From Anaerolineae bacterium (GTDB lineage Bacteria; Chloroflexota; Anaerolineae; 4572-78; NAK82): a stretch of DNA of 64,000 nucleotides. Under the pieces are notes generated by a model that did no database searches, was not told the origin of the DNA, and saw only the letters and a list, made by a program, of their open reading frames with translations. Of the stretch, positions 1-64,000 are shown one piece after another (positions within the stretch are counted from its first letter, which is position 1; each line of letters starts with the position of its first letter). The stretch is taken from the NCBI GenBank assembly GCA_034412795.1, contig DAOUMD010000016.1:178-64177 (forward strand). The letters are read 5' to 3'. Both the position numbers and the translations under genes were made by a program.

Positions 1-23
1 AAGTTATTCTTGGACGCTTCCAT

Positions 24-166
24 GGGGTAACAATTGCAGACGAAGGACGAAAGACGAAGGACCAATTATTGGCCCAGATCTCTTCGTCGTTCGTCATTCG
101 TCATTTGTCATTTGTCATTCGTCATTCGTCCGGCTGAGAGAGTGTTACCCTATTTCTGAACCATCC
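24..166 (+). mobile_element. MITE-A copy (left end at or beyond the window edge)
   Basis: GGGTAACAATTGC...(GACGAAG-type hairpin)...six TCGTCAT-like heptads...GTGTTACCCTATTTCTGAACCATCC; homologous to 25899-26002 and 63611-63752. Confidence 0.7.
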
Positions 167-1496
167 TTCTCGGTGGATTTGGCATGAATACCCTTGTAGG
201 ACGCTTGGCGAATAAGCTGGCAACGGCCAGGACCAGCGAAATAACGGACATCACGATCAACGGCGTCTGGTAACTCCCCAATTGGTCACGCGCGATGCCC
301 AATGGCACCGGCCCCAGCGCTGATCCCCCGATCAGTAATACGGAGCTGATGCCCGTGATACTTCCCAGGTGACGTCGCCCGAAGTAGTTGGCCCACACGA
401 CGCTCCCCACCAGTCGCATGAGTCCCCCGGTTATACCCAATAGGACGCCATAGGCCAATGCCAACGTGATGTTTCGCATTTGCTGGGTTGCGGTGAGAGA
501 CAGGGCCTGCACAACCAAAGCGATCGCCAATAGAAAACGGACCGGCACCCGGTCGGCCAGTAGGCCACTGCTCAGGATGATGGCAGCCTGCGTGAGACCA
601 ACCGGGACGAACACGGCCGCGGCGATGGTCGCGCTCAGGCCATTATCCTCAAAGATGCGCACCAGGTGGAAGAACAGTCCCGTGCCGGCCATAACAATGA
701 AGCCGATGCCCAATACAAAAATCCAGAAGGCGGAGGTACGGACGACTTCATCGGCCGTCCAGTTTTCCTCAAGCTGGGCTTGAAGCCCAGCCCGGGTTCC
801 ATCTTCACCACTTGTTTCATCCAATTCCGGGTTTGACTTGACATAACCATCAGGCTTCAGCCCGTAGTCTTCCGGGTGGTCGCGAAACAGCAACAAGCCC
901 ACGGGGACCATAACCAGCAGCAGAATGAGGCCCAAGATCGTGTATGCCGAGCGCCAGCCATAAGAGGCGATGAGCCGGTTGACGAAGATAGGAAAAGCTC
1001 CGAAACCCAGCAGCGACATGCCCAGGCCGGCAATACCCATGCCCATTCCGCGCCGCCGCACCCACCATTGGTTGATTACGTTGGTGCTGACCAGGTCCAG
1101 ACCACCTTTGCCAAAGGTGCGCAGCACCACAAAACCCAAACACAGTGTAACGGCGCTGTGCACCAGACCCATAGCAATACACGAGACGCCCAGTGCGGCC
1201 GCGATTAGGACTACCATGAAACGAGGGCCACGCCTGTCAACCTGGTGCCCGATAAAGGGCAGGGCCAGACTGCCCCCCAGTGGCCCAATCGCAAATAGGA
1301 TGCTGATCAGCGAACGGCTGATGCCCAGGTCTGCAATCAAGTGTTCTACGAAAGGGGACACGCCGTAAGTTTGTCCGGGGCTGGTCATAATCAGTCCCAG
1401 TGCCCCGGCTATAATGATGATCCAGCCATAGTAGACCGGCGATTGGTTCACGCAGCGACTGCTGCGGGTGGGGCCGGGTGTCTGTTTTATTAGCAT
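150..1496 (-). CDS. MFS transporter
   Basis: 448-aa ORF with about 12 hydrophobic helices and MFS motif A (GHQVDRRGPR) after TM2. The last codons (RMVQK) and the TAG stop lie inside the MITE-A terminal repeat. Confidence 0.85.
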   Translation of the reverse strand: MLIKQTPGPTRSSRCVNQSPVYYGWIIIIAGALGLIMTSPGQTYGVSPFVEHLIADLGISRSLISILFAIGPLGGSLALPFIGHQVDRRGPRFMVVLIAAALGVSCIAMGLVHSAVTLCLGFVVLRTFGKGGLDLVSTNVINQWWVRRRGMGMGIAGLGMSLLGFGAFPIFVNRLIASYGWRSAYTILGLILLLVMVPVGLLLFRDHPEDYGLKPDGYVKSNPELDETSGEDGTRAGLQAQLEENWTADEVVRTSAFWIFVLGIGFIVMAGTGLFFHLVRIFEDNGLSATIAAAVFVPVGLTQAAIILSSGLLADRVPVRFLLAIALVVQALSLTATQQMRNITLALAYGVLLGITGGLMRLVGSVVWANYFGRRHLGSITGISSVLLIGGSALGPVPLGIARDQLGSYQTPLIVMSVISLVLAVASLFAKRPTRVFMPNPPRRMVQK

Positions 1497-1677
1497 TATG
1501 TGCTGGCCAAGTTGGTTTCTGTCTTGATCTTCAAAGATCGGTTGACGTCTATTTTACCTGATTTGTTCCAGGAAGCCATCTTGGCCCTCTTGTCTGAAGG
1601 CATGGTTCATTCGAGATTCCAACACACAGGGGGACAAGTTAGCAATTACGAGCGTGAGATAAGATAAGGGAGACTAC

Positions 1678-1706
1678 TTGACAAATCAGTCATACTGGGG
1701 TATATT
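1678..1706 (+). promoter_or_regulatory. sigma70-like promoter (TTGACA-17-TATATT)
   Basis: Read directly; ~340 nt upstream of the ROK regulator, with a MITE-B copy in the leader. Confidence 0.5.
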
Positions 1707-1895
1707 ATTTCTTGCTGAAAGGAATTGCCTTATCTTCATCCTAGCTGCCTGTGGGGCACAGACTCGTTTCATGGTTTGTTGGCCAGAATCCTCGTACCCA
1801 CTGAACTGCCTTCCGCCTCGATCGATAGAAACTCCTATAGGATTGGGCCAGATATCCACTTTGGCGACGCGGCTAGCTGAGGGCCTTATTTGTTA

Positions 1896-1988
1896 CTAAG
1901 GATTGGGAATTAAACAACTTCCTCAAATGCAAGCGAAATACTAGCCTGATTTAGTTGGCTTGTGGGTAAGTTATTAAATCCTTAGTCC
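1896..1988 (+). mobile_element. MITE-B copy (93 bp palindromic repeat)
   Basis: CTAAGGATTGGGAATT...AAGTTATTAAATCCTTAGTCC; ~90% identical by eye to 18704-18796. Confidence 0.6.
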
Positions 1989-2043
1989 TAGACTGGGCCT
2001 TGATTTGATGGAGAGAAGGTACTAAAACCACTTGAGAGGGGCA

Positions 2044-3246
2044 ATGATGCACGCGGGTGACGCGACTTTCCTTCGCCGGGTTAATCAAGCTGCCGTTTTG
2101 GAGCTAATCCGTGAACAGGGTCCAATCAGCCGCTCCGAGATTGCGCGCCGTCTGCATCTCAGCCCCGCTACCATCACCCGTATCGTCAACGATCTTCTCG
2201 ATAATGGCATCGTGCTGGAGGGCGGCCCGGTTCACTCCCAATATGGGCGGCGTCCCGTTCTCCTTGAGTTCAACTCCCGCGCAAGCTTGATTATTGGCGT
2301 CTACGTACACAAGAATATGATGGGTGCCCTGTCCGACCTGAATGGTGAGATTCTGGAGCGCCGCGTCCTGCCGTCCGTTCCTGGTGAGAAGGGAGTGCGA
2401 CGTCTGATTGCCCTGATTGAAGATTTGCTTCGACTGTCCAGGGATTACGGCCCTCCAGTGCGCGGCGTCGGGATTGGTGCACCCTCCATCGTTACCTTCG
2501 AGACAGGTACTGTCATCTGGGCCCCCAGTCTTGGCTGGCGCAATTTGCCTCTTAAGAGTCGGCTTGAGGAAGCGCTCCACCTTCCGGTCTTCGTGGAGAA
2601 CGAGGTAAACCTGATTGCCTTGGGCGAGAGCTGGCAAGGTGCCGGACAGGGCGTGAACAATCTAATTTGCATCTCGCTGGGCGCTGGCATTGGAGCGGGC
2701 ATTATGCTCAACGGGCAGCTTTTTCGGGGATCTCACGACGCAGCCGGGGAAGTCGGCTACATCATTCCCAACGAAGCTTGCCTGGGACGCGAATACGATG
2801 AGTACGGCTGCTTGGAGAGTCTGGCGGGAAGTATGGGTATTGCAGCGCGTGCCTCGGCACGTCTGGCCGATGGCGTACCCTCGGTTCTTCGAGAGTGTGA
2901 CGAGTTCGACCCCTCGAAGCTCACGGCAGAGATGGTGCTTGCAGCGGCCAGAGAAGGTGATCCTCTGGCCCAGTCTGTGCTCAATGAAACCCTGGATTAC
3001 CTGAGTATTGCCGTCGCCAACCTGATTTGCATTTTGGACCCTGATCGCATTGTGATCAGTGGCGACCTGGCAGAATTTGGGGATTTGTTCGTCGAACCTG
3101 TTCGGTTGCGTCTGGAGGGTGCGATACCTCAAGTCCCGAACATCGTACTGTCGGAATTGGGGACGGACGCGGCGGTGCTGGGCGCTCTGGCCATTGCCTT
3201 GTACAAGACCGATGGTGGCGTTTTTGTGCACAAGACCCAGGCTTGA
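2044..3246 (+). CDS. ROK family transcriptional regulator (wHTH + ROK domain)
   Basis: N-terminal HTH (ISRSEIARRLHLSPATITRIVNDL) followed by a ROK sugar-kinase-like domain. ATG 2044 is preceded by GAGAGGGG; the track ORF opens at TTG 2032. Confidence 0.85.
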   Translation: MMHAGDATFLRRVNQAAVLELIREQGPISRSEIARRLHLSPATITRIVNDLLDNGIVLEGGPVHSQYGRRPVLLEFNSRASLIIGVYVHKNMMGALSDLNGEILERRVLPSVPGEKGVRRLIALIEDLLRLSRDYGPPVRGVGIGAPSIVTFETGTVIWAPSLGWRNLPLKSRLEEALHLPVFVENEVNLIALGESWQGAGQGVNNLICISLGAGIGAGIMLNGQLFRGSHDAAGEVGYIIPNEACLGREYDEYGCLESLAGSMGIAARASARLADGVPSVLRECDEFDPSKLTAEMVLAAAREGDPLAQSVLNETLDYLSIAVANLICILDPDRIVISGDLAEFGDLFVEPVRLRLEGAIPQVPNIVLSELGTDAAVLGALAIALYKTDGGVFVHKTQA

Positions 3247-3330
3247 CTGAGGCCAAAGACCCAGGTTATCCACGGCCGAGATGGCGGGACACGTGGTACT
3301 GTGAAGTGATGAGGAAAGGAGAAAATTGTC

Positions 3331-4134
3331 ATGGATAACGTTCTGGCCGGGCATACCAACAGTTATCACACTTATGGGTTGGACGAGGCGCTGGAGGGTA
3401 TCGCGCAAGCCGGTTTCAGGTACGTCGAACTCTCCGCTGTGCGTGGGTGGACTGAGCATGTCCCTTTGGAAGCTACCGATGCCCAGATAGCTGAGATCAA
3501 AGCCAAGATGAGCCAGCTTGGGCTTCAAGCATCCGCGTTGAGCGGGCATTCCGATCTGACCACGGCTGAGGGTGTGGTGGACGGCAAGAAAGCCGTCGAT
3601 CTGTGCACCAAGCTTGGCCTGTCCCTTATGGTCACCGCCATCGGCGGCCACTACAGCGAGGACGAAGACAAAGACTCCTTTATGGGCTACATCCACGACC
3701 TGGCCGACTATGCCGCCGGGCAGAGTGTTGCCCTCGCCCTTGAGGTGCACGGCGACATCATGGCTTCCGGTCAGCTTTCCATCCCACTCATCAAGGAAAT
3801 CAACCGGGACAATGTGAGGATCAACTACGATACCGCCAACTGTGTGTTCTACGGCGGCGTGGAGGCTGTCGATGATTTGAGGCCGGCCGTGCCCTATTTG
3901 GCTCACATTCACCTCAAAGATACAGGTGGCGGCCAGCGCGAGTGGAATTTCCCCGCCATCAGCGAGGGGCGGCTTGATTTTGACGCCATTCTTAAACTGC
4001 TGGATGAGGAGGGCTACACTGGCCCCTTCAGTGTTGAGATTGAGTTCCAGGGCGAGCCGTGGCCCCCGCTATCAGAAGTCAATCGCTCAATGAAGGTATC
4101 ATACGAACATCTCAAGAGTTTGGGGCTGTCGTAA
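3331..4134 (+). CDS. sugar phosphate isomerase/epimerase (xylose-isomerase-like TIM barrel)
   Basis: 267 aa, family-typical N-terminus (GFRYVELS...), RBS GGAAAGGAG upstream. Confidence 0.8.
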   Translation: MDNVLAGHTNSYHTYGLDEALEGIAQAGFRYVELSAVRGWTEHVPLEATDAQIAEIKAKMSQLGLQASALSGHSDLTTAEGVVDGKKAVDLCTKLGLSLMVTAIGGHYSEDEDKDSFMGYIHDLADYAAGQSVALALEVHGDIMASGQLSIPLIKEINRDNVRINYDTANCVFYGGVEAVDDLRPAVPYLAHIHLKDTGGGQREWNFPAISEGRLDFDAILKLLDEEGYTGPFSVEIEFQGEPWPPLSEVNRSMKVSYEHLKSLGLS

Positions 4135-4145
4135 GGACGAGGATC

Positions 4146-4185
4146 CTAAGGGTTTCAGGCGAACCGCAGGTTTGCGCACCCTTAG
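4146..4185 (+). repeat. REP-like hairpin (CTAAGGGT...ACCCTTAG) adjacent to MITE-C
   Basis: 8-bp stem with a ~24-nt loop containing GGCGAAC, right after the stop of 3331-4134. Confidence 0.5.
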
Positions 4186-4191
4186 TTAGAG

Positions 4192-4340
4192 TTCATAAAA
4201 GTATAACTTCCCGTGTGTCATTTCGACCGCAGGGCTTAATCCCTCTCAAGGTGGATGGCGCGGCCAACGCTGATGGGGATTTCACGCTATCGCTCGAAAT
4301 GACATAATTTAGGTGCGGGAACTTATACATTTACGGACCC
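4192..4340 (+). mobile_element. MITE-C copy (149 bp) flanked by TTAGAG direct repeats
   Basis: 140/149 positions identical to 40870-41018. Internal long inverted repeats (TGTCATTTCGA/TCGAAATGACA; GTATAACTTCCCG/CGGGAACTTATAC). TTAGAG occurs at 4186-4191 and 4341-4346. Confidence 0.7.
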
Positions 4341-4376
4341 TTAGAGTCTGGGTAACTGTGGAAAGGAGAACCTAAC

Positions 4377-5378
4377 ATGCTCCGAGCGGGAGTGCTTGGT
4401 GCAGGTTTTATGGGGGGCACCCATGCCCGGGCCTTTGCCGAGCTGCCCGATGTGCGAGTGCTGGGCGTTTCTTCGCGCTCGGCCGAGAAGGCGGCTGCTC
4501 TCGCCGGGGAAGTAGGCGCTGAACCATTCACCGATACTATGGCGCTGGCCACCCATCCCCAGGTTGATGTCGTCAGTGTAACTCTGCCCACCCATCTGCA
4601 CGAGGAATATACCGTCGCCGCCCTGAACTCTGGCAAACCAGTTCTTCTGGAAAAACCGATGGGCCTATCGGTGGAAGAATGCGAGGTTATGATAGCTGCT
4701 GCTGACCAGAGCGGTCAAATCCTCATGCTGGCTCACGTTCTGCGCTTCTGGCCGGAATACGTGGCTCTGGTTGACTTCGTGAAGAGCGGCGAGTTAGGTG
4801 AACCCCTTTCTGCTTCTGCCACTCGCCTCTCCGCCAGACCCACCTGGGGGGATTGGTTCACCAACCCGGACTGGACTGGCGGTGCCGTACACGATCTGCA
4901 TATTCACGACTTGGATACCCTCAACTGGCTCTTTGGCACACCTCGGTCGGTATACTCTCGCGGGCAACGAGGAGCTCCCGGCGGGTGGGATCAGGTACTG
5001 ACCCTGGTCGATTATGGCCAGGTGGGTTGCCTTGCTGAGGGCAGTGTGATGATGCCTGATGAATATCCCTTCACGATGACGCTGCGGGTTCTGTGCGAGA
5101 AAGGCTCGGTGGAATTCATCTTCCGTGCGGGTGGCACCGGAGTGGAGACGGGCAATACCTCTGGTATCAGCTTGATGATTTACGAATCAGGCGTGGAGCC
5201 TCGTCCCTTGTCCGCTCCCGGTGGTGATGCCTATAAGGCCCAGGTGGCCTATTTCGCGGACTGCGTACGTGAGAAACGCCCTCCCGAGCGAGGTACGCCC
5301 GAGCAGGGGCGATTGGCTGTCAAGACAGCTCTGGCTGCCCGCGAGGCGCTAGAGACGAATCAGGTCATCTATTTTTGA
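4377..5378 (+). CDS. Gfo/Idh/MocA family oxidoreductase
   Basis: Rossmann motif GVLGAGFMGGTHA and the EKP motif (LLEKPMG). Confidence 0.85.
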   Translation: MLRAGVLGAGFMGGTHARAFAELPDVRVLGVSSRSAEKAAALAGEVGAEPFTDTMALATHPQVDVVSVTLPTHLHEEYTVAALNSGKPVLLEKPMGLSVEECEVMIAAADQSGQILMLAHVLRFWPEYVALVDFVKSGELGEPLSASATRLSARPTWGDWFTNPDWTGGAVHDLHIHDLDTLNWLFGTPRSVYSRGQRGAPGGWDQVLTLVDYGQVGCLAEGSVMMPDEYPFTMTLRVLCEKGSVEFIFRAGGTGVETGNTSGISLMIYESGVEPRPLSAPGGDAYKAQVAYFADCVREKRPPERGTPEQGRLAVKTALAAREALETNQVIYF

Positions 5379-5435
5379 TCACCATCACAATTGCATCGAG
5401 ACAGAGCTGCCTGTTTGAGACAGGGGCTTAGCATC

Positions 5436-6404
5436 ATGAAAAGAAGCGTACGAGTAGCCGCCGTCCAATTCGAGCACGCGCCGGGCGACAAGCGGGCCAA
5501 CCTGGACAAGATTCGTGGTTCTGTCAACCAGGCTGCCCAGGGTGGCGCGAAGATCATTGCATTTCCCGAGTGTTGTATAACCGGTTATTGGTTCCTCAGG
5601 CACCTCAGCCGCGATAAGCTGGTCGAACTTGCCGAACCGGTCTTTGATGGACCGTCGTCGCAGGTTCTTGTCAGTCTGGCCAAAGAACACAATATGACCA
5701 TAGGCGCGGGCCTGGTCGAACTCGCGGAGGACCGGCGTCTCTACAATACCTACGTCGTTGCAATGCCCAGCGGTGAATGCCGTCGCCATCGAAAGCTGCA
5801 CGCCTTTGTGAGCGAGTTCATATCTTCTGGCTCCGAATTCACGGTGTTTGACACGCCTCATGGCTGTCGGATAGGTGTGCTCACTTGCTACGACAACAAC
5901 ATTGGTGAGAACGTACGCATCACAGCCTTGCAAGGGGCGGAAATTCTGCTGGCACCCCATCAAACCGGTGGCTGCAAATCTCCTGACCCGCACACTATGG
6001 GCCTCGTTGATCGTGCACTGTGGGAAGATCGTCACAACAACCCGGGTGCCATTGAGGAGGAACTGCGTGGTCCTAAAGGCAGAAGCTGGCTGATGCGCTG
6101 GCTGCCGACCCGCGCCCACGATAATGGCGTGTACTTGGTGTTCTGCAACGGGGTGGGCGTTGACGACGATGAAATACGCACCGGCAACGCCATGATTATT
6201 GACCCATATGGACGTATCCTGGTCGAAACTTGGAAGGCTGGTGACGATATGGTCGTGGCTGACCTGGACGCCGGACTGCTCGACGTGAGTACCGGCCGGC
6301 GCTGGATCAGAACGCGTCGCCCGGAGTTGTATACGTCGCTCACTATGCCCACCGGCGTCGAACGAGATACCCGCGAGGTTCGGTTTGACGGTGAGGGCGT
6401 GTAA
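5436..6404 (+). CDS. carbon-nitrogen hydrolase (nitrilase superfamily) amidase
   Basis: Glu-Lys-Cys triad context (AFPECCITGY, HRKLH, GVLTCYDN). Start moved to the internal ATG (MKRSVRVAAVQFEH). Confidence 0.8.
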   Translation: MKRSVRVAAVQFEHAPGDKRANLDKIRGSVNQAAQGGAKIIAFPECCITGYWFLRHLSRDKLVELAEPVFDGPSSQVLVSLAKEHNMTIGAGLVELAEDRRLYNTYVVAMPSGECRRHRKLHAFVSEFISSGSEFTVFDTPHGCRIGVLTCYDNNIGENVRITALQGAEILLAPHQTGGCKSPDPHTMGLVDRALWEDRHNNPGAIEEELRGPKGRSWLMRWLPTRAHDNGVYLVFCNGVGVDDDEIRTGNAMIIDPYGRILVETWKAGDDMVVADLDAGLLDVSTGRRWIRTRRPELYTSLTMPTGVERDTREVRFDGEGV

Positions 6405-6471
6405 GTAGTGGGGGGCAGAAACCTGGCTGAATGTGACAGGTGTAAAGAAGCGTTGAAATGGGGATGATATC

Positions 6472-7896
6472 ATGATTGAAGCCTTGAAACTTGTCGAGCC
6501 AAGGTTCGTGCCGCCGCTGGATAAAGGATTTCGTCCCGCGGTATTGGCCAATCGTGAATTCCAAAGATCGCTGGGGGAAATGGGCGGAGGCGTTCCCTTG
6601 GTGCTCGGCCTGGAGCGGGCAGACGGGTCTGTGTCACGTTTTGAAACACAGGTTTTCCCCGACGATCACCCCCGGTCTGATGCTAACCTTATGTATGCCG
6701 AGCGACTGGTTAAATTTCTCCTCTGGCAGCGTGGTGGCTGGAAGGTTTACGTGGGTGGCCCCCAGCGCATTGGCGCCTATATCAGAGGGTGCTACTCCCC
6801 CGATGGCCCCCGCGCATTTGATTATCACTTTATGGGAGAGGACGTCTACGAAAGGACATTCACCATCCATCCCTGTACCCCTGCGGAAGTCCCCGCCCAA
6901 CGCGAGAGCGAACAAGCACTGGGGCGCCACTTAGATGGCTACCGTATTGGCTTTGATCTGGGGGCATCAGATGTCAAGGTCTCGGCGGTCGTGGATGGCG
7001 AGGCAATCTTCAGTAGAGAGGTCGTCTGGGAACCGCGCCAGCAGACTGACCCGGGGTACCACTACGATCATATTATGGCCCTCCTAAAGGAAGCTGCTGC
7101 AAAGATGCCGCAAGTAGATGCCATTGGCGGCAGCTCGGCGGGCGTCTATGTCAACAATCGCGTGATGATCGCCTCCCTGTTCCGTGGTGTACCAAAGGAC
7201 AGGTTCGACGAGGCCAAAAATATGTTTCTGCGCATCCGTGAAGAGCTGGGGGTGCCGCTGGAAATTGTGAACGATGGAGAGGTAACCGCCCTTGCCGGTT
7301 CCATGTCGTTGGAAGATAACGGTGTCCTGGGCATCGCGCTCGGTTCGAGCGAAGCAGGTGGCTATGTCACGGGCTCGGGCAACATCACCGGGTGGTTAAA
7401 TGAACTGGCCTTTGCTCCTATTGATTACAGCCCCACCGCTCCCATAGACGAGTGGTCTGGAGACAGAGGGTGTGGCGCTCGTTACTTTTCACAGCAATGT
7501 GTATTCCGACTTGCCCCAAAAGCTGAGATAGAGATCCCTGAGGATATCACCGATGCCGAGAAGCTCAAATTCGTTCAGGAGAGGCTCGAAGCCGGGCACG
7601 ATGGCGCTACAAGAATCTGGCAGAGCATAGGCTATTACATGGGGTATGCCATCGCCCACTACGCCGACTTCTATGACGATTTGAAACACGTTCTGATATT
7701 GGGACGTTGCACCTCCGGTAAGGGCGGGGTGCTCATTCTCGATGGTGCCAACCAGGTACTCGAGTCGGAATTCCCGGAGCTTGCCGACCGAACCAATATC
7801 CAACTGCCGGACGAAAAGAGCCGGCGTGTCGGTCAGTCTATCGCGGCTGCCAGTCTCCCTGCAATTGCCCCTGCTACGGATAGAGAGAAAGTGTGA
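6472..7896 (+). CDS. ROK/ASKHA-type sugar kinase-like protein with ~150-aa N-terminal extension
   Basis: GFDLGASDVKVS phosphate-1-like motif and an NDGEVTALAG segment typical of ROK/glucokinase folds. Confidence 0.6.
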   Translation: MIEALKLVEPRFVPPLDKGFRPAVLANREFQRSLGEMGGGVPLVLGLERADGSVSRFETQVFPDDHPRSDANLMYAERLVKFLLWQRGGWKVYVGGPQRIGAYIRGCYSPDGPRAFDYHFMGEDVYERTFTIHPCTPAEVPAQRESEQALGRHLDGYRIGFDLGASDVKVSAVVDGEAIFSREVVWEPRQQTDPGYHYDHIMALLKEAAAKMPQVDAIGGSSAGVYVNNRVMIASLFRGVPKDRFDEAKNMFLRIREELGVPLEIVNDGEVTALAGSMSLEDNGVLGIALGSSEAGGYVTGSGNITGWLNELAFAPIDYSPTAPIDEWSGDRGCGARYFSQQCVFRLAPKAEIEIPEDITDAEKLKFVQERLEAGHDGATRIWQSIGYYMGYAIAHYADFYDDLKHVLILGRCTSGKGGVLILDGANQVLESEFPELADRTNIQLPDEKSRRVGQSIAAASLPAIAPATDREKV

Positions 7897-7972
7897 CAGC
7901 CATGTTCAAACTCGATACCGCTCAGTTATTCGTTCCCGATGGCCTCCCCGTTGAAGAGGCCCTGGCTCCCAC

Positions 7973-8746
7973 ATGGCTGTTGGTGCGCATCAGGATGACC
8001 TGGAGATCATGGGGGTTGACGGCATCCTCGCCTGTTTTCAGCAGCAGGATAAGTGGTTTACTGGTGTAGTAGTTACCAATGGCAGCGGATCACCCCGAGA
8101 TGATGTGTATAAGGATTACACCGATGACGATATGCGTGGGGTACGTGTCAAGGAACAGAAGAAGGCGGCCGTGATTGGTGAGTACGCGGCGCAGGTCTTA
8201 CTCGATTACCCCAGCTCGGCCGTGAAAGACGGTTCCAACCAGGACCCGGTGGAGGACATCGCTCTACTACTTAAGATGGCCCGGCCTGGCGTGGTATATA
8301 CTCACAATCTCGCCGACAAGCACGATACCCACGTGGCAGTCACGCTTAAGGTCATAGAGGCCATCCGTACCCTCGCACAGGAAGAGCGTCCACAACGCCT
8401 GTGCGGGTGCGAAGTCTGGCGCGACCTGGACTGGATGCTGGATGACGACAAGATAACTTTCGATTGTTCAGGCCACGAAAACCTCCAGGCGGCACTCCTG
8501 GGAGTGTTCGACTCCCAGGTTTGCGGCGGCAAGCGCTATGACCTGGCTACTATGGGGCGGCGTCGCGCAAATGCGACGTATTTTGCCTCTCATGGCACTG
8601 ACGTGGCCACCGGTTTGATCTACGCGATGGATCTTACGCCCCTAATTGAAGATTCGACCAGAAGCATTGAAGGTTATGTTCAAGAGCATATCCAGCGCTT
8701 TGCTCGAGAGGTTCAGAGCCGGATCGTCAAATGTTTGGAAGGTTGA
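7973..8746 (+). CDS. PIG-L/LmbE family deacetylase (5' end probably frameshifted, see findings)
   Basis: AHQDDLEIM metal-binding motif at the N-terminus. An RBS-preceded 24-codon ORF (7902-7973) in another frame abuts it. Confidence 0.75.
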   Translation: MAVGAHQDDLEIMGVDGILACFQQQDKWFTGVVVTNGSGSPRDDVYKDYTDDDMRGVRVKEQKKAAVIGEYAAQVLLDYPSSAVKDGSNQDPVEDIALLLKMARPGVVYTHNLADKHDTHVAVTLKVIEAIRTLAQEERPQRLCGCEVWRDLDWMLDDDKITFDCSGHENLQAALLGVFDSQVCGGKRYDLATMGRRRANATYFASHGTDVATGLIYAMDLTPLIEDSTRSIEGYVQEHIQRFAREVQSRIVKCLEG

Positions 8747-8756
8747 GAGAAATATA

Positions 8757-9935
8757 ATGTATGGACGTGATCGGATAGTCTTGGCCATGCGACATAAGTT
8801 ACCGGACCGGGTCCCGGTGATGTGCCAGCTTGCACTGGGCCATTACTTCTTGAATACTCGGTTCGCACCCCACGAGATTTGGTTTACCAGCGAGGCGTTC
8901 GCCGAGGCATTGGTTGAGCTACAACGACGTTACCAGTTTGACGGTATCCTCATCAATTTACCTGGACGTCCTGAGGGCCTATTGGAAGAGATAAAATCTA
9001 TCAAAGAGACGGATGAGGGTGAAGAGCTGACCTGGCCCAATGGCGACGTCACGTTGATACCCTGGGACGATAACCCTCAGCACTACCACGCCGACGGTTC
9101 TATGGCCAGACGGGCCGATTTCGAAACGATTGAGCCCGATCATCTTGACTCCATTGATGATCTCGCTGGCTATACCTGGAATACGTATCACGTGCCGTGG
9201 GTAATGGGCAAACCGGATCGGGGACCCATGACTCAAGTGCCCGACTACTTCTTCCGCACGTTCGATCTGGTCAAAGAGATGGTCGGAGATGAGATCTCGG
9301 TACACGGCGAGGTCTTTTCACCGTTTACCCATTACCTCGAACTCTTTGGTTACGAAGAGGCCCTGATGGGCTTGATCAAAGACAAGGCAAAGGCTCATGC
9401 GCTGTTGGAGCGTTTGGCACAGGCCTCAATCACCTGGGGCGTGGCGCAGACCAAATATGGTGCCGATGCCGTCTTGATATCCTCGGCTTTTGCCGGCGGT
9501 GGTTTTATTTCACCCAAGATGTATCAGGAGTTTGTGGTGCCCTACGAGCGAAAGGTGACTGAGGCCATTAAATCCACCGATGGCATCGTATACACCCACA
9601 CCTGCGGCCATCTCGGTGATCGGTTGGAGGCGATGTTAGAGACAGGTACTATGGGCATTGACACCCTTGACCCGCCGCCGCTGGGCAACACCACGCTGGA
9701 AGAAGCGAAGTCACTCATTGGAGACAGGGTGTTTCTCAAAGGCAACATGAACGGCGTGGAGATATTGGCTTTTAAATCCGAGGAGGAGGTGCTTGATCAC
9801 GCCAGGAAGCGAGTTCGAGTTGGAATGCCGGGAGGTGGATACATTCTGAGCACTGCTTGTTCCGTGCCCCCCAAAGTGGAACCGTGGAAACTTGAGTTGC
9901 TGGTACCGCTGGCTGAGGAGATCGGCCGTTATTGA
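8757..9935 (+). CDS. uroporphyrinogen decarboxylase (URO-D/MtaA-like) family protein
   Basis: 392 aa with N-terminal R-x-R..L....PDRVP signature and a C-terminal GGGYILS motif shared with the other URO-D-like paralogues here. Confidence 0.75.
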   Translation: MYGRDRIVLAMRHKLPDRVPVMCQLALGHYFLNTRFAPHEIWFTSEAFAEALVELQRRYQFDGILINLPGRPEGLLEEIKSIKETDEGEELTWPNGDVTLIPWDDNPQHYHADGSMARRADFETIEPDHLDSIDDLAGYTWNTYHVPWVMGKPDRGPMTQVPDYFFRTFDLVKEMVGDEISVHGEVFSPFTHYLELFGYEEALMGLIKDKAKAHALLERLAQASITWGVAQTKYGADAVLISSAFAGGGFISPKMYQEFVVPYERKVTEAIKSTDGIVYTHTCGHLGDRLEAMLETGTMGIDTLDPPPLGNTTLEEAKSLIGDRVFLKGNMNGVEILAFKSEEEVLDHARKRVRVGMPGGGYILSTACSVPPKVEPWKLELLVPLAEEIGRY

Positions 9936-9947
9936 TGGGTAAGTGTT

Positions 9948-10598
9948 GTGATGAACCCCGGACATGGACCTCTGCGGGCCGTCCTGTTCGATTTGGACGG
10001 AACCTTGTTAGATAGTGAACGTAATGACATCCAAATTATGAGTCGCTTGTTCCACGATGATCTGGGGCTGGACTTGGATAAGCGAGAGATTTCCGAGTAC
10101 ATAGGCGTATCAAGCCGTGAAGTCCTTGAGCAACTCGCACCGGATCGGGTCGAAGAATTACTGGCAGTCTGGCTCGAGTACCAAGAAGAACTTCTTTTCG
10201 ATTCTTTTCTCTTTCCTGGAATCACGGAGACTCTACTCAGCTTGTCTCAGTCCAATTTGAGGTTGGGTGTGGTCACCGGGCAGAACAAGGCTGAGCTTGA
10301 CGTCACGCGCCGCCACATCGGAATCGACAACCTGATTAACGTGTGGGTTTCCGCCGACGATGCACCTTTTTCGAAGCCACATCCGGCACCGGTGTGTCTC
10401 GCTCTGGATATGCTCGGCTGTCCGCCTGGTCAAGCTATTATGGTCGGTGATACCCGCTTCGACATGGAGGCCGGTCGTCAGGCCGGGACACTGATCGGGG
10501 TGGCGCTGTGGGGCGTCAGAGATCTAGCACCCTTGTTCGACTTTCAGCCGGATTTCATCTTTGAGAATCCTCAGCAGTTGCAAGACCTATTGTGTTAG
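9948..10598 (+). CDS. HAD family hydrolase (phosphatase)
   Basis: Motif I FDLDGTLLDS and motif IV VGDTRFD. Start is GTG 9948 or ATG 9951. Confidence 0.85.
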   Translation: MMNPGHGPLRAVLFDLDGTLLDSERNDIQIMSRLFHDDLGLDLDKREISEYIGVSSREVLEQLAPDRVEELLAVWLEYQEELLFDSFLFPGITETLLSLSQSNLRLGVVTGQNKAELDVTRRHIGIDNLINVWVSADDAPFSKPHPAPVCLALDMLGCPPGQAIMVGDTRFDMEAGRQAGTLIGVALWGVRDLAPLFDFQPDFIFENPQQLQDLLC

Positions 10599-10723
10599 GA
10601 AGTAGGGACGAACCTGGGTGTTCGCCCTTGGGGCAGACACTCAGATCTGCCCCTACCCAGAGCTATTGAGAAGATACTGCGAAACCTATTATCGGGAACT
10701 CAGAAGGGGGAAGGAGGTGATTC

Positions 10724-11647
10724 GTGATGTTTACCTATGCTTTAGCCGAATTCATTGACTTTCGGGACAAAGCCGCTTGCGAGCGTGTCCGGCGTATCAC
10801 TCGGGAAGACATTACAAATCATCCCAACCCTGACTTCAAGATCCGGGTGATCGATGAACATGCTGAGCTGTTCGCTGCTTTTGCCACCGATTTGGTGCGG
10901 GAAATCAAACAGGCCCTGGATGAGGGCCGCCAATTCGTGTGCATCCTGCCGGTTGGCCCGGTGGAGCAATACCCCATTGCTGCTCGTATGATCAACGAAT
11001 TGCGTATCCCTATGCATCACGTCCATACCTTCAACATGGACGAGTATGCCGACGAGAATGGCAACACAGCGCCGGCGAATTGGCCGGGCTCCTTCCAGAA
11101 GGCCATGTTTGACAAATTCTTTTATCTGATTGACGAGAACCTGCGCCCACCTCTGGATCAAATCCACTTCCCTACGTCGGACGTCCTTGATCACTATTTT
11201 GACTTGATGCAAGAAGTGGGAGGCGTGGATGTGTGCTACGGCGGCATCGGCTGGTGCGGCCACATTGCCTTTTGGGAGTCGCACTTGGGTCACGAGTACG
11301 GTGATGACGTTGAGGCCTATATGCAGGCCACGGCGCGTGTGGTAACGTTGAATCCCATGACCATTATGCAGAACGCCTTGCATTCTTTCAGCGGAGATTG
11401 GTCTTTGGTGCCACCCAAGGCGGCTACCATCGGGCCGGGAGAAGTTATGGCGGCCAATTATCGCAGCTTCTGGCTGCCCTACGCAAGTAGTATCACACCT
11501 GACATTACCTGGCAGCGCTTTATCGCACGCTTAGTGGCCCACGGTCCTGTTAGCACCTTTGTACCCGGCTCTGTTCTTCAGACGGCGTCAGGTGCGTACA
11601 CGATGGTAGGGGCAGTAGCTGATGACGTGGTAACCAGTATCAGTTGA
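10724..11647 (+). CDS. glucosamine-6-phosphate deaminase/6-phosphogluconolactonase-like (NagB superfamily) protein
   Basis: ILPVGPV...FNMDEY pattern typical of the NagB/Pgl fold; strong RBS GGAAGGAGG. Confidence 0.7.
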   Translation: MMFTYALAEFIDFRDKAACERVRRITREDITNHPNPDFKIRVIDEHAELFAAFATDLVREIKQALDEGRQFVCILPVGPVEQYPIAARMINELRIPMHHVHTFNMDEYADENGNTAPANWPGSFQKAMFDKFFYLIDENLRPPLDQIHFPTSDVLDHYFDLMQEVGGVDVCYGGIGWCGHIAFWESHLGHEYGDDVEAYMQATARVVTLNPMTIMQNALHSFSGDWSLVPPKAATIGPGEVMAANYRSFWLPYASSITPDITWQRFIARLVAHGPVSTFVPGSVLQTASGAYTMVGAVADDVVTSIS

Positions 11648-11659
11648 TGGGAGCTACTT

Positions 11660-12760
11660 ATGGATAATTATTTCAACGGTTTGGGTATGCACCTGGGCAA
11701 TCTGGCACGGCTTTCCAATGCCCAGTCACGCTCCATCAGTGCCGAGAATCCCACGGGCGCCAAGGGGAGAGGTGGGATGGCAACCAAGGGCACCGGCGCG
11801 TTCTTTGCCCGCGAGTTAGGCCAAGGTTGGAAGATCTCACCCTCCATCAGTCTGGCGGGAAACAGCACCACTGTCCTGGCCGACATTGAGGGGGCGGGCG
11901 CCATCCAGCATATCTGGATGACAGTGGAGGACCCTGCCCTCTGGCGCCGGTTGGTGCTCTGCTTCTACTGGGACCGCGAAGAAACCCCCTCAGTAGAAGT
12001 GCCTATGGGCGACTTTTTCTGCAATGGCTGGTGTGTTCACTGCAATGTCAATTCACTGCCTGTTGCGGTCAACCCGGCTGGTGGCTTCAACTGTTTCTGG
12101 GAAATGCCCTTCCGCCAGCATGCCATGATCGCCGTCGAAAACCTGGCTCCCGATGAGGTGGAGAACTTCTACTACGAGATAGATTATACACTGACCGATG
12201 TGCCAGACGACCGGGCGTATTTCCATGCCCAATGGCGGCGTAGCAATCCGTTGCCGTACAGGGAGGTGTACACCCTGCTGGATGGCGTGCGAGGGCAGGG
12301 CCAGTATATTGGGGCATATATCGCCTGGGGGGTGAACAACGATCTTTGGTGGTCTGAGGGCGAGGTCAAGGTTTACCTGGATGGCGACAGCGACTGGCCG
12401 ACATTCTGCGGCACGGGCCTGGAGGATTACTTCGGCGCCGCCTGGACCTTTGAGCAACCCAAGGGCCAGTACGGCACCTATTCCACGGCGTTCATGGGAT
12501 TGCCCCAAGTGATCGAGCCGGACGGCTTGGTTCTGAGCCGGCGGCGCTTCGGTATGTACCGGTGGCACGTGATGGACGCCATTCGCTTTCAACAAGATAT
12601 TCGGGTGACCGTCCAGGCTCTGGGCTTGCTGGAGAACAATCAGCCTCGCTATTTGCCTTTGCAAGACGACATCGCGTCCACCGCTTTCTGGTACCAGACC
12701 GAACCACATGCACCCTTTCCTGAACTACCAGATGTTGAAGATCTTGAAGTGGTATGGTGA
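11660..12760 (+). CDS. DUF2961 / glycoside hydrolase family 172-like protein
   Basis: 366 aa with the GTGLEDYFG motif that I associate with DUF2961. Confidence 0.65.
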   Translation: MDNYFNGLGMHLGNLARLSNAQSRSISAENPTGAKGRGGMATKGTGAFFARELGQGWKISPSISLAGNSTTVLADIEGAGAIQHIWMTVEDPALWRRLVLCFYWDREETPSVEVPMGDFFCNGWCVHCNVNSLPVAVNPAGGFNCFWEMPFRQHAMIAVENLAPDEVENFYYEIDYTLTDVPDDRAYFHAQWRRSNPLPYREVYTLLDGVRGQGQYIGAYIAWGVNNDLWWSEGEVKVYLDGDSDWPTFCGTGLEDYFGAAWTFEQPKGQYGTYSTAFMGLPQVIEPDGLVLSRRRFGMYRWHVMDAIRFQQDIRVTVQALGLLENNQPRYLPLQDDIASTAFWYQTEPHAPFPELPDVEDLEVVW

Positions 12761-12767
12761 TAGATCA

Positions 12768-14099
12768 ATGACACACAATTTAATGTTCAAAGCTGGTGCC
12801 GCCAAAACAGATATCACTCCGCGAGTAGGTTGTTGGCTGGAGGGTATTCCCCGGGCCGAGCCCTCTAACGCGATCCACGATCCGTTATACGCTCGTGCCC
12901 TGGTGGTGGAGTACCCGGATGAGGCGGAGGAGACAGGGAAAAAGCTTTGCCTGGTCACGTGTGACCTGATTGGGCTGAGCAACGAGTTCTCCCAGGCGGT
13001 ACGTGAGAGGATAGGGGAAGCCTTGGGCACCACCGCTGCCAACGTCGTGATCGCCTGCGCCCACAACCATTCTGGCCCGGCTACGATAGGGTTCCACGAC
13101 CCCGGACATGTGGACCAGGGTTACCTGAACCTTCTCTCGTCCAAACTCATCGAGTTGTCCCGGGAAGCGGCGAGCAACGTGGAGCCGGCTCTATTAGGTG
13201 TTGGCCTCGGGCAGGAATCCACTGTCAGTGAGTACCGTCGTTTGCTCACACGGGACGGCGGTATCGTCATGAACTGGGAGGAGTATCCCCAGGAAGAGAT
13301 CGTGGGGCCGGCCGAAGAGGGTGATCCCGAAGTTGGCGTCGTCAAGATAGTGTCCACCACTGGCCAGACGATTGCTGTTGTTTTCAATTACGCCTGTCAC
13401 CCTAACTCTATGCCTGGAGACAATTTCACCATCACCGCAGATTTCCCTGGATATGCGGCGGATTTAATCGAGAAGGAGCTGGGTGGTATTGCCCTCTTCA
13501 CCAACGGCGCCCAGGGGAGCGTTGACATTGAAGGGTTTGAGGGTCGTGATTTCGCTGGCGTTGAAAGGCGCGGCCAATCGCTAGGGCAAGTCGTGCTGGA
13601 TGTTTGCCGGGAGATCGAAGTCCGGCCAGACCCAGTCATCCGCGTTGCCCAACGTGTCTTTTTATTACCCTACCGGAAGATCGCCCCCGAGACTTTGGAA
13701 TGGGCCAGGGACATCGCCAGTAAGGCAACCGGGGAAGCCGTAACTCTGCGGGATGGTATCTCCGACGAGATCAAGGCGGAAAACATACTGCACCATGTTA
13801 GCAGAAGCGAACCCGGTGCCGACTTCGAGATGCTGGGCATCAGGTTGGGAGGGTGCGCCTTTTTCACAATTCCAGGAGAGCTCTTCACTGAAATCGGGAA
13901 AAGCATGAAAGCCCTGTCCGGTTCCTTGCAGATTCACGTGATCGGATTGGCTAACGGCTGTCACGGCTACATATCGACGGCCAAGGCCAGCGCCGAGGGG
14001 GGCTATGCGACCGGTGTGGCCTCTGGCGCGTATTTCACCGAAGATGCCGAGGACTTCATCTGTCAAAATACTGAAGTTCTGTTGACTTTGTTGCAATGA
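12768..14099 (+). CDS. neutral/alkaline ceramidase-like N-terminal domain hydrolase
   Basis: N-terminus (GAAKTDITPRVGCWLEG...HDPLYARALV) resembles the neutral ceramidase family. Start set at the ATG after the upstream stop. Confidence 0.55.
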   Translation: MTHNLMFKAGAAKTDITPRVGCWLEGIPRAEPSNAIHDPLYARALVVEYPDEAEETGKKLCLVTCDLIGLSNEFSQAVRERIGEALGTTAANVVIACAHNHSGPATIGFHDPGHVDQGYLNLLSSKLIELSREAASNVEPALLGVGLGQESTVSEYRRLLTRDGGIVMNWEEYPQEEIVGPAEEGDPEVGVVKIVSTTGQTIAVVFNYACHPNSMPGDNFTITADFPGYAADLIEKELGGIALFTNGAQGSVDIEGFEGRDFAGVERRGQSLGQVVLDVCREIEVRPDPVIRVAQRVFLLPYRKIAPETLEWARDIASKATGEAVTLRDGISDEIKAENILHHVSRSEPGADFEMLGIRLGGCAFFTIPGELFTEIGKSMKALSGSLQIHVIGLANGCHGYISTAKASAEGGYATGVASGAYFTEDAEDFICQNTEVLLTLLQ

Positions 14100-14327
14100 G
14101 TGGTTATAATTGGGGCTCAAGTGCCCCACGTTTTCTCGGAAAGTACTCTTGCGCTTGCCCCCCAGCCGTGCTGCCCGAGACCTCTTTTTCCTGCGAAGGA
14201 GGTGATGCTGCCAAGGAAAACTTCGTGTATCCCATGACTTCAGTAGATCCAGTTCATAGCTCCCATCGATGTTGAGGGAGTGTAAGTTCAGAAGCCGGTT
14301 CCTGATTTAAAAAGGAGGAAAAGTAAA

Positions 14328-15689
14328 ATGGCTGATAAAGATTCTGATCGATCACTTAAGATGAGTCGACGCGAAATGTTGCGCCTGACCGCCCTGACCG
14401 GGCTTGGGCTGGTTGCCGCCGGGTGTGTCGTTCCCACGCCCCCCCCGGCCTCCGAGGCTGAGGCACCCGCTGCCGAGGCACCCGCGGGTGAGAAGGTCCA
14501 GATTCGCTACGTTGCTATGGACTATGACGAGAACATGAAGCCCGACACCCAGGCAGTCATTGACGCTTTCAACGCCAGCCAGGACGGAATCGAGGCCACG
14601 CTCGACGTGGTCAGTTGGGGCCAGGGACACGAATTGCTGGTCACCCAGATCAGCGGTGGGCAACCACCCGATCTAGCCAACGTCAGCGCCCAGTGGCAGG
14701 GTGAGTGGGAAGGCATCGACGAAGTTATGCCGCTGGATGACTATGTGTCCCAGGAATTCCTGTCCAACTTTGTTCCCTCGATGCTGGCAGCCTTCACCAA
14801 CAAAGACGGTCAATTGATGGGCATGCCCTACTTCCTCGACCCCCGCATCATGTACTACCGCACGGACCTGTTTGAGGCCGAAGGCCTGGCAGCACCCACC
14901 ACCTGGGACGAGGTCATCGCTGCCGGTCAGGCGTTGCACAACCCGCCGGATATGACCGGCTACGGGCAAACTTATGCGATGAAGTCCGATGGCCTGGATT
15001 ACTGGTGGTATGCCTGGTTTGGCGCGGTTGGTGCCGACGGTGACCTCAGCGTTTGGACCGAGGATGGACACAGCAAGTTTAATACCCCGGAGGCCATCAA
15101 GGCCACCCAGTACGTGGTAGATCTGACCCAGAAGTATCAAATCACCAACACCGACTACACCACGGCCGGCCGCGACGAGGAGCTTCAACCTCTCTTCTAC
15201 GCCGGTAAGCTGGCCCAGTTGATCACCGGGTCCTGGTTCCCCACCCTGATTGCGAACAACGCGCCGGATATGCCGTATGGTCTCGAGATGCCGCCCGTGG
15301 CCGAGGCAGGTATAACGCCGGCCACCGGTGTCTGGCCCGACAGCGTCATCATGTTCAAGCAAAGCAAAAACCCCGAGGCGACAGGCCAGCTCCTGGAGTT
15401 CATGTTCAATGCTGAGAACCGGATGGACTTCGCCAAGCAGCGGGGCGTCATTCCGGAGCGTATTGACGTGGGTAATGACCCGGAGTATGCCGTCAGCGAC
15501 ACTGAGAAGTTCATGGTTGCGTCGCTGGACACCGCCCACAATGTCTATGAGACACCCTGGCCAGCCACGTATTACAAGACCTTTGTCGAGGCCGAAACCT
15601 TGATTGGCCGTGCCGTGGCAGGCGAGATCAGCGCAGAAGAGGCTATGCTACAAGCCGCTGAGTTCATCGATAAGACAAACGGTCTGTAA
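14328..15689 (+). CDS. sugar ABC transporter substrate-binding lipoprotein
   Basis: Signal peptide MSRREMLRL...LVAAGC (lipobox Cys), an A/P/E linker, family-1 SBP length, RBS AAGGAGG. Confidence 0.85.
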   Translation: MADKDSDRSLKMSRREMLRLTALTGLGLVAAGCVVPTPPPASEAEAPAAEAPAGEKVQIRYVAMDYDENMKPDTQAVIDAFNASQDGIEATLDVVSWGQGHELLVTQISGGQPPDLANVSAQWQGEWEGIDEVMPLDDYVSQEFLSNFVPSMLAAFTNKDGQLMGMPYFLDPRIMYYRTDLFEAEGLAAPTTWDEVIAAGQALHNPPDMTGYGQTYAMKSDGLDYWWYAWFGAVGADGDLSVWTEDGHSKFNTPEAIKATQYVVDLTQKYQITNTDYTTAGRDEELQPLFYAGKLAQLITGSWFPTLIANNAPDMPYGLEMPPVAEAGITPATGVWPDSVIMFKQSKNPEATGQLLEFMFNAENRMDFAKQRGVIPERIDVGNDPEYAVSDTEKFMVASLDTAHNVYETPWPATYYKTFVEAETLIGRAVAGEISAEEAMLQAAEFIDKTNGL

Positions 15690-15797
15690 TCAAGCATCAT
15701 CATCCAAAGGTGATGCATCACCCGAACGTGATGGGTCCTTGTGAGCGCGGGGGCCATCTCCCGCGCTCACATCCCCTTTGAAGGAGTGCAATCGCTT

Positions 15798-16745
15798 ATG
15801 ACAGTTGGCTCTGAAGCAATTATTTCTACCAAGACCAAGGAGGAGGTTCCCCCGCTTTGGCAACGGGTCTCCAGGGAGGTGAGCGATAACAAGTTCGCCT
15901 ATCTGCTCCTCGTGCCTAGCGTTCTGGTCTTTGTTGTGCTGGTGCTTTATCCTTTGGCTAACACCATCATCGGCGCCTTTTCTGAGACCGATGCGGTTGG
16001 CCGTGTTACTCACTTCGGGACACTGGCTAACTTCCAGGAGCTTATCGACGACTCCTATATGCCCGGCATCATCAGCCAGACCGTGATCTTTGTGTTTGGT
16101 TCCGTGATACTGACCGTGCTCCTTTCCTTTCCAATGGCCCTCGTCCTCAACCAGCAGTTTCCTGGAGTGATTGCCTTCAGGTCCCTGTTGCTCTTGCCGT
16201 GGGCTGCTCCTCTGGCCATCTCGGCCATGACCTGGCGCTGGATCTTTCACGGCCAATTGGGAGCACTGAACCATCTTTTGAGCATGCTGGGCATCATTCA
16301 CCAGCAAATTGATTGGCTCAGCAATGCGAAATTGGCCTTCGCCTGCGTTATTTTCGTGGAGGTATGGTCATCGATTCCGTTTATGACCATTATGTTCCTG
16401 GCCGGCTTGCAGTCCATCCCCCCTCATATCTACGACGCGGCCAAGATGGATGGCGCCAACGCCTGGCACGAATTCTGGGACATGACCATCCCACAAATGA
16501 AGAAGATCGCCACCATCGTGGTGCTTCTGTCGGTGATCTGGGCCTTCCGCTCTTTCAACATCATCTGGACCATGACTCAGGGCAACCCCTTCTTCCGGAC
16601 CGACATTTCAGTCACCTATCTGTATAAGTTAGCGTTCAAGATGCTGAGTTTCGGCAAGGGCTTCGCCCTGGCCTTTGCCACCTTTGTCGTTCTGATCGCG
16701 TTTAGCATTATCTACACCCGGGTGCTACGCAGCGAGGAGATGTGA
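15798..16745 (+). CDS. sugar ABC transporter permease (MalF/UgpA-like)
   Basis: 6-TM permease with an EAA-type loop (DAAKMDGANAW). Start at the ATG after GAAGGAG. Confidence 0.85.
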   Translation: MTVGSEAIISTKTKEEVPPLWQRVSREVSDNKFAYLLLVPSVLVFVVLVLYPLANTIIGAFSETDAVGRVTHFGTLANFQELIDDSYMPGIISQTVIFVFGSVILTVLLSFPMALVLNQQFPGVIAFRSLLLLPWAAPLAISAMTWRWIFHGQLGALNHLLSMLGIIHQQIDWLSNAKLAFACVIFVEVWSSIPFMTIMFLAGLQSIPPHIYDAAKMDGANAWHEFWDMTIPQMKKIATIVVLLSVIWAFRSFNIIWTMTQGNPFFRTDISVTYLYKLAFKMLSFGKGFALAFATFVVLIAFSIIYTRVLRSEEM

Positions 16746-16748
16746 TTG

Positions 16749-17579
16749 ATGAAAAGACTAAACTGGCTCAAATGGCTTTCTATCATCTTCTTTGCTGTTC
16801 CCATGATCTTCATCCTGGTCTTCCCCTTTATCGTCATGGTATCCACCTCTTTCAAGACGCTTCAGGAAGTAAGCCAGATTCCCCCTACTTTCATCCCGCG
16901 CCAGCCGACGCTGGAGAACTACCGGGAGGTTTGGGAGATTATCCCGCTGGCCAAACATTTCCGCAACAGCTTGTTCCTGGGATTGGGGGAGACGTTCCTG
17001 ATTATGGTCCTGGGCGTGCCGGCCGCCTATTCGCTGGCCCGCTTTCGCTACGCCGGCCGCCAGCCTTATATGCTATTCTTGTTAGTCACCCAGATGTTCC
17101 CCGCCGTTGTGGTCATCCTGGGCTTGTTCCGTCTGGTAGCTGCATACGGTCTGGTGAACAACCTGGCCGTGGTGGCTTTGGCGGCTGCATCATTTAGTAT
17201 GGCTTTTTGTATCTGGCTTCTCACCGGATACTTCTCGGCCATCCCGCCCGAGATTGAGGAGGCAGCCATGATGGACGGCAACTCCCGGCTGGGCGCCATG
17301 ATCCGCATGACGCTCCCTCTTGCTCGACCCGGGTTGATCGCGGTAGCCATATTCGCCTTCATGGACGGCTGGAATGAGTTTCTCTTTTCCCTGACCTTTA
17401 TTAGCAATGACGAGTTTATGCCGCTGACGGTTGGTTTGTTCCGCTTCATCTCTCGTTTCCAAATACAGTGGCACCACCTGATGACCGGTTCCTTGCTGGC
17501 GACGGCGGTGGTGATTGTGCTATTTATGATGGTGCAGAAGAACTTAACCAGAGGCATGATGGCCATCTCAGAGAAGTAA
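16749..17579 (+). CDS. sugar ABC transporter permease (MalG/UgpE-like)
   Basis: EAA loop EEAAMMDGNSRL; abuts the upstream stop codon. Confidence 0.85.
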   Translation: MKRLNWLKWLSIIFFAVPMIFILVFPFIVMVSTSFKTLQEVSQIPPTFIPRQPTLENYREVWEIIPLAKHFRNSLFLGLGETFLIMVLGVPAAYSLARFRYAGRQPYMLFLLVTQMFPAVVVILGLFRLVAAYGLVNNLAVVALAAASFSMAFCIWLLTGYFSAIPPEIEEAAMMDGNSRLGAMIRMTLPLARPGLIAVAIFAFMDGWNEFLFSLTFISNDEFMPLTVGLFRFISRFQIQWHHLMTGSLLATAVVIVLFMMVQKNLTRGMMAISEK

Positions 17580-17602
17580 CGCAACGGAGGAGATGTTAAT
17601 CT

Positions 17603-18721
17603 ATGAGCGTTGTTGTATGCAAGGATTTGGTAAAACGCTTTGGCTCCGCGCTGGCGGTAGATCACGTCAACGTCGAGATCCAAGATGGGGAGTTCATGGT
17701 GTTTGTCGGACCTTCAGGCTGTGGCAAGACAACCACCCTACGTATGATCGGCGGGCTAGAGACAGTTTCCTCTGGAGAAATCTATATCGATGGCGAATTG
17801 GTTAACAGCGTCGCACCCCGCCATCGCGACATCGCTATGGTTTTCCAGAATTATGCGCTTTACCCGCATTACAAGGTCTTTGACAATATTGGCTACACTC
17901 TAAAGCTGCGAAAGCGGCCCAAGGATGAGATCCAACGCCGCGTGACGGATGTGGCCACTATGCTGGGTATTGAGCACTTGCTCGAGCGCTGGCCACGCCA
18001 ACTTTCCGGCGGTGAGCGACAGCGGGTGGCGTTAGGACGCGCCATTGTCCGTAACCCACGCCTGTACCTGATGGATGAGCCGTTAAGCAACCTGGATGCC
18101 AAGCTGCGCGTCCAGATGCGGCGCGAGATCATCCGCCTCCAGCGCCAACTGGGCACCACAACCATCTACGTCACCCACGACCAGGTGGAAGCCATGACCA
18201 TGGGGGACCGTATCATGGTCCTGCGTTTCGGACAGATCCAGCAAATCGGCGAACCGGAAACGCTCTACAACCAGCCCGCCAACATGTTTGTGGCGCAATT
18301 CATTGGCAGTCCGGCCATGAATGTGTTTTCCGGCCGACTGGAAGGAACGGGTCAGGAACTGGCCTTGGTAGCCGATGTGGGCCATTTCCCGCTGTCACCG
18401 GAGTTTGTGGCTCGGATCAACCGAGATTCTACTGGTCCCCACGGTCCACGGGAAGTTTTGTGCGGTATCCGCCCCGAGGATATCCGCCTTGGTAGTGCTG
18501 AATCAGACTCAAGCAAACCCCGTGCTTTGGTCGACTTGGTCGAGGGGCTTGGCTCGGATGCTTATGTTAGCCTGAGCACGGGTGATACTATGCTGTTGGC
18601 CAGGACGCCCGCCGACGCCCGGCCCACCGAAAGTGAGAATGTCACGCTTGATCTCAATCTAAATAAACTACACCTGTTCGATTCTGAGAGCGAGCTCAGC
18701 ATACTAAGGATTGGGAATTGA
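17603..18721 (+). CDS. sugar ABC transporter ATP-binding protein (MalK/UgpC-like)
   Basis: Walker A GPSGCGKTT, signature LSGGERQR, Walker B LYLMDEPLS, and a C-terminal regulatory domain. The last 6 codons and the stop lie inside a MITE-B copy. Confidence 0.9.
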   Translation: MSVVVCKDLVKRFGSALAVDHVNVEIQDGEFMVFVGPSGCGKTTTLRMIGGLETVSSGEIYIDGELVNSVAPRHRDIAMVFQNYALYPHYKVFDNIGYTLKLRKRPKDEIQRRVTDVATMLGIEHLLERWPRQLSGGERQRVALGRAIVRNPRLYLMDEPLSNLDAKLRVQMRREIIRLQRQLGTTTIYVTHDQVEAMTMGDRIMVLRFGQIQQIGEPETLYNQPANMFVAQFIGSPAMNVFSGRLEGTGQELALVADVGHFPLSPEFVARINRDSTGPHGPREVLCGIRPEDIRLGSAESDSSKPRALVDLVEGLGSDAYVSLSTGDTMLLARTPADARPTESENVTLDLNLNKLHLFDSESELSILRIGN

Positions 18722-18796
18722 ATAACTTCCTCAAATGCAAGCGAAATACTAGCCTGATTCATTCGGCTAATGGGTAAGTTATTAAATCCTTAGTCC
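18704..18796 (+). mobile_element. MITE-B copy overlapping the 3' end of the ABC ATPase gene
   Basis: Same 93-bp element as 1896-1988. Confidence 0.6.
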
Positions 18797-18910
18797 TTAA
18801 CTATGGTTGAGGGGTACATCCCTTTTGATTGCCGGAAGCAGCTCGCGATTTCCTGTGACTATTTCTTCTTGCCAATGTGCGTCGGGATAGACTGTATTTG
18901 ATCAAAAGCA

Positions 18911-18939
18911 TTGACACCTATGACCGATTATGATAAAAT
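18911..18939 (+). promoter_or_regulatory. sigma70-like promoter (TTGACA-17-TAAAAT) of the DeoR regulator
   Basis: Read directly; ~47 nt upstream of ATG 18986. Confidence 0.55.
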
Positions 18940-18985
18940 GAGCTTGGTTTTGGTTTCGAATAGGAACATCGGTTGCGAGTATGGC

Positions 18986-19777
18986 ATGTCAAGCTTGTTG
19001 AAAGAAGAACGCCAGCAACTGATTCTAGGTGCTGTCAAGGATAAGCGACAGGCCACCGTCGCCGAGCTAAGCCGTCGCTTCGATGTCAGCGAGGTCACCA
19101 TCCGGCGTGACTTGCGCGAGTTGGCTTCGTTAGGGGCGCTGCGTCGTGCGCACGGTGGGGCGGTCGTAGCTGACTCTGTGCTGCCTGAGCCGCCCGTTGT
19201 GCAGCGTATGGGGCGGGCGGAGAATTGTAAGGCGTGCATCGGCCGTGCGGCGGCTGCCCTGGTGTCGGATGGGGACTCGGTTTTCATCGGTTCCGGTTCC
19301 ACAACCGCTCACGTCGCCCGCCATTTGGTTGCTCGAAAAGACCTGACGGTAGTTACCAACGCCCTTACCGTTGCCACCGAATTTGCCTCCGTCGAGGGAG
19401 TGACAGTTGTTGTTACCGGCGGAATGATGCGTCCCTCAGAGCTCTCGCTGGTGGGGCACATCACCGAACAGTCCTTGCGCGAGGTGCGGGTGGACAAAGT
19501 GATTCTGGGGATGCGTGCCATCGACCTTGAGGCGGGAATGACCAATGATTACCTGCCTGAGGTGATGACCGATCGCACGATCATTGAGATGGCCCCGGAG
19601 CTAATCGTGGTGACCGACCACACCAAGTTCGGCAAGATCGCCTCTGCCTATGTTGCCCCCGTGGAACGCGTCACTACCCTGGTGACCAACTCAGACACCG
19701 ATCCCGAGACGCTGACTCGCCTACGCGAGTTAGGGATACGCGTCATCATAGCCGATACCGACCGCAATGGTACCTAG
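18986..19777 (+). CDS. DeoR family transcriptional regulator
   Basis: HTH ATVAELSRRFDVSEVTIRRDLRELA plus a DeoR C-terminal sensor domain; sigma70-like promoter 50 nt upstream. Confidence 0.85.
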   Translation: MSSLLKEERQQLILGAVKDKRQATVAELSRRFDVSEVTIRRDLRELASLGALRRAHGGAVVADSVLPEPPVVQRMGRAENCKACIGRAAAALVSDGDSVFIGSGSTTAHVARHLVARKDLTVVTNALTVATEFASVEGVTVVVTGGMMRPSELSLVGHITEQSLREVRVDKVILGMRAIDLEAGMTNDYLPEVMTDRTIIEMAPELIVVTDHTKFGKIASAYVAPVERVTTLVTNSDTDPETLTRLRELGIRVIIADTDRNGT

Positions 19778-19942
19778 CTAGATGCCTATGTCTCAGTGTT
19801 TCAGTATCAATCTTTGTTCAACAAGGTTATAGCAGGAAGAAAGGAGGCTGCTCACTGACAAATCTGAGAATTGAACTCTTGTGTAGGTCACCTATCAATC
19901 CCTTTGGAAGAATTATGTGAAAACGTGAGGAGGGTTTCACAG

Positions 19943-21403
19943 ATGAAACGCGAAGAAGAGTTTCTGGTACGCAATGCTTTGCTGGCTGAATTAAGGCGTG
20001 GCCGCATTAACCGCCGCCAGTTCTTGACGCAGATGTTGGCAATTGGTATGGGCCTGGGGGGCGTGAGTGCCCTGGCCGCTTGTGCGCCCCCTGCGCCGAC
20101 AGCAGCGCCAGCCACGGAGGCACCGGCAGCCGAAGAGGCGCCGGCCGAAGAAGAGGCCCCCGCAGCCGAGGGGCGTCTCTTGACTCCCACCTTCTATCAG
20201 TGGATCGTCGACCTGCACCCGGCCATCGATCAGGTTAATAGCGCCTACCCGGGAGGGGTTAATTTCCAGATCGCGCCCGTAGAAGGCTTTAACGTGGCCC
20301 GCTTCGTGGCCGAAGCCAAGGACGGGATGAGCACCTGGGATGTTTACGTCGGCATGACGCCCTTTGTGGAGATGGCCGGGCTTATCGAAGCCGGGGTCAT
20401 CGAGCCATGGGACAATTACATCCCCAAAGACGTTATCGACGACATATCGCCCGCCATCCGCGAAGAGTGTTCAGTGGACGGTAAGCTGTACTCGTGGCCC
20501 TTCCTGCTGGACGTCATTGTCCAGGCCTACAATGCGAATATCACCGACAAGGCGGGGCTCCCCGACGTACCACCTCCTGACTGGGAGACGTTCTTGGCCA
20601 ATTCACAAGCCGTTGTCGATTCCGGGGCCGCGCTGTACGGTTGCACCTTCGACGCGCATGGCTGGCGCTCGCTGTGCCCCATCACCCACTCCATCAACAC
20701 CGATACCTACTACATGTTAGAAGGTGACCCGAGTGGCGTGCCGTTGTATGACTTCACCAGCGAACCGGCCATTGAGGCGCTGAAGATCATGAAGCAGATG
20801 CTCGATCTGTCTGCGGCCAATGCCCTGCAGCCGGGCACCACCGACGGCGGGGTGAACCAGACACCGGACGAGGTGGCCTTCGCTGCCCAACGCGTCGCCT
20901 ACTATGTCAAGTACCAGAACGCCCCGTTGCGCATGGCAGAAAATTGGGACAATCCTGCGGGGTTCCGCATGGGCGCGCTGCCCTCGGGTGGCGAGGGAGC
21001 GACTGTCTTCTGGACGACCGGCGCCTGCTTGTTCAAGAATGGCCAGAACAAGGAAAAGGCCGCCGAGTACATGCAGGCGTTGACCTACGAACCCCAAATC
21101 TGGCAGGACTCCATCGCTGGCAGTCCGTCCGGTAAGCCGGGCCAGTTGCCGCCTTATACCTCCATATACGACGAGTGGGCACAAAACCCGCCCGATTGGT
21201 TGCAAGCGGAGCCGTGGGTCCAGCTTGTGACCGGGTCGATGGCGGTCGCCAAAGCTATCCCCAACCACGCCTTTGGCCTGCAGCAGTTCATCATCGGACA
21301 GCCGGAGTGGGAGAAATACCTCAAGGGTGAAGTAGACGACCCGATGGTTGCCATGCAGGCGGCCAAAGACGCCGTCGTGGCCGAAATCGAGAAGGTAGGC
21401 TGA
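19943..21403 (+). CDS. ABC transporter substrate-binding lipoprotein (TAT-type signal)
   Basis: RRGRINRRQFL...ALAAC signal/lipobox and a long A/P/E linker; RBS GAGGAGG before ATG 19943. Confidence 0.8.
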   Translation: MKREEEFLVRNALLAELRRGRINRRQFLTQMLAIGMGLGGVSALAACAPPAPTAAPATEAPAAEEAPAEEEAPAAEGRLLTPTFYQWIVDLHPAIDQVNSAYPGGVNFQIAPVEGFNVARFVAEAKDGMSTWDVYVGMTPFVEMAGLIEAGVIEPWDNYIPKDVIDDISPAIREECSVDGKLYSWPFLLDVIVQAYNANITDKAGLPDVPPPDWETFLANSQAVVDSGAALYGCTFDAHGWRSLCPITHSINTDTYYMLEGDPSGVPLYDFTSEPAIEALKIMKQMLDLSAANALQPGTTDGGVNQTPDEVAFAAQRVAYYVKYQNAPLRMAENWDNPAGFRMGALPSGGEGATVFWTTGACLFKNGQNKEKAAEYMQALTYEPQIWQDSIAGSPSGKPGQLPPYTSIYDEWAQNPPDWLQAEPWVQLVTGSMAVAKAIPNHAFGLQQFIIGQPEWEKYLKGEVDDPMVAMQAAKDAVVAEIEKVG

Positions 21404-21487
21404 TTGAGATATGTGAGAAGAAGTGTCGGGGAGGAGCAAACGGGTTTCTTCCCCCGCTAGATTGAATTCACGTGTGTGCCGGGGTGA

Positions 21488-21520
21488 TGCCCCCCAGGCA
21501 TCACCCCGGCCTATAAAAGC
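21488..21520 (+). other. intercistronic perfect 14-bp stem-loop after the SBP gene
   Basis: GCCGGGGTGATGCC-CCCCA-GGCATCACCCCGGC with no T-run. Confidence 0.6.
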
Positions 21521-21591
21521 ATAGGCACAGAAAATAGCGTTTTGCCTTCTGTTCCCAATGCCGTTCGAAGTCACTTGTTGAGAGGAGGAAT

Positions 21592-22536
21592 ATGGAGAGC
21601 AGTACTTCTAGTGTGACGGCTGCCAGTTCCAGACGCCGACTTTTGCGCGGTTTGAGGCACGGCTCGAACTGGGTGTACCTTGTTCCCGCGCTCTTTTTCT
21701 TTCTCGCGTACATGTTATACCCGCTTCTGCAGGTTACCTATATCAGCTTCACCGACTATCATTATCTGCGCGACGACCCAGTCAATTTCACCGGGCTGAA
21801 GAATTTTGTGGATGCCGTGGCGGACCCGATCGTCCGCACGGGGTTGTTACGCGCTGCGACGTTTACTGTCCTCTTCTTGCCGGGCGTGATCTTCATCCCG
21901 CTCTTCTTGGCGGTTTTGGTGGACCGGGTGACGAGTCCACGGCTGTCAACCCTGTATCGGATTATTCTGCTAATTCCTGCCGTGATCCCCGGCCCCATGA
22001 TCTTTGTCCTATGGCGTTGGATGTACGACTTTGAGATTGGACCGATCAACTCCATCCTGGTTAGCCATCTGCACTTGTTTACCCCCCGTAACGCGCCGCA
22101 GTGGATAGGCGATACCCCTCTTGCGTTGCCTGGTGTCGCCATCATGTCGTGGTGGTGGGGACTGGGATATCACACCATGTTCTTCCTGGCCGGCCTGGCT
22201 TCCATTCCCAGGGAAATGTTTGAGGCAGCGCGTGTTGACGGCGCCAACGAATGGCAGATGTTCTGGCGGGTGACCGTGCCGCGTCTGCGGCCTATGTTCC
22301 TGATTCTGGTCGTCCTGCGTTTTGGCACGGCTATGGCGGTGATTGACGAGTTCTTGATCATGGGCGGCTTCAACCGGGCGCTACCGACCTACACATGGAC
22401 GGTCTATATGTGGCACCTGGCCTTTGGCCTGGGGGATTGGTTCCAGGGCTATGCGGCTGCCATTGGCTGGATCGGCGCCGCAGCCATGCTGGTCGTCGTG
22501 GCAGTACTCTTCTATCTATTCCGGGATCGAGATTAG
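21592..22536 (+). CDS. sugar ABC transporter permease
   Basis: 6-TM permease, EAA loop FEAARVDGANEW. Confidence 0.85.
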   Translation: MESSTSSVTAASSRRRLLRGLRHGSNWVYLVPALFFFLAYMLYPLLQVTYISFTDYHYLRDDPVNFTGLKNFVDAVADPIVRTGLLRAATFTVLFLPGVIFIPLFLAVLVDRVTSPRLSTLYRIILLIPAVIPGPMIFVLWRWMYDFEIGPINSILVSHLHLFTPRNAPQWIGDTPLALPGVAIMSWWWGLGYHTMFFLAGLASIPREMFEAARVDGANEWQMFWRVTVPRLRPMFLILVVLRFGTAMAVIDEFLIMGGFNRALPTYTWTVYMWHLAFGLGDWFQGYAAAIGWIGAAAMLVVVAVLFYLFRDRD

Positions 22537-22547
22537 GAGGTTGAGCA

Positions 22548-23444
22548 ATGGAAGCGACCCAGTCTGTCGAAACCGTCCACTCACGCGAAGCAGCCCCCAG
22601 TTCGCGACACCGCAAACGGGTCAATCTGTCCAGGATTCTCCTGCACGCCACTATCATTTTCTTCTGCCTGATTGTGGTGCTGCCCGTCGCCTGGGTGATA
22701 CTCATGTCGATCAAGTCCATTCCCGACGCCTATACCGGGGATTTGTGGCCCAAGCAGTTCGACTTCACTCATTACCGCTACGTATTTGAGAAGATGCCGA
22801 ATGTGCTGCAAAACTTTGCCAACAGCATCATTGTTACCTTCTTCACGGTGGTTATCACCTGCACCTGCGCGGTACTGGCTGGATATGCGCTGGTCCATCT
22901 CAGGCTGCCAGGAAAGGTGGTCGTCCTAAGCCTTCTGGTCAGCACCCTCTTCTTTCCCACGCGTCTCGTCTCGCTCATTGGTATCTTTCAGATTCAGAAT
23001 AAGGTTGGGCTTATCAACACACGGGTCGGTCTCATCCTGCCCTACGTGACACTGAATCTGGCCCTCAGCATCCTCATTATGAAGGGTGTTTTTGAGACAA
23101 TCTCGCACGAGATTGTGGAAGCCGCCAAAATCGATGGCGCCAGCTCGTGGCGTACCTTGTGGCAAATTATGATACCGCTGGCCATCAATGGCGTGGTGGT
23201 GCTGATCATCGTCAACTTCGTGACGGCCTGGGGCGAGTACCTGCTGGCCTATACGCTGACCAATGATCAATCGGTGCGCACATTACCAGTGGTGCTGGCG
23301 ACCACCTTCGGCGGCTTCGGTGAGTGGGCCTGGCCGCGCCTGGCGGCGATCTACATCATGGCCATCGCGCCCGGTCTCCTCGGCTTTGCGATTGCCCAGC
23401 AGTGGTATATGAAGGGGCTGTCCGAGGGTGCATTGAAGTTCTAA
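22548..23444 (+). CDS. sugar ABC transporter permease (MalG-like), copy 1
   Basis: EAA loop VEAAKIDGASSW; strong RBS AGGAGG. Confidence 0.85.
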   Translation: MEATQSVETVHSREAAPSSRHRKRVNLSRILLHATIIFFCLIVVLPVAWVILMSIKSIPDAYTGDLWPKQFDFTHYRYVFEKMPNVLQNFANSIIVTFFTVVITCTCAVLAGYALVHLRLPGKVVVLSLLVSTLFFPTRLVSLIGIFQIQNKVGLINTRVGLILPYVTLNLALSILIMKGVFETISHEIVEAAKIDGASSWRTLWQIMIPLAINGVVVLIIVNFVTAWGEYLLAYTLTNDQSVRTLPVVLATTFGGFGEWAWPRLAAIYIMAIAPGLLGFAIAQQWYMKGLSEGALKF

Positions 23445-23561
23445 GTAAAGCGATGCGCAAATTTTCAGGCATAGTCACCTGACACCTTGATTGAGTGTCC
23501 ATGCTCTTTGATCACAAATGACACGAATATACGAATTTCACAAATTTTTATGTTAGAATAG

Positions 23562-23772
23562 GGCATGGTTCAGAATCCTGGAAAGTTAGATTGACACTTT
23601 TTGAAAGACCGAAAATTTTTTACGGCGCATCGAGTCGCAAAGCAGCCACTTTCGGCCTGAAATTCATCCAAATCCTGTGAGTTTCTGGTCATTTTGCCAT
23701 CGGTTGGCCAAGCCGCGCTTGAGAAAAGTGTCAAGCATAATTTCGAAGTGTTAAGCTAACTTGAGCCATGCC
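23562..23772. mobile_element. MITE-A2 (211 bp; same terminal motif as MITE-A) with 8-bp TSD
   Basis: Termini are GGCATGGTTCA... and ...TGAGCCATGCC. The TSD TAGAATAG occurs at 23554-23561 and 23773-23780. Internal arms share GTTAG and TTGACACTTTT in inverted orientation. Confidence 0.7.
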
Positions 23773-23958
23773 TAGAATAGATGAGAAGAAATTCGTGGCA
23801 TTTGTCCATTCGTGTTATTCGTGTTTCAAAACTGCCTGGTAGCCAGTTTTCAGGCCAAAATTCCGAGTGAAATCTTTCAAAATGTACGAATTGGCTTCGG
23901 GAATGCTGTGCGAAGTGCATTGCACCTGATGGCTGAGTAGTGATATTTCGAGCGAAAT

Positions 23959-24855
23959 ATGGAATCGACCCAGTCAATCGAAACCATCCACTCACGCGGA
24001 GTGGCCCCCAGTTCCCCTCGCCGCGAGCGGCTCAAGCTCTCCAGGATTCTCTTGCACGCCACTATCATCTTCTTTTGTTTGATTGTGGTGTTGCCTGTTG
24101 CCTGGGTGATACTTATGTCAGTCAAGTCGATTCCGGATACCTATACCGGGCAACTCTGGCCCAAGCAGTTCGACTTTACCCATTACGGCTACGTGTTTGA
24201 CAAAATGCCGAACGTGTTGCAGAACTTTGCCAATAGCATCATTGTCACTTTCGCCACAGTGGTCATCACTTGTACAAGCGCGGTGCTGGCCGGCTATGCA
24301 CTGGTCCATCTCAGACTGCCGGGACACGTACTCCTCGTAAGTGTCCTGGTCGGCACCCTGTTCTTCCCAACACGCATCGTCTCGCTTATCGGCATCTTCA
24401 AAGTTCAGAGTTCACTCCATCTCACCAACACGCTGGTTGGTATAATCCTGCCCTACGTGACACTAAATCTGGCCCTCAGCATCCTCGTCATGAAGGGGGT
24501 CTTTGAAACAATCTCGCACGAGATTGTGGATGCCGCCAAAATCGATGGCGCCAGCTCCTGGCGCACTCTGTGGAACGTTATGTTGCCTCTGGCCGTCAAC
24601 GGTATCGTGGTGTTGATCATCGTCAACTTCGTGACGGCCTGGGGCGAGTACCTGCTGGCTTACACGCTGACCAACGATCAATCCGTCCGTACCCTGCCGG
24701 TAGTGCTCGCCACTGTCACCGGTGGCTTTGGTGAATGGGCCTGGCCGCGTATCGCGGCGGTCTACGTTATGGCTATCCTGCCCGGCATCCTCGGTTTTGC
24801 CATTGCGCAGCAATGGTATATGAAGGGCTTGTCCGAAGGGGCTTTGAAGTTCTAG
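23959..24855 (+). CDS. sugar ABC transporter permease (MalG-like), tandem paralogue copy 2
   Basis: Same length (298 aa) as 22548-23444, with 47 differences counted by eye (~84% identity). No obvious SD upstream. Confidence 0.8.
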   Translation: MESTQSIETIHSRGVAPSSPRRERLKLSRILLHATIIFFCLIVVLPVAWVILMSVKSIPDTYTGQLWPKQFDFTHYGYVFDKMPNVLQNFANSIIVTFATVVITCTSAVLAGYALVHLRLPGHVLLVSVLVGTLFFPTRIVSLIGIFKVQSSLHLTNTLVGIILPYVTLNLALSILVMKGVFETISHEIVDAAKIDGASSWRTLWNVMLPLAVNGIVVLIIVNFVTAWGEYLLAYTLTNDQSVRTLPVVLATVTGGFGEWAWPRIAAVYVMAILPGILGFAIAQQWYMKGLSEGALKF

Positions 24856-24896
24856 GCTGTGAGCCATCGTTATGCTATTCCAAATAGGGTAACAAT

Positions 24897-25898
24897 ATGG
24901 TTGCCACAATTCGAGTTGGCATAGCCGGAGCCGGTCTTATCGGGGCTGTCCACGCCCGTGCCTATCAACAAATTCCTGGCGTGGAATTAGTTGGTGTGGC
25001 CGATCCTGTTCGCGAAAGGGCGGGGGCTGTGGCCAGGGAGGCCGGTTGCCAGCCCTTCCACGATTATGCCGCGCTGCTGGAGACCGATATCGACATCCTC
25101 AGCGTGTGTCTCCCATCTGTTCTACACTTGCCGGCAGCCGAGGCGGCTGCTCAAGCCGGGACACATGTGATGATGGAGAAACCCATCGCCCGCACCGTAG
25201 AGGAAGCCGACCGCATGCTTTCTGCCTGTCAGGGGGCTGGTGTCTATTTGATGGTGGGTTTCACCCATCGCTTTTATCCCGAGATGCGCGAGGCCAAGCG
25301 GCTCATTAAGGATGGTACAATTGGCAGGCCCCTGACCGTGCACGACTCAATGTCCATCGACCGCCGTTTCATATCGCCCTGGTATCGAGATCGAGACGTT
25401 GCCGGCGGAGGCGTCTTTATGTGCAACGCCGTGCACGGCTTTGACAGGGCCAGTTGGGTTCTGAGCCAGAACATCAACGCCGTGGCTGCCCTGGTCGAGC
25501 CAACCGAGGACTCTCAAGGAGAAGATTATGGTTCGGTCCTGGCCCGGTTTGACGGCGGAGCACAAGGCACCTTCTTTCAGCACTGGGGCCCCGCTTCCAC
25601 GCTCCAATGTGAGATGCAGGTCTTTGGCGAAGAAGGGATGATTCACGTTCGATCTTGGGATTCCATTGAGGTATTGGTGGGTGACACACGGACCGTTCAC
25701 TATTGTTACAATCCCTACCAGGGTCACGCTGAGCGGATAATGGTCGGTATGCTTGCGGAATTGACCGAGATGGTTGAGGCTGTGCGTGAAGGGCGGCAAC
25801 CTGAACCATCTGGCCAGACAGGTCGAATGGCCCTGGCCCTGGTTGTGGCCGCTTATCAGTCGGCTGAGGCTGGTGCCTGGGTCGAGATTCTCGCCTAG
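24897..25898 (+). CDS. Gfo/Idh/MocA family oxidoreductase
   Basis: GIAGAGLIGAVHA and MMEKPIA motifs. Confidence 0.85.
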   Translation: MVATIRVGIAGAGLIGAVHARAYQQIPGVELVGVADPVRERAGAVAREAGCQPFHDYAALLETDIDILSVCLPSVLHLPAAEAAAQAGTHVMMEKPIARTVEEADRMLSACQGAGVYLMVGFTHRFYPEMREAKRLIKDGTIGRPLTVHDSMSIDRRFISPWYRDRDVAGGGVFMCNAVHGFDRASWVLSQNINAVAALVEPTEDSQGEDYGSVLARFDGGAQGTFFQHWGPASTLQCEMQVFGEEGMIHVRSWDSIEVLVGDTRTVHYCYNPYQGHAERIMVGMLAELTEMVEAVREGRQPEPSGQTGRMALALVVAAYQSAEAGAWVEILA

Positions 25899-26002
25899 GA
25901 CTGACGAAGGACGAAAGACGAAGGACCAATTACTGGCTCAGGTCTCTTCGTCGTTCGTCAGTCGTCCAGTTGAGAAAGTGTTACCCTATTTCTGAACCAT
26001 CC
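25899..26002 (+). mobile_element. MITE-A copy lacking the left terminal repeat
   Basis: Near-identical to the inner and right part of 63611-63752 (reverse complement); starts right after the stop codon of 24897-25898. Confidence 0.7.
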
Positions 26003-26003
26003 T

Positions 26004-26037
26004 CATTTGAGGAAGTTATTTAATTCTCGATCCTTAG
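26004..26037 (-). repeat. MITE-B fragment (first ~34 nt, inverted) abutting MITE-A
   Basis: CATTTGAGGAAGTTATTTAATTCTCGATCCTTAG is the reverse complement of the MITE-B 5' end, with a few mismatches. Confidence 0.5.
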
Positions 26038-26072
26038 TGGGTCGGTATTGATCACAGAAGGATATAATATCC

Positions 26073-27701
26073 GTGTATGATTTGCTGATTACAGGGGGGC
26101 GGGTACTTGATGGGACTGGAAGCCCCTGGTATTGGGCCGACGTTGCTGTGCAGGGTGACCGGATCGTCGAGATGGGGCGGCTGGCGGGTGCGGCGGCAAG
26201 CCGGACGATCAAGGCTGATGGCCGTGTTGTATGCCCCGGCTTCATTGACATCCACACCCATTCCGATTTGCAGCCGCTGGTCACCCCGCTCCAGGAGTGC
26301 AAGATTCACCAGGGAGTGACCACCGAAGTAGTCGGTCACGATGGCCTGGGCCTGGCTCCCGTCACGCCACACACAGCCGCTATCTTGCGCGAGCAATTGG
26401 CTGGCTTGAATGGCTGCCCTGACGTCGAGTGGGACTGGAACACGATTACGTGCTACCTGGATCGCTTTGACCATCGTGTGGCCGTTAACATCGCTATGCT
26501 GGTGCCTCACGGCACGCTTCGTTTGGCGGTGATGGGGATGGAAAATCGGACTCCAACCCCCGACGAAATGAGCCGGATGAAGCGTCTGGTCGACCAGGGG
26601 ATGCGTGAGGGGGCAGTCGGCCTATCTGCCGGGTTGACCTATGCGCCGGCAATGTACGCCACCGATGACGAGATGGTGGAACTCTGCAAGGTTTTGTCTC
26701 CTTATAATGGGTTTTACTGCCCCCATCATCGCAGCTATGGGGCGGCGGCCCTCGAAGCCTACCAGGATTCGATCGAAATTGGCCGCCGGGCTGGAATCCC
26801 CGTCCATTTGACCCATTGCCACCTGGGATACCCTGTCAATAGAGAACGGGCACCAGAACTGCTGGCGGAAATCGATCGGGCCCGCGCTCAAGGGGTTGAA
26901 GTGACCCTGGATGCCTATCCCTACCTGGCTGGGAGCACCTATCTCCACGCCTTCTTACCCGGCTGGATGCACGAGGGCGGTACGGACTCTACCATTGCCC
27001 GCTTGAGGTCACCCGACACTCATGACCGCCTGCGCCATGAAATGGAAGTCACTGGCTCTGACGGTTTCAGCGGGGTGCCGATGGGCTGGGAAATGGTCCA
27101 AATTAGTGGCATCATGGGGGATCACGACCCGTCGCTGGTTGGTATGTACTTGCCCGACGCTGCGACCAGGGCCGGGCAAACGCCTTACGACTTCTTTGTT
27201 GACTTGTTGATCCAGACGCGATTGAGTGTCTCTTGCCTGGTCCACATTGGCAACGAAGAGAACGTCCAGACTATTTTGCAGCACCCGGCCCACATGGTGG
27301 GCAGCGATGGTATCCTGATAGGTGAGCGCCCGCATCCCCGAGGCTGGGGCACTCACGCCAGGTTTCTGGCCCACTACGTACGTGATTTGGGCTTACTAAG
27401 CTGGGAAGAAGGCGTTCGCAGGATGACGTCGGCGTCGGCACGTCGGATTGGTTGTATGGATCGCGGTATTGTGCGGCCCGGCTTCAAGGCGGATATGGTG
27501 GTTTTTGACCCCCATACCTTGCGTGACACCGCCACCTATGAGAATCCCCGCCGATATCCAGAAGGCGTCTCATTTGTTGCTGTAAACGGGTCATTGGTCA
27601 TCGACGAGGGGAAACCAACCGGGGCCACACCGGGTCGGGTCTTGCGAGAGCCTTACGGGCGAAAACCAGAGCGCATCGAGGGCGACCTCGAAGGTTTCTG
27701 A
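26073..27701 (+). CDS. N-acyl-D-amino-acid deacylase (D-aminoacylase) family amidohydrolase
   Basis: 542 aa with the amidohydrolase metal motif GFIDIHTHSD and family-typical N-terminus (LLITGGRVLDGTG); GTG start. Confidence 0.8.
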   Translation: MYDLLITGGRVLDGTGSPWYWADVAVQGDRIVEMGRLAGAAASRTIKADGRVVCPGFIDIHTHSDLQPLVTPLQECKIHQGVTTEVVGHDGLGLAPVTPHTAAILREQLAGLNGCPDVEWDWNTITCYLDRFDHRVAVNIAMLVPHGTLRLAVMGMENRTPTPDEMSRMKRLVDQGMREGAVGLSAGLTYAPAMYATDDEMVELCKVLSPYNGFYCPHHRSYGAAALEAYQDSIEIGRRAGIPVHLTHCHLGYPVNRERAPELLAEIDRARAQGVEVTLDAYPYLAGSTYLHAFLPGWMHEGGTDSTIARLRSPDTHDRLRHEMEVTGSDGFSGVPMGWEMVQISGIMGDHDPSLVGMYLPDAATRAGQTPYDFFVDLLIQTRLSVSCLVHIGNEENVQTILQHPAHMVGSDGILIGERPHPRGWGTHARFLAHYVRDLGLLSWEEGVRRMTSASARRIGCMDRGIVRPGFKADMVVFDPHTLRDTATYENPRRYPEGVSFVAVNGSLVIDEGKPTGATPGRVLREPYGRKPERIEGDLEGF

Positions 27702-27826
27702 ATTCGCCTCTCCCAGAGCTCCGGGCTGGTCCGTGACCCATACGCATCAAGTCAATAATAGGGACCATCACATCTCGACTTGAACGACAATTGAGACACT
27801 GCTGACTACGTCATCCATTCGCTAGG

Positions 27827-27883
27827 CTCAGGACAGGTTTCGACCCCCGCAGAGGGGAGAAATCCCTGAGACGATGCTTTTTT
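27827..27883 (+). terminator. stem-loop plus T6 downstream of the D-aminoacylase gene
   Basis: CTCAGG-GGTTTC-CCCC...GGGG-GAAATC-CCTGAG, then 7 nt, then TTTTTT. Confidence 0.45.
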
Positions 27884-27944
27884 CTGAGCGGTCTTAGGAA
27901 AGCTGAAGCAGTACAATTATCCTGATGGCATCGGTCGGGTAACC

Positions 27945-28262
27945 GTGAAAAAGTACTACGTGTACATTATGAACAGTCCGACTGGAACGTTCTATACAGG
28001 CATGACCAGCAACCTGAAGCGTCGGGTCTATGAGCACAAACAGAAACTGAAGGAGGGGTTCACAAAGAAATACAATGTGACCCGCTTGGCCTATTATGAG
28101 GAGACGAGTGATGTCCAAACCGCGCTGGCCAGAGAGAAAGAAATCAAGAAGTGGCGGCGCAGTAAGAAAATTGCTCTGATTGGAGCAGAACATGACGTTG
28201 TCAAAGTAGCTAGAAGTACTGGAGCCAGCAATGGAACACAAGGTCCGCACTTTGATCGGTGA
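27945..28262 (+). CDS. GIY-YIG nuclease family protein (UPF0213-like)
   Basis: YYVYIM...GTFYTGMTSNLKRRVYEH motif; lower GC than its neighbours; 3' end overlaps the next gene by 32 nt. Confidence 0.75.
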   Translation: MKKYYVYIMNSPTGTFYTGMTSNLKRRVYEHKQKLKEGFTKKYNVTRLAYYEETSDVQTALAREKEIKKWRRSKKIALIGAEHDVVKVARSTGASNGTQGPHFDR

Positions 28263-29184
28263 TGTCGCTCCTGAGTCGCTGGGGCGCACACTCATTCATG
28301 AGCACCTATGCGTTGATTGGGGCGAGATGCTGGGCCGCCCGAAGGTGCTTGATTTTGATTACGATGAAATGGTTGACCGCATGGTTGCCAAGCTGGAAGC
28401 GCTCTACCAGGCTGGCATTGGAGCGATGGTCGAATGTACCCCGATTGGATGTGGGCGCTATGTCGACCTGTTCAAGGACGTCGCCAGACGTAGCCCGGTC
28501 AAGATTATCGCCTGCACCGGCTTCTTCCACGAGTCGTGGTGTCCTATGCATCCCATTGGGCAAGCTCTGGATATCGACGCCCTGACTGATCTCTTCGTCC
28601 GCGAAGTCACCGAAGGTATGGGCGACACTTTGATCAAAGCCGGGATCATAAAATGTGCCACGGGCGAAGGGCGTATCTCTCCCAAGGAGGAGCAAGTTCT
28701 GCGCGCCTGCGCCAGGGCGCACAAAGCCACCGGTTTTCCGGTCATTACCCATACCACCAACGGCATGGGGCTGGAACAGCTTGATCTTTTTGAGAGTGAG
28801 GGAGTCCCGCCCGAGGAAGTGATTGTAAGTCACATCGGTTTTGAAGAAGATCCGCTAGATTACTCGGAGCGCATGCTCAGACGGGGGGCCAACATCAGCT
28901 TTGATCGGATTGGGATGCACACTTTCTTTGACGACGAACATTGGGTCACCATCGTGGGCAATGCGATTCGCAAGGGTTACGTCGATCAAATCATGCTGAG
29001 CCACGATGCGGCTGTCTTTGCTTATGGACTCGACGCGACCTCTGACGAGAATGTGTTTGATGACTACGCCTATATTCCCCGTGTGTTCTTGCCCAGGCTT
29101 CAGGAAGAGGCTGGCGTTACCGATGAGCAGATCAGCATCATCATGGAGCGTAATCCACAGCGTGTCTTGACTGTTGGTAAGTGA
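28231..29184 (+). CDS. phosphotriesterase (PTE/Php) family protein
   Basis: GRTLIHEHL metal motif near the N-terminus; 317 aa. Confidence 0.8.
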   Translation: MEHKVRTLIGDVAPESLGRTLIHEHLCVDWGEMLGRPKVLDFDYDEMVDRMVAKLEALYQAGIGAMVECTPIGCGRYVDLFKDVARRSPVKIIACTGFFHESWCPMHPIGQALDIDALTDLFVREVTEGMGDTLIKAGIIKCATGEGRISPKEEQVLRACARAHKATGFPVITHTTNGMGLEQLDLFESEGVPPEEVIVSHIGFEEDPLDYSERMLRRGANISFDRIGMHTFFDDEHWVTIVGNAIRKGYVDQIMLSHDAAVFAYGLDATSDENVFDDYAYIPRVFLPRLQEEAGVTDEQISIIMERNPQRVLTVGK

Positions 29185-29222
29185 ATCGGTGGAAGTAAGA
29201 CAGGTCGGGAAGAGAGGGCAAG

Positions 29223-29489
29223 GTGATGCGCCTGAAGCTGGCTTATAGCCGTGAGGAGTTCTGGATTGAATTTCCTGAAGGTGCATCCGTAAATGTCGCC
29301 CAGGCGCTCCAATCCGTGAAGGAAAAACGCCCCGCTGTTTATCAACGTTGGTGTGATGGCGAAGGCCAACTGCGTGCTTCTCTGGCTGTGTTTGTCAACC
29401 GCGAACACGTGCGTTATCACAAAGGCATGGACACCGAGCTGAATGATGGTGATGAGGTATACGTCATACCCATGGTTGCTGGAGGGTAG
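29223..29489 (+). CDS. MoaD/ThiS family ubiquitin-like sulfur-carrier protein
   Basis: 88 aa ending in Gly-Gly (VIPMVAGG). Confidence 0.6.
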   Translation: MMRLKLAYSREEFWIEFPEGASVNVAQALQSVKEKRPAVYQRWCDGEGQLRASLAVFVNREHVRYHKGMDTELNDGDEVYVIPMVAGG

Positions 29490-29526
29490 TACATCTCAGC
29501 GTAAATAGGTCCATAGTTATTTGCTC

Positions 29527-29555
29527 GCCAGGGATTGGCAAATCCCGGCCTTTTG
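29527..29555 (+). terminator. short hairpin plus T-run after the MoaD-like gene
   Basis: GCCAGGGATT-GGCA-AATCCCGGC followed by CTTTTG. Confidence 0.4.
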
Positions 29556-29708
29556 CGCCTAAATCGGGGATTATATGTTGGGACATTTGTCCGCTACCCC
29601 ATATCTAGGGGTAGGGGAGAGGTTATGGATCGATAGAAGTAGAAGTCAAGAGCTGATTTATGATTCGCAGATATTATCAAATACAAGCGAAGACTAAGGA
29701 GGGAGAAA

Positions 29709-31571
29709 ATGCCTCGCGGTTACATGGGTAAGCTTCTTAATATCAACCTCACGACTGGCAGCATTGAAGAAGAGTCTCTGGATGAAGGGCTTTGCCGGGA
29801 TTACATTGGCGGCTATGGTTTGGGAGCGAAGCTTCTTTACGGCCGCATACCGGTCGGTGCTGATCCTCTGGGGCCTTACAACATCTTGGCCCTGTTGACA
29901 GGCCCTCTGACGGGCACACCGGCTGTCATCGGTTCGCGCTTCACGGCGATGGCCAAGTCACCCAAGACGTCCGGCGGTATAGGTGATGCAAACTGCGGGG
30001 GCTATTTTGGACCCCATCTCAAATTCGCCGGTTTCGATGGGGTGATGTTTGGTGGTGTTGCCCCCAAACTGGTCTATTTGCTCATTGATGAGGGTAAAGC
30101 TGAGCTACTGGATGCCGGTGACCTCTGCGGGATGGGTGTCACACTCCTGGAAGATACCCTGAAGGAACGCCATGGCAAAGAGGTCGAGATCTGCTCCATC
30201 GGCCCGGCGGGGGAGATGATGGCCTTGACCGCCGCCATCATGAACGACAAGGAGCGCGCGGCCGGTCGCTCCGGGTTGGCCGCGGTGATGGGCTCCAAGA
30301 ATCTCAAAGCCGTTGTGGTCAAGGGCAAGATGAAAGTGCCCATACACGACGAGAAGGGTCTTCGGGCGCTGCGCAAGGGTCTCCTCAAGGAAGCTGCTGG
30401 CATGTATGACATTCTTCACGACCAGGGCACGGCTGGCATTACTTATGATAGTGCCCTGAGTGGCGATTCGCCGGTAAAGAACTGGGGTGGTGCTGGAACG
30501 CTAGATTTTCCCTCCGAGCGCGCCGCAAAGATCAACGGCTCGGCTATTGTTGATCTGGAAGGGTACAAACCCTATGCCTGCTGGGGATGCCCCATCGCTT
30601 GCGGGGGGAAGATGAAACAAACCGGTGGAGAGTTTCCTCTGGAGCTAAACGGTGGGGTCGGTCACAAGCCGGAGTATGAGACCCTCGCCATGTTCGGCAC
30701 GAACCTCTTGAACGACGATCTCGAATCCATCGTCAGGCTCAATGAGATTTGCAATGATCTTGGGCTGGATACGATTTCGGTCGGGGCGACCATCGGCTAC
30801 GTCATCGAGTGCTACGAGAATGGCTTGCTCAGCAAGGAAGACACCGATGGTCTGGAGATGACCTGGGGGAACACCGAGGCGATCGTGGCCATGACCGAGA
30901 AGATCGGGAGGCGCGAAGGCTTTGGCGATGTATTGGCCGACGGCATCAGGGTCGCCTGGGAGAGACTGGACCAGATCGGCACCGAGTATGCGGTCCACGT
31001 TGACGGTGAGGAAGTGCCGGCCCACGATCCGAAGTTCACGCCTGGACTGGCAACCACCTATTTATTGGCTCCTACCCCGGGTCGCCATACCCAAGGCGGG
31101 GAGTTGCTTGGGCCAGTTGGCATAGAGTTGCCTGAGAAGGACAAGTACCAGTACTCTGGCTGGGCCGAGACTCACCACATGCTTGTATCAGTTATGGAGG
31201 TTTGCAACGCTGCGGGTCTGTGTATGTTTGGCTACCTGAGTTATCCTATCCAGGCCATCCCAGAACAGCTTACGGCCGTCACCGGCTGGGGTTACGACAT
31301 GGACGAAATGTTCAAGACAGGCATGCGGATCTTCACTATGCGTCACGTTTTCAACTTGCGCGAGGGGATCAACCCCTTGAAGCGCAACGTGCCAGGCCGG
31401 ATGATCGGCGACCCGCCCCTCACCGAAGGCAACGTCAAAGATGTGACCGTAGATCACCAGACTTTGGCTGGGGAATTCCTCGAACGCGTGGGCTGGGATA
31501 CTGAAACGACTGTGCCCAGTGAGCAGGCCCTGCGCGAATTGGGGATGGAATTTTTGATAGCGGGGAATTGA
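29709..31571 (+). CDS. aldehyde:ferredoxin oxidoreductase (tungstopterin AOR family)
   Basis: 620 aa with AOR N- and C-domain architecture, cluster-binding Cys motif YACWGCPIACGG, RBS AAGGAGGGAG. Confidence 0.85.
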   Translation: MPRGYMGKLLNINLTTGSIEEESLDEGLCRDYIGGYGLGAKLLYGRIPVGADPLGPYNILALLTGPLTGTPAVIGSRFTAMAKSPKTSGGIGDANCGGYFGPHLKFAGFDGVMFGGVAPKLVYLLIDEGKAELLDAGDLCGMGVTLLEDTLKERHGKEVEICSIGPAGEMMALTAAIMNDKERAAGRSGLAAVMGSKNLKAVVVKGKMKVPIHDEKGLRALRKGLLKEAAGMYDILHDQGTAGITYDSALSGDSPVKNWGGAGTLDFPSERAAKINGSAIVDLEGYKPYACWGCPIACGGKMKQTGGEFPLELNGGVGHKPEYETLAMFGTNLLNDDLESIVRLNEICNDLGLDTISVGATIGYVIECYENGLLSKEDTDGLEMTWGNTEAIVAMTEKIGRREGFGDVLADGIRVAWERLDQIGTEYAVHVDGEEVPAHDPKFTPGLATTYLLAPTPGRHTQGGELLGPVGIELPEKDKYQYSGWAETHHMLVSVMEVCNAAGLCMFGYLSYPIQAIPEQLTAVTGWGYDMDEMFKTGMRIFTMRHVFNLREGINPLKRNVPGRMIGDPPLTEGNVKDVTVDHQTLAGEFLERVGWDTETTVPSEQALRELGMEFLIAGN

Positions 31572-31581
31572 GGGGAATTGA

Positions 31582-32349
31582 ATGGAGATTAACCTGAGTG
31601 GAAAAAAAGCAATCGTAGCTGGGGGCGGCGGCGCAATTGGCTTCGCGATTGCGAAGGGACTGAGCACGGCGGGCGCGGCGGTCACGGTTTTCGACCTCAA
31701 CCTGGAGGGGTTGAAGGGGCAGTCCGAGGTGACAGGCAGGTTGGTCGATCTCACGTCCGTCGAAGCAATTCGCGAGGCGGTAGACGATGTCGGGGGCTCT
31801 GACGGAATCGACGTGATGGTCAATTCTGCCGGCATCAACCCGGCGATATCCGTGGAGGAGATGACAGAGACAGACTGGGACCGGGTGCTCGCTGTCAACC
31901 TGAAGAGCTGCTTCTTTCTGACTCAGTCTGTTCAGCCTCATATGCGCTTGAGGGGCGGCGGCGCCATTATCCTGGTCTCAAGCTGTTCGGCTGCGCTCGG
32001 TTATCCCGGCCTGTCTGCTTACGGAGCCTCAAAAGCCGGCATTGAAGGCCTGGTCCGCGGGCTTGCCTGCGACTTGGCCCCGGACAACATAAGAGTCAAC
32101 GCTATCGCTCCGGGTACGACAAAGACGCCGATGACGCGCGGCCTCTGGGAGGACGCGCAAAAGTGCGCAGCACATGAGGCGACTATCCCATTGAAGCGTT
32201 TGGGCGACGTCAACGATAACGCTATGGCTGCCCTCTTCCTTGCCTGCGATCTCTCTTCCTATATCACAGGCGCGGTCATCCCGGTCGACGGCGGGCTCAC
32301 CGCGATGCAGCAGGACTTTATCGACCTGAGAATGAGAGGATGGACGTGA
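31582..32349 (+). CDS. SDR family oxidoreductase
   Basis: Glycine-rich dinucleotide loop VAGGGGAIG and catalytic YGASK. Confidence 0.85.
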   Translation: MEINLSGKKAIVAGGGGAIGFAIAKGLSTAGAAVTVFDLNLEGLKGQSEVTGRLVDLTSVEAIREAVDDVGGSDGIDVMVNSAGINPAISVEEMTETDWDRVLAVNLKSCFFLTQSVQPHMRLRGGGAIILVSSCSAALGYPGLSAYGASKAGIEGLVRGLACDLAPDNIRVNAIAPGTTKTPMTRGLWEDAQKCAAHEATIPLKRLGDVNDNAMAALFLACDLSSYITGAVIPVDGGLTAMQQDFIDLRMRGWT

Positions 32350-33119
32350 GAACGGGTAAACTCAGCGGCAAAGTTGCGATCGTAACCGGTTCCACGAGCG
32401 GTATGGGAAAGGGTATCGCCGAATGCTTTGCAAGAGAAGGTGCGGCGGTTGTCGTAAACGGTCGCAACCAACAGCGGGGAAACGAAGTGGTCGTTGGCAT
32501 ACGTGATGCGGGAGGACGCGCTGTCTTTGTAAGGGGTGACGTCAGCGAGTTTGAGGGTAATCAACTACTTGTGAACGCGGCAATCGAAACATTTGGCGGC
32601 CTCGACATCGTCGTCCCAAATGCAGGCATGCTTGGCAACGGCAGCGTCACCGAGTTATCTGTGGAGACTTGGCACAAAGCGATTGATACCAACCTCAGTG
32701 CAGTTTTTTATCTCATCAAGCTCGGCATCCCTGAGATGCAGAAACGGGGGGGCGGCGTGATCCTTGTCAACGGTTCTATCGCGGCCTGGAAGGAGTTCCC
32801 CAATCACCCCGCCTACTGCGCCAGCAAGGCGGCGCTGGTTGCCCTCGTAAAGCAGGTTGCCCTCGACTACGGCCCGATGGTCAGGGCCAACATCCTTTGT
32901 CCCGGCCAAGTTGACACACCGTTTCTCTGGGAGTCCACCAAGGCTTTTCCTAACCCGGAAGAAATTGTTGCCCAGGTGGTCGAGGAGCATCTCGTCCTGA
33001 AACGCCTCGGTACGCCGGAGGATATCGCCAACGCGGCGCTCTTCCTCGTATCCGACGATGCCTCGTGGATCACGGGTAGCGCACTTGTCATCGACGGCGG
33101 ACGGATACTCGGTGGATAG
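32340..33119 (+). CDS. SDR family oxidoreductase
   Basis: VTGSTSGMGKG and YCASK motifs; overlaps the upstream SDR by 10 nt. Confidence 0.85.
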   Translation: MDVRTGKLSGKVAIVTGSTSGMGKGIAECFAREGAAVVVNGRNQQRGNEVVVGIRDAGGRAVFVRGDVSEFEGNQLLVNAAIETFGGLDIVVPNAGMLGNGSVTELSVETWHKAIDTNLSAVFYLIKLGIPEMQKRGGGVILVNGSIAAWKEFPNHPAYCASKAALVALVKQVALDYGPMVRANILCPGQVDTPFLWESTKAFPNPEEIVAQVVEEHLVLKRLGTPEDIANAALFLVSDDASWITGSALVIDGGRILGG

Positions 33120-33157
33120 GTTGAGGGTGGAAACAAATCCAATGGGGGAAATAGCAC

Positions 33158-34453
33158 ATGGAGTACAAAGCCAAAATTCTTGAACACGTTGAAGCACGAC
33201 GCGATTTTGCCACCGATTTTCTGCGCCAGATGGTCAACTTCGACAGCTCCACGATTGACCACGGCTTCGGTGGACGGGAGCAGGCGATCCAGGAGTGGCT
33301 GGCCGAGCGTCTGGAAGAGTGGGGCTTTGCAACGCACCTCTTCGAGCCCGACAACGCAAAGATGGAGGGCTATCCTGACTTCAGCCGGGGACATGATTAC
33401 ACCAATCGCCCTAACCTGGTGGCTACTTTAAAGGGCGCGGGTAGCGGGCGCTCGCTGATCCTGAACGGCCATGTGGACACCATGCCCCCTGGCGACGAAG
33501 ACAAATGGACCTATAACCCCTGGGGCGGGCAGATCGATGGCGGGGATATGTACGGCCTTGGCGCCTGCGATATGAAGGCCGGTGTGGCTGCCATGATCTT
33601 GGCCGTCCGCTTTCTACAAGAGGCCGGCCTGGAACTCAAAGGAGACGTGATGGTTCAAAGCGTGGTGGACGAAGAAGGCGGCGGTAACGGCACATTGGCC
33701 TGCGTGGTGGAAGGTTACAAGGCCGATGCCGCCATCGTCACCGAGCCAACCCGTCTGCACGTCCAGCCAGCCACCCGCGGGGTGCTCTTGCTGCAAGTGG
33801 ACGTAGAGGGTCAGGCCACCCACGCCTGCCTCAAGTGGGGTGGGATCAACGCCATTGAAAAAGGTATCAAGATCATCCAGGGCATGATCGAATTAGAACG
33901 CCTATGGCTGGCTCAGCGGCGTAATCCGCTTTTCCCGCCGCCGACCATCACTATCGGTCAAATCCAGGGAGGTCTGGCCGGTTCCCAGGTCCCGGGTGAA
34001 TGTGTGCTCAAGTTTGACGTCAAGTACCTGCCGGTTGAAATTGGCGACCATGGCCAGGAGATGAAGGTTACTGGTGAAATGGTTAAGGAAGAGGTACAGG
34101 ACTGGATTTACACCCTGTGCTCGGGCGATCCTTGGTTACGTAGTCACCTGCCCAAACTGGCTTGGTACCAGCACTGCATTCCACATTATCTCGACCCGCA
34201 ACATGCTTTAGTGCATACGATGCGTGATAACGCCCAGAATGTAGTTGGGCGAGGTATCATCTCTGGCTTCCCGGCTGGCTGTGATGCTCGACACCTCCAT
34301 AACGTGGCTGGCATCCCCACCCTGGTGTTTGGACCAGGTGACTTGGGTTATGCGCACAGTATCGATGAACGTGTTAATGTGGAGGAGTACATCCAGGCCA
34401 TCAAGATCTTGGCCTTGACCATTTACGAGTGGACATCCCAGGATCACTCATAG
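33158..34453 (+). CDS. M20 family metallopeptidase (ArgE/DapE/CPG2-like deacylase)
   Basis: LNGHVDTMP, CDMKAG and VDEEGGGNG metal-ligand motifs. Confidence 0.8.
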   Translation: MEYKAKILEHVEARRDFATDFLRQMVNFDSSTIDHGFGGREQAIQEWLAERLEEWGFATHLFEPDNAKMEGYPDFSRGHDYTNRPNLVATLKGAGSGRSLILNGHVDTMPPGDEDKWTYNPWGGQIDGGDMYGLGACDMKAGVAAMILAVRFLQEAGLELKGDVMVQSVVDEEGGGNGTLACVVEGYKADAAIVTEPTRLHVQPATRGVLLLQVDVEGQATHACLKWGGINAIEKGIKIIQGMIELERLWLAQRRNPLFPPPTITIGQIQGGLAGSQVPGECVLKFDVKYLPVEIGDHGQEMKVTGEMVKEEVQDWIYTLCSGDPWLRSHLPKLAWYQHCIPHYLDPQHALVHTMRDNAQNVVGRGIISGFPAGCDARHLHNVAGIPTLVFGPGDLGYAHSIDERVNVEEYIQAIKILALTIYEWTSQDHS

Positions 34454-34558
34454 AAATCAGTCGTTACCACTCAGCCGCTCCCGATGGACGATAGCCTGCA
34501 CCTATGGTGGGACAGGTGTCCAGCGGCGGTAGCGAGCAGTCATTGAAAGGAGCATAAC

Positions 34559-35719
34559 ATGATCACCGAGATTCCAAAGTCGGAGTTTCAAGAGAGAGCC
34601 AGGCGCGTGCAAGCCGAGTTGGCCAAGCGTGGGCTGGATGCGCTGCTCACCTTTGGCAACGAAGCAGAACCCGCGTTCGTACGTTATCTGTGTGATTACT
34701 GGCCCGCCTTCGAGACGGCCGGTGTGTTGGTTCCCGTCGAGGGTGCCCCGCTATTGCTCATCGGCCCGGAGAGTCTGGCCTATGCCCAGAGCAGAAGCAA
34801 GATTGATGAGATACGGCAGATCCTCGAATATCGCGAAGCTGCCGAACCGGAGTACCCCGGCAAAGCTCTGGATACGTTTACCAGCGTCTTTGATGAGGTG
34901 TCGCAGGGCAAGGGTATTAAGCGGCTGGGCATAGTCGGTTATCCGGTCACTAGCGTGCCTGTCTATGAAGGGATACGTGCCGCGATGGCCGGTGGCGAAA
35001 TCGTGAGGGCTGACGACATCTTGATTGAATTGCGCATGGTGAAAAGCGAGAATGAGTTAGCTCTGTTACGCGAGGCCTTCCGCATCTCTGAACAGGCTAT
35101 GGAGGCCGTGCTGAAGGACATCAAGCCCGGTATGGCTGAGGTCCAGGTGGTTGGAATTGCCCAGGAAGCCCTGTACCGGCTGGGAGCAGAATACGAAGGG
35201 CATCCTCTGTATGTCCTCTCGGGTCGCAACAGCGCCAACGCCATCGGACGACCGACTCACAAGAAGCTGGAGGTAGGGGAGATCATCCAGCTCAACATCG
35301 GCGCGCGGGTGGGTGGCTATTCCTCGAGTGTTGGGCGCCCCATTGTCCTGGGCCATATGCCTGAGGAGGAAGGCAAGTTATTGCAGATGGGGTTGGATGC
35401 CGCCAACAAGACCATAGACATCATGCGCGCCGGGATGCCTGCCCGTGATGTGGCCCTGACCATCGAGGAGTATATCACCGAGCGTGGCTTCGGAGACTGC
35501 ATTCTCTATGGGCCGTGCCACGGACTTGGCTTGATGGAATGCGAGCATCCCTGGATCGAGACCAATTCGGACTACCTGCTCCAGGAAAATTATACCTTCC
35601 AGGTGGACTCCTTCCTGCATATGCAGGAATATGGTGCACGCTGGGAGGATGGTGTGCGGGTGACCAGGGATGGGGTGGAGGAGTTTTCTACCTATCGCCG
35701 CGAACTCATCGTTGTCTAA
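34559..35719 (+). CDS. M24 family peptidase (Xaa-Pro aminopeptidase/creatinase-like)
   Basis: Creatinase-type N-domain plus a pita-bread C-domain; 386 aa. Confidence 0.8.
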   Translation: MITEIPKSEFQERARRVQAELAKRGLDALLTFGNEAEPAFVRYLCDYWPAFETAGVLVPVEGAPLLLIGPESLAYAQSRSKIDEIRQILEYREAAEPEYPGKALDTFTSVFDEVSQGKGIKRLGIVGYPVTSVPVYEGIRAAMAGGEIVRADDILIELRMVKSENELALLREAFRISEQAMEAVLKDIKPGMAEVQVVGIAQEALYRLGAEYEGHPLYVLSGRNSANAIGRPTHKKLEVGEIIQLNIGARVGGYSSSVGRPIVLGHMPEEEGKLLQMGLDAANKTIDIMRAGMPARDVALTIEEYITERGFGDCILYGPCHGLGLMECEHPWIETNSDYLLQENYTFQVDSFLHMQEYGARWEDGVRVTRDGVEEFSTYRRELIVV

Positions 35720-35746
35720 CCAGGTGCTTATTAGTTGACATAAATA

Positions 35747-36793
35747 ATGATGAATCAACGTGAAAGAGTGTTAACGGCGCTCCGCCACAAGCAGCCGGAT
35801 AAAGTCCCCTGGGCTTTTGAGTTCACCGACCAGGCGTTGGCCAGGCTGGCCGATCACTACGGCGACCCACGCCTGGTCGACGTTGAGTTTTTCGACAACT
35901 GGGTGGGTAATCACTTCCGTTTTGTTGAGCCGCGAGCGAAGGGTCTGTTCCACGGGCTGGAGGAGGAAGTGGAGCCCGGTCTCTGGCGCGACGGGTGGGG
36001 CGTGATCTGGGATACGCGCGGCTTGTATGGGGAAGGGGAGTGGGGGCGGCCGGTCAATACCGTTCTTCCCCAGCCAACCCTGGCCCATTATACGTTCCCT
36101 GACCCTCCCTGCCCCGAAGATTTTGCGCACTATCCACGCTTTGTCGGGGAGAACCGAGAGTACTTCATCGTAGGCTTCGAGGGACATCTCTTCGAGGTCG
36201 CCTGGGCATTGCGAGGCATAGAGGATTTCTTGAGTGACCTGATCTTGAACCCAGGCTTCGTGTTCGACCTGCTGGAGGGCATAACCGAGTATTACCTGGC
36301 TCTCATCGACCAATCGGTGAAGTATGGCATAGATGCCTTCGCCTTCGGTGAGGATTTGGGTTCCCAGACGACGGGCCTAATTATGGGGCCCAAGCACTGG
36401 CGGCGATTTTTCAAGCCTTTTATGGCGCGCATGTTCGACCGGGTCAAAGAGGCGGGGAAGTTTGTCTACATGCACTCCGATGGTCAGATCGACGATATAT
36501 TTGAGGACTTCGTCGAGATCGGGCTGGATATTTACAATCCCTTCCAGCCGGAGATCCGGGACGTCTACGAGGTTAAACGAAAATACGGCGACCAGCTCTG
36601 TTTCCACGGCGGGGTTGGTATTCAAGAACTCTTGCCCCACAGCACCCCCCAGCAGGTAAAGGCTGAGGTTCAGCGCTTGATCAGGGAAGTGGGGGCGGGT
36701 GGGGGCTACATCTTAGGGCCTTCCCATGCCGTTATGGCCGACATACCGGTGGAGAACATCGTAGCGATGGTCGAAGCGGTACAGGACCAGTAA
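35747..36793 (+). CDS. URO-D/MtaA-like family protein
   Basis: N-terminal RERVLTALRHKQPDKVP and C-terminal GGGYILGPSHAV motifs. Confidence 0.75.
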   Translation: MMNQRERVLTALRHKQPDKVPWAFEFTDQALARLADHYGDPRLVDVEFFDNWVGNHFRFVEPRAKGLFHGLEEEVEPGLWRDGWGVIWDTRGLYGEGEWGRPVNTVLPQPTLAHYTFPDPPCPEDFAHYPRFVGENREYFIVGFEGHLFEVAWALRGIEDFLSDLILNPGFVFDLLEGITEYYLALIDQSVKYGIDAFAFGEDLGSQTTGLIMGPKHWRRFFKPFMARMFDRVKEAGKFVYMHSDGQIDDIFEDFVEIGLDIYNPFQPEIRDVYEVKRKYGDQLCFHGGVGIQELLPHSTPQQVKAEVQRLIREVGAGGGYILGPSHAVMADIPVENIVAMVEAVQDQ

Positions 36794-36815
36794 TAGTCTC
36801 ACAAGGAGAGAAAGC

Positions 36816-37033
36816 GTGCCGTTCACCCCCAGGTCCCGGATACAAGCGGTTTTGCGAGGCGAAGACGCTGATCGCGTTCCGTTCAGCATATAAGGATATT
36901 GTCCGAAGCCGCCCCAGGGGATCGCTTCCTGATGGGTGTGACAGAAGATATTCCTGAGGATGTCCGCCACTCTAGCCTGAGCGTCATCTTGCAGACTATA
37001 TCGGAGCACGGTACCCTGCCTATTCAGATTTAG
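36816..37033 (+). pseudogene. remnant of a URO-D-like gene (N-terminal 25 codons, then frameshifted C-terminal fragment)
   Basis: RBS AAGGAGAG plus GTG gives VPFTPRSRIQAVLRGEDADRVPFSI-stop, matching the paralogue N-terminal signature. Another frame continues ...DRFLMGVTEDIPEDV...HGTLPIQI-stop. Confidence 0.4.
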
Positions 37034-37086
37034 CATTGTGTATTGACCTGATACGGAGACTTGCTTTGAAGGGAGCACATCGCACT

Positions 37087-38196
37087 ATGTCTTTCCCACT
37101 CAGCTATAAACCCGATGGTTATGATGTCTTGGAGCGATTGCGGCGTCTGTATGAGGAGCGCGATCAAAGCATTATCTTGGCTTCTATGGAATTACCCGGC
37201 GCTGTCCTTAAGGAGATGCTCGTAACGCATCCGGCTGGATTTTGCGAATACCCGGACCCGCGCGAGCGGGCACAGTTCTGGGATGCCCGCTTTCGCGAAA
37301 AGCTGGGCGTTCGTGACGACTCCATCCCCAGTGCCTATATGAGTGAGATGGACCAGGGGCTGTACGGTGGCCTCGTCGGGGGCAAGGTGCGTTTCCTGTC
37401 CGACCCGGACTCTGGATGGATCTCTTCGATGGTTAAACCCATATTGGAGGATTGGTCAGAGTTTGACCAACTGGCCCCATTTGACCCCGACGACCCGGAA
37501 AATGAATGGCTGGCTCGCTATGTGCACCAGTTGGACATCTTCTTGGAGGAGGCACGCAGGAAATGGAGCGTTAGCCATTTCATTCTGATCGATGGCCTCA
37601 ACTTTGGTTATGAACTGAGAGGGGCCACAGAGACCTATTACGGCGTGATGGATCAGCCCGAGATCATTAAGCGTGTGATCGACTATGCATTTGACTTGAA
37701 CGTCAAAGTTCAGAACATATTCTTTGACCGCGTGTCGCTTCTGGAAGGTGGCACGTGCAGCAACTTCGCCGAGTGGATACCCGGCGGTCGAATTGTGTCG
37801 GAAAGTATCGATCCTTTCCACATGACATCGGTCGACTATTTCGAAGAGTGGGGAAGAGAGCCCGCCGAGCGAATGTTTGCCGCGTTCGATGGTGGGGTGA
37901 TCCACGTCCACGGCAATGGTCGCCACCTGCTGCGGGCTGCTTCCACGCTCAAGGGCTTGAGGGCTATTCTGTTGGGAGATGATACGGGGTTCCCCCCTGC
38001 CTATGAGATCCTGGATCAGGTCAGGGAACAGACCGGTGACGTGCCACTTATCGTCTTTGGTGTGGAGTATGGAGAGTTCTGCCAGGCCTTGGCAGAGCAC
38101 CGGCTGGTGGGGGGCGTTTTCTATCACGTCAAGGACGTCCCGGACGTGGACTCTGCCAATCGCTGCATGGATCAAGTACGGAAGTATAGACTGTGA
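37087..38196 (+). CDS. hypothetical protein, possibly a divergent URO-D-like TIM barrel
   Basis: 369 aa. IHVHGNGRHLL resembles the MHICGN segment of the URO-D-like paralogues. The 3' end overlaps the next gene (GTGA). Confidence 0.5.
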   Translation: MSFPLSYKPDGYDVLERLRRLYEERDQSIILASMELPGAVLKEMLVTHPAGFCEYPDPRERAQFWDARFREKLGVRDDSIPSAYMSEMDQGLYGGLVGGKVRFLSDPDSGWISSMVKPILEDWSEFDQLAPFDPDDPENEWLARYVHQLDIFLEEARRKWSVSHFILIDGLNFGYELRGATETYYGVMDQPEIIKRVIDYAFDLNVKVQNIFFDRVSLLEGGTCSNFAEWIPGGRIVSESIDPFHMTSVDYFEEWGREPAERMFAAFDGGVIHVHGNGRHLLRAASTLKGLRAILLGDDTGFPPAYEILDQVREQTGDVPLIVFGVEYGEFCQALAEHRLVGGVFYHVKDVPDVDSANRCMDQVRKYRL

Positions 38197-39344
38197 AGAA
38201 AGATGAGATCACCCCTCGCGAACGTGTCCAACTTGCCTTGGTGCACCAGGAGACCGACCGGGTGCCAGTTGATTTTCTTGCTACGCCGGAGACCTGGGCG
38301 GTTCTAAAGGACTATCTAGGGCTGCCTAACGAAGAATCGATTATGAAGTATTTCGGTGTTGATGTGCGCCACCCGAGATTGCGTTACGTTGGTCCCCCTT
38401 TGCCGACCTTTTCGGACGGCAGCTACAAGGATGCCTGGGGCATAACCTGGAGCCCTACGTCTTATGGAGAGGGTATCTATTACGAACCCACTGATCACCC
38501 ACTGGGCGAGATCAAGGATGCCAGCCAGTTAGATGACTATCCGTGGCCTGATCCCGACTGGTGGGATATGGATGCCTTGCTAGGCGCAGTTGAAGCCTGG
38601 GACCAAGAAACGGAATATGCGATCTTCCTTGATGACTTTGGCGACCCTGGTGGCTTCTACGAGATCGCGAACTATCTGCGTGGTATGGAGCACATGTTCC
38701 TGGATATGGCGCTCAATCCGGACATCCCCTTCGAGATTATGCGCCGTATCGCCGACGTCTATATCGTACTGGCCGAACGGGCCTTGACCGCCCTGGGTGA
38801 CCGGGTGGAACTCATCTGGACCAGCGACGACATCGCTCACCAGCACGGCATGATGATGTCGCTGCCCATGTGGCGCGAGTTGATCTTCCCCCACCACGAA
38901 CGCTTCAACCGCCGCGTGCATGAGTTAGGTGGCCGCATCATGTACCATTCGTGCGGCTCCATTGTGGATGCCGTGCCCGGCTTGATCGAGATGGGCATCG
39001 ATGTCTTGGATGTGTTGCAGTTCTCTGCGGACAATATGGTGCCCGAAGATTTAAAATCAACTTACGGTGATCGCCTCTGTTTCCACGGCGGGGCCGACGT
39101 ACAGCAACTGCTTCCGCGTGCCACTGAGGAGCAGGTCAGGGCTGAGATCAGACACATCGTCGACGTGATGGGAAAGGGTGGAGGGTTTATCCTCTCACCA
39201 AGCCATGCTGTTCAGGTAGATACGCCGCCGGAGAATATCCTCGCTGTTTACCGGGAAGCTGGCAGCTTGATGGATAGCTTGCCAACGGCGGTCAGTTCCG
39301 TTGCCACGGATGCACATTATGGACCTGCTCCGCCGGATTCTTAG
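38193..39344 (+). CDS. URO-D/MtaA-like family protein
   Basis: N-terminal TPRERVQLALVHQETDRVP and C-terminal GGGFILSPSHAV motifs. Confidence 0.75.
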   Translation: MKKDEITPRERVQLALVHQETDRVPVDFLATPETWAVLKDYLGLPNEESIMKYFGVDVRHPRLRYVGPPLPTFSDGSYKDAWGITWSPTSYGEGIYYEPTDHPLGEIKDASQLDDYPWPDPDWWDMDALLGAVEAWDQETEYAIFLDDFGDPGGFYEIANYLRGMEHMFLDMALNPDIPFEIMRRIADVYIVLAERALTALGDRVELIWTSDDIAHQHGMMMSLPMWRELIFPHHERFNRRVHELGGRIMYHSCGSIVDAVPGLIEMGIDVLDVLQFSADNMVPEDLKSTYGDRLCFHGGADVQQLLPRATEEQVRAEIRHIVDVMGKGGGFILSPSHAVQVDTPPENILAVYREAGSLMDSLPTAVSSVATDAHYGPAPPDS

Positions 39345-39347
39345 ACT

Positions 39348-39444
39348 GGAAGGTTGGAAGGCTGGAAGATTGAAAGCATAGAAGAACGGAAGGTCGGACC
39401 AACCAACTAACCAACCAGCCAACCAACCAACTAACCAACTAACC
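39348..39444. repeat. two abutting blocks of 8-nt tandem repeats (GGAAGGYT x6, then AACYAACC x6)
   Basis: Read directly: GGAAGGTT GGAAGGCT GGAAGATT GAAAGCAT AGAAGAAC GGAAGGTC / ...AACTAACC AACCAGCC AACCAACC AACTAACC AACTAACC. Confidence 0.8.
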
Positions 39445-39469
39445 GCAAAGTTAGACAAGGAGGACCTCT

Positions 39470-40852
39470 ATGATTACGCCAAAAGTTGGATTCATCGTCT
39501 ATGGGGTGCATAAGGACGGATTGCTAGATCCGATGGGTGCACCATTTATTGATGATCAGCTCATTACAAATGCAAAAAATGCTCTCCGAGAGGCAGGTCT
39601 CGAACTCGTCGAGCACGACGTCATTCTGGCCACCAAGCAGGAGGCCAGGGAGTGTTTTGCCAAGTTCAGGAAGATGGATGACATAGACGCCGTCGTCCTC
39701 TTTTCCGGCACCTGGGTGTGGGCTGCTCACATGATCGGTGCCCTCCGTGATTTCTCCTTTACCGGAAAGGGTATTCTCATCTGGACGGTTCCCGGTTCGC
39801 AGGGCTGGCGACCGGTTGGTGGTTTGGTGTTGCAGGGTGCGCTTAAGGAAGTCGGCATCAGGCATCGCTTTGTGTATGGCGGCTACGATGACGCCAAAGA
39901 GATTGACCGTATCGTATCTTACTGTCGTGCCAGCCACATGAAGAACAAGCTGAACATGAGCACCCTTGGTGCCTTTGGCGGGCGCGGGATGGGCCAAACT
40001 TGCGGTGTGGCCGATCCCTCGCAGTGGATGAAGATCTTCGGGGTGGATATCGATTCCAGGGACGTCACTGCGTTGATCCAAACCGCCAAGGCCATCCCCG
40101 ACGAGGAAGTGCAGGGGGCGCGGGATTACATTCAAACCTTGTTCAAAGATCCGGTGCCCGACGATGAGACGTCCGACCGTTCTATTCGTCTTTATCTGGC
40201 CATCAAGAAGACGGTGGCTCTTGAAGGGTTCGACTTTTACACCATTCAGTCTTTCCCCGGAATGGGCGATGACTACAGTGCCACCTCCTTCGCTCAGAGC
40301 ATGATGTTGGAGGAAGGCGTGGGCACTTCGACCCTGTCCGATTTTAATACGGCCATGGTCGCCAAGCTGCTCATCGATCTGAGTGAGGAGCGCGTGTACT
40401 ACGGAGACTTGCAGCACATCGACAAAGAGAACAACGAGATCAAGATCATTGGTGATGGTGCATGTCCCCCATCTCTGGCCGGAGACTTGGGGCCGGCCAC
40501 CTTTGCCGAGCACGGCATTCCCACCGAAGGCGAGGCCGGTGGCTTGTCGGTTCAACTCGTGTGCAAACCAGGAGAGGGCGTTTTGGCCCGGCTGGGGCGC
40601 AACGACGGTGAGTTTGAGATGGTCATCGCGCGCTGCACGGTCTTTGAGCCGTCTCCTGACGAACTCGAAGCCCGCAAACTCGAATGTGGCGTTCCCTTCT
40701 GGCCTCACGCATTTGTGACGGCTCATTGCGACATCGATGCCCTACTAGAAGCGTGGAACAATGAATATGCCGTCTTGGGATATGGGAGCCACCTCTACGA
40801 CACCTTGATCGCCTTCTGCGAATTGACCGGAATCAAGGCCATTGCCTTATAG
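39470..40852 (+). CDS. L-fucose/L-arabinose isomerase-like sugar isomerase
   Basis: 460 aa; the N-terminal domain layout resembles the FucI/AraA family; RBS AAGGAGG. Confidence 0.6.
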   Translation: MITPKVGFIVYGVHKDGLLDPMGAPFIDDQLITNAKNALREAGLELVEHDVILATKQEARECFAKFRKMDDIDAVVLFSGTWVWAAHMIGALRDFSFTGKGILIWTVPGSQGWRPVGGLVLQGALKEVGIRHRFVYGGYDDAKEIDRIVSYCRASHMKNKLNMSTLGAFGGRGMGQTCGVADPSQWMKIFGVDIDSRDVTALIQTAKAIPDEEVQGARDYIQTLFKDPVPDDETSDRSIRLYLAIKKTVALEGFDFYTIQSFPGMGDDYSATSFAQSMMLEEGVGTSTLSDFNTAMVAKLLIDLSEERVYYGDLQHIDKENNEIKIIGDGACPPSLAGDLGPATFAEHGIPTEGEAGGLSVQLVCKPGEGVLARLGRNDGEFEMVIARCTVFEPSPDELEARKLECGVPFWPHAFVTAHCDIDALLEAWNNEYAVLGYGSHLYDTLIAFCELTGIKAIAL

Positions 40853-40869
40853 GACGTAGACCTTTAGGG

Positions 40870-41018
40870 TTCATAAAAGAATAACTTCTCGTGTGTCATT
40901 TCGACCGAAGGGCTTAATCCCTCTCAAGGTTGATTGCGTGGCCAACGCTGATGGGGATTTCTCGCTATCGCTCGAAATGACATAGTTTAGGTGCGGGAAC
41001 TTATATATTTACGGACCC
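40870..41018 (+). mobile_element. MITE-C copy (149 bp) flanked by TTAGGG direct repeats
   Basis: See 4192-4340. TTAGGG occurs at 40864-40869 and 41019-41024. The element is inserted in the 5' arm of a 14-bp hairpin. Confidence 0.7.
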
Positions 41019-41059
41019 TTAGGGTTTTGACCTGTTCGCCAGGGAAACCCTAAAGGTCC
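41013..41059 (+). repeat. REP-like hairpin (GGACCCTTAGGGTTT...AAACCCTAAAGGTCC)
   Basis: 15-bp stem with 1 mismatch and a loop containing GTTCGCC; related stems occur at 4146-4185 and 59655-59684. Confidence 0.5.
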
Positions 41060-41081
41060 AGGTTATGAATAGGAGACCATA

Positions 41082-42134
41082 GTGACAACGCAAGGTATGA
41101 ATACGTTACGTGAGATCCAGACACAGCCTGACGCATGGGCTGCTGTCGTGGATGCGGCTCGCGAAGGAGCTCAGCCCTGGGGGACTTTCTTTGCGCAGAG
41201 AGCGGGTGATCTGACACTCTTTTTCGGTTGTGGTTCGACCTATTATCTTTCTCTGACAGCCGCTTCTGTCTTCCAGACGCTTGCGTGCCAGGCAGCACGG
41301 GGAGTCCCGGCTGCTGAGCTGTTTCTCTTCCCAGAAACCTGGATTCCGGGGAATAGTACGCCCTGCGGGATTGCCGTCTCCCGCTCTGGAACCACTAGCG
41401 AGACGATCCGTGCCGTAGATCACTTAACCAAGACGTATAACGCTCAGATAGCCGTCGTTACCTGCTATAACGACACTCCGCTGGCAGATCGATCGTCGAT
41501 CACGCTCGTCTCGCCGGAAGGCCACGAAGAGAGTGTCGCGCAGACGCGTTCTTTCTCCAGCATGCTTCTCGGTTGCATAACACTGGCTGCCCTGGCTGGG
41601 AGGCAGACTGAATTTGTGGAGGATCTGGCTGCTTTGCCTTCTCTAGGAGAGCGCTTAATGCAGCGTTACCAGCCGTTGGCTCGATCCTTGGGGGAGGACT
41701 CTGGTCTCTCCCAGGTGTTTTTCCTCGGCTCCGGTCCCCGATATGGTCTGGCATGCGAAGCCATGCTTAAGCTCAAAGAGATGTCCCTTACCACCTCTGA
41801 GGCATACCATTTCTTGGAATTCCGTCACGGCCCCAAGTCTATGGTCGATGAAAAGACGTTGGTGGTGGGGTTGCTCTCAGAAGAGGCCCGAGAAATGGAG
41901 GTTGCTGTGCTGCGTGAAATGAACGACTTGGGAGCCACCATCTTGGTCGTGACCGATGCCGCGGATAACCTGGGCTGGGCTGACCACGTGGTGTGTTTCG
42001 AGTCGGGTCTGCCTGAACTGGCTCGCTTGCCTCTTTACCTGCCCGTTCTCCAGTTGTTTGCCTACTATCGGTCCGTTGGCAAGGGGCTGGACCCAGATGC
42101 ACCTCGCCATCTCGATGCAGTCGTCAAGCTGTGA
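41082..42134 (+). CDS. SIS domain sugar-phosphate isomerase/deaminase (AgaS/GlmS-isomerase-like)
   Basis: Two SIS repeats with GCGSTYY and SRSGTTSE motifs; GTG start after AGGAG. Confidence 0.8.
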   Translation: MTTQGMNTLREIQTQPDAWAAVVDAAREGAQPWGTFFAQRAGDLTLFFGCGSTYYLSLTAASVFQTLACQAARGVPAAELFLFPETWIPGNSTPCGIAVSRSGTTSETIRAVDHLTKTYNAQIAVVTCYNDTPLADRSSITLVSPEGHEESVAQTRSFSSMLLGCITLAALAGRQTEFVEDLAALPSLGERLMQRYQPLARSLGEDSGLSQVFFLGSGPRYGLACEAMLKLKEMSLTTSEAYHFLEFRHGPKSMVDEKTLVVGLLSEEAREMEVAVLREMNDLGATILVVTDAADNLGWADHVVCFESGLPELARLPLYLPVLQLFAYYRSVGKGLDPDAPRHLDAVVKL

Positions 42135-42192
42135 AGGTCTTATGAATGTGGCTGGCTGGCTCTAAAGGTCCGGATAGCCAGCGAGTGAGCGT

Positions 42193-43122
42193 ATGTCAAA
42201 GAAAGTGCTCGTCATCGGCGAGTTGAATGTTGATCTGATCGTCAGTGGTCTGCCGTCCTTACCCGCACTCGGGCAAGAGCTGACTTGTGCCGGCTTCTCT
42301 CGCGCTCTGGGTAGTTCGTCGGCTATCTTCTCACGCGCCCTGGCCGGCCTGGGGGCTCAAGTTGATTTTATGGGCAAGGTCGGTGATGATGATAACGGCC
42401 ACTTTATGCTGGCCCAACTTCAAGAGATTGGGATAGGTATCCAGGGAGTTATCATCGACCCCGCCGTGCAGACGGGCGTCACGATTTCACTCACCTATCC
42501 TGACGAAAAAGCTCAGGTTACCTACTTGGGCTCTATCGCCGACTATCGCCTGGCTGACGTCAACTTGGACGTCCTCGGCGACTACGTCCATCTGCATATG
42601 GCCTCGATGTACCTGCAGATAGGGCTTCAATCCGCGTTTCCGGAGCTGTTGCGGCGGGCCAAAGAGTTGGGGCTTACAACCTCCCTGGATCCAGGTTGGG
42701 ATCCCAAGGAACAATGGAATAGCGTCCTTCTGGAAGCTCTGCCGGTCCTGGATATCCTGTTTGTGAATGAACACGAGGTCAAGGCCATTGCCAAAAGCGA
42801 GTCAGTCAGCCGGGCATCAACCACGCTCGCTCAGCAGGTGGATTTGGTGGTCGCCAAGTTGGGGCCTGGGGGGGCGTTGATGGCCGATCAGGAAGGTGTG
42901 CTCAGTAGTCCGGCATTCCCGGTGGAAGTAGTGGACACGACCGGAGCGGGCGATTCCTTCAACGCTGGTTTCATCTACAAATATGTCGTAGAGGGAGGGT
43001 CCCAATCCGAAGCCTTGCGCTTCGCCAACGCCTGTGGCGCGATAGCTGCAACCCGCGTAGGTGGGGCCAGTTTAGTCCCAAGCGCCGCAGAGGTGGAGAC
43101 CTTCTTGACTCAACAAGTATGA
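42193..43122 (+). CDS. PfkB family carbohydrate kinase
   Basis: C-terminal [10 protein letters not shown] motif; 309 aa. Confidence 0.85.
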
Positions 43123-43171
43123 AGTCAAGCTCCCGGCTGGAGCGAAAATATGGGGGATTAGTGACAGAACG

Positions 43172-44455
43172 ATGAAGACTTTGGATGAACTGGTACGACG
43201 GATTACCCAGTTGAGGCAAGAGGGTGTAAACATCACTCTGTTGGCGGTTTGTCCTAACTCGGTGGCGGTCCTGGAGGCTGCGGTGAAGGTCGCTGCCACC
43301 AATAACACGCCGATGCTGTTTGCTGCCACGCTCAATCAGGTAGACCGAGAAGGTAGCTACACGGGTTGGACACCGGACGAATTTACAGCGCAGATTGAGG
43401 TCTTTACCCGCAAGTACGCCTGGGACGGCCCTCTCTATCCATGCCTGGATCATGGAGGCCCTTGGCTTAAGGACCTGCACACGCTAGCCGGCCTTTCCCT
43501 GCAGGAGACGATGGATGAGGTCAAACAAAGCCTGGTAGCGTGCATGAAAGCTGGTTACCATCTCTTGCATGTTGACCCCACGGTGGACCACACTTTGCCT
43601 CCCGGCGAGGCAATCGCCATAGAGACGGTGGTAGCTCGCACCGTTGAACTGATAGAGCATACCGAGCGAGAGCGAGCGCGTTTGGGATTACGTCCTATTT
43701 CTTATGAAGTTGGCACCGAGGAGGTTCACGGTGGCCTGGTAGACTACAGCAATTTTAAGATTTTCATCGACAGCTTAAGACAAGGGCTGGCAGCACGCGG
43801 ATTGGACCAGGCCTGGCCCTGTTTCATCGTCGGTAAGGTGGGGACCGACCTACATACCACTGACTTCGACCCAGAGACCGCTCAGCAACTGTTTGATACT
43901 GTATCTCCCTTCGGTTCGCTGATCAAGGGACATTATACCGATTGGGTTTCAAACCCGCACGACTATCCGAGCAGTGGCATGGGGGGGGCCAATGTTGGGC
44001 CTGAATTCACGGCTGAGGAATACCTGGCCCTCGCTGATCTGTGCGCTAAGGAAGAAGATTTGATCCGCAGCCGCGGGACTTTGCGGCCGTCAGACTTCTT
44101 GGCCGTGCTGGAGCAGGCGGTGTATGACTCCGGTCGCTGGCGTAAGTGGTTACAGCCAGAGGAGTATCCAGATGAAGGGGCTGAACAAGGATGGGGGAGC
44201 GGCGCTCCCGTCGATGCCCAGCACGTTTGGGATGGCCTGTCGCCAGAGCGGCGCTCCTGGCTGACTCAAACCGGCGCTCGATATATCTGGACAGCAGCTC
44301 CGGTGCTGGCCGCGCGCGAAACCCTATACCGCAATCTGTCGTGCCTCATCCCTGACCCTCACCAGGTAGTCGTTGATCGCATTGCCCAGTCCATGGAGAA
44401 ATACGTGGTTGCCTTTCATCTCTTCGACTCCCTCACGCATCTTGAAGGGGACTAA
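43172..44455 (+). CDS. GatZ/KbaZ family tagatose-bisphosphate aldolase subunit / tagatose-6-P epimerase-like
   Basis: N-terminus LLAVCPNS...AATLNQVD is typical of GatZ/KbaZ; 427 aa. Confidence 0.7.
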
Positions 44456-44508
44456 GCTGTAACTCTGCGACTTTGCACGAGTGCTGGTGGGAAGCGGGAG
44501 CGACTTTG

Positions 44509-44536
44509 TTGACAGATGAAAAAAAAGTGCTATAAT
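44509..44536 (+). promoter_or_regulatory. near-consensus sigma70 promoter (TTGACA-16-TATAAT)
   Basis: Read directly; heads a ~470-nt AT-richer structured leader before 45015-46046. Confidence 0.55.
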
Positions 44537-44542
44537 GTCTGC

Positions 44543-45014
44543 ACTGTTTCAAGCAGTGCCCCGTTAGAATTTGGTTCCTGTGCATGATTCGAAAGCGTAA
44601 GGCTTTTCCAAGAATTAAATTGCGCAAACGTCCCGTTAAGACTCGTTGAAACAAAGCCAGATAAGCGACCTAATGCTTGGAAAAGCCTGAGCAATGCCCG
44701 AAGCCGTTCACATACTGTGTTAACTTGGACTGATGCGAGTTTGTGCCTTGGGCTATCATTTTCTTGGCATTGCCTAAATCATTGACAGGTTTTTGCGTCT
44801 ACGACAGCCTTGCCCCCAATCATTATAGCCATCCAAATACCGTCTGTCTGGTATTACAGTGCCATTCGAATTACAAACCTGGCTGTTCGTGCGATCGGAT
44901 GTGCTACTCCTACCCAGGTTTCTTAGAGAGTGCTTTCTGAGATCATCTTGTTTGGTCTCTTCGCGCGGTGTAGTTGTTCAATAATTCATTAGCAAAAGTA
45001 AATAGGGAGGATCA
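44543..45014 (+). other. long structured 5' leader or candidate ncRNA
   Basis: Hairpin at 44541-44559. Long-range 13-bp helix 44600-44612/44676-44688. 8-bp helix 44691-44698/44766-44773. Further stems follow downstream. Confidence 0.35.
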
Positions 45015-46046
45015 ATGATGACCGCAAAATATGGTGTAGGCATCATCGGCGCTGGTTGGGTGTCCGGGGAATACGTCAAAGCATTCCGCGATCACCCCTT
45101 GACGGAAGTGGTGGGTATGTACAATAAGACCCCCAAAAAGGCCACGAATGTCATGAAAACCCACGGCGTCGATGGTAAGGAGTATGCGTCCATTGACGAA
45201 TTCTTTGACGATGAGCGCATTAACATTGTCGTTCACTGCGCTCACGCAGATACGCGGCCTGAATATATTAGCCGCGCGGCACTAAGCGGCCGCCACGTCG
45301 TCATCGAGAAGCCGATTAGTATGAACTCCGAGGGGACGGTTCAGATCTATGAGGCAGTCAACAAAGGGGGCATGAAATCGATCGTCAGTTGTGTGTTGCG
45401 CTGGAATCCCCAATTTGAGACCATCCGGGCCTTGATCGACGATGGTAAACTCGGGGACCTGATCTACGCCGAAGCCGACTACTGGCACCCCATCATCAAG
45501 GCCTATCCCGGCTATCCCTACTACATGAAGAAGATTTCCGGTGGCAGTTCCTTCACCGTGGCCGGTGTCCACGCGGTGGATACTCTGCGTTGGTTGGCCG
45601 GAGACGTTGCCGAGGTTGCCGCCTTCAGCACCGGCCCGATTGCGAACAAGGACTATGAGTACCAGCCGGTGTCGGTGGCCGCACTCAAATTTGAGAACGG
45701 CGCGGTGGGCAAGCTTTCCAGCATGATAGAGGGTGAGACCCCTTACATCTTCAACTGCCGGTTGTTCGGCACCACCATGTCCATCAACAACAACAAGATT
45801 CATTCTTACAAATATTATCCCGGCTCGCTTGGCTACTGGGAGTTCCCGACCGTAAAACCGGACAGCGGTGATGTTTCGCACCATCCCTTTGTGCCGGAGA
45901 TCCACCACTTTATGGAATGCATCGAAAACGACGTCGAGTCGCACGCTTCGATCCATGATATGGTCAAGACCATGGCCCTCTGCTTCGCCATCGACGAGTC
46001 GGCGGCCAAGGGTGGCCAACCGGTTGCAGTCAAATCTCTGGTCTAG
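45015..46046 (+). CDS. Gfo/Idh/MocA family oxidoreductase
   Basis: GIIGAGWVSGEY and VIEKPIS motifs; RBS GGGAGG. Confidence 0.85.
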   Translation: MMTAKYGVGIIGAGWVSGEYVKAFRDHPLTEVVGMYNKTPKKATNVMKTHGVDGKEYASIDEFFDDERINIVVHCAHADTRPEYISRAALSGRHVVIEKPISMNSEGTVQIYEAVNKGGMKSIVSCVLRWNPQFETIRALIDDGKLGDLIYAEADYWHPIIKAYPGYPYYMKKISGGSSFTVAGVHAVDTLRWLAGDVAEVAAFSTGPIANKDYEYQPVSVAALKFENGAVGKLSSMIEGETPYIFNCRLFGTTMSINNNKIHSYKYYPGSLGYWEFPTVKPDSGDVSHHPFVPEIHHFMECIENDVESHASIHDMVKTMALCFAIDESAAKGGQPVAVKSLV

Positions 46047-46168
46047 TCTTGTTACTTCTACCCCAAGCCGCGCCAGCGGGGCTCTACCCCGTGGCGTGCG
46101 ACCGGGGTTTGAAAGTAAAATTCTATTGTAGTGGTTAGCATTTCTTAATCTGAACAGGAGGAGAGAAA

Positions 46169-47521
46169 GTGTCAGAAAAAATGAAGCGTCGTGATTTTCT
46201 TAAATCAGCAGCCACCGTAGGTGTGGGCAGTGTGCTGGGCGCCGGCCTGGCCTCGGCTTGCCAGACGGCGGCCACCCCGGCCGCCGAAGTACCAGCCGAA
46301 GGTGCGGCGACCGAGGCTCCCGCCGGGGCGCCAGCGGTGGTACAAGAAAAGCGGCCCATCAACGTAGTCGGTATCTTCCCACTCAGCGGCTTCATCGCCT
46401 CCGACGGCGAAGAGATGCGCAATGGCGTCGTCATGGCGGTTGACGAAATCAATGGGCTGGGTGGCCTTGTCGGCCACGAACTCAAATACATCGAGATAGA
46501 CGACGTCGACTCGGTCGGCGATCAGGTCACCACCGCCTTCGAGCGGGCCATCGACGTGGAGAAGGCGGATGTTATCTTCTCCGGTTACCACCTGACCTCG
46601 GCGCCTGAATTCGATATCTGCGCCGAGGCCGGCGTGCTGTACTACAACAACAACACCCAGAAGGCATGGACCGACCGCTATTCCAGCGACCCCGAGAAGT
46701 ACTGGCCCATCTTCCAGACCGACCCGAACGAAGAGTGGTACGGTGGCGGCTTTGCCCGTTACCTGGACCGCATAGTGGCGAACGGCGAATTCGTACCGGA
46801 AAGTGGAAAGACAGCCGCCATCCTGCACGGCGACGACACCTACAGCTCATTCATTGGCAATACATTCAACGACACGGCCCTGGAGTTGGGCTGGGATGTC
46901 TTGCTCAAGGACACCTTCACGGTAGGTAACGTGGCCGACTGGGGGCCGATGTTGTCCAACGTGCGCGATGTCAATCCCTCCGTCTTCTTCTCCGTCACCT
47001 ACAACCCGGCCGACAACGCGGCCATGATCAAGCAGTGGGCGGCCAATCCTATCCCCGCCCTGATCTATCAGCAATACGGTCCTTCCGTGCCCGAGTATCT
47101 GGATCTGGCTGGCGAGGCGGCCAACGGCGTCATCTGGGCTACCGTGCTCGGCTTTTTGCCTGATGAGATCGGCATGGATTGGGTCAGTGCCTATGAAGCC
47201 AAGTTTGGCCAGACGCCGGGCTATGCCAACGCGCCGGGTGGCTATGACCAGGTATGGGTCTGGGCCAAAGCCGTGGCGTTGGCTGGCGATCCCTTCGACT
47301 ATCAGAAGGTGGCCAAGATGACCGAGATGGGCATCCACCGTGGTGTGACCGGCGGCAGTGCTTTTTCAGACCACGCTGGCCAGTGCTATCCGTGGCAGGT
47401 TAATGATCCCTCGCTGGGACAAGCACACACTATCTACCAGATCCAGGATGGGCAACAGGTGCTGGTTTTCCCGGATCCCTACACCACCGGCACATTCCAG
47501 ACTCCGTCCTGGTTTGGCTAG
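46169..47521 (+). CDS. LIV/amide-type ABC transporter substrate-binding lipoprotein
   Basis: TAT-like KRRDFLK...LASAC signal/lipobox, an A/P/E linker and a type-I periplasmic-binding fold. Confidence 0.8.
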   Translation: MSEKMKRRDFLKSAATVGVGSVLGAGLASACQTAATPAAEVPAEGAATEAPAGAPAVVQEKRPINVVGIFPLSGFIASDGEEMRNGVVMAVDEINGLGGLVGHELKYIEIDDVDSVGDQVTTAFERAIDVEKADVIFSGYHLTSAPEFDICAEAGVLYYNNNTQKAWTDRYSSDPEKYWPIFQTDPNEEWYGGGFARYLDRIVANGEFVPESGKTAAILHGDDTYSSFIGNTFNDTALELGWDVLLKDTFTVGNVADWGPMLSNVRDVNPSVFFSVTYNPADNAAMIKQWAANPIPALIYQQYGPSVPEYLDLAGEAANGVIWATVLGFLPDEIGMDWVSAYEAKFGQTPGYANAPGGYDQVWVWAKAVALAGDPFDYQKVAKMTEMGIHRGVTGGSAFSDHAGQCYPWQVNDPSLGQAHTIYQIQDGQQVLVFPDPYTTGTFQTPSWFG

Positions 47522-47557
47522 GATATGATCAAAACGTGAGCCTTTGATAAAACAGAT

Positions 47558-47586
47558 CTGGCCGTTCGCACAAAGCGAACGGCCAG
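47558..47586 (+). other. intercistronic perfect 12-bp stem-loop after the SBP gene
   Basis: CTGGCCGTTCGC-ACAAA-GCGAACGGCCAG. Confidence 0.6.
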
Positions 47587-47757
47587 CATCCGGTTTAGCT
47601 TTGATAATCGTTATCTATCTCATATCGTATTGCCTTTAGTCCCTTGCTAGAGGGGCATATCGTCCCCACCTGAACAATCGCAGGCGGGGGGCTTGTTTCA
47701 TCCAGACCTGTCAGATTTCTCACAACCTGACGGGTCTGAGTAGACTGAGGGTATTCT

Positions 47758-48543
47758 ATGTCGCCTATCTTCTCATGTGAGGAAGTTACCAAAGCATACG
47801 GAGGGCTGATGGCGGTCAGAGATCTCTCCTTTGAAGTGGAAGAGGGGGAGATTTATGCCATTGCCGGACCCAATGGCGCAGGCAAGACAACCCTGTTCGA
47901 CACCATTTCGGGCGTTTCCCCGGCGACGAGCGGGGTTATTTTCTTTGAGGGCCAGGAAATACAGCGCCGGCACGCGGACGCTGTCTGTCGACTGGGTATC
48001 GCACGCACCTTCCAAACTACCGTGGGCTTTGACACCCAGACAGTGTTGACCAATGCTTTGGTGGGTGCCATCCTCGGCCGCGCAGGTACGGGCAACCCCA
48101 CCATGCAGTTCTCCGACGAAGCGGTTGAAGCAGCCCTTGAGGCATTGGAATTTTGCGACTTGCTGGATATACAAGGCGAACAGGTTGACACGCTGTCTGT
48201 TTTTGAGCGCAAACGACTGATGATGGCCACCGCCCTGTCCACCCATCCCAAGCTGCTGTTGTTGGACGAGCCGGTCGGCGGTCTCAGCCGGGCAGAACGG
48301 GATGGGATGGTGAACTTGGTCCGCAAAGTCAACCAATCGGGAGTTACCGTGTTGTTGATCGAGCACGTGATGAAAGCGGTCCAGGCGCTGGCTGATCGAC
48401 TGTTGGTCTTGCATCACGGCCGGAAGATCGCCGAAGGCCCTCCGGCCGAAGTCCTGCGCGACGAAAAGGTGATTGAGGTGTACCTGGGCGGCAAACACCG
48501 GGAGAAGATCTCGGGCAACAACGGAGGTGGTCGCCGATGTTGA
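47758..48543 (+). CDS. branched-chain amino acid-type ABC transporter ATP-binding protein (LivG-like)
   Basis: Walker A GPNGAGKTT, Walker B LLLLDEPVGG, and a LivG-type C-terminus EVYLGG. Confidence 0.9.
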   Translation: MSPIFSCEEVTKAYGGLMAVRDLSFEVEEGEIYAIAGPNGAGKTTLFDTISGVSPATSGVIFFEGQEIQRRHADAVCRLGIARTFQTTVGFDTQTVLTNALVGAILGRAGTGNPTMQFSDEAVEAALEALEFCDLLDIQGEQVDTLSVFERKRLMMATALSTHPKLLLLDEPVGGLSRAERDGMVNLVRKVNQSGVTVLLIEHVMKAVQALADRLLVLHHGRKIAEGPPAEVLRDEKVIEVYLGGKHREKISGNNGGGRRC

Positions 48544-49238
48544 AGGTAACCGACCTGGAGGCGGGGTATGGGGGATCCCAGGTTTTGCATTCATTATCGC
48601 TGTACGTCGAGGATGGCGAAACTGTGGTCGTGCTGGGTCCCAATGGCCACGGTAAGACCACTCTATTGCGCACCATCTCAGGGCTGGTCCGGCCTACGGC
48701 TGGCGAGGTAGAATTCGATGGACAGGTTATCTCTGACCTTCGGGCGTCAGAGATCGTAGCGGCAGGGGTGATCCACATTCCCCAGGGGGATCTGCCTTTT
48801 CCCGAGTTGACCGTTATGGAAAACTTGTTGATGGGCGCTTACCGGCCTGAGGCCTGGAAAGAGCGAAAGCAGAAGCTGGAACAGGTCTTTGAATTGTTCC
48901 CCCTCTTGGGGGAACGAACCACTCAATTGGCCCGCAGCCTGTCCGGCGGTGAACGACGTATGTTGGCCTTGGGGCGTGGCCTCATGAGCAAGGCAAAGAT
49001 TTTGATGATAGATGAGCCATCATTGGGCTTGGCTCCGTACCTGATCGAAGATGTCTATCAGACCATACGAAACATCAAGGGTACCGGGCTGTCTATCCTG
49101 CTGGTAGACGAGAACGCCGATCACATTGAGGGTCTGGCCGACCGGGTCTATCTCTTGGAATCCGGGACGTTGGTGAAGGAAGGTAAGGTAGATGAGATGC
49201 TCCAAGACGAGGCGCTGCTGGCCGCCTATCTCGGCTAA
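48537..49238 (+). CDS. branched-chain amino acid-type ABC transporter ATP-binding protein (LivF-like)
   Basis: Walker A GPNGHGKTT, signature LSGGERRM, and C-terminus AYLG; overlaps the upstream gene by 7 nt. Confidence 0.9.
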   Translation: MLKVTDLEAGYGGSQVLHSLSLYVEDGETVVVLGPNGHGKTTLLRTISGLVRPTAGEVEFDGQVISDLRASEIVAAGVIHIPQGDLPFPELTVMENLLMGAYRPEAWKERKQKLEQVFELFPLLGERTTQLARSLSGGERRMLALGRGLMSKAKILMIDEPSLGLAPYLIEDVYQTIRNIKGTGLSILLVDENADHIEGLADRVYLLESGTLVKEGKVDEMLQDEALLAAYLG

Positions 49239-49392
49239 TTCCAGGAATCTACCCCAGAATTTTGTATAGCTGGCGCATCTCTATCCCGAAAAGTGCCCCG
49301 CCGTCAGGTGCGGGTCGGGATGCTGTCCCTATGGATTTTTGGACAGGCTCTAAATCCGATAACCGAATGAAAAGTTGGGAGGACAAAAGAGT

Positions 49393-50271
49393 ATGGAGAA
49401 ATTGTTCCAAGCCATCTACAGTGGCATACTCTACGGTTCGATCTATGGCTTGATGGCCATCGGCCTGACCTTGATCTGGGGCTCGCTACGTATGTTAAAC
49501 TTGGCCCACGGGTCTTTGTATCTGGTGGGCGGGTACGTGGCCTGGACAGCCCTCAATGTCTTGGCGTTGCCGTCTCTGCCGTCATTTGCACTGGGCGTGA
49601 TCGGTGCCGCTCTGGTGGCTCTGCTGATACAGGTGCTCGCCATAAACCGGCTGCTGGGCAGGCAGGAGTTTTTTAACGCGACTATGATCGCTACGGTAGG
49701 CGCCTCAATTGTCATAGAAAGCGCGGTGCTTATTATCTATGGCCCGCGCGTCAAGCAGATGCCCGCGGTCATTGAGGGAACCTTTAAGATCGGCAACGTC
49801 CTCATCAGCTATCAGGCCCTGATTGTCATCGCTGTGGCTCTGGTCTCTTTCGCGCTATTGGCCCTGTTCCTGCGCAGGTCACGCTACGGATTGTCCATTC
49901 AAGCCGTCTCCCAGCAGATGGACGCGGCGCGGCTTATGGGCATTCCGTCTGTGGCCACCTTCATGATCGTCATGACCATCAGCGGGGCGCTGGCCGGCTT
50001 GGCGGGCGTGTTGCTGTCATCTATCTTTTACCTTTCTCCCACTTCCGGGTTCAACCCCATGATCAAAGCGCTGGTAGTCACCATCTTTGGCGGCCTGGGC
50101 AGCGTCAAAGGCACCATCTGGGCTGCCTACGTCATCGGGCTGTTAGAAGCCTTCCTGCAGGTATACTTCGGCGCTGGTGCGGCGTTGCCGGGTCTGTTTC
50201 TGTTCATGATTATTATGCTGGTTATACGCCCGACTGGGCTGTTCGGATTGGGGGAGGCGCAACGGCTATGA
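49393..50271 (+). CDS. branched-chain amino acid-type ABC transporter permease (LivH-like)
   Basis: Polytopic, LivH-like N-terminus (LFQAIYSGILYGSIYGLMAIGLTLI). Confidence 0.85.
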   Translation: MEKLFQAIYSGILYGSIYGLMAIGLTLIWGSLRMLNLAHGSLYLVGGYVAWTALNVLALPSLPSFALGVIGAALVALLIQVLAINRLLGRQEFFNATMIATVGASIVIESAVLIIYGPRVKQMPAVIEGTFKIGNVLISYQALIVIAVALVSFALLALFLRRSRYGLSIQAVSQQMDAARLMGIPSVATFMIVMTISGALAGLAGVLLSSIFYLSPTSGFNPMIKALVVTIFGGLGSVKGTIWAAYVIGLLEAFLQVYFGAGAALPGLFLFMIIMLVIRPTGLFGLGEAQRL

Positions 50272-51326
50272 TCCAGGATACTGCTGTTTCCCAGCCTAAA
50301 GCAAAAAACATCTCTGAGAGACTGAATTGGGCGGCCGGACCGTGGGCCAAGCCCAGCAAGGTGTTCATTGGGGTGGCGCTGCTGGTGGCGGTGGTCTTCC
50401 CGTTGGTAGCCACTCAGCTCAGTACCGGCCGCTTCATATTGCACCTGTGCGTCCTTTTCTTCGGTTGGTGTATCGTAACCCAGAGCTGGAACTTGATCTT
50501 GGGTGTGGGGGGCATTTTCTCCTTTGCCCAGTTGGCGCTATTTGCCGTTGGTGGTTACACCACGGGTGTCTTGACTTTGCACCTGGGCTGGAGCCCGTGG
50601 ATTGCCATCTTTCTGGCGCCGATCGTGGCTACCATCGCCGCCCTGATCATTGGTCTGCCCAGCTTGCGGCTGCGTGGCCCTTACGTGGTCTTGCTAACTC
50701 TGGCCTTTCACGAATTGCTGCGCAATTTTGCTACCCAGGGGCCAAGCTGGATCGCCGGTGGCGGCTACGGCTTGAGATACGTTCCCAAATTCGGATTTGA
50801 GGAATTGCTGGGTCGTCCGTTCGACCGGGTGGCCTACTACTACGTCGGCCTGATCTTTTTTGCGATTGCGACCTACGTCATCTGGCGCATCTTCCACTCG
50901 CCCATCGGCATGAGCTTCCGCGCTCTGCGCGACTCGGAGACCTACGCTATCAGCCGTGGGGTTGATCCCTTCCGCTTTAAGATGCTGTTGTTTGCCTTCA
51001 GTGCCTTCTTCACCGGGCTGGCGGGTGGTTACCTCATCCACTACAATGGAGCGCAGTCTCCAGCCATCCTCAGCTTTGAAACCATGATTAACCTGCTGGC
51101 TGCGATCGTGCTGGGCGGGTGGGGGACCTTCTGGGGACCCATTGCCGGCACGGTCTTGATCATCGTGCTGCCTGAGTTGCTGCGGGCGGCGGAAGACTAC
51201 CGCAACCTGGCTATGGGTTTGACGTTGGCCTTGATTGCCGTCTTTGCCCCGCAAGGTCTGGGCCCGTTGATCGCCGATGGTGTCAGGAAACTTGTTAAAT
51301 CCACTCGGCGAAGACAGGAAGCATAA
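50268..51326 (+). CDS. branched-chain amino acid-type ABC transporter permease (LivM-like)
   Basis: Polytopic; ATGA overlap with the upstream permease. Confidence 0.85.
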   Translation: MIQDTAVSQPKAKNISERLNWAAGPWAKPSKVFIGVALLVAVVFPLVATQLSTGRFILHLCVLFFGWCIVTQSWNLILGVGGIFSFAQLALFAVGGYTTGVLTLHLGWSPWIAIFLAPIVATIAALIIGLPSLRLRGPYVVLLTLAFHELLRNFATQGPSWIAGGGYGLRYVPKFGFEELLGRPFDRVAYYYVGLIFFAIATYVIWRIFHSPIGMSFRALRDSETYAISRGVDPFRFKMLLFAFSAFFTGLAGGYLIHYNGAQSPAILSFETMINLLAAIVLGGWGTFWGPIAGTVLIIVLPELLRAAEDYRNLAMGLTLALIAVFAPQGLGPLIADGVRKLVKSTRRRQEA

Positions 51327-51364
51327 CAACCGACGCTCATAGTGTGAAACAGGGTGAGAGACAA

Positions 51365-51408
51365 CCCCCCGGTTTTCCAAGCATGAGAAAACCGGGGGTA
51401 GTGTTTTT
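51365..51408. terminator. bidirectional terminator between convergent livM-like and ADH genes
   Basis: CCCCCGGTTTT...AAAACCGGGGG stem followed by GTGTTTTT. Confidence 0.65.
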
Positions 51409-51436
51409 CCCGTCTGCTGCTTTGCCGGCCAGCTTC

Positions 51437-52456
51437 CTAGGGAACCAATACCGCCTTGATGATCGCTTCCTCGGCCTGGCTGTTCTTGCGCATGATCTCC
51501 TCGGTTTCGGAGAAGCTGAAGGTATTGGTGATCAGCTTCTCAGCGTCGATCATCCCCTCTCGGAGCAGGCGGAGAGAGCGCGGGAAACTGATGCCCGGCT
51601 CGGCAAAGGTAGAGCGCAGGGTGACTTTGTTGAAGATCAAGTCATTGATGTCCAGCTCTACCTTGCTTTCTCCACCCAGGTTGATCCCGATGAAGGACAC
51701 AATCCCTCCGAATTTCACCATTTGCACGGCCAGGGGCATCGTCACCGGTGGAGAGGTGACCACAACACTGTGCGCCCCGGTGGGGAAGGTTGAGCGTACT
51801 TTTTCCACCGGGTCTTCCTCAGCCGCATGGATCAATACGTCGGCCCCAAACGCCTCGCCCACCTTCATGCGGGCTGTTTCGCGTGGGCTGCGGTCATAGC
51901 CGATCAGGGCTACTCTGGCCGCCCCATGAAGTTTTGCCAGCCGAACGCACATCAGGCCGATGGGGCCTGGCCCGTAGACCACCACGTCGCCACCTAACGG
52001 GATCTCGGCGTTTTTCACCGTGTTGATGGCCACCGCCAGCGGTTCTGTCAACGAGGCGTGGACATAGTCTATGTCCTCGAAGGGGTTTAGCATGTGCTCG
52101 TTGAGTGCCATGTACTCTGCCATACCTGGCTGGCCGCCAAAATCATACATGTTGCTGCAGCGCCACGCTTCCCCATTCTTGCAGTGTTCGCACATGCCAC
52201 ACATTGTCACGTCTTCGGGGATGACCTTGTCTCCCACCTTGACGTTGGTCACGCCCGACCCTACTTCTACGACTTCGGCCGCGATTTCGTGACCCAGGGG
52301 CATCCAGTCTTCCGTCCAGTCTGCGGCGAAGTGCAGATCGGTGCCACATACTCCACAGGCTTTGACCTTAATCAGGGCTTCCCCCTCTTTAGGTTTCGGG
52401 ACGTCCATCTCCCTGATTTCGAATTGGAATGGACTTCTGGCGTATACACCTTTCAT
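51437..52456 (-). CDS. zinc-dependent alcohol/polyol dehydrogenase (MDR family)
   Basis: GVCGTDLH zinc motif and GPGPIGL NAD loop. Start set at the ATG preceded by GAGAGG. Confidence 0.85.
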   Translation of the reverse strand: MKGVYARSPFQFEIREMDVPKPKEGEALIKVKACGVCGTDLHFAADWTEDWMPLGHEIAAEVVEVGSGVTNVKVGDKVIPEDVTMCGMCEHCKNGEAWRCSNMYDFGGQPGMAEYMALNEHMLNPFEDIDYVHASLTEPLAVAINTVKNAEIPLGGDVVVYGPGPIGLMCVRLAKLHGAARVALIGYDRSPRETARMKVGEAFGADVLIHAAEEDPVEKVRSTFPTGAHSVVVTSPPVTMPLAVQMVKFGGIVSFIGINLGGESKVELDINDLIFNKVTLRSTFAEPGISFPRSLRLLREGMIDAEKLITNTFSFSETEEIMRKNSQAEEAIIKAVLVP

Positions 52457-52483
52457 TTTTGTTTTCCTCTCGTATCGTTCCAT

Positions 52484-52513
52484 AAACCCGGTTTTTTCAA
52501 AAAAACCGGGTTT
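52484..52513 (-). terminator. A/T-flanked perfect hairpin between the DegT and ADH genes
   Basis: AAACCCGGTTTTTT-C-AAAAAAACCGGGTTT. Confidence 0.55.
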
Positions 52514-52525
52514 ATACAGACGCTG

Positions 52526-53851
52526 CTACGCGGCCATAAAGACGTCGCCGCTGAAGTGGGCCACGATGTCATCATCCTTGTGTTTGACTACTGTGTCCAG
52601 ATCGCCACACACCTTGCGAAGCGCCTCCGCGTACATCTCCATCAGCTCCTGGCCATTGGGTGGATTGGTGCCGATGATGGCCGTGTAGTCTTCACACAGC
52701 GCGGTGGCGACTGGATAATCCTCCCCACGGTAGGTGACCTCCCTATCATACAGGGGGTTGTTCTTCCACGGGAAGCCCTTGCCGTGGCCGAGCTTGGTCT
52801 GGAAGAGGTCCTGGGTCGGCACCGGCATGATTTGCCACTGGCCGACGGCGACGCCCTCCATGTGCAATGCTTTCTCAAGAGCGATGCGGAATTCACGCGG
52901 CGACAGGTCGACGCCCGCCTTTTTCGGGTCGAAACGTACGATGTACATCCACCACACGTGGGTTCTGTCTGGAGGCACATAAGGGGTTGTGACCCATTCG
53001 TACTCACTCAATACATCGGTCAGCATGGCACAGTTCTTATGGCGGATGGTGTTGTTCTCGTCCAATCGCTGCAACTGGGCGCGGGCGAAGGCAGCCGGCA
53101 GCTCCTGGGTTCTGAACATATAACCCAGGATGGAGGCGTTGTAGACCCTGAGTTGCGTCTCGTCGTCAATTTCATCTCCGAACATACGCAGCATGTCCCC
53201 GCGCATCAAGTAGGTATCGTCGTCGGTGACGAAGAAACCGCCCTCACCCCCACACAAGTTCTTGGAACTGTTCAGGCTGAAGGCCCCGAAATCGCCAATG
53301 GAACCGACTTTCTTGCCCTTGTACTCGGCTCCGTGAGCCTGGCAGGCATCTTCAATGACGATCAGGTTGTGCTTCTTGGCGATGGCCATGATCTCGTCCA
53401 TATCGGCGGGTAGTCCGTGAAGATGGACGGGGATGATGGCCTTGGTCCTGTCGGTAATTTTTTCCTCGATCTTGGTGGCGTCGATGTTGAACGTCCTCTC
53501 GTCGATGTCGACGAAGATGGGGATGGCGTTAGCGTGCAGGATGCATGAGGCAGAGGCCAAAAAGGTGTAGGCCGGGGCGATGACTTCGTCGCCCAGGCCC
53601 ACCTGGGCGGCTGCCAACGACATGTGCAGGGCCGCCGTGCCGCTGTTGGTGGCCAGGCAGTGCTTTCTGCCAACGTATTCTGCCCACTCCTTTTGCAGGG
53701 CCACCGTTTCGGGTGCTCCGCCACCGCACACAGTCTTATTGTCGAAGACCCGCAGGACAGCTTCCCGATCCCGTTCGTCGATCGGAGGCCACGGTTTGAG
53801 TGCCCCCTCAGGAACGGTCCGTTCTCCACCATCGATGGCTAACTTCTTCAT
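52526..53851 (-). CDS. DegT/DnrJ/EryC1/StrS family PLP-dependent aminotransferase
   Basis: FSLNSSKNLCGGEGG (PLP-lysine context); RBS AAGGAGG. Confidence 0.85.
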   Translation of the reverse strand: MKKLAIDGGERTVPEGALKPWPPIDERDREAVLRVFDNKTVCGGGAPETVALQKEWAEYVGRKHCLATNSGTAALHMSLAAAQVGLGDEVIAPAYTFLASASCILHANAIPIFVDIDERTFNIDATKIEEKITDRTKAIIPVHLHGLPADMDEIMAIAKKHNLIVIEDACQAHGAEYKGKKVGSIGDFGAFSLNSSKNLCGGEGGFFVTDDDTYLMRGDMLRMFGDEIDDETQLRVYNASILGYMFRTQELPAAFARAQLQRLDENNTIRHKNCAMLTDVLSEYEWVTTPYVPPDRTHVWWMYIVRFDPKKAGVDLSPREFRIALEKALHMEGVAVGQWQIMPVPTQDLFQTKLGHGKGFPWKNNPLYDREVTYRGEDYPVATALCEDYTAIIGTNPPNGQELMEMYAEALRKVCGDLDTVVKHKDDDIVAHFSGDVFMAA

Positions 53852-54174
53852 TGAGCTTACCTCCTTTGTTTTTTAATCATAGGATTTGTTTGTCTGGCAA
53901 CGGGGAGGGATCCCCGGAGATCTATCGTTGGCTGGGAAAGACAAGACTTGTCCGGCCGGTGCAGCGGTCTTGGGGAGATACCGGAGGGAAGTAAACACGT
54001 ATGATCTAGTGTCTCGACGTTGCACCATCGGAGCCGAGCCATCGCTTCACGTCACGACGCAGAAATACAGATGAAATGTGCGGACTGTCAGGATTGTCTT
54101 TATGGGGGGTTCCACAGTTAAAGGAATAATGCTCTGTGCCGACAAGCTAATTCCTTTCATCAAGAAATAATATA

Positions 54175-54822
54175 CTACAGGATGGGGGATTTGTCAAGAA
54201 ACTCCGGGGATCGAGCTTGGAGTGCCTGAGCGAGCCGTTCAGCGCGCCCGACGAGATCGAGAATCTCATCGCGTTTGGCTTTCAAAAACGTAGCTAATTT
54301 TACTGCAACGGGGTCATCAAAAGCGTCATCCTCAACACGCTCCAGAAACGTCTTTACGATTTCGCGCCATTGTGGAGAATATGTCTCCTGCTAGATGCGT
54401 CTGATTAGGGCTGGAGGCACTACAGCCGAGTGAATGCTTTTGAGGGCCATGCCAAAATCGCCCCAGTGGCGATCCAACAAGTCAACTTCATAACCATTGT
54501 GGCCCTCAACAAAAGGATAAAGAATCACCTTGAAGGCGTCCAGGCTCGCCCAGAGTTGCCCGGTTTTGGTTGCCAGCGGGGCTATGATTTGCCCGATGCC
54601 CTGGTCGCCGAGAAATTTGGGTAACGCCACAGAAGTTTCGTCAAAAACGCCGCTTCTTAACTTCAGAAAATACGGCGTTTCATCGTCTGCGACGACGCGA
54701 TAGACGGCTGTATTCCGATCAGCTCCGAGAGGAAGAAAAGTGACCTGGACAACATTCAATCCATATTCATCTCGCAAACAAGCGATAATTTTTTCGTCTT
54801 GGAGATCAGGTTTTTCAAGCAT
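54175..54822 (-). pseudogene. aminoglycoside/antibiotic phosphotransferase (APH) family pseudogene
   Basis: APH-like N-lobe (VTFLPLGADRNTAVYRV...PYFLKL). An in-frame TAG sits at 54391-54393 and the same frame continues (QETYSPQWREIV...). Homology ends at ...ARSPEF, before the catalytic loop. Confidence 0.7.
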
Positions 54823-55247
54823 GGGTATGTGAGTTTTCCATCTTCATGAGAAACAATCTGTGCTATTTCCCGCTCCAGCTCGTCCAGAGACCGCGTAAAC
54901 CAGATGGTCAGACACAGGTGGGTCGCGCCGCGGCTCTACACATGGTTAGCCCGCCCCTCAACCACGCTTGCTTGGGGCGGTAATCCATGTTCATATACTT
55001 ATCACCTCTCTCCAGCTCGACCAACAGATGTCATCCCTTTCGCTTGATGTCGACTCAGTTTCGCATCACCTGGCACTTCAGGGGGGTACATCTTGGCCGC
55101 ATGTGAGTGGTACATTCACGGGCGAATATTGACAGCTTCCAAATAGGACGAAATCTCAGTCTGCATATTGTGCCTTCTACTTCAGGAGCGTTGAATCAAA
55201 CCGCATCACATGCCGAAGCCACCCCGTTCAGACGGCGCTTCGCGCTC

Positions 55248-55374
55248 TCTGAACGGTCGCGAGCTCAGCGGCCCGCCTTTCTACGCCCAACCATTATGGC
55301 CATTCTGCCTGGTGGACGCGCCAATCAGGTTGACCGTCCCGCTCACAGGGTCCGCTGCAGTGAGTTGGTTATGC
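55248..55374 (-). repeat. attC-like imperfect inverted repeat A (127 nt)
   Basis: Minus strand reads GCATAAC-spacer-CTGCAGCGGACCC...GGGCCGCTGAGC-spacer-GTTCAGA. Two extra bases occur only in the 5' arm. It is a paralogue of 56026-56146. Confidence 0.45.
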
Positions 55375-55995
55375 TGAAACGCTTTCGATCTTCTTGCCAT
55401 CCTGTGAGATCCTTAGAGAGAAAGTGACGGAAACCGGATCTCCGCTTGGTGACTTCCCTATCTCAACATCAACTATAGGTATCCGCAACCCTGATCGAGT
55501 CAGTTTTTCCCTTAGAGTGTCGCTAATCTTGCTATCTGGAATATGAGGAGCGATAGACGCAAAAGCCTTTAGGATTTGCTTTGCCAGTTCGATAAACATC
55601 CACTTCTTCCCTGCTTGTTCATACTGAACCCTCTCTATTGATAGGTGTGCTGCTTGTTTATTGGCCTTTGTAAGTGTTTGTTGGAGATCTGGAGAAATCG
55701 GAGGAAGATGATTATTGATAACGTCAGTGTCAACGTAATCTTCAAGGACAATATCTGTAGCAAAGTCCCTTCCCATCGATCGCGAATAGAGGAAATTGAT
55801 TAGATTTCGAGCGTGGAGTGCAAAGCTATTTAGTAGGCCGTTGTTTATTGCCCAAGGCAAATATCCCTCAGCCTTATATATGGTCAAGAAAGCGAGAATG
55901 CCTGCTGACCAGGTGAGCATATCGATCTCGTATTGAAGATGCTCATCCGCATAATGCAACAGGTCGCTATCTGAAAGCGAATTTGGCGGCTTCAT
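55369..55995 (-). CDS. hypothetical protein (orphan; helical N-part, beta-rich C-tail)
   Basis: 208 aa from the ATG preceded by GGAAGGAGG; AT-rich codon usage; the TAA stop lies inside the GCATAAC core of the downstream attC-like repeat. Confidence 0.6.
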   Translation of the reverse strand: MKPPNSLSDSDLLHYADEHLQYEIDMLTWSAGILAFLTIYKAEGYLPWAINNGLLNSFALHARNLINFLYSRSMGRDFATDIVLEDYVDTDVINNHLPPISPDLQQTLTKANKQAAHLSIERVQYEQAGKKWMFIELAKQILKAFASIAPHIPDSKISDTLREKLTRSGLRIPIVDVEIGKSPSGDPVSVTFSLRISQDGKKIESVSA

Positions 55996-56025
55996 TGCTA
56001 CCTCCTTCCTCAAGGCACTGTGTCG

Positions 56026-56146
56026 GCATAACGCCCAAGCTCAGCGGCCCGCAAGATGGGTAACAACTTCAAGCAAGTGACCCACGCATTGTGCCAATCA
56101 TTGTGAGAGCCCAGCCCTTGGGGTCCGCTGCAGCGATGGATTAGGG
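56026..56146 (-). repeat. attC-like imperfect inverted repeat B (121 nt)
   Basis: Minus strand reads CCCTAAT-spacer-GCTGCAGCGGACCC...GGGCCGCTGAGC-spacer-GTTATGC. It shares both arms and an internal GCCAATCA with repeat A. Confidence 0.45.
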
Positions 56147-56158
56147 CGTGACCTTACA

Positions 56159-57289
56159 CTAAAGCGAAATATGAACTACCATGTCACTAACTTGGTCATT
56201 AGGTTCAAAAGAAGCATCAACGTTAATACCTTCGAGAAAGAATCTGGCAAACTCATCTTTGTGGTTGTACTGTGTTCCTGGTTGGTTCAAAATGCGATTT
56301 GCGCTCGCTGTGAATAAATCAGCAACCTGTAAGAAGATATTACTGTGAGAATCAGCGCATCGTACTTCATCAATGTGAAGCTCACCGTCAAAGCGTGATA
56401 CAGAAGCCCGCTTCAGACGGTCATCCAAATCGGCAGTCAACAAACTGTCATATCCTTCTTCCTCTGAGTCCTTCCAGACCTGCAATAGTCGTGGTAGTGG
56501 AGCTCTACCCGTTTCGTCTTCGGTTTCTACACCTCGGATCAACAGATGGTAAAACAGTTGCTGCAAAGCAACTTGCTTATTCTGAATACCAGCCGTTGGC
56601 ACAGTCACTAGTTTGAAACTGACAGTAGGTGCTTCCTCCAAAAAAAGCGTTATCATTTCCTTATAAGTTGTTAAGTCACCCCTGTTCATATGTGAGAAGT
56701 GAAACTCTTTGGTGAAACCAACTTCCTCCATGAAATCGAGAATCTTCTTGTTTAGTGTAAAGATGGGATATCCTCCTCCAAGGAACCAAACACTCCCAAC
56801 AATGAGTTGACTAGCATTCTTTCCACTCTCATCCATATAAACAACGAGTGTGGGATAACCAACAGGTTTGTCTTCAAGGGCTTTTTCCTTTTCCTCTTCT
56901 GAGAGGGTACCACGTTTCTCGCGTATTTCGGAGCTGGCAATGAAAAGTTTGTATGTGTTCTGGATTCGTGCTCGCTCACGGGCTATAGATGTCAGACGAG
57001 TCAAACGATAGAGCTCATCAGGTTTAATAGAGTAGCCATTGTATATATGAGACTCAAAGGTTTCCCAAAGCTTAAGTTGCAGGGCAATGTCCGAATTCCT
57101 TGTTTCAGGATGGTGATTGAGAATCCAGGCGACTTTGTCCCGCAAAGTATTGACAGTGGCGGAAGATATGTGATTAAGAAGTCGCTGGCGTTCTTCCTCG
57201 TGCTGTGCTTCTTTTTGCTCTTCCTCAGACAAAGCTTCCTGAGATTCCTCAGATTGAGAATCTAGGAAATCAAATATGGATTGTTGCAT
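56159..57289 (-). CDS. DUF3800 domain protein with ~140-aa N-terminal extension
   Basis: VVYMDESGK and FLQVADLF motifs (the DES / Q-x-AD hallmarks I recall for DUF3800); acidic low-complexity N-terminus; low GC. Confidence 0.7.
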   Translation of the reverse strand: MQQSIFDFLDSQSEESQEALSEEEQKEAQHEEERQRLLNHISSATVNTLRDKVAWILNHHPETRNSDIALQLKLWETFESHIYNGYSIKPDELYRLTRLTSIARERARIQNTYKLFIASSEIREKRGTLSEEEKEKALEDKPVGYPTLVVYMDESGKNASQLIVGSVWFLGGGYPIFTLNKKILDFMEEVGFTKEFHFSHMNRGDLTTYKEMITLFLEEAPTVSFKLVTVPTAGIQNKQVALQQLFYHLLIRGVETEDETGRAPLPRLLQVWKDSEEEGYDSLLTADLDDRLKRASVSRFDGELHIDEVRCADSHSNIFLQVADLFTASANRILNQPGTQYNHKDEFARFFLEGINVDASFEPNDQVSDMVVHISL

Positions 57290-57312
57290 TCCTGGTCCCT
57301 CTTGATTGTGCG

Positions 57313-57382
57313 GCCTAACGTCAGGCGCTTCCCAAAGATATGTCTGACGATTTTAACAATTACCTTGCTCTCTATTTTAGGA
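57313..57382 (-). repeat. weak attC-like site C with canonical GTTAGGC core
   Basis: Minus strand reads TCCTAAA (contains the TAA stop of 57377-57880)...CGTCAG...CTGACGTTAGGC. The hairpin is short and asymmetric. Confidence 0.3.
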
Positions 57383-57880
57383 TGACTGAAGCTTTGCCAA
57401 TTCTGTGGCTCCCAGCGTCTTCCCCAAGTTTCGCAGGTTTGAGGATAACCTTACAAGAGGCGCAGCTGCTGCTTGACTGAATGGTCGTAGGAGACTTGCT
57501 AGGAGTTCCAATATCCAGACAATAATGGCTGCCAACGCCAGTATAGTCTTTCCCCGTACGTAGATACGTAGGCGGATGAGTGAAAAGAGGAACCGTCCAT
57601 AGAATTTAGCAGGGAGAATTAGCCAAACGAAACTTTCCGTGATCGCAGCAAGTATGAGTAGGCCAGACATGACAAGTAAGCAAATTATAAGCGCTAGCGG
57701 TTGTGGCAAATCCATAAGTAGAAATACGATGTACAACATGGTTCCCAGGAAGATGGTTATCAGCAGGTTTAGACCAACCTGAACATTTCTTACAATAACA
57801 TCGACAATCCAACTGGCCAGGTTGCCTCCAGAGTTCAATGTCCACATAAACAATTTGTCGGGCATTTTCATAGGGCTCAT
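57377..57880 (-). CDS. hypothetical membrane protein (3-4 TM)
   Basis: 167 aa with hydrophobic helices (LLITIFLGTMLYIVFLL, LALIICLLVMSGLLILAAI, ILALAAIIVWILELLASLL); start overlaps the upstream stop (ATGA). Confidence 0.6.
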   Translation of the reverse strand: MSPMKMPDKLFMWTLNSGGNLASWIVDVIVRNVQVGLNLLITIFLGTMLYIVFLLMDLPQPLALIICLLVMSGLLILAAITESFVWLILPAKFYGRFLFSLIRLRIYVRGKTILALAAIIVWILELLASLLRPFSQAAAAPLVRLSSNLRNLGKTLGATELAKLQSS

Positions 57881-58194
57881 GGGTTGATTTCCTCTTCATG
57901 AACCTCGAAGAACAGAAGCCGTACAATATGAATACAGTAGTAAATGAGAATAGCCAGCGCAGAAAGTATTTGAATACCTTCGATAATAGTTGCTACAAGA
58001 GGAATCCTTTCGATTTCTTCGTGGAATAGAATAACTGCTTGCTGTATGAGCCAATGATCAAGTCTGAGGAAGATCCAAAATACGACCCCTGCTTCGAAGA
58101 TAAGGGAAGCAGTGCGGACTATATTCCTTGCGCGTTTCTGGAGTACAGTTCCAATGTAAGATCTAAGAGTCGTTTGAGATTGACCTCGTTTCAT
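57877..58194 (-). CDS. hypothetical small membrane protein (2 TM)
   Basis: 105 aa, two hydrophobic segments, translationally coupled to 57377-57880. Confidence 0.5.
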   Translation of the reverse strand: MKRGQSQTTLRSYIGTVLQKRARNIVRTASLIFEAGVVFWIFLRLDHWLIQQAVILFHEEIERIPLVATIIEGIQILSALAILIYYCIHIVRLLFFEVHEEEINP

Positions 58195-58238
58195 TGTTTT
58201 TAGAATCCTGGTTTAATCTAGGGCATACAGCGACAGTG

Positions 58239-58287
58239 GCCTAACTACTGATTCTACGACAATTTTGTCGCAGAATCCCCAGTATGT
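58239..58287 (-). repeat. attC/attI-like site D: 13-bp hairpin followed by GTTAGGC
   Basis: Minus strand reads GATTCTGCGACAA-AA-TTGTCGTAGAATC-AGTA-GTTAGGC, 45 nt upstream of the first membrane ORF. Confidence 0.3.
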
Positions 58288-58465
58288 GACAAACCCTGGT
58301 GTCGCTTATTCTACCAAATAATATATCATACTTTTTCGACCGTTTCAACACTTTTTCAGACTTTTTGCGACGCAGCTCCCTGATTTGAGGCTAACTGTAA
58401 CGCTCCCGTCGCATGGCCGCCAGCCTGGGACGGGCGCTCGTCATTGCAGAAAGAGGCGGGGCGTT

Positions 58466-58493
58466 TTGGTGTTATCCTAGCGCGTGGTATAAT
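58466..58493 (+). promoter_or_regulatory. candidate extended -10 promoter (TTGGTG-16-TATAAT with TG at -15/-14)
   Basis: Read directly; ~105 nt upstream of the URO-D-like/MttB pair. Confidence 0.4.
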
Positions 58494-58598
58494 CTGCGGA
58501 ATGAGCAATTTGGGGGTTCCCTTCCCCAATCTACCAGTTTACCAGCCTACCATCCTCTTGCCGACCTGGATCCTCAAAGCCCATCAGGAGAGCCCACT

Positions 58599-59642
58599 AT
58601 GCCTGAAATGACCTCATTCGAGCGCTGCATAACCGTTTTGACGGGCGGCATCCCCGACCGGGTACCGGTCTGCCTGGAGAATTTCCAGCACGCCGCCGCC
58701 GTGGCTGGCTACACCCTGCGCGAATACTGCCTGGACGGCGAGAAGATGGCCGCCGCGCAAATCGCCGCCTGGCAGAAGTTCGGCCACGACATGATTGACA
58801 TGGAAAACGGGGTGGCGACGCTGGCGGGGGCGGTCGGGTGCGAAGTGCGCTATACTGATGACGCCCCGCCCTGGATCACCCGCCCCGTGCTAGAACGCAT
58901 CGAGGATATTGATCAGCTCAAACCTATTGATCCCTATCAAGATGGTACGCTGCCGGAGGTGATCAAGGCCACGCGCATCCTGGCCAGGGAATTGGGGAAG
59001 CACGTGTGTCTGCTGGTCGAAGCCGATCAAGGCCCATTTGACCTGGCTTGCCAGATCATGGACCTCCAGGAATTGCTGATCACCCTGCTCGATCCTGATA
59101 AGGAAGAGTGGGTTCACAAGTTATTGGCATACGCCTCTGAACAGATGCTGAGCTATGCCCGGGCGCTGATCGAAGCCGGAGCTCACCTGACGATGATGGG
59201 GGAATCGACCGGTGGGCCGGATGTCTGTTCGCCGGCCATTTACCGTCGCTTCGCTTTTCCTTACGAGCAGCGCCTGGTCGAAACCTTGCGCGCCGAGGGC
59301 AAGGAGATCGGCATGCACATTTGTGGGAATGTGACACCCATCATTGAGTCGATGGTGGCTAGCGGCGCTATCTTTTTGCAGGTTGACTACAAAATTGACC
59401 ATGCCGCCTGCAAGCGAGCTGCGCGGGGCAAGACCACGTTGATCGGCACGCTGGATCCCAGCGGCGTCATGGCGCGGGGCACAGTGGAAGACGTAATCCA
59501 GGCCGCCCGTTACGACATCCAATACTTGTCGGAAGGGGGCGGGTTTATCCTCAGCCCGGGCTGTACCTTGCCTTATACCACGCCGGATGAAAATGTCGCT
59601 GCGTTGGTTGAGACAGCTAAGCGGTACGGCCAATATCATTAA
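58599..59642 (+). CDS. URO-D/MtaA-like methyltransferase family protein
   Basis: N-terminal FERCITVLTGGIPDRVP, MHICGN and GGGFILSPGC motifs. Start at the ATG after AGGAGAG; the track ORF begins upstream at 58413. Confidence 0.75.
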   Translation: MPEMTSFERCITVLTGGIPDRVPVCLENFQHAAAVAGYTLREYCLDGEKMAAAQIAAWQKFGHDMIDMENGVATLAGAVGCEVRYTDDAPPWITRPVLERIEDIDQLKPIDPYQDGTLPEVIKATRILARELGKHVCLLVEADQGPFDLACQIMDLQELLITLLDPDKEEWVHKLLAYASEQMLSYARALIEAGAHLTMMGESTGGPDVCSPAIYRRFAFPYEQRLVETLRAEGKEIGMHICGNVTPIIESMVASGAIFLQVDYKIDHAACKRAARGKTTLIGTLDPSGVMARGTVEDVIQAARYDIQYLSEGGGFILSPGCTLPYTTPDENVAALVETAKRYGQYH

Positions 59643-59654
59643 TGCCGGATGAAG

Positions 59655-59684
59655 GACCTTAAGATTTACATAATCTTAAAGGTC
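59655..59684 (+). repeat. REP-like intercistronic hairpin (GACCTTAAGATT...AATCTTAAAGGTC)
   Basis: 12-bp stem with one bulge, between the URO-D-like and MttB genes. Confidence 0.5.
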
Positions 59685-59697
59685 TGAGTAACTATGA

Positions 59698-61188
59698 ATG
59701 AGGATGGTGAAAACAATGAGCGACAATGCCAGTTCCAGCCCTGGCGCTCGACTGTTGCGCTTCAGCGTGTTGCAACCGGCCGATATTGAGCGCATCCACG
59801 ACCTCTCGCTGAAGGTACTTGAGGAGACGGGCATCATCGTTCATTTTCCTCCTGCTCGTGACCTCCTCCAACGTCACGGCGCTTCTGTTGACGAAGCGCA
59901 CCAATTGGTCTACATCCCGCGTCGCCTGGTGGAGGAGGCGCTGGAGTCAGCCCCACGCCGGGTGGCCGTGTATAGCCGGGGTGATCCCGGGAAAGACTAT
60001 CTCCTGGAGTTGGATGGGGGGCGTTATGGACGGACTACCACCGGGCTCAACTGGATTCTGGATTACGACGCCACCCAGCGGCGAGCGGTCACCGAGGCTG
60101 ATGTGATCAACTGGACGCGTGTGATCCACGCTCTGCCCAACATCCATTTCGCCGGCTCGCTCAATGACCAGGAGGAGGCGGCCAAATCGGAGGAGGTGCG
60201 CTGCCTGGCCCGCATGCTGCACTACACCGATAAGCCCTTCATGTTTTCGGCCTTCAGCGGAGAGGGGATGCGCTGGCTGTGGCGTTTGACCGAAGTGGTA
60301 CAATCTGAGCACCGCCAGCCGCGCCTGATGGTTCTCTCGTCGGTGAACAGCCCTCTGATCTATGGCTGGGGGCAATGCGAAGCGGCTATGGTATCCGCCG
60401 AGGTGGGCATACCCGTTTGTTTTAACTCCTCGGCGGTGGCCGGGGTGACGGCGCCCGTTACTCTGGCCGGCAATGTGGTTCAGATGAATGCCGAGATGCT
60501 GGCCGCCCTGACCATCATCCAAACCCACCGGCCCGGTGCCCGGGTAGTATATGCGGCTCACCCCATGGCTATGGACATGAGGAACGGTTATGCATCCATC
60601 AGTATGGGGGAGGTGGGCTTGATGTCTGCGGCGTGTGTCGACATGGGGCGCTATTACGGTCTGCCGACGTCTTCCAACGGGGTTTGCACCGATGCGTGTA
60701 CGCCTGACCCCATGGCCACGCTGGAGAAATGGGCCAATGGTTACTTGCCCGTCATGGCAGGGGCCAACGTCAACGGCGGCGCAGGCTCGCTGGCTTGTGT
60801 AGGTACCGTCAGTCTCGAGCAATTGGTGATCGACGATGACGTATACGGACATTTCTTCCGCCACACCCGGGGCCTTGAGGTAAATGAAGACACGCTGGCT
60901 GTCGACTTGATTGCCAGGGTCGGTCCTGGCAACGCGTACATCATGGAGGACCATACGTTGGCCCATTTCCAGGACGAGTACTATTTCTCCTCGTTGGCCA
61001 ACCGGTTGAATGCACCCACCTGGGAAGCGGTGGGTGCCAAGGATGCCGTAGAGCGAGCTGCCGACATGGTCCAGCAAATACTGGCCGCTCCTTCGGAGCC
61101 GTTCTTGACTGATGAACAGTCCCGCGAGGTGAAGGCATTGCTGGCCAGGGCCGAAGAGGCACTGGCTGACATCGAGGTGCATGTCTAA
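59698..61188 (+). CDS. MttB (trimethylamine methyltransferase) superfamily protein, non-pyrrolysine type
   Basis: 496-aa uninterrupted ORF with an MttB-like N-terminus (IERIHDLSLKVLEETGI...). Start is uncertain (59698/59704/59716). Confidence 0.75.
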   Translation: MRMVKTMSDNASSSPGARLLRFSVLQPADIERIHDLSLKVLEETGIIVHFPPARDLLQRHGASVDEAHQLVYIPRRLVEEALESAPRRVAVYSRGDPGKDYLLELDGGRYGRTTTGLNWILDYDATQRRAVTEADVINWTRVIHALPNIHFAGSLNDQEEAAKSEEVRCLARMLHYTDKPFMFSAFSGEGMRWLWRLTEVVQSEHRQPRLMVLSSVNSPLIYGWGQCEAAMVSAEVGIPVCFNSSAVAGVTAPVTLAGNVVQMNAEMLAALTIIQTHRPGARVVYAAHPMAMDMRNGYASISMGEVGLMSAACVDMGRYYGLPTSSNGVCTDACTPDPMATLEKWANGYLPVMAGANVNGGAGSLACVGTVSLEQLVIDDDVYGHFFRHTRGLEVNEDTLAVDLIARVGPGNAYIMEDHTLAHFQDEYYFSSLANRLNAPTWEAVGAKDAVERAADMVQQILAAPSEPFLTDEQSREVKALLARAEEALADIEVHV

Positions 61189-61194
61189 CTGTCA

Positions 61195-61231
61195 GGTGCA
61201 ACGCACTTCGCGAAGTGCGTTGCACCTTATT
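61195..61231 (+). terminator. intrinsic terminator-like perfect 32-nt palindrome after the MttB gene
   Basis: GGTGCAACGCACTTCG/CGAAGTGCGTTGCACC followed by TTATT. Confidence 0.6.
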
Positions 61232-61261
61232 ACCAGCCCACTTATCCAAGGAGACGTGAGA

Positions 61262-62137
61262 ATGAACGACGTGGAACGCGTACTGACGGTAACCAACCAG
61301 TTGGGAGAGGGTTCCATATGGCTCCCAGACGAGGGGGCGTTATATTGGGTCGATATTGATGAACGGAAGATATTCCGTTTTTACCCGTCCACAGAAAAGC
61401 TTGAGTCTTTTGATGTTGAGACGCGGGTAACTGCCCTGGCGATGCGTGCCTCCGGTGGCTTCATAACCGCTACCGACAAAGGGCTGGCATACTGGGACAC
61501 CCAAACTCGAGAACTCAGTTTTATCGCCGACCCCGAAGCCGACAATCCGTCCACGCGCTTGAACGATGGCGCTGTCGACCGCCAGGGGCGTTTCTGGGCC
61601 GGAAGCATGAACGAGGTAGACTTTGCAACACCGGATGGTTCTCTTTATCGTCTCGACCCGGATGGCTCTATTCATACTATGGAGGTTGAGATCCTGCTGT
61701 CCAACGGCATCGGCTGGAGTCCGGACAACAAAACCATGTATTTTACGGACTCCATGCGCCAGATGATCTTGGCCTATGACTACGATCCTGCCACCGGTGC
61801 CATCAGCAACCGTCGTCCTTTCGCTCAAGTCTCCGAAGAGGGAGTTTTGCCGGATGGCCTTACCGTTGATAGTGAAGGTTTTGTCTGGAGTGCCCAGTGG
61901 GGTGGAGGGAATGTAACCCGATATGACCCGAACGGGGTGGTAGACCGCGTGATTCGATTGCCCGCGCAACAGATCACCTGCCCTGCATTCGGCGGAGAAA
62001 ACCTGGACGAACTATATATTACCTCTGCCTGGACCGGCCTCAGCCAAGAGGAAAGGGAGAAGCAACCGTTGGCGGGTGCCCTGTTCCGAATTAAGGTAGG
62101 TGTCAATGGCCTGGCAGAGCCCAAGTTCGCCGGATGA
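61262..62137 (+). CDS. SMP-30/gluconolactonase/LRE family protein
   Basis: Beta-propeller repeats GEGSIWLPDEG..YWVDI, NDGAVDRQGRFWAG, SNGIGWSPD and PDGLTVDSEGFVWSA. Confidence 0.85.
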   Translation: MNDVERVLTVTNQLGEGSIWLPDEGALYWVDIDERKIFRFYPSTEKLESFDVETRVTALAMRASGGFITATDKGLAYWDTQTRELSFIADPEADNPSTRLNDGAVDRQGRFWAGSMNEVDFATPDGSLYRLDPDGSIHTMEVEILLSNGIGWSPDNKTMYFTDSMRQMILAYDYDPATGAISNRRPFAQVSEEGVLPDGLTVDSEGFVWSAQWGGGNVTRYDPNGVVDRVIRLPAQQITCPAFGGENLDELYITSAWTGLSQEEREKQPLAGALFRIKVGVNGLAEPKFAG

Positions 62138-62148
62138 AACCGCCCCCC

Positions 62149-62230
62149 CTCTTCCATAGTTTGGAGAGGGGCCCGCTCCCTATAGTTTGGAGAGGGGTCC
62201 GCTCCCTATAGTTTGGAGAGGGGGCTGGGG
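62149..62230. repeat. 26-bp tandem repeat, about 3 copies (CTCCCTATAGTTTGGAGAGGGGYCCG)
   Basis: ATAGTTTGGAGAGGGG recurs at 62156, 62182 and 62208; lies between convergent genes. Confidence 0.8.
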
Positions 62231-62278
62231 GGTGAGGACTATCTTCAGATTCGTCCTTCGTCTCTGGTCCTTCGTCCA

Positions 62279-63592
62279 TCAGATAAGCCAGTCGGCGATC
62301 GTCAAAGCATACGTTTTGGTCAGGGCGATTAGATCTTCTATGTTTACCCACTCATCGGGTGCGTGGGCGTTTCCTCCCCGCGGACCGAAGATCACCACCG
62401 GCGTAGGGCTGTGAAGGTTAAACATAAACCCGTCGCAGGCGAAGGGGGCTGGTACGTGCGACGCTGGCCGGCCAGTCACCGATTCCAGATTTGTTGCCAG
62501 GAGCTCAAAGACCGGATTGTCCTCCGACATAGTGCTGCCCGGCAGGAAGCGTGTTCGCAGCTCCCATCTCGTGGATACCCTCCGTAGCGCGGGAGTGACT
62601 TCGGTTCTCTTCGCGACCACCTCCTCAAGCTCTGATCTGAGCTCATCCTCGGTCACACCGGGAGGAATCTCAATCCAGAACTCAACCCAGGCCGTCTCAG
62701 GGATTGCCTCCCCTGTCCCCCAGGGAAGGAGTTCTCCGGCCTGCAAGATGAAGGGCATCAGTGGGAACACGTCATCTTCGAAGCCCTTTGGTTTGGGTCG
62801 GGCGTTGCGCTCTGTGTTGTATTCGTCCAGCGCAGCCAGGATGTGACCCAGGCCGATCACCGGGTCAGGGAGTTCAGTCTCTCCAAAACCCATTCCCACG
62901 CCTTCCGCGTCAACGAACAACCGGAATTGTTGGCCGCCTCGGTGCGAAGGGCTGATGAACATGTTATTGGGCTCGGGGTTAATGGCGATGTCGGCGTTAT
63001 AACCACGCAGCCGGCAGGCAAGCGTTCCGTTGGAACCGCCGAACTCCTCGTCTACGACAGTTTCGAGAATCAGATCGCCCTTGAGTTTCAGGCCAAGCTC
63101 ACTTATGCAACGTGCTGCCATCAGATAGGCGGCAATGCCACCCTTCATGTCGTTTGAGCCTCGCCCGTACAGTTTGCCATCTTCAACTGTCCCATCCCAC
63201 CAGCCAAACTGGCCTTCACCGACGACTGGGACCACATCCATGTGACCGGTGAACAGCAGCGATTTCTTGCCGCCTGGGCCTGGCTGCTCTTCATAAGGCC
63301 GGGAAGTCAGTACCCCCACGACATTGGGCCGCCCGGCATAGTCTCGCCCCGGCCAATACGCCGGGTGATCGGTCAATCCTTCGACCTCTTCCGGTTGAAA
63401 AACGTCTACTTGACACCCAATGTCGCGCAGGAAATCAGCGACAAACATCTGGCAGTCTTTTTCGTCGCCATGAGGTGGCTTATTCTCGCTGGGGAGCCTT
63501 ATCAGCGACTGCGCCAGGCCGATGACCTCGGCCCGGTGAGCCTCAACCCATTCCAAGATCGAATCCCGAGAATAACCTGTCGAATCTGGCAT
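62279..63592 (-). CDS. M20 family metallopeptidase/deacylase
   Basis: FTGHMDVVP, SNDMKGG and VDEEFGGSNG motifs. Start set at the ATG 5 nt after GGAGG; the track ORF starts at TTG 63604. Confidence 0.8.
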   Translation of the reverse strand: MPDSTGYSRDSILEWVEAHRAEVIGLAQSLIRLPSENKPPHGDEKDCQMFVADFLRDIGCQVDVFQPEEVEGLTDHPAYWPGRDYAGRPNVVGVLTSRPYEEQPGPGGKKSLLFTGHMDVVPVVGEGQFGWWDGTVEDGKLYGRGSNDMKGGIAAYLMAARCISELGLKLKGDLILETVVDEEFGGSNGTLACRLRGYNADIAINPEPNNMFISPSHRGGQQFRLFVDAEGVGMGFGETELPDPVIGLGHILAALDEYNTERNARPKPKGFEDDVFPLMPFILQAGELLPWGTGEAIPETAWVEFWIEIPPGVTEDELRSELEEVVAKRTEVTPALRRVSTRWELRTRFLPGSTMSEDNPVFELLATNLESVTGRPASHVPAPFACDGFMFNLHSPTPVVIFGPRGGNAHAPDEWVNIEDLIALTKTYALTIADWLI

Positions 63593-63610
63593 ATTTTCCT
63601 CCAATTTTAT

Positions 63611-63752
63611 AGGATGGTTCAGAAATAGGGTAACACTTTCTCAACTGGACGAATGACGAATGACGAACGACGAAGAGACCTGAGCCAGTAATTGGTCCTT
63701 CGTCTTTCGTCTGCAATTGTTACCCTAATTTCTGGAACTTCTGAACCATGCC
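63611..63752 (-). mobile_element. MITE-A, full-length 142-bp copy flanked by an 8-bp target-site duplication
   Basis: TIRs are AGGATGGTTCAGAA...TAGGGTAACA and GGCATGGTTCAGAA...TAGGGTAACA. The direct repeat AATTTTAT occurs at 63603-63610 and 63753-63760. Confidence 0.8.
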
Positions 63753-63781
63753 AATTTTATTGCACCTTATTTGTATTCAGG

Positions 63782-64000
63782 TTAATCCGCCAACTGCCCG
63801 CCATCAATCAAGATCGACGCGCCGTGGACAAACGATGCGTCATCAGAAGCCAAGAAAGCAATCACCGAGGCCACTTCCTCAGGCTGTCCAACGCGCTTGA
63901 GGGGGATCTTTTTATCGATGTAGTCTTGTACGAACTCGGAAAGGTCCATAGCCTGGACGGTTTCTGTATTAATATAGCCGGGGCAGACACAATTTACGCG
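63782..64000 (-). CDS. SDR family oxidoreductase, C-terminal part (5' end outside window)
   Basis: My reverse-strand translation ends ...[18 protein letters not shown]-stop, a typical SDR C-terminus. It is not in the ORF track because it is truncated by the window edge. Confidence 0.55.

Follow-up and report, generated by a model that had tools for sequence, protein, structure and literature searches.

The locus lies in an uncultured Anaerolineae-like Chloroflexota MAG, within a window (the whole stretch of DNA that we analysed) of 64 kb. Two divergently transcribed core genes, encoding a DegT-family aminotransferase (52526-53851, minus strand) and a URO-D/MtaA-family methyltransferase (58599-59642, plus strand), flank a low-GC island of 4251 bp (54211-58461), which has a GC content of 44-50% compared with ~56% elsewhere in the window. 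The island contains two clean cassettes, an APH-like pseudogene cassette truncated at its 3' end, a 400-nt stretch, and a two-gene membrane unit. In two relatives (L043 and L044) the site is empty, and the core genes are directly adjacent, 445 nt apart. Host homology stops at position 54210 in the comparison with L043 and restarts at 58462 in the comparison with L136, whose URO-D gene is 94% identical; the genes on the head side of the island (URO-D, MttB, SGL, and peptidase) are conserved in relatives. The island is foreign to the Anaerolineae-like Chloroflexota chromosome and is inserted relative to these relatives. L042 and L136 carry other DNA in the same intergenic region, so the locus varies among relatives. 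The original prediction had confined the element to 55248-58287, a range that the homology edges against the relatives reveal to be too small.

The island carries two repeats of about 120 nt, each directly 3' of a minus-strand ORF and on the same strand as the ORFs, the position that attC sites take behind cassette ORFs, which usually have no promoter. Site B, which belongs to a DUF3800 cassette, spans 121 nt (56026-56146, minus strand; placed by covariance models and folding), and site A, which belongs to the cassette of a 208-aa ORF, spans 127 nt (55248-55374, minus strand; placed by covariance models and a counterpart in another array, L049). Both lengths fall inside the known range of attC sites, roughly 57-141 nt. 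On the minus strand, the boxes of site B are R'' CCCTAAT (56146-56140), L'' (56133-56121), L' (56050-56038), and R' GTTATGC (56032-56026), and those of site A are R'' GCATAAC (55374-55368), L'' (55360-55348), L' (55274-55262), and R' GTTCAGA (55254-55248). The two repeats are paralogous, as had been proposed, with an overall identity of 76%. They share identical arms on the plus strand, AGCTCAGCGGCCCGC and GGGTCCGCTGCAG, which are absent from the remainder of the 64 kb, and in both of them GCCAATCA stands exactly 20 nt before the second arm. The AAC/GTT triplets are kept in three of the four core boxes, the exception being R'' of site B (AAT); its last base is T, and the corresponding base is C in all 49 foreign sites of our alignment. 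Site B R'' and site A R' deviate from the RYYYAAC/GTTRRRY consensus. In site A R' it is the last four bases that are not RRRY, and these are the bases that the junction rule described below assigns to the next unit.

The single-stranded bottom strand of an attC site folds into a hairpin in which R' pairs with R'' and L' with L'', and extrahelical bases mark the strand that the integron integrase binds. When the plus strand of the window was folded as DNA, the asymmetry predicted for the two sites appeared: the 3' arm, next to R'', carries two single-base bulges and the other arm none. The plus strand is the attC bottom strand, and each site forms its hairpin there when this strand is single stranded. 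In minimum folding energy the two sites do not surpass shuffled sequence (bottom strand, z = +1.4 and -0.4); the case for the structure comes from comparison rather than from thermodynamics.

The attC family is absent from Rfam, and we built two covariance models, R1 and R2, from 49 to 150 foreign attC sites, leaving the window sequences out. The stem sequence that seeded both models came from the window itself, so they favor this attC subtype and may miss others. Site B was hit by the two models, exclusively on the minus strand, at 43.0 bits (E = 6e-9) and 42.3 bits (E = 4e-7); for site A the scores were 36.8 bits (E = 2e-7) and 28.2 bits (E = 4e-4). These were the sole matches in the 64 kb, the next best reaching only 11 bits, and the minus-strand score lay far above that of the plus strand (43 versus 9.8 bits). 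At E values of ~6e-9 and ~2e-7, the sites are far beyond chance. As a positive control we used 26 kb of DNA from two class 1 integrons (R46 and pFBAOT6), in which R2 recovered, on the cassette strand, the attC sites of aadA2 (44 bits), aadA1 (30 bits), and orfD (25.6 bits) and both oxa2 sites (~19.5 bits), with no further match below E = 1. The class 1 sites (aadA1, aadA2, blaOXA-2, and orfD) have the same R''-spacer-L'' ... L'-spacer-R' layout as the window sites and two bulges at the same stem positions, and in the model alignment the bulged positions of the window sites are those of aadA1 and aadA2. Under one covariance model the class 1 sites score 19-44 bits and the window sites 28-43 bits. 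The window sites differ in being about twice as long (121-127 nt versus ~60-75 nt), owing to a larger central loop, and in the identity of the bulged bases of the L'' arm, which are T and C here and T and G in the aadA sites; the first bulged base on the bottom strand is C in the window sites and G in class 1. They differ as well in the AAT ending of site B R''.

A search with the arm pattern found 39 loci in many phyla, and the matches were mostly flanked by GCCTAAC-5 nt and 5-8 nt-GTTAGGC, many of them in same-strand arrays. In the alignment of 49 sites the R''/R' helix is 91% paired, and four of its pairs vary in both partners together, as in GCCGAAC with GTTCGGC. One of the loci, L013, encodes an integron integrase (TIGR02249, 472 bits versus a cut-off of 265) that is divergent from and adjoins two attC sites of the same type. 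Sedentary chromosomal arrays of environmental bacteria (Vibrio VCR-like; L020/L040, L022, L024, and L027) belong to the same subtype, with the stem CTGCAGCGGACC/GGCCGCTGAGC, and match the window in cassette size, organization, and junction rule. They are long runs of homogeneous sites on one strand, as many as ~17 in 8 kb, and an integrase adjoins at least one such array (L013), whereas the window holds two sites, 76% identical to each other, and no integrase. The 23-nt stem recurs unchanged in bacteria of more than ten phyla, as well as in one MAG with an archaeal label, and it could mark one cassette pool common to phyla, perhaps to domains. These comparisons bear on whether the repeats are instead REP- or MITE-like palindromes, or transcription terminators, that happen to resemble attC. 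They are indeed imperfect palindromes downstream of ORFs with unremarkable folding energy. However, only two copies exist in the 64 kb, both on the ORF strand, and neither has the T-run of a terminator; the repeat is not dispersed in the manner of a REP or MITE, since it is found elsewhere in same-strand arrays, one of which adjoins an integron integrase. The same model also finds classical attC sites, the junction rule holds, and the unit of ORF plus repeat moves as a block between arrays. The restriction to two same-strand copies in the 64 kb, the junction rule, the block mobility, and the classical-attC control together contradict a REP/MITE or terminator identity, which we consider barely credible. 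Judged by sequence and its comparison across arrays, both repeats are genuine integron attC sites.

The integron integrase cuts the top strand of R' at G|TT; recombination between two attC sites frees a circular cassette, and recombination between attC and attI inserts it. If each cassette was once a circle closed at G|TT, then positions 2-7 of R' in one site should be the reverse complement of R'' in the following site. This cassette logic, on which the original prediction had relied, held in 22 of 28 informative neighboring pairs in the foreign arrays. In the window, the pair B to A follows the rule exactly, GTTATGC (R' of B) being fully complementary to GCATAAC (R'' of A; TTATGC versus GCATAA), and the TTAGGC start of the DUF3800 cassette agrees with its own R'' at five of six positions. 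The complete cassette 2 (55254-56031, minus strand, 778 bp) accordingly runs from the TTATGC start through attC A to the G of G|TT, with a 36-nt leader containing a GGAGG ribosome-binding site and the 208-aa ORF (55369-55995), to which no function is assigned. A homologue of this ORF (70% amino acid identity) lies in a seven-site array, L049, between an attC site ending in GTTATGC and its own attC site starting with GCATAAC; the latter (L049:1726-1860) is the counterpart of site A and has the same R''. Homology between L049 and cassette 2 extends from CGTTATGCCGA to ...CCGTT and diverges outside, ending at the G|TT points, so the boundaries correspond. Cassette 1 (56032-57318, minus strand, 1287 bp) starts with TTAGGC in the core GTTAGGC (57319-57313) and comprises a 29-nt leader, the DUF3800 ORF (56159-57289, 376 aa; Pfam DUF3800, E = 1e-7), and attC B. 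L054 and L055 carry a homologue, 68% identical, as the sole gene of a cassette that measures ~1290 bp and has an attC hit at either end; its R' GTTGGAC-CGC, at the equivalent junction, precedes the ATG by 19 nt, and here GTTAGGC-CGC precedes it by 23 nt. These correspondences with unrelated metagenomic arrays establish the boundaries of both cassettes. The suggestion that two stop codons lie inside R'' was borne out for the 208-aa ORF, whose TAA is part of GCATAAC, but not for the DUF3800 ORF, whose TAG (56159-56161) lies 12 nt upstream of R'' (56140-56146).

Toward the DegT gene, the island ends in the remnant of an APH-family (APH(9)-like) phosphotransferase cassette (54211-54879, minus strand), which consists of the leader and an ORF starting at 54822. 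The ORF matches NCBIfam APH(9)-Ia (E = 3e-27, far below the model's cut-off). In L064 an intact homologue of 339 aa is flanked on both sides by attC hits, and in L056, L066, and L076 it has one attC hit beside it; the DNA of the remnant aligns with L064 and L056 up to 54211, with most columns identical. The translations reveal an in-frame nonsense codon, TAG, produced by a C-to-T change at 54391-54393; the 5' two-thirds of the cassette are left, and the 3' third and the attC site are deleted. This cassette is a pseudogene. At its break, which carries a TCyCCGrAATTT-like microhomology, the remnant directly meets the -35 box of the host's DegT promoter. Between the remnant and attC A lies a non-coding stretch (54880-55247, minus strand). 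The inverted repeat reported at its border with site A is present, with 9 bp perfect (55224-55232/55248-55256) and 15 nt at 87%; in this hairpin (55224-55256, z = -2.1) the complementary TCTGAAC comes 14 nt after R' GTTCAGA. That it is the stump of a deleted cassette, as had been suggested, is unproven. Equally unproven is an attC relic in the same stretch, where an R''-like GGCTAAC (54951-54945), a 9-bp stem, and a decayed R' GCTGGAG (54879-54873, minus strand) are placed by MAFFT opposite the upstream attC site of L064; the covariance model gives this candidate only 2.2 bits, and its folding z is above 0.

At the head of the island, two overlapping hydrophobic, membrane-like ORFs (57377-58194, minus strand) encode 105 aa (57877-58194) and 167 aa (57377-57880). 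Neither has a match in Pfam, NCBIfam, PADLOC, or PHROG or a relative in our metagenome scan, and neither covariance models nor folding found an attC site between 57290 and 57376. The pair is possibly an older cassette whose attC site has decayed. The second GTTAGGC heptamer noted earlier is present (58239-58245, minus strand), 44 nt upstream of the first membrane ORF. None of the tests assigned it a role, however: GTTAGGC occurs four times in the window against 5.3 expected, two of the four on the cassette strand of the island, and neither covariance models nor folding revealed an attC or attI structure on the upstream side of the heptamer. The heptamer could be a junction. Farther upstream, a promoter-like site with a TG extension (TTGAAA-17-TATATT, 58320-58348, minus strand), recognized solely by its agreement with the consensus at 10 of 12 positions, points along the array; it is followed by a 26-nt palindrome (58251-58276, fold z = -2.75). 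A GTTAGCC heptamer preceded by a 9-bp-stem hairpin (58389-58434, minus strand; z of about -0.5 to -0.9, not significant, and no covariance-model match) could be a short attC relic or merely a terminator-like hairpin. One might read this region as the head of a once complete integron, of which the island would be the stump, with 58246-58461 and the GTTAGGC at 58245 as the remains of Pc and attI. The strong promoter-like site pointing into the array and the GTTRRRY heptamer 44 nt before the first ORF would suit such a history, as would the other end of the island, which was certainly shaped by deletion. Yet tblastn found no intI fragment, host homology restarts ~215 nt past the heptamer and leaves no room for an integrase remnant, and heptamers occur at chance level in the window overall; attI sequences are, moreover, too poorly conserved for recognition, and no general attI model exists. 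Nor does anything connect the promoter-like site and the heptamer with an integrase. We regard a stump of this kind as decidedly improbable. Across the whole island, a detectable attC site is present in only two of the four or five units. The earlier statement that every ORF unit is followed by an inverted repeat thus holds for two units but not for the membrane ORFs or the APH remnant, and the regularity of the array had been overstated.

The queries for an integrase search of the window were four tyrosine recombinases, namely, IntI1 (verified against annotated IntI1, 100% identity) and three others. In agreement with the original prediction, phmmer, hmmsearch, and tblastn returned nothing below E = 0.06 in the 64 kb; neither an intI gene nor a fragment of one was found, and the divergent intI adjoining the array that marks a complete integron is lacking from the window. 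By the definition of Cury et al. (2016, IntegronFinder, PMC4889954), a CALIN is a cluster of attC sites lacking an integron integrase, in which two or more sites of the same strand cluster within 4 kb. Sites A and B lie 776 nt apart, both on the minus strand, with no integrase nearby, and the label "CALIN-like" was right because the window holds two clustered attC sites and no intI. In the main, then, the original prediction was correct. The island also resembles published CALINs in that its cassettes are mostly of unassigned function and unrelated to clinical resistance cassettes and in its small size, since 83% of CALINs have fewer than six sites (PMC4889954). Nothing essential is different, except that here the decay can be read from the truncated pseudogene, the mutated R'', and the flanking units that lack attC. 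We are highly confident that what lies between the two divergent core genes is a fossil array of integron cassettes and belongs to the CALINs. The element is real, but its kind is already well known and fits the published definition, and integrons were already known in Chloroflexi (PMC4889954).

The array might instead be a satellite of a complete integron located elsewhere in the same genome, whose integrase could still excise and reuse the cassettes in trans. About half of all CALINs are found in genomes that also encode IntI, and rearrangement or insertion at secondary sites can create CALINs (PMC4889954); large arrays of the same attC type are present in Chloroflexota MAGs (L025, L029, L037, and L038), and site A retains intact AAC/GTT cores. 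On the other hand, no intI is present within 54 kb on one side and ~5.5 kb on the other, no integrase-family domain was found in the genes called over a further ~3 kb in L001, and the pseudogene cassette, the mutated R'' of site B, and the flanking units without attC point to long disuse. We find a satellite role rather unlikely. With regard to the fossil CALIN that we favor, we infer past integrase activity, current inactivity, and the order of events. The nonsense mutation inactivated the APH-like cassette, and an illegitimate, microhomology-associated deletion cut it off and also created the left edge of the island. Given that the window contains no integrase, the cassettes would be immobile unless an integrase were supplied in trans. 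Site A keeps its AAC/GTT cores, whereas site B, in which the conserved C of R'' is gone, is likely to be impaired.

The route by which the cassettes arrived is a separate matter. Insertion at genomic attG sites is reportedly widespread, and an integrase may have inserted the cassettes directly at such a non-attI, secondary site rather than their being left by the decay of a resident integron. Secondary-site insertion is listed among the origins of CALINs (PMC4889954), and it shares with this locus the presence of cassettes outside an integron platform in an ordinary chromosomal intergenic region, which here is rich in promoters and varies among relatives, L042 and L136 carrying other DNA. The clean host junctions that would be diagnostic are not preserved, however: at neither end of the island does host DNA meet a clean G|TT point, the left end being a deletion inside a gene and the right one not resolvable to the base. 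We consider direct insertion of this kind unlikely. A further, still more doubtful proposal is that the array entered through a non-attI genomic site and is now a fixed, integrase-independent operon transcribed from its own head promoter (58348-58320). If this were true, the island would be a natural Chloroflexota example of cassettes domesticated outside the integron.

Our results support the original prediction of an integron-type gene-cassette array, which lies between the divergent DegT-family and URO-D-family host genes. In two relatives (L043 and L044), these genes are divergent neighbors 445 nt apart, versus about 4.7 kb in the window. Host homology stops at 54210 and restarts at 58462, which defines the island as 54211-58461; the GC content is 44-50% at 54 to 58 kb versus about 56% elsewhere. 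The named relatives of the URO-D-family protein belong to Anaerolineae, Caldilineaceae, and other Chloroflexota MAGs. Read along the minus strand, the island opens with a head region containing a hairpin beside GTTAGCC, a promoter-like site (58348-58320), and a 26-nt palindrome. It continues with GTTAGGC (58245-58239) and two overlapping membrane-like ORFs, a DUF3800 cassette with site B, the cassette of a 208-amino-acid (aa) ORF with site A, about 370 nt of noncoding DNA that begins with the proposed "stump" of a lost cassette, and an APH-family kinase gene with a TAG codon and no 3' third. Upstream of the URO-D-family gene, where L043 and L044 have a plain spacer of 445 nt and the window has the cassette island, two other close relatives share an unrelated stretch, L042 (1-1270, including a 140-aa ORF) and L136 (1-467). 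Because these two carry different DNA there, the spacer is variable, and it may be a local insertion hotspot.

The two repeats, site A (55248-55374) and site B (56026-56146), are 76% identical overall. As had been described, they have the same arms, AGCTCAGCGGCCCGC and GGGTCCGCTGCAG (plus strand), and share GCCAATCA 20 nt ahead of the second arm; neither arm was found elsewhere in the 64-kb window. When the plus strand of either site is folded as DNA, a long stem results, with two single-base bulges in the 3' arm only. In attC recombination, the bottom strand, here the plus strand, folds, and the integrase binds it through the bulged bases and cuts at G|TT; the folded plus strands of A and B would be recognized and cut in this way. 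Shuffled sequence folds with energies as good as those of A and B (z = +1.4 and -0.4); energy alone therefore proves nothing and was dropped as a criterion. The expectation that two ORFs have their stop codons inside R'' holds for the 208-aa ORF and fails for the other. Site A retains the conserved AAC/GTT cores. In the R'' of site B, the last C is replaced by T at a position where all 49 aligned foreign sites have C, and for that reason site B is probably impaired.

Since Rfam holds no attC family, and scans of the region and the whole window with it gave only noise, we built our own attC test. A pattern scan of one genome per GTDB species for the two arms (CTGCAGCGGACC, 55-85 nt, GGCCGCTGAGC) returned 39 loci from Acidobacteriota, Myxococcota, Gemmatimonadota, Chloroflexota, KSB1, Binatia, Rubricoccaceae, Nitrosomonas, Noviherbaspirillum, and one archaeal-labelled MAG, with many of the matches in same-strand arrays. 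In most matches, the pair of arms is preceded by GCCTAAC and 5 nt and followed by 5-8 nt and GTTAGGC; these flanks, which the search pattern did not include, read as the canonical R''/R' pair. When 49 distinct foreign sites were aligned, the R''/R' helix proved to be 91% paired, with two-sided changes in four pairs (for example, GCCGAAC with GTTCGGC). Covariance model R1 used these 49 sites, with the window's own sequences left out, and R2 used 150 sites that R1 had recovered from arrays. Site B scored 43.0 (R1) and 42.3 (R2) bits and site A scored 36.8 and 28.2 bits, all on the minus strand. Each model, seeded from this attC subtype and thus able to miss very different attC types, matched exactly these two places in the window, the next best reaching 11 bits; neither gave a further attC in the island, including after the membrane ORFs. 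As a positive control, R2 recovered the sites of aadA2 (44 bits), aadA1 (30 bits), orfD (25.6 bits), and both oxa2 cassettes (about 19.5 bits) of plasmids pFBAOT6 and R46, all on the cassette strand, and nothing else below E = 1 in 26 kb. Sites A and B thus score in the range of experimentally known attC sites, and the class 1 control sites have their bulges at the same stem positions.

This attC subtype, with 23 identical stem bases (CTGCAGCGGACC/GGCCGCTGAGC), was seen in MAGs of more than 10 bacterial phyla (genome-scan loci L003-L041, e.g., L020/L040, L022, L024, L026, and L029). It also occurs in the archaeal-labelled MAG "H02S_Hermod_124" (L026), whose site resembles over its whole length that of a Chloroflexia contig (L029); the likeness could mean that cassettes have passed between domains or that the contig was misbinned. 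The Chloroflexia contig itself has identical attC sites, including flanks, 4.2 kb apart (3314-3441 and 7541-7668), which suggests that a block of cassettes was duplicated recently.

An integrated cassette begins with the TTRRRY that formerly closed its circle, so bases 2 to 7 of the upstream R' are complementary to the cassette's own R''. This rule was exact in 22 of 28 informative neighboring pairs in foreign arrays. It is obeyed in the window, where, as proposed, the R' of B (GTTATGC) is perfectly complementary to the R'' of A (GCATAAC). A homolog of the 208-aa ORF (70% identity) is one cassette of L049, a 5,961-bp metagenomic contig with seven attC matches on one strand. There, the attC in front of the homolog ends in GTTATGC, and its own attC begins with GCATAAC. 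DNA homology between the window and this contig runs from CGTTATGCCGA to ...CCGTT, with divergence outside. The 208-aa ORF and site A form one mobile unit, present in two different arrays. The DUF3800 protein has a homolog (68% identity) in L054 and L055, as a single-gene cassette of about 1,290 bp between two attC matches. R' GTTGGAC-CGC stands 19 nt before the ATG there and GTTAGGC-CGC (57319-57313) stands 23 nt before it in the window, an equivalent junction that supports the predicted cassette start. We rejected the readings of A and B as a REP/MITE or as a terminator: the window has two copies only, both on the same strand, no T-run is present, the foreign copies form arrays, and the junction rule is obeyed.

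The 208-aa protein (55369-55995, minus strand) and its uncharacterized homologs make up a family of some 50 members in which H61, R63, K110, K113, Q114, H117, and R122 are invariant. For this protein, AlphaFold predicts with confidence (pLDDT 87.5) a helical bundle with a small C-terminal sheet, and it has no PDB structural neighbor at E <= 0.001 and no PDB sequence match. A resemblance to HEPN toxins was weak (probability 0.2-0.33) and was not counted as evidence. The DUF3800 protein (56159-57289, minus strand) matches the PADLOC candidate defense model PDC-M04A (33 bits, E = 8e-9) as well as an unannotated PHROG, and its unit could be an anti-phage cassette.

The APH-family kinase gene carries a C-to-T nonsense codon (TAG, 54391-54393) and has lost its 3' third. 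An intact 339-aa homolog lies between two attC matches in L064 and beside one in L056, L066, and L076. Together with the DUF3800 and 208-aa cassettes, the APH-like kinase cassette circulates between arrays of different environmental metagenomes. The window copy aligns closely with attC-flanked cassettes, most columns being identical, up to 54211, where it meets the -35 box of the host DegT promoter. At this break (54199-54215), cassette and host are alike over 12-13 nt (TCyCCGrAATTT; L043:4670-4690 and L064 at about 2600), which suggests a microhomology-mediated deletion. Because the gene is broken off at the host -35 box within such a stretch, the left edge of the island is the product of illegitimate deletion and not of integrase. 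This APH(9)-like kinase, which scores far below the NCBIfam cutoff, is widespread in metagenomes (136 loci, 80 of them kept as L056-L135, 59-90% identical to the window fragment). It adjoins attC in at least four contigs (intact example, L064:1945-2964) and is a candidate environmental aminoglycoside-kinase cassette.

The metagenome scan gave no relatives of the two membrane ORFs, which encode hydrophobic, membrane-like sequences with no family match. Upstream of them, after the strong promoter-like site (58320-58348, minus strand), the palindrome at 58251-58276 (minus strand; ATTCTGCGACAAAATTGTCGTAGAAT) is near-perfect over 26 nt (fold z = -2.75) and looks like an operator or leader hairpin. 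The inverted repeat of the stump (55224-55256) is present as reported, with R' GTTCAGA, 14 nt, and the complementary TCTGAAC. This repeat, GTTAGGC at 58245, the hairpin at 58389-58434, the 58 nt after the membrane ORFs, and 54873-54951 are possible attC relics; neither the models nor folding supported them as such. Also unsupported by models or folding as attC candidates were 57313-57383, downstream of the membrane ORFs, and 58389-58445, comprising the hairpin beside GTTAGCC. A further candidate at 57310-57329 (GCCTAAC abutting GTCAGGC) reached 8-9 bits (E of about 4 over the window) and was likewise unsupported; these, too, count as possible relics at most. A 28-codon ORF (54908-54994, minus strand) with a good ribosome-binding site (GGAGAGAGG, 12 nt, ATG) enters the candidate relic at 54873-54951, and the 10-nt sequence CGAGCTGGAG is directly repeated (54873-54882 and 55010-55019).

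In agreement with the original prediction, no gene or fragment below E = 0.06 turned up when the window was searched with four tyrosine recombinases, among them an IntI1 with 100% identity to annotated copies. An integron integrase does accompany such sites elsewhere: a protein of a Myxococcota MAG (L013) passes TIGR02249 (472 bits versus a cutoff of 265), and this divergent integrase adjoins two attC sites of the A/B type. In a Nitrosomonas MAG, an attC and an integrase-like ORF (L032:4495-5403, minus strand) share a strand and are separated by about 3.6 kb. The ORF scores 178 bits against the cutoff of 265, with its strongest aligned stretch in the N-terminal part of the model only, and it may be a degenerate or atypical integrase.

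By the published definition, the locus is a CALIN, a cluster of attC sites lacking an integron-integrase (PMC4889954); Chloroflexi are already among the known hosts of integrons (PMC4889954). With no integrase in cis in the window, its cassettes would be fixed unless one acts in trans. That one cassette is a pseudogene, that one core is mutated, and that sites are missing all indicate an old array in decay. The locus opens no new question and instead provides a clean worked example of how an array decays once cut off from its integrase. It displays two recognizable attC sites, one with a mutated core, flanking units that have lost their sites, and a kinase cassette of a resistance family that a nonsense mutation and a deletion have inactivated. 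For annotation, the result allows four "hypothetical" genes of the MAG to be marked as foreign integron cassettes.
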